Positions 1-64,000 of a stretch of 64,000 nucleotides of DNA are shown here, piece by piece. Source of the stretch: Octopus sinensis (taxonomy: Eukaryota). A model generated the notes under the pieces. The model was given only the letters and a program-made list of their open reading frames with translations, was not told the DNA's origin and made no database searches. A program made the position numbers and the translations under genes. Every line of letters starts with the position of its first letter. Positions within the stretch are counted from its first letter, which is position 1. The stretch spans positions 31,620,001 to 31,684,000 of the forward strand of contig NC_042999.1 of the NCBI RefSeq assembly GCF_006345805.1, given 5' to 3'.

Positions 1-54977: not shown

Positions 54978-56669
54978 ATATATATTACTGTTTGATATTC
55001 ATGTAAAATTATTATAGCATTGACAACTTTTATATTGAAAATAGTTCAAAAATATCAGTAAAGAATAACTCGTTATTTTCACTAGAGTACACACACACTG
55101 TGTTTTAGTGGCGTAGATGTAATAGGCAAATATTTGTTTAATAACTAAATAATTGACATCACTCCACTTCAGCTGAAAACCATTACGGGCACTTAAATGT
55201 AGAACGATTCCGAAAATACGTCATATCCGGGTCGCATCGAACAATAAATTTTGTCCGCGCTTGTTTTGTAGATAATTCGGAAATATATTCTTATTGTTCT
55301 CGAAATGATGTTCTATGTTCATTTTATATTTTTAAAAATAAAATATGAAATTCAGTTTCGCTTTTATGTGAAATGAATTTTTGCATGTGTAGAAATTACG
55401 GTGGGATTTTAAGGTGACTTTATCGCGTTTTCTAGCAGGAAGGATGATTACGCATAAACAATCTTACTAGTTCTGCTTGCTTTAATCATTATCTGTTAAA
55501 CTAGCGCTATCATTTCACAACTTATTCCCAATATGATGTTATGTGATGCGCACTGCATTCGCTTCTGGACTCCCAAATCAAATTCATCGCAGATCTAGTC
55601 TCATTTATATAATATAATACTCTATACATTTAACTCAAAGATTTGTAAAACCCGCAATAATCAATTTTCCCTTATTATAAAACTAAGAGCTCTCAGTCGC
55701 CTGACAATTATTTTTGTGTACATAAGTTCTTCTGAAGCCTCCAACCAGTAGATAGAGAAAGAATATTTGATCTGTTGCGCTTAGTCTACTAAAAACAGCA
55801 GCCAACGTTTGATATAGAAGGAGAAATTGCATGTGAAATACTGTAATGCTAGGAATAATATTTGCGGACAAATGTTTGTACAAATAACAGAAAGTTCATG
55901 TCTGGAACAGCATTGTCTGCAAGTCAATTCGATTTGATCTCAGCTGAAGCTAAGTAACAGTAGCAAGAAAAATGAAGCAACACCTATTACAACAACAAGT
56001 GCAACAACAACATAAACTAGCAGTTAAACTATCAATGGCAATAATAGCGGCGCAGAAAGCAACGTTATAATTACGCTGATAATTAATATAGCAGTATAAT
56101 AGCTTCAACTCGTTAAACCGTTTCAGTTATTACAACATCTTAGGATTTCATAGCTGAAATTCGTATGCCATGTGACTGTGAGTTGCCAGGTCAGTGCAAT
56201 AAATACGTACTTATCTACTAACCGTTGCCGCGTCGCAAATAACCGAGATATCATTAGGATATCTAAATTACACAACCAGGGTTCTTACTATGCACAGATG
56301 AATTTTTTTATAATGGCAAGAAAATGAATATGAAATGAATTGGTACGCATTTGTTAGATAAGAAATATAAAGAGAAAAACAGGAAAGGCAGTCTGTTAAA
56401 TATTGTTTATTGGCTTCAAGTATCACATTCACTAATCTTACTAATTCATTCACAGGCAGCCGGGGTCCTTAAGCTGATTGCTACATAGCTTATTCATTCT
56501 TTCTTTCATTCTTTCTTTCTCTATCTCTCTCTCCCCCCTCTCTCTCTCTGTATATATATATATATATACAAAAAGGGAAATAATATAGATTACTACCAGT
56601 GTCTCAGCACAAAAGACGAATTAGTCATTAGACAAAATATTATGCATATAGAAAATATATCATTCATGT

Positions 56670-56715
56670 AGAAATATAATTAAGGGCTCCTTATTTAGGA
56701 GCCCTTAATTATATT

Positions 56716-56718
<3 letters not shown>
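56670..56718. repeat. Perfect 22-bp inverted repeat with a 5-nt loop
   Basis: AGAAATATAATTAAGGGCTCCT-tattt-AGGAGCCCTTAATTATATTTCT. Confidence 0.95.
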
Positions 56719-56746
<28 letters not shown>

Positions 56747-56959
56747 TGTAGATAGTATAAATATAAGTTAGTATAAATATATATGTGCTAGTATAAATAT
56801 ATATTTATGTATACGTGCTATAAATATTCACACATATACACGCATACACGCATGCCACGTAAATATATACGTACAGACACAGACGCACGCACACCACGCA
56901 AATATATATATATATATATATATAATATATATATAATATATATATGTATATATATAGTA

Positions 56960-57018
<59 letters not shown>

Positions 57019-57212
57019 CTATATATTAAAATAATAAATATTAGGCAATAAATCCAAATTTACAGGGAAAAAAACCAGATTTCGGATTAAATCCAATTTT
57101 ATCGTAAAATATTATATAATATTATTAGAGACAAAACCACTATTTTTACAAAAACAAACAAGGAAAGACTAATCATACATAAAATTTTACATAAAAAAGT
57201 CAAAAAAAACCG

Positions 57213-57254
57213 CCACTACAATTGTTCTTGTCCTGATCGACAATCTTCAGGGGG
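57213..57254 (-). ncRNA. Hammerhead motif, one A short in GAAA
   Basis: cccc-CUGAAGA-uuguc-gaucag-gacaa-GAA-CAAUUG-UA-gugg. Perfect 5-bp stem II and palindromic stem III. Confidence 0.7.
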
Positions 57255-57468
57255 ACTTCCAATATATGAGATATTGGTGTGAGAGTAGTTGTATTTTTGT
57301 AATATGGGCCCTGGATTCTAACAGAATCACAATGTCTTGCGGGTACATGCAGAACCTTATTGATTGCCATCCTTTGTTCAGTGGACCATGGTAGCTTAAC
57401 ACCGTAGCACTGTAATTCTTGTCCTGACTGGACACATGAGCCACGTGGAATGGTATCTTCTGCGGCAT
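57247..57468 (-). pseudogene. CEP104: Truncated, intronless CEP104 N-terminus (68 homologous codons plus YWKSP*)
   Basis: MPQKIPFHVAHVSSQDKNYSATVLSYHGPLNKGWQSIRFCMYPQDIVILLESRAHITKIQLLSHQYLI aligns without gaps to the vertebrate CEP104 start as I recall it (MPHKIGF..SA..L..H.P...GW.S.RFC..PQEIV..R..I.K.QLL.HQY.I). No good splice donor follows, and a stop comes 5 codons later. Confidence 0.88.
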
Positions 57469-57566
57469 TGTCACTGCTCTTATGAGCAAAATGATTCAAA
57501 GTCTCTCAATGATTTACAGTCTTTCTTTGGTTTCACTTGAAGGGAGAGAGAAGGCTATTTGCTGCG

Positions 57567-57608
57567 TGACGTCATAGAGATAAAGATTCTCTTCCGCTGT
57601 CCGCCATT
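57567..57608 (-). promoter_or_regulatory. Cluster of promoter-like motifs (YY1-like AATGGCGG, ETS-like GCGGAAG, CRE TGACGTCA)
   Basis: Three CpG-containing motifs within 42 bp, ~100-140 bp upstream of the CEP104 ATG. Function is untested. Confidence 0.35.
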
Positions 57609-57951
57609 CTATAATATACGACACAGAACGTGTTATTTACCAAGGGTTGAAAAAGTAGTAGCATTATATATATATATATATAATACCACACATATATATA
57701 TATTATATATATTATATAATACACCACATATCAATATCTACCTGGGACCCCTAGCTTTTGTTAAAAATCATGCCCTATACAATGAATAGTGAGGTGAGAA
57801 TATCATGCCCGGTTGAATAGGAGGACGTCGTAGAAAGCATGGGAGCTACACACGAGAACCACAGCGAAGCCGACTACTGACTGCTGCTGGAATAACCTCA
57901 TGCACAAGAATTGCTAGCATTTTGCATGACCAACGCATTATATATATATAT

Positions 57952-58305
57952 GTGGCATCTTGGGCAAATGTCTTCTGCTTTAGCCCCGGGCCGACCAATG
58001 CCTTGTGAGTGGATTTGGTAGACGGAAACTGAAAGAAGCCTGTCGTATATATGTATATATATATGTGTATGTGTGTGTGTTTCTGTGTGTGTGTTTCTGT
58101 GTGTGTTTTTGTCCCCCTAGCATTGATGGACAACTGATGCTGGTGTGTTTACGTCCCCGTCACTTAGCAGTTCGACAAAAGAGAACGATAAAATATGTAC
58201 TGGGCTTACAAAGACTAAGTCCCGGGGTCGAGTTGCTCGACTAGAGGCGGTGATCCAACATGGCCGCAGTCAAATGACTGAAACAAGTAAAAGAGAGTAA
58301 AAGAG
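57952..58305 (+). mobile_element. OK-like SINE, 5'-truncated
   Basis: Matches the 22365 copy from GTGGCATCTTGGGCAA onward. Confidence 0.92.
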
Positions 58306-58327
58306 TGTATATATATATACACACACA

Positions 58328-58368
<41 letters not shown>

Positions 58369-58586
58369 TCAATATAGGGTGGCAAAAAAAATTTTGTAGA
58401 ATTTTTTTGCCACCAGCGGCCTAGTGGAAAAAATTAAATAGTCATAGACCATTTTTAAGTTCAACATCAACAATCAAGGAACGGCCATAATAGGCCATTC
58501 ACCCACTAGAAATAACAGCCAAAGCTTCAACCGCAAAAAAGTCAATTCCGTAAACAGGAGAAAATTTTAAAAACATTTACCCTGTA

Positions 58587-58692
58587 ATTTCTTATACGAT
58601 GCACCGTTTCATCTGTTGTTAATGGTAAACTAACCTGATTAAATTAAATCAAGCCAATCTTCCATAGGCCCTCAGATTCTTCAGTAAGAAAT
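58587..58692 (-). ncRNA. Canonical type I hammerhead ribozyme, copy 1
   Basis: atttctta-CUGAAGA-aucug...cagau-GAAA-CGGUGCAUCG-UA-taagaaat. Confidence 0.92.
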
Positions 58693-59077
58693 AGCACAAG
58701 TCGGAACAGATATTTTCACGAGGCATTTCCGACCCTGCCAAGGTAATATCTGACCTAAAATTTTCAAATCATCGCACTCGCGCCAAATTTATCGGCAGCA
58801 AATAAATATAAGCCGTCGATTCCATTACGGAATTAACCAGAAAATTCATAATTAATCAATATAGGGTGGCAAAAAAAATTTTGTAGAATTTTTTTGCCAC
58901 CAGCGGCCTAGTGGGAAAAAATTAAATAGTCATAGACCATTTTTAAGTTCAACATCAACAATCAAGGAACGGCCATAATAGGCCATTCACCCACTAGAAA
59001 TAACAGCCAAAGCTTCAACCGCAAATAAAAGTCAATTCCGTAAACCAGGAGAAAATTTTAAAAACATTTACCCTGTA

Positions 59078-59184
59078 ATTTCTTATACGATGCACCGTTT
59101 CATCTGCTGTTTAATGGTAAACTAACCTGATTAAGTTAAATCAAGCCAATCTTCCATAGGCCCTCAGATTCTTCAGTAAGAAAT
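59078..59184 (-). ncRNA. Canonical type I hammerhead ribozyme, copy 2
   Basis: Same motif, 491 bp from copy 1. Confidence 0.92.
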
Positions 59185-59569
59185 AGCCACAAGTCGGAAC
59201 AGATATTTTCACGAGGCATTTCCGACCCTGCCAAGGTAATATCTGACCTAAAATTTTCAAATCATCGCACTCGCGCCAAATTTATCGGCAGCAAATAAAT
59301 ATAAGCCGTCGAACTTAAAAATGGTCTATGACTATTTAATTTTTTCCCACTAGGCCGCTGGTGGCAAAAAAATTCTACAAAATTTTTGTTCCCACCCTAT
59401 ATTGATTAATTATGAATTTTCTGGTTAATTCCGTAATGGAATCGACGGCTTATATTTATTTGCTGCCGATAAATTTGGCGCGAGTGCGATGATTTCAAAA
59501 TTTTAGGCCAGATATTACCTTGGCAAGGTCGGAAATGCCTCGTGAAAATATCTGTTCCGACTTGTGGCT

Positions 59570-59676
59570 ATTTCTTACTGAAGAATCTGAGGGCCTATGG
59601 AAGATTGGCTTGATTTAATTTAATCAGGTTAGTTTACCATTAAACAGCAGATGAAACGGTGCATCGTATAAGAAAT
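59570..59676 (+). ncRNA. Canonical type I hammerhead ribozyme, copy 3 (inverted unit)
   Basis: Same motif; GUA at 59666-59668. Confidence 0.92.
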
Positions 59677-59800
59677 TACAGGGTAAATGTTTTTTAAATT
59701 TTCTCCTGTTTACGGAATTGACTTTTATTTGCGGTTGAAGCTTTGGCTGTTATTTCTAGTGGGTGAATGGCCTATTATGGCCGTTCCTTGATTGTTGATA

Positions 59801-59835
<35 letters not shown>

Positions 59836-60190
59836 GCAAATGAGAAACTGGAGAGGATATAAAATCGACTTACATCAGCAGATGAACACTCCATTATATA
59901 TATTTATTCAGATGTATTCGATGAATAGACACACATGTAAGAGTGGTTCATATTGGGGAGTGGATAAAAAAACTGGTAACTGTATAAACAATGGTATGAA
60001 TACACATAAGCATATGGATACAAATGAGCAATTGAGCAAATGAGCAAACTAGCAAAAATCTAAATGTCCCTAGCACCTGACCTGCACGACCATGTGTGTA
60101 TTCATCCAATACATTTGAATAAAGACTTATAATGGAATGTTCACCGACTGATGTCTCTCGATTTTATATCGTCTCCGTTTTCTTATTTGG
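59836..60190. repeat. ~355-bp element with ~100-bp imperfect terminal inverted repeats
   Basis: CAAATGAGAAACTGGAGAGGATATAAAATCGA..CATCAG..TGAACA.TCCATTATA..TTTATTCA.ATGTATT.GATGAATA..CACACATG is mirrored at ~60091-60190. Confidence 0.8.
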
Positions 60191-60395
60191 TCTATAAGTC
60201 AAGGGTAAACCACTTTTTTTTTTTAACCCCAGCCCATATATAATACCTATTTACGAGATTTTCATGCAATAACTAGTACTTGCATATGAAAATATACTAT
60301 CGGGAGTATATTGGATAGTTACTATTTCTTGGTTGGTTTCTCAACCTCTAACTCGCACTCATATACATATGTGTCTATGTAAATATGTATATATA

Positions 60396-60486
<91 letters not shown>

Positions 60487-60526
60487 ATTTATATTATATA
60501 TATATATACATATATATTATATAAAT

Positions 60527-60575
<49 letters not shown>

Positions 60576-60591
60576 GTATATATATATATTT

Positions 60592-60633
<42 letters not shown>

Positions 60634-61461
60634 GCACACATTCACACACATATGTGTACAGTTATACACCAAAAGTAGTCTAAAACTTTGGTGCATTGAA
60701 GAGGAAAAGACTTCAGAGTTCGTCAGAGTTTCACATAGCTAACCTTCAGATATTCGTGCGTATCTTGAAGAATATTCATGGTAGGTAAATGTTTACAATC
60801 GGTGTGATCATAATTATTTATAACTACCAAATACCCGATTTTATAATACAGGTCGTTAATATTTTTCAATTTATCAGGAATCAGCCGAAAATGATTGAGC
60901 GTTGACTGAAAATCATATATAATTAAATCGAAATTAAACATTGAATACTATGTATTGCTTATGTACATTGAAACGGTGTAATATTTACAAAGTATGTTAA
61001 GCAAATCGCCCTCACAGAAACGAAATCTTTGAGAAAACTATTCGGGTGAATAGATAATTTGAAATTAAAATTTAAGAGAAGGGCCAATGCTCATTACTAA
61101 ACCAAATAAATAATAAATATCATAAGAAATACATGCATAAACCTGCTATGGAATAGGTGACGCACTGGGAATAGAGAGAAAACGAAACAGGGGATAAAGA
61201 GGAAAAGAGAAAAAAAGTGAGAAGTTATGGAATAGCGAAGATAAATAGAGAATAAAAAATGCTAAAGGAAAGGGAAATGTGAGAAAAGTTAAAAGACACT
61301 ATTACTTGCAATTCAGAATATGCATCAAATGTAGACAGAGAGTGCGGTAAGTACTTAGGCGATGTGTTAGCGATTATAAAACATCCAATAGATAGAGAAA
61401 TACTATTTACAAGGACTATTAGTTAGTGGAGAGTGTGAAAACTGAAAAAGAAAAAAATCCC

Positions 61462-61747
61462 CACAAAATGAATAAATGAGAAACGGAATTACAGATATAG
61501 AAATGAAAAAAAAAAATGCCAATCAGAATAGAACGGAACGAAATTCAATTTCGAAATATATAATCCTTTCTACTATAGGCAGAAGGCCTGAATTTTTTGG
61601 TTAGTTTAACGAAAAAATTCAGGCCTTCTGCCTATAGTAGAAAGGATTATATATTTCGAAATCGAATTTCGTTCCGTTATATTCTGATTGGCTTTTTTTT
61701 TTTCTTTTCTATATCTGTAAGTCCGTTTCTCATTTATTCATTTTGTG
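61462..61747. repeat. Near-perfect ~140-bp foldback (inverted duplication)
   Basis: 61462-61603 is the reverse complement of 61607-61747 with few mismatches. Confidence 0.95.
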
Positions 61748-61748
61748 T

Positions 61749-62270
61749 CAGTCGATTAGATCGACCGCACTACGGAATTGGTACTTAATTTATCGACCCC
61801 AAAAGAATGAATGGCAAAGTCGACCTCAGTGGAATTGGAACATAGCGGCAGACGAAGTACCTATTTATTTACTACCCACAAGGGGCTAAACAAAGAGAGG
61901 ACAAACAAGGACAGACAAACGGATTAAGTGGATTATATCGACCCCAGTGCGTAGCTGGTACTTATTTATTCGACCCCGGAAGTCAAAGTTGACCTCGTGG
62001 GAATTTGAACTCAGAACGTAAAGACAGACGAAATACCTATTTCTTTACTACCCACAAGGGGCTAACACAGAGGAGACAAACAAGGACAGACAGACGGATT
62101 AAGTCGATTATATCGACTCCTGTGCGTAACTGGTACTTAATTCATCGACCCCGAAGGTATGAAAGGCAAATTCGACTTCGGCGGAATTTGAACTCAGAAC
62201 GTAACGGCAGACGAAATACGACAACGCATTTCGCCCGGCGTACTAACGTTTCTGCCAGGACGCGCCCTTA
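61749..62270 (-). mobile_element. Three tandem tRNA-derived SINE copies (34418 family)
   Basis: Repeated ATCGACCCC..AAAGTCGACCTC..GAATTTGAACTCAGAACGTAA..CAGACGAA blocks. Confidence 0.88.
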
Positions 62271-63469
62271 AATTCGAAATATGTAATGACATGGGAAAAT
62301 ATAAATTTGAATATGTAATAATCAATAGTGCAAGAGTGATGCATGCAATTTCTATGTAATTCTATAAAAATTCATGAAATAATGTAGAATAATATAAAAT
62401 AATATAATGAACATTCATATAAATCATTTGGTGCTCGATAAAATCCCTCATGAAATAGAGGGAAAGAAATTCTTGAAATTAAACAAAACGTCCAAATTAC
62501 CGGTTGGAAGGAAACAATTCATGTTCAGAATTACGAAAATTGTGAAAATACATCCAATATATTCGGCTACATACTCAATAATTCTTTTAACTATCTCAGT
62601 CATATGAGAGTGGCCACGCTGGAGTACTAGCCTGAAGTACTTTGGTTCCAGGACTTAGCGCTAAAGCAAAGTATTTATTTTATCTAAACATTTGATGAAC
62701 CGCTAGATTACGGGCACGTAAAAGCACCAACGATAATTATCAACCGGTAACAGGTTGATACAATGACACACACATAAATACACGCACACATATACATGAC
62801 ACACACATAAATACACGCACACATATACATATACACATACACACACGCATATATAAATACACACATATATATAGATATATTCTACACATATGCTTAACTC
62901 TAGTCTTCACCATGACCACCACAATTATCGCCAAATCACTTTTACCTGTATTATCATTGTCATTATCATAGGATGTGAGTTAACATCATATGAGTACGAC
63001 TACTTTAACGTTGCCACCTTCAATTCAGCGTCATTACTAGTCGTTATCATCAAGGGCACTTATGTTTATAAATGAAAAAAAATATTAATTACTATTGCTT
63101 ATTAAATACTAGTCACAACTGATGATTAAGTACTAGACACCACTGGCAATCAATTAATACTTAACACTGACAATTAAGGTGTAATACTTCAGGTATTAAG
63201 TAATAATTACCACTGTTATTTTATTTATAATTACCAATGTCATTTTATTTATAATTACCACTTTTAATTTATTACCTCTGGTAATTTGGAAATAATTAGC
63301 ACTTTCAATTAAATAATTTATATTTTTCAATGATGAAAAATCCATCACTAGTAATATTTCAAGTGGTACTGCCACGAAATGAGTTTTGTTGACTGTTTAT
63401 TTTCGCCATCTTTCGAAAATATTGACATTCAAAATGAGAAGCAGTAGTATATGTTTTTTTATTTCTAGA

Positions 63470-63677
63470 GGGAGAACCGAGAGAATCGATAGCTCTTTGG
63501 ATGAAATACTGCCAAGCATTTCATTTGTCATTACATTCTGAGTTCCAATTCCTCCGAAGTCGAATGAACATTTTATCAATTTCGTGTATCGACAAATTAA
63601 GTAACAATTAATCTCTGGAGTCTATAAAATCTCACTCACTCAAATTTCAGGCCTTGTTCCTATTGCAGAAAGGATTC
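63470..63677 (+). mobile_element. Decayed SINE of the 34418 family
   Basis: TTCTGAGTTCCAATTCCTCCGAAGTCGA..AATTTCAGGCCTTG..AGAAAGGATT. Confidence 0.6.
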
Positions 63678-64000
63678 ATTTTGTTATGTCAACGAGCAAA
63701 AAATGGTGTCACTGAAAAGTAAGCGACTATCAAAAGTCTTGAATTGCATGGATTTGTAAAGTGAAACATATTCGAGGTCTGAAATATCAGTTGTTACAAT
63801 TTCAGATGGTATTATTTGACTTATTCTACATCGATTGCTATATTAAGAGTTAGTATAAGAGACCGGGTTGTTGATAAAAAATACAATGCAATTACGTAAG
63901 TGACCAGTTGACCGAATCATTAGGTGACTTCATACATTGAATATTTACTGTAATTTGCCGCAATATGTGAGTACAATAACACCATTTTCATTATTTCATG

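Follow-up and report, generated by a model that had tools for sequence, protein, structure and literature searches.

How the 5' end of a host gene, stripped of its introns, comes to lie directly against a mobile element bearing a hammerhead motif is the question raised by one locus in the window, a stretch of 64,000 nt from the genome of Octopus sinensis. The earlier note had attributed this arrangement to the capture of a spliced CEP104 mRNA fragment, through template switching, by the pLTR of a Penelope-like element (PLE) or by a retrozyme.

An intron-free fragment of CEP104

The 68 uninterrupted codons at 57468-57265 (reverse strand) that had been recognised as the N-terminus of CEP104 match the Pfam family CEP104_N with an E value of 5.9e-13, which confirms their identity. 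When the encoded peptide is compared with the 2.72 Gb assembly (G000), three genomic matches are found: the window itself and two exons lying 31 kb apart on contig C10092. The intron separating these exons falls inside codon 38 of the parent gene and is absent from the window copy, in agreement with the earlier claim that an intron near this codon had been lost here. A search of the PDB with the 68-residue peptide produced no match, and a protein search for longer CEP104 relatives returned four candidates, none of which was scored.

The likeness to the parent gene continues upstream of the frame, such that 57606-57264 (reverse strand) represents exons 1-3 of CEP104 without introns (Table 1). 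The proposal that the parental gene be located and its exon junctions compared could be followed through: the three exons are found on C20 and C10092, and at both the exon 1/2 and the exon 2/3 joints of the window copy the introns have been removed exactly. Over exons 2 and 3, 263 of 271 bases are identical between window and parent. The copy of exon 1 is far more diverged; its alignment scores 69, against 47 for the best alignment elsewhere within 200 kb, and the C20 stretch, which ends CAAGT/gtgagt, is read as the putative exon 1 of the gene. The leader of about 100 nt that had been postulated is real, and is the 5' UTR of CEP104 itself, made up of 66 nt of exon 2 and approximately 72 nt matching exon 1.

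Table 1. Coordinates of features in the window
Feature	Position	Strand	Evidence
Penelope-like element exon, from its own intron acceptor to the long (tailed) 3' end	57028..57263	-	92-94% identity to 39 other full-length places
CEP104 5' UTR exon 1 copy	57535..57606	-	aligned to G000:C20:10955529-10955473, 54/72 columns
CEP104 exon 2 copy, 179 nt, start codon at 57468	57356..57534	-	G000:C10092:44975-44797, acag/GAAACC to AAG/gttgg, 5 differences
CEP104 exon 3 copy, 92 nt, ends exactly at donor	57264..57355	-	G000:C10092:13483-13392, ttcag/GTTCTG to ATAT/gtaag, 3 differences
Minimal type-I hammerhead motif, degenerate in window copy	57213..57254	-	read from sequence
(TA)n tract at 3' end, the family's usual target	56902..57026	.	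family copies end in TA tracts
Second family fragment, 5'-truncated, terminal part only, no hammerhead, no cargo	30824..30935	-	89% over 114 columns

Sequence from two runs, X14 and X9, which are regarded as RNA by guess (none of the runs that contain such sequence is recorded as RNA), continues from base 57264 onward into single-copy C20 sequence that constitutes exon 4 of CEP104 behind a normal acceptor. A 100-N gap of unknown size is present on C20 (10912747-10912846), 1.1 kb upstream of this exon, and it is likely that C10092 belongs there. In X9, exon 2 is preceded by other sequence, matching G000:C20:10941141-10941151 and followed by GT, which is likely to be a second 5' UTR exon of CEP104.

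With an intron-bearing parent elsewhere, its exons divided between C20 and C10092, the window copy has the intron-free structure of a processed retrocopy. The hallmarks of processing by a LINE are not found: there is no poly(A) and no readable target-site duplication in the TA flanks, and the copy ends in element sequence and a TA tract. Four of the five coding changes between the window copy and its parent alter the residue, only the parental letters are present in X14 and X9 where these runs cover the sites, and the CEP104 frame of the copy meets a stop five codons into the element. The copy is likely to be a dead fragment.

The insertion is estimated to extend from about 57610 to 57028, so the block of 57028..57940 delimited in the earlier note is too long: 57614-57940 consists of a TA tract and an older, unrelated repeat with 22 partial matches at 71-90%. 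The stretch 57567-57940 was rejected as sequence of the element family, and the fragment is not inserted between two parts of that family. The window copy has the tail of the long 3' end and no inverted arm. The terminal segment said to recur without CEP104 at 30826 was recovered as a second family fragment (Table 1). A contig from run X2 tracks the window over 57614-57660 and leaves it at 57614 for other sequence absent from it, representing either an empty allele or a paralogous repeat. Further along, at 58361-59312, a 493-nt unit is present in 1.9 repeats at 98%.

The joint between host and element sequence

On the host side the joint lies at the exon 3 donor (ATAT/gtaag) and on the element side at the element's own acceptor (ttttag/ATTGG), with zero ambiguous bases, and the host exons occupy the position of the element's own upstream exon. 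The earlier observation that no convincing donor follows codon 68 holds for the copy, the reason being that the joint itself is the donor that was used. As the joint is exact at two splice sites, it was very probably made by the spliceosome, rather than by template switching into a pLTR; what endures of the original reading is that a fragment of spliced CEP104 mRNA lies on a hammerhead-bearing Penelope-like terminus.

The contigs of run X1, which may be the assembled sample, span the exon 1/2, exon 2/3 and exon 3/element joints with 30, 27 and 26 letters on the short side, all three just below the 31 letters of the bridging rule, and this leaves some room for regarding the chimera as an artefact of assembly. 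Such an artefact would have to account for a join of two exons that lie 31 kb apart, intron-free and bearing eight private changes, that is also present in a contig from X2, a run from another study with another organism label. This contig extends 179 and 92 letters to the two sides of the exon 2/3 joint, and it agrees with the copy at five of the eight diagnostic sites. We consider an artefact scarcely credible.

The hammerhead motif

The hammerhead described as following CEP104 in the same sense is present as a hammerhead-like motif, degenerate in the window and with no match in Rfam. It is composed of a helix I of 4 bp, CUGAAGA, a helix II of 5 bp, GAAA, a palindromic helix III and a GUA site, and the full pattern is found in 62 of 71 distinct family copies. 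Relative to these, the window copy has a mismatch in helix I and one core A fewer; one of the two lesions could be an assembly indel. Neither the window nor a family copy contains a hammerhead according to Rfam, at gathering or E-value thresholds, the call resting on motif and pairing, and the lowest-energy fold of the motif is not a hammerhead. The motif resembles the minimal PLE hammerheads described in the accessible text of PMC4209133 in its type-I core, its palindromic helix III and its position adjoining the 3' end of an intron, as in Drosophila virilis Penelope. It differs in being a prediction that is degenerate in the window copy, and in that the octopus acceptor is 9 nt before helix I. 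With this spacing, the motif is independent of the upstream exon. Because the window copy runs through the predicted cut site, the hammerhead is likely to be a passenger here. According to the portion of PMC11167929 consulted, insertion in vitro does not require cleavage by the hammerhead.

Assignment of the carrier

The family to which the element exon belongs is abundant, with 1387 candidates, 40 of which were scored, at 92-94% identity. Among 29 other copies, which were chosen by their likeness to the window copy and are not a fair sample of the subfamilies, 14 are unspliced, with TTTTAG immediately ahead of the exon, and in 15 the exon is preceded by the upstream exon of the element itself, with two types of end. 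A GAAA/GT donor is found 1096-1148 nt upstream in six of the 14 unspliced copies; the remaining eight have no donor motif within 1.5 kb. The element has, on this comparison of copies, a GT-AG intron of approximately 1.1 kb, and both the retained and the spliced forms are inserted. In a second spliced form (L017, L015, L024, L025 and L029) the element's own exon ends 4 nt earlier, at GACTT, where there is no GT in the unspliced copies seen; this is possibly another subfamily or the product of a non-canonical donor. The 3' ends of the family fall at two points about 75 nt apart, 51 of 83 copies having the long end and 32 the short, which matches the two-start 'tail' of reverse transcription described in the part of PMC11167929 available. 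Inverted 5' arms are also found in insertions of the family.

Broken frames for a reverse transcriptase (RT) and, at the C-terminus, for a GIY-YIG endonuclease lie between the family's arms at two of six long loci, L150 and L152, and in L152 the frame has the same sense as the acceptor exon. No RT or GIY-YIG/endonuclease family was matched by Pfam in the element frames. In public data there are 53 relatives at E<=0.001, one of which has RVT_1 on record; the only named one is a protein of Hydra vulgaris. RWK and DKT both occur in the relative P0002, in a part of the frame that the family copies examined do not cover. The CxCX5C linker (CTCRDKSNC), CYLC and CRH are all present in L150 and L152, and these are motifs of the Hydra clade; copies of the family have TA flanks. 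As far as the accessible text of PMC8557442 describes them, the EN+ PLEs of that clade share with the octopus element a C-terminal GIY-YIG domain, CxCX5C, CxxC and CxH around E and N, TA targets and a hammerhead. The octopus element, which is placed by motifs, is longer than the clade's norm of under 3 kb, having a long repeated intron region and an asparagine-rich stretch; in L152 there are approximately 6 kb between the arms even though the front of the frame is missing. The asparagine-rich stretch, between RT and endonuclease at L150:4600-4900 and L152:4844-5010, resembles the N-rich inserts of Adineta vaga Penelope, judging from the available portion of PMC3846280.

From its frames and motifs, the carrier is assigned to an autonomous EN+ Penelope-like family of Hydra type with an RT and GIY-YIG frame. 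Retrozymes are non-coding elements without an RT of their own. Of the two carriers originally offered, the PLE is therefore retained and the retrozyme rejected, the family having its own RT/EN frame. Near-complete frames of other Penelope-like families, in which RWK and DKT motifs are present, were seen at L111:702-2790 and L236:821-2880.

Another arrangement is seen at L194/L195 (G000:C2:66800352-66800782). Here a donor within the frame of the element has been connected to the acceptor lying upstream of it, and the hammerhead exon together with the start of the frame forms a 408-nt unit in head-to-tail repetition. Such a structure would be expected from rolling reverse transcription of a back-spliced circular RNA; the alternative is splicing from one tandem copy to another.

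Foreign sequence at the same acceptor

The suggestion that other copies of the element might be joined to other inserts is borne out by 25 further loci with foreign sequence at the same acceptor base. These were found with a genome pattern in which the acceptor exon had to be preceded by G and T was barred from position -3 (a narrower version gave 16 matches). This pattern has 38 exact matches at 29 loci, all of which were inspected, and none in a reversed control. The 25 foreign sequences comprise 24 distinct pieces, L124 and L126 sharing theirs. The four loci dropped from the count are inversion joints of the element (L192, L193 and L222) and the joint to the element's own frame at L194/L195. 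The total of 25 is a floor, the pattern being blind to joints like that of CEP104 itself.

In eight of the 25 loci the foreign piece is repeated in an inverted arm, as is typical of Penelope insertions, which places the piece inside the insertion. These eight sister chimeras bear on a different account of the window copy, namely that a spliced chimeric RNA was turned by an unrelated LINE into a conventional processed pseudogene, an account suited by the lack of an inverted arm and of a readable target duplication in the window. The arms of the sister chimeras are those of Penelope, however, and the window copy itself, like other copies of the family, stops at the long 3' end within a TA tract and carries no poly(A). 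Copying by a LINE is extremely unlikely.

Three of the 25 foreign pieces were searched and two were traced to host genes, both ending at a GT donor. One comprises seven spliced exons of a C5 gene, which are 97-100% identical and end AAG/gtaaga, and the other a single exon of a C26 gene, ending AAG/gtagac. The parent of a rhodanese cargo (L112) was not found, the search result being filled by a repeat. Cargo frames include this rhodanese and a HAD hydrolase of 120 codons. In addition, a contig from X14 (probably RNA, at a depth of 3.1) joins an exon of a duplicated C27 gene, ending ACG/gta, to the same acceptor base, with 39 and 86 letters on the two sides of the joint; no genomic chimera of this exon is present in the assembly. 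All four traced pieces, from three genomic chimeras including CEP104 and one probable RNA contig, end at GT donors.

By hand count, AG is the terminal dinucleotide in 20 of the 25 foreign pieces (p 1.9e-6, assuming an A share of 0.33), a result that fits the ends of exons but also microhomology. The proposal that the element RT switched template from element RNA to CEP104 mRNA can appeal to these ends, which could be microhomology with the unspliced acceptor, and to the inverted arms of Penelope insertions here, which are themselves the marks of switches. Yet with a full CEP104 mRNA as template there would be nothing to direct a switch to the exon 3/4 boundary, the host side of the CEP104 joint ends in AT without any shared base, and GT donors are the end point of all four traced pieces. 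Template switching is thus very unlikely, and splicing remains the preferred origin of the CEP104 joint. For some of the single-arm loci, chance truncation at the acceptor or an AG-microhomology joint may be the explanation, and the 25 need not all be splice products.

The cargo shared by L124 and L126 is a Gypsy-like piece. At L236 (G000:C22:28402700-28404100) and L238 (G000:C10642) unspliced element forms the inverted arm, while in the main arm the acceptor adjoins a fragment of a Gypsy-like RT, which suggests different RNA forms as the sources of the two arms; these two related copies are 96% alike, and represent either a second insertion or an alternative assembly. The chimeras at L213 and L217 have the same repeat-derived 73 nt at their end, 86% alike, which suggests a cryptic donor in another repeat. 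By eye, the cargo of L115/L116 contains an apparent hammerhead of a different Penelope-like family.

Route of capture

The route that we favour, with some reserve, is that a CEP104 transcript was spliced onto a same-strand copy of the element lying in the gene, and that the chimeric RNA was copied into a TA tract by the element RT. The donor of the host transcript, that of CEP104 exon 3, would be joined to the acceptor of the resident copy. By analogy with the system in the accessible text of PMC11167929, everything that the element needs for protein binding and the start of reverse transcription would lie downstream of this acceptor, such that any RNA spliced to that exon could act as a substrate for the element RT. 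On balance, we think it probable that an intronic copy, whether polymorphic, lost or missing from the assembly, furnished the acceptor in cis.

A matching element source was found downstream of none of the four traced donors. For CEP104, there is no acceptor-bearing copy in 14.5 kb of intron 3, which has a gap, or in the 110 kb beyond; C10092:4632-4475 was considered as the source copy in intron 3 and rejected, being a relative of only 73-78% without an acceptor. The C5 gene has no matching copy in the 139 kb downstream of its donor, and the C27 gene none in 174 gap-free kb. In the C26 gene, of which 100 kb was examined, one same-strand copy with an acceptor lies 27 kb downstream; this was rejected as the source of the C15 chimera, from which it differs at two subfamily sites and in being without the chimera's tail.

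The lack of a matching downstream copy at all four donors is what would be seen if host donors had been joined by trans-splicing to separate element transcripts having an acceptor but no donor of their own, which were then copied, no element ever having been in the host gene. Also in keeping with this are the X14 chimera, with no source in 174 gap-free kb and no genomic chimera of its exon in the assembly, and the existence of orphan acceptors, represented by the eight of 14 unspliced copies without a donor motif within 1.5 kb. Trapping insertions are, on the other hand, expected to be rare and short-lived, such that their absence from one assembly would be expected under capture in cis too; furthermore, X14 is another sample whose genome is unseen, the CEP104 intron is gapped, and introns can exceed the ranges scanned. 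We accordingly hold trans-splicing to be possible but the less probable course. In its broadest form, this reading would make the PLE a genome-wide trans-splicing acceptor, whose hammerhead-bearing exon is joined to the donors of unrelated host pre-mRNAs and whose telomerase-like RT converts the products into gene fragments, dozens to hundreds in number, that lack introns and are often duplicated in inverted form, a suggestion that we put forward only tentatively. Capture in cis remains the route that we prefer.

Comparison with known systems and significance

Host first exons are spliced into the acceptor of a retrotransposon, and the chimeric RNA retrotransposed, in the exon trapping and 5' transduction of SVA_F1/MAST2, as described in the accessible part of PMC4859970. 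A host donor is likewise joined to an element acceptor in all four traced octopus cases, three of which are genomic chimeras. The SVA is a non-autonomous primate element moved by L1, whereas the octopus carrier is autonomous and Penelope-like, its acceptor being that of its own regular intron; it also differs in its inverted arms, in inserting at TA targets without poly(A), and in the number of its cargoes, of which one genome has at least 24 distinct ones. As in the Penelope capture of Adineta vaga and in Terminons, a Penelope-like terminal repeat appears to be enough in cis to move host sequence. In those systems, so far as the sections of PMC3846280 and PMC6431247 available describe them, the cargo keeps its introns or lies between elements or pLTRs, and no splicing into the element is described; the octopus cargo, by contrast, has no introns and stands in place of the upstream exon of the element. 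The literature within reach, which did not extend to subscription papers and supplements, yielded no report of capture by splicing through the intron acceptor of a PLE.

The likely conclusion is that a Penelope element takes up host exons through RNA splicing and spreads copies of them to new sites, and the significance of the finding rests on this family-wide process, not on the window copy. PLEs are noted for retaining introns and for mobilising genes that contain them; here the element's own acceptor appears to work as an exon trap, yielding processed gene fragments without LINE hallmarks at at least 26 loci, counting those found with one narrow pattern and the window. Retrocopies and shuffled exons in animal genomes thus have one more source. 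For mobilisation in vivo, the 235 nt that follow the acceptor are likely to suffice. The use of one fixed acceptor base provides a simple tag by which trapping in cis and trans-splicing could be told apart in matched DNA and RNA. If trans-splicing were to prove true, the family would represent a LINE-independent route to retrocopies and exon shuffling.

Follow-up and report, generated by a model that had tools for sequence, protein, structure and literature searches.

The 64-kb window of the Octopus sinensis genome (contig NC_042999.1; the window is the whole stretch of DNA that was analyzed) contains, at 58361-59799, one insertion of a repeat that lacks ORFs and whose 491-nt units each contain a type I hammerhead. 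It belongs to a young and new non-LTR retrozyme family, and mobilization of this family by Penelope-like elements (PLEs) is well supported by the DNA structure. We propose that a hammerhead tandem repeat is copied into (TA)n by a borrowed PLE RT-endonuclease, with both strands primed on one RNA, probably a circle; we give this account as a whole a probability of about 0.7. Its assignment to the metazoan non-LTR retrozymes is close to certain. The class and the PLE link are already published (PMC7229834; bioRxiv 10.64898/2026.07.22.740005; PMC11167929); here and below, PMC7229834, PMC8557442, and the preprint are cited for the accessible portions of their text. A retrozyme-type element and PLE mobilization had also been proposed in the first-pass annotation of this DNA, and both fit the genome-wide data.

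As that annotation had it, a unit of ∼490 bp is repeated ∼1.95 times in tandem: 58361-59312 has a period of 493, with 1.9 copies and 98% matches. An inverted third unit is present as well, in an arm that is 98% complementary, but its end had been placed 1 nt short of 59799. This unit is permuted, as claimed, but comprises only 488 nt of the circle (monomer positions 136 to 491 plus 1 to 132), and that it comes so close to a full unit is incidental. In 58361-59798, stop-free frames reach at most 53 codons, in keeping with the reported lack of an ORF, and the minus-strand distance from cut to cut is 491 nt, the size given earlier for the monomer that is predicted to be released. The monomer has a GC content of 36%; folded as a circle, it reaches an MFE of -142 kcal/mol (z of -5.3 versus 40 shuffles), and most of hammerhead stems I and II is formed. 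The tail between the 3'-end sites S1 and S2, a concept introduced for PLEs (PMC8557442; PMC11167929), is 106 nt long in the reference unit.

Table 1. Features of the insertion at 58361-59799 and of a second insertion in the same window
Feature	Coordinates	Strand	Remarks
(TA)n target, left side	58331..58360	.	
Arm 1	58361..59312	-	1.94 units in tandem, read leftwards; outer 3' end at S2
Tail between S1 and S2	58361..58465	-	At arm 1 end only; contains hairpin 58378-58414
Type I hammerhead 1	58587..58692	-	Predicted cut between 58595 and 58594
Cut-to-cut monomer	58595..59085	-	491 nt; predicted linear or circular RNA unit
Structured domain with S1 and S2	58846..59006	-	Putative RT docking domain
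Type I hammerhead 2	59078..59184	-	Predicted cut between 59086 and 59085
Inversion junction	59311..59312	.	2-nt overlap of both arms' 5'-truncated ends
Arm 2	59311..59799	+	488 nt of unit; outer 3' end at S1
Type I hammerhead 3	59570..59676	+	Predicted cut after 59668
(TA)n target, right side	59800..59835	.	
Second independent two-armed insertion, sister subfamily B	13476..14151	.	488-nt unit, 95% to A

We scanned both strands of the window for hammerhead structure and found four type I hammerheads, at 58684(-), 59176(-), 59578(+), and 13930(+). Three of these are the ones behind the earlier claim of a complete type I hammerhead in every unit, with N17 at 58595, 59086, and 59668 as then reported; the match at 13930(+) is absent from that annotation. 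In each of the four, stem I has 8 bp and stem II has 5 bp, stem III is short, and CUGANGA, GAAA, and GUA are present; the ∼58-nt insert of stem II has its own hairpin. The Rfam hammerhead models, suggested earlier as a check, returned 0 matches at the gathering threshold, and the 21 Rfam matches with E values up to 10 include no hammerhead family, probably because of the long stem II insert. The microRNA-precursor matches among the Rfam results are the two inverted arms folding back on each other, far below gathering. Stem III is a near-palindrome (-1.2 kcal/mol as a monomer versus -19.5 as a dimer), and these energies fit the dimer cleavage mode described in the accessible part of PMC4209133.

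To assess covariation, we assembled 42 distinct hammerheads from 55 loci; one of the 42 (L351) is probably a chance match. The set was picked by core pattern with the stems unconstrained, and its core conservation is therefore no evidence. Stems I, II, and III (outer pairs) are paired in 91, 80, and 95%, compared with 71, 53, and 50% when the 3' halves are shuffled; for each stem, 0 of 1,000 shuffles, which ignore relatedness, reach the observed pairing. All three hammerhead stems covary across ∼70%-identical relatives, and this covariation suggests that a ribozyme with predicted self-cleavage is under selection. N7 can be any of the four bases, N17 is C, A, or U, and the 5' core is unbroken in 297 of 301 copies from 75 loci of subfamilies A to D. 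Counting against the ribozyme, pair 10.1-11.1, the first of stem II, is retained in just half of the 42 hammerheads, and A-C or A-A occurs there in mobile subfamilies; in the alignment that displays A-C and A-A at this pair, which includes one copy deleted at the cut, covariation is weak (reached by 5 of 500 shuffles). According to the accessible text of the 2026 preprint (bioRxiv 10.64898/2026.07.22.740005), of 9 Xenopus dimers tested, 8 failed to cleave.

The 20-nt stem III motif has 2,680 exact copies in the 2.72-Gb genome, compared with 0 for a reversed control; the repeat is therefore not a product of chance. The first 100 motif places form ∼35 clusters, which extrapolates to roughly 900 to 1,000 insertions, and the family is dispersed over many chromosomes. 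The insertion at 58361-59799 falls into subfamily A, whose best copies are 97 to 100% identical; a search with the unit gave 192 matches at 97 to 100% in 39 scored of 801 candidates. Subfamily B is represented in the window by the second insertion, whose hammerhead, at 13922-14028(+), differs at N7 and has a compensatory change in stem II; its S1 end lies at 14151 in (TA)n, and its opposite end is irregular. Subfamilies C and D stand at 92 to 93% identity, and older relatives at ∼70% are likewise ORF-less and circularly continuous. A looser stem III pattern found 703 hammerheads versus 4 in the control. A distant family, E, has a 533-nt unit and shares with family F a motif present at 1,760 places. 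Two motifs taken from a diverged contig end matched nothing relevant.

The unit is also present in sequencing runs X1, X4, X6, X15, and X16, under four organism labels, in contigs with the same subfamily variants. None of these runs is recorded as RNA, and contigs, which were examined for six runs, would look alike for a circle and for tandem DNA. A 521-nt self-closing contig of run X4 was accordingly not counted as evidence of a circle: tandem DNA gives an identical graph, and the RNA status of the run is a guess.

TA runs gather nested PLE-type elements. One two-armed A insertion is duplicated in full and in tandem, TA flank included, at L297:7990-9901 and L298:1-2230, where it lies between two Hydra insertions. 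In the window, the TA run of the B insertion also holds the 3' end of an abundant Neptune-type pLTR at ∼14175, and a small inverted pair (59830-59933 with 60093-60196, 82%; 59830-60196 overall), possibly another short element, adjoins the TA run on the right of the A insertion. A Neptune-type RT fragment lies at 2-360 (-), ∼62% to the family of L183, and a minimal hammerhead-like motif with a 4-bp stem II at 18930-18965 (+) resembles the pLTR hammerhead of a C-rich Neptune family. Pieces of very high-copy short interspersed repeats occupy 57950-58290 and 61750-62219, the second being a 175-nt tandem.

All arms of the retrozyme point outward, with their 3' ends at (TA)n. S1 and S2 lie 132 and 238 nt past the predicted cut in A, 131 and 235 nt in B, and about 158 and 290 nt in E. 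We took a census of ends with a tolerance of 12 nt; loci were the best-scoring or first-listed copies, and the census therefore leans to young, intact insertions. Among 38 A insertions, all 26 two-armed ones combine S1 with S2, and the 12 one-armed ones end at S1 (5), at S2 (6), or elsewhere (1). The 18 B insertions include 14 with two arms, 11 of them S1+S2 and 3 with S1 plus an irregular end. Both C insertions are S1+S2 (a third row, L143, cut by the locus edge, was left out), as are all 11 two-armed insertions among 13 of E. In total, S1+S2 occurs in 50 of the 53 two-armed insertions of A, B, C, and E, and S1+S1 or S2+S2 in none of the 53. No 3' end in the census falls at the hammerhead cut. 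Inner junctions, on the other hand, are variable: 25 insertions gave 12 overlaps, 3 blunt joints, and 10 joints with filler, two long overlaps probably being mapping artefacts in the hairpin, and the 50 inner truncation points are scattered round the unit.

The permuted starts had been taken to fit reverse transcription of a circular or multimeric RNA. Such a template does fit the genome-wide data, but the starts are two fixed, family-wide sites rather than points of free entry on a circle. S1 and S2 match the two internal RT start sites and the tail of PLEs (PMC11167929; PMC8557442), and the ends and inner junctions bear the PLE hallmarks described in PMC8557442. Three traits of PLE-mobilized DNA are present: an inverted 5'-truncated arm, a tail at one end, and a microsatellite target. 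We consider it highly probable that a PLE primes both target strands.

Both start sites lie within one folded stretch. In 58846-59006(-), a long-range helix of 58990-58997 with 58908-58915 closes a multi-way junction, which is followed by a hairpin at 58865-58901; S1 is in or at the loop of the second hairpin of the junction, and S2 comes after the last hairpin. The closing helix is paired in 93.7% of cells, and 3 of its 8 pairs show double changes; its covariation score is reached by 0 of 500 shuffles (relatedness ignored), and slid controls pair 14 to 54%. The S1-S2 stretch folds alike in A, E, and F (z of -5.6, -2.2, and -4.4). A covarying RNA fold thus spans both sites, and it may be where the PLE enzyme binds.

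Compared with the metazoan non-LTR retrozymes of coral, mussel, and axolotl (PMC7229834; bioRxiv 10.64898/2026.07.22.740005), the octopus element has the same ORF-less tandem units with a GC content of <45% and one type I hammerhead each. Also shared are a short, palindromic stem III of the kind suited to cleavage as a dimer, a predicted circle that pairs with itself, copy numbers in the thousands, and co-occurrence with PLEs. Among the traits that mark a metazoan non-LTR retrozyme, three are found here: low-GC, ORF-less tandem units of a few hundred nucleotides, a complete type I hammerhead in at least two consecutive units, and dispersed multicopy occurrence. The long, hairpin-bearing stem II insert sets the octopus unit apart from those retrozymes as their accessible descriptions give them, and so does its size, 491 nt as against about 170 to 400 nt in PMC7229834 and 51 to 972 bp in the preprint. 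Plant LTR retrozymes have a type III hammerhead in LTRs, a PBS and PPT, and a 4-bp TSD; the octopus element, in contrast, has type I topology, a tandem plus inverted layout, and no LTR pair.

Like EN+ PLEs, notably the Hydra clade (PMC8557442), it forms partial tandems, has an inverted copy with 5' truncation and a tail on one end only, targets (TA)n, and has a hammerhead upstream of the 3' ends. Unlike in EN+ PLEs, however, the RT/GIY-YIG ORF of an autonomous element is absent, the whole element is one pLTR-sized unit repeated, and the tail of 106 nt exceeds the 30 to 40 nt given in the accessible text of PMC8557442. Poseidon PAc of Anolis, as characterized in vitro (PMC11167929), also starts reverse transcription at two internal sites that lie downstream of the cut, the first in a stem-loop, with the stretch between them as the tail, both strands nicked and extended, an AT-rich target, and a predicted dimer. 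PAc differs in being autonomous, and PMC11167929 saw no strand difference in the start site, a point against our reading, with end pairing uncounted, whereas octopus insertions have one of each. Chlamys MRC1 (PMC8557442) is likewise a noncoding PLE dependant with multicopy head-to-tail insertions, but the Chlamys elements are from green algae, most lack canonical hammerheads, and their 3' sequence is common with the helper, as far as the accessible text describes them.

The first-pass annotation knew of no description of this family in cephalopods, and we found none in the literature outside most subscription journals; the supplement of PMC7229834 may list cephalopods. In the accessible main text of that paper, no two-armed (TA)n insertions with fixed unequal ends are described, and the words inverted, microsatellite, cephalopod, and octopus are absent. 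No mollusc is among the taxa named in the accessible portion of bioRxiv 10.64898/2026.07.22.740005. The same literature, again without most subscription journals, contained no published description of the one-of-each end pairing.

The octopus genome offers several candidate helpers. Among them are young, intact Neptune-type ORFs (781 aa, with RT and GIY-YIG), which are 98 to 99% alike and end at (TA)n. Very young autonomous Hydra-type PLEs (L285-L296 and L334-L341) have intact ORFs of 727 aa (H1) and 842 aa (H2), with 20,694 and 17,170 first-look candidates. The Hydra clade is marked by RWK-like and DKT motifs, a CxCx5C linker, and CxxC and CxH near the C terminus (PMC8557442), and the supplement of that paper lists Hydra-1_Obim (Octopus Hydra), with a (TA)n preference. 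H2 has RWA, DKT, CxCx5C, CxxC, and CxH; H1 has RWK and EKT, with one Cys of the linker replaced in the examined copy. Both fit the clade by motifs rather than by a tree, and both target (TA)n. Two-armed Hydra copies have one end of each kind in 12 of 12 cases (H1, 7/7; H2, 4/4; H3, 1/1), and the tails of H1 to H3 measure ∼70 to 105 nt. The pLTR hammerheads of H2 to H4 have long stem II inserts like those of the retrozymes; that of H1 is compact, with a 2-bp stem II. A Hydra-clade PLE is, by a slight preference, our candidate for the helper.

Each search scored 150 of several thousand PLE candidates; among the Neptune and Hydra families thus reached, no family has sequence in common with the unit, and no cognate pLTR was found. 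Several apparent leads were set aside: two short BLAST matches (L180 and L182) lie outside the PLEs, a C-rich Neptune beside a family E copy (L196/L225) is a mere neighbor in the same TA run, and the short ACCC motif that precedes S2 in H2 is too weak to be given weight. The window itself has a decayed PLE fragment at 1938-3158 (-), with a Hydra-like endonuclease end and 5' truncated at a TA run; its family is old, with over 4,000 candidates, and we dropped it as a lead to the helper, its copies being old and without similarity to the unit. As a separate observation, a Neptune pLTR hammerhead (L175:5300-6460; L193:5570-5610) has a U3-A8 core variant, with a 479-codon ORF upstream that overlaps the RT ORF.

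The arrays bear on the RNA that is copied. The 113 full units diverge by 0.57% when they lie in one arm, by 0.91% when they lie in opposite arms, and by 1.45% when they come from different loci, and haplotypes are fixed over both arms of an insertion. Nine variants, each private to one insertion in a sample of 38 loci, occur in every unit of that insertion that covers the position (12 of 12 in L061, for example); L245 has 0 variants in 8 pieces over both arms, and L246 and L249 have one each. These shared haplotypes point to one template per insertion event. Indels at the cut occur at 3 of 309 junctions, compared with 6 of 299 in a control stretch, and of 50 5' ends, 1 falls within 2 nt on the downstream side of the cut and 3 just past it. 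Because the cut bears no scars, the template extends across it, either as a closed circle or as a multimer left uncut. There is neither an excess of cut indels nor a pile-up of 5' ends, which disfavors template jumping from end to end on a cut linear monomer.

For the circle speak arms of up to 12 units together with ribozyme selection in ORF-less lineages. Counting against it, 28 variants are common to only part of an array. Of 20 arrays examined for unit variants, 4 gave no reference unit. Variants mirrored from the outer ends in L063 (T9C), L021 (C218T), and L007 (at a CpG) fit a heterogeneous multimer; others are mirrored from the axis (L066 and L063), and many partial variants recur two units apart (L061, L064, L065, L067, L068, L257, and L259). 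Dimer steps, conversion, or assembly are possible causes of the two-unit spacing, and later conversion or assembly polishing could lie behind the partly shared variants. On balance, we favor the circle as the usual template, with some reserve.

The alternative to reckon with is PLE double priming on an uncut linear multimer transcribed from an existing array, with unequal crossover or conversion lengthening and homogenizing arrays in place and the hammerhead only trimming transcripts. In vitro, insertion does not need hammerhead cleavage and uncut RNA is the main substrate (PMC11167929), which counts against a circle; the outer-end mirrored variants of L063, L021, and L007 and partial sharing at spacings of 1 to 3 units in at least 8 arrays are also in accord with a multimer, and local amplification is proposed in bioRxiv 10.64898/2026.07.22.740005. 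Yet arms reach 12 units, and units are identical on both arms of the youngest insertions. Because 5' truncation is variable, daughters could only be shorter than their source arrays, and long-term ribozyme selection in ORF-less lineages that are ∼30% diverged asks for a role in the cycle. We judge the multimer unlikely, at something near one chance in five.

Two further explanations fare much worse. The units might be solo pLTRs or truncated ends of one autonomous PLE, with the full copy missed and the tandem form a by-product; this would suit the Hydra pLTRs, which have similar hammerheads and two ends, and the scoring of 150 of several thousand PLE candidates per search. In arrays, however, S2 continues straight into the next unit with no ORF, and the ∼70% relatives are ORF-less and circularly continuous too. 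Hydra endonuclease matches upstream of related hammerheads (L369, L370, and L348) proved to be separate insertions with a TA run between. Nor does the unit occur only as a pLTR on an autonomous ORF, the outcome that the first-pass annotation had named as fatal: 110 A to D loci (432 kb) hold 2 PLE fragments detected with a first protein set and 1 more with a Hydra protein, and in the one inspected (L016/L297), a TA run separates the unit from the fragment, which has its own pLTR. We regard the solo pLTR as very improbable, and still less credit goes to a DNA-level satellite or foldback with a vestigial hammerhead, spread by recombination or replication errors in (TA)n. Tandem arrays and a palindromic layout would agree with a satellite, and homopolymer indels suggest long-read errors in the assembly, but the fixed unequal 3' ends, variable inner ends, and many-chromosome dispersal do not, nor does RNA-level covariation with G-U pairs, and autonomous PLEs obey the same end rule. 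The end census and stem covariation largely refute this explanation.

Under the retrozyme account that we prefer, the array would be transcribed, two hammerheads would pair via the palindromic stem III and excise monomers, and a host ligase would close them, as in the accessible text of PMC7229834. A PLE protein, a predicted dimer, would bind the folded domain downstream of the cut; the fold itself is indicated by covariation. Both (TA)n strands would then be nicked, with one 3' end priming at S1 and the other at S2 through AT microhomology, an enzymology modeled on PMC11167929 for ends that are observed. Each cDNA would extend back across the cut site over 0 to 12 units to a variable stop, and a short overlap or filler would join the two, in line with the structure seen in the DNA.

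As a family, these elements are ordinary: one more retrozyme, in a new animal group. Their value lies in testing how PLEs integrate and whether the circle model holds. The accessible text of PMC7229834 proposes retrozyme circles as PLE templates, that of bioRxiv 10.64898/2026.07.22.740005 calls the mobilization mechanism still to be elucidated, and PMC11167929 left the later integration steps unvalidated. The family makes sharp predictions for the existing in vitro assay, namely, two exact start sites, one per strand, and multi-unit cDNA from a circle, and the covarying docking fold and young intact candidate enzymes of the same genome provide the test material. More tentatively, and at somewhat less than even odds, octopus-type retrozymes may be an old, self-sustaining RNA-circle lineage that parasitizes Hydra-clade PLEs via a conserved two-module docking fold, the PLE dimer priming one site per strand and each RT rolling round the circle. 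If true, this would bring the PLE tail and the inverted arm under one general rule, and it would be the first time that rolling-circle reverse transcription of a circular RNA from an animal is recorded directly in a genome.
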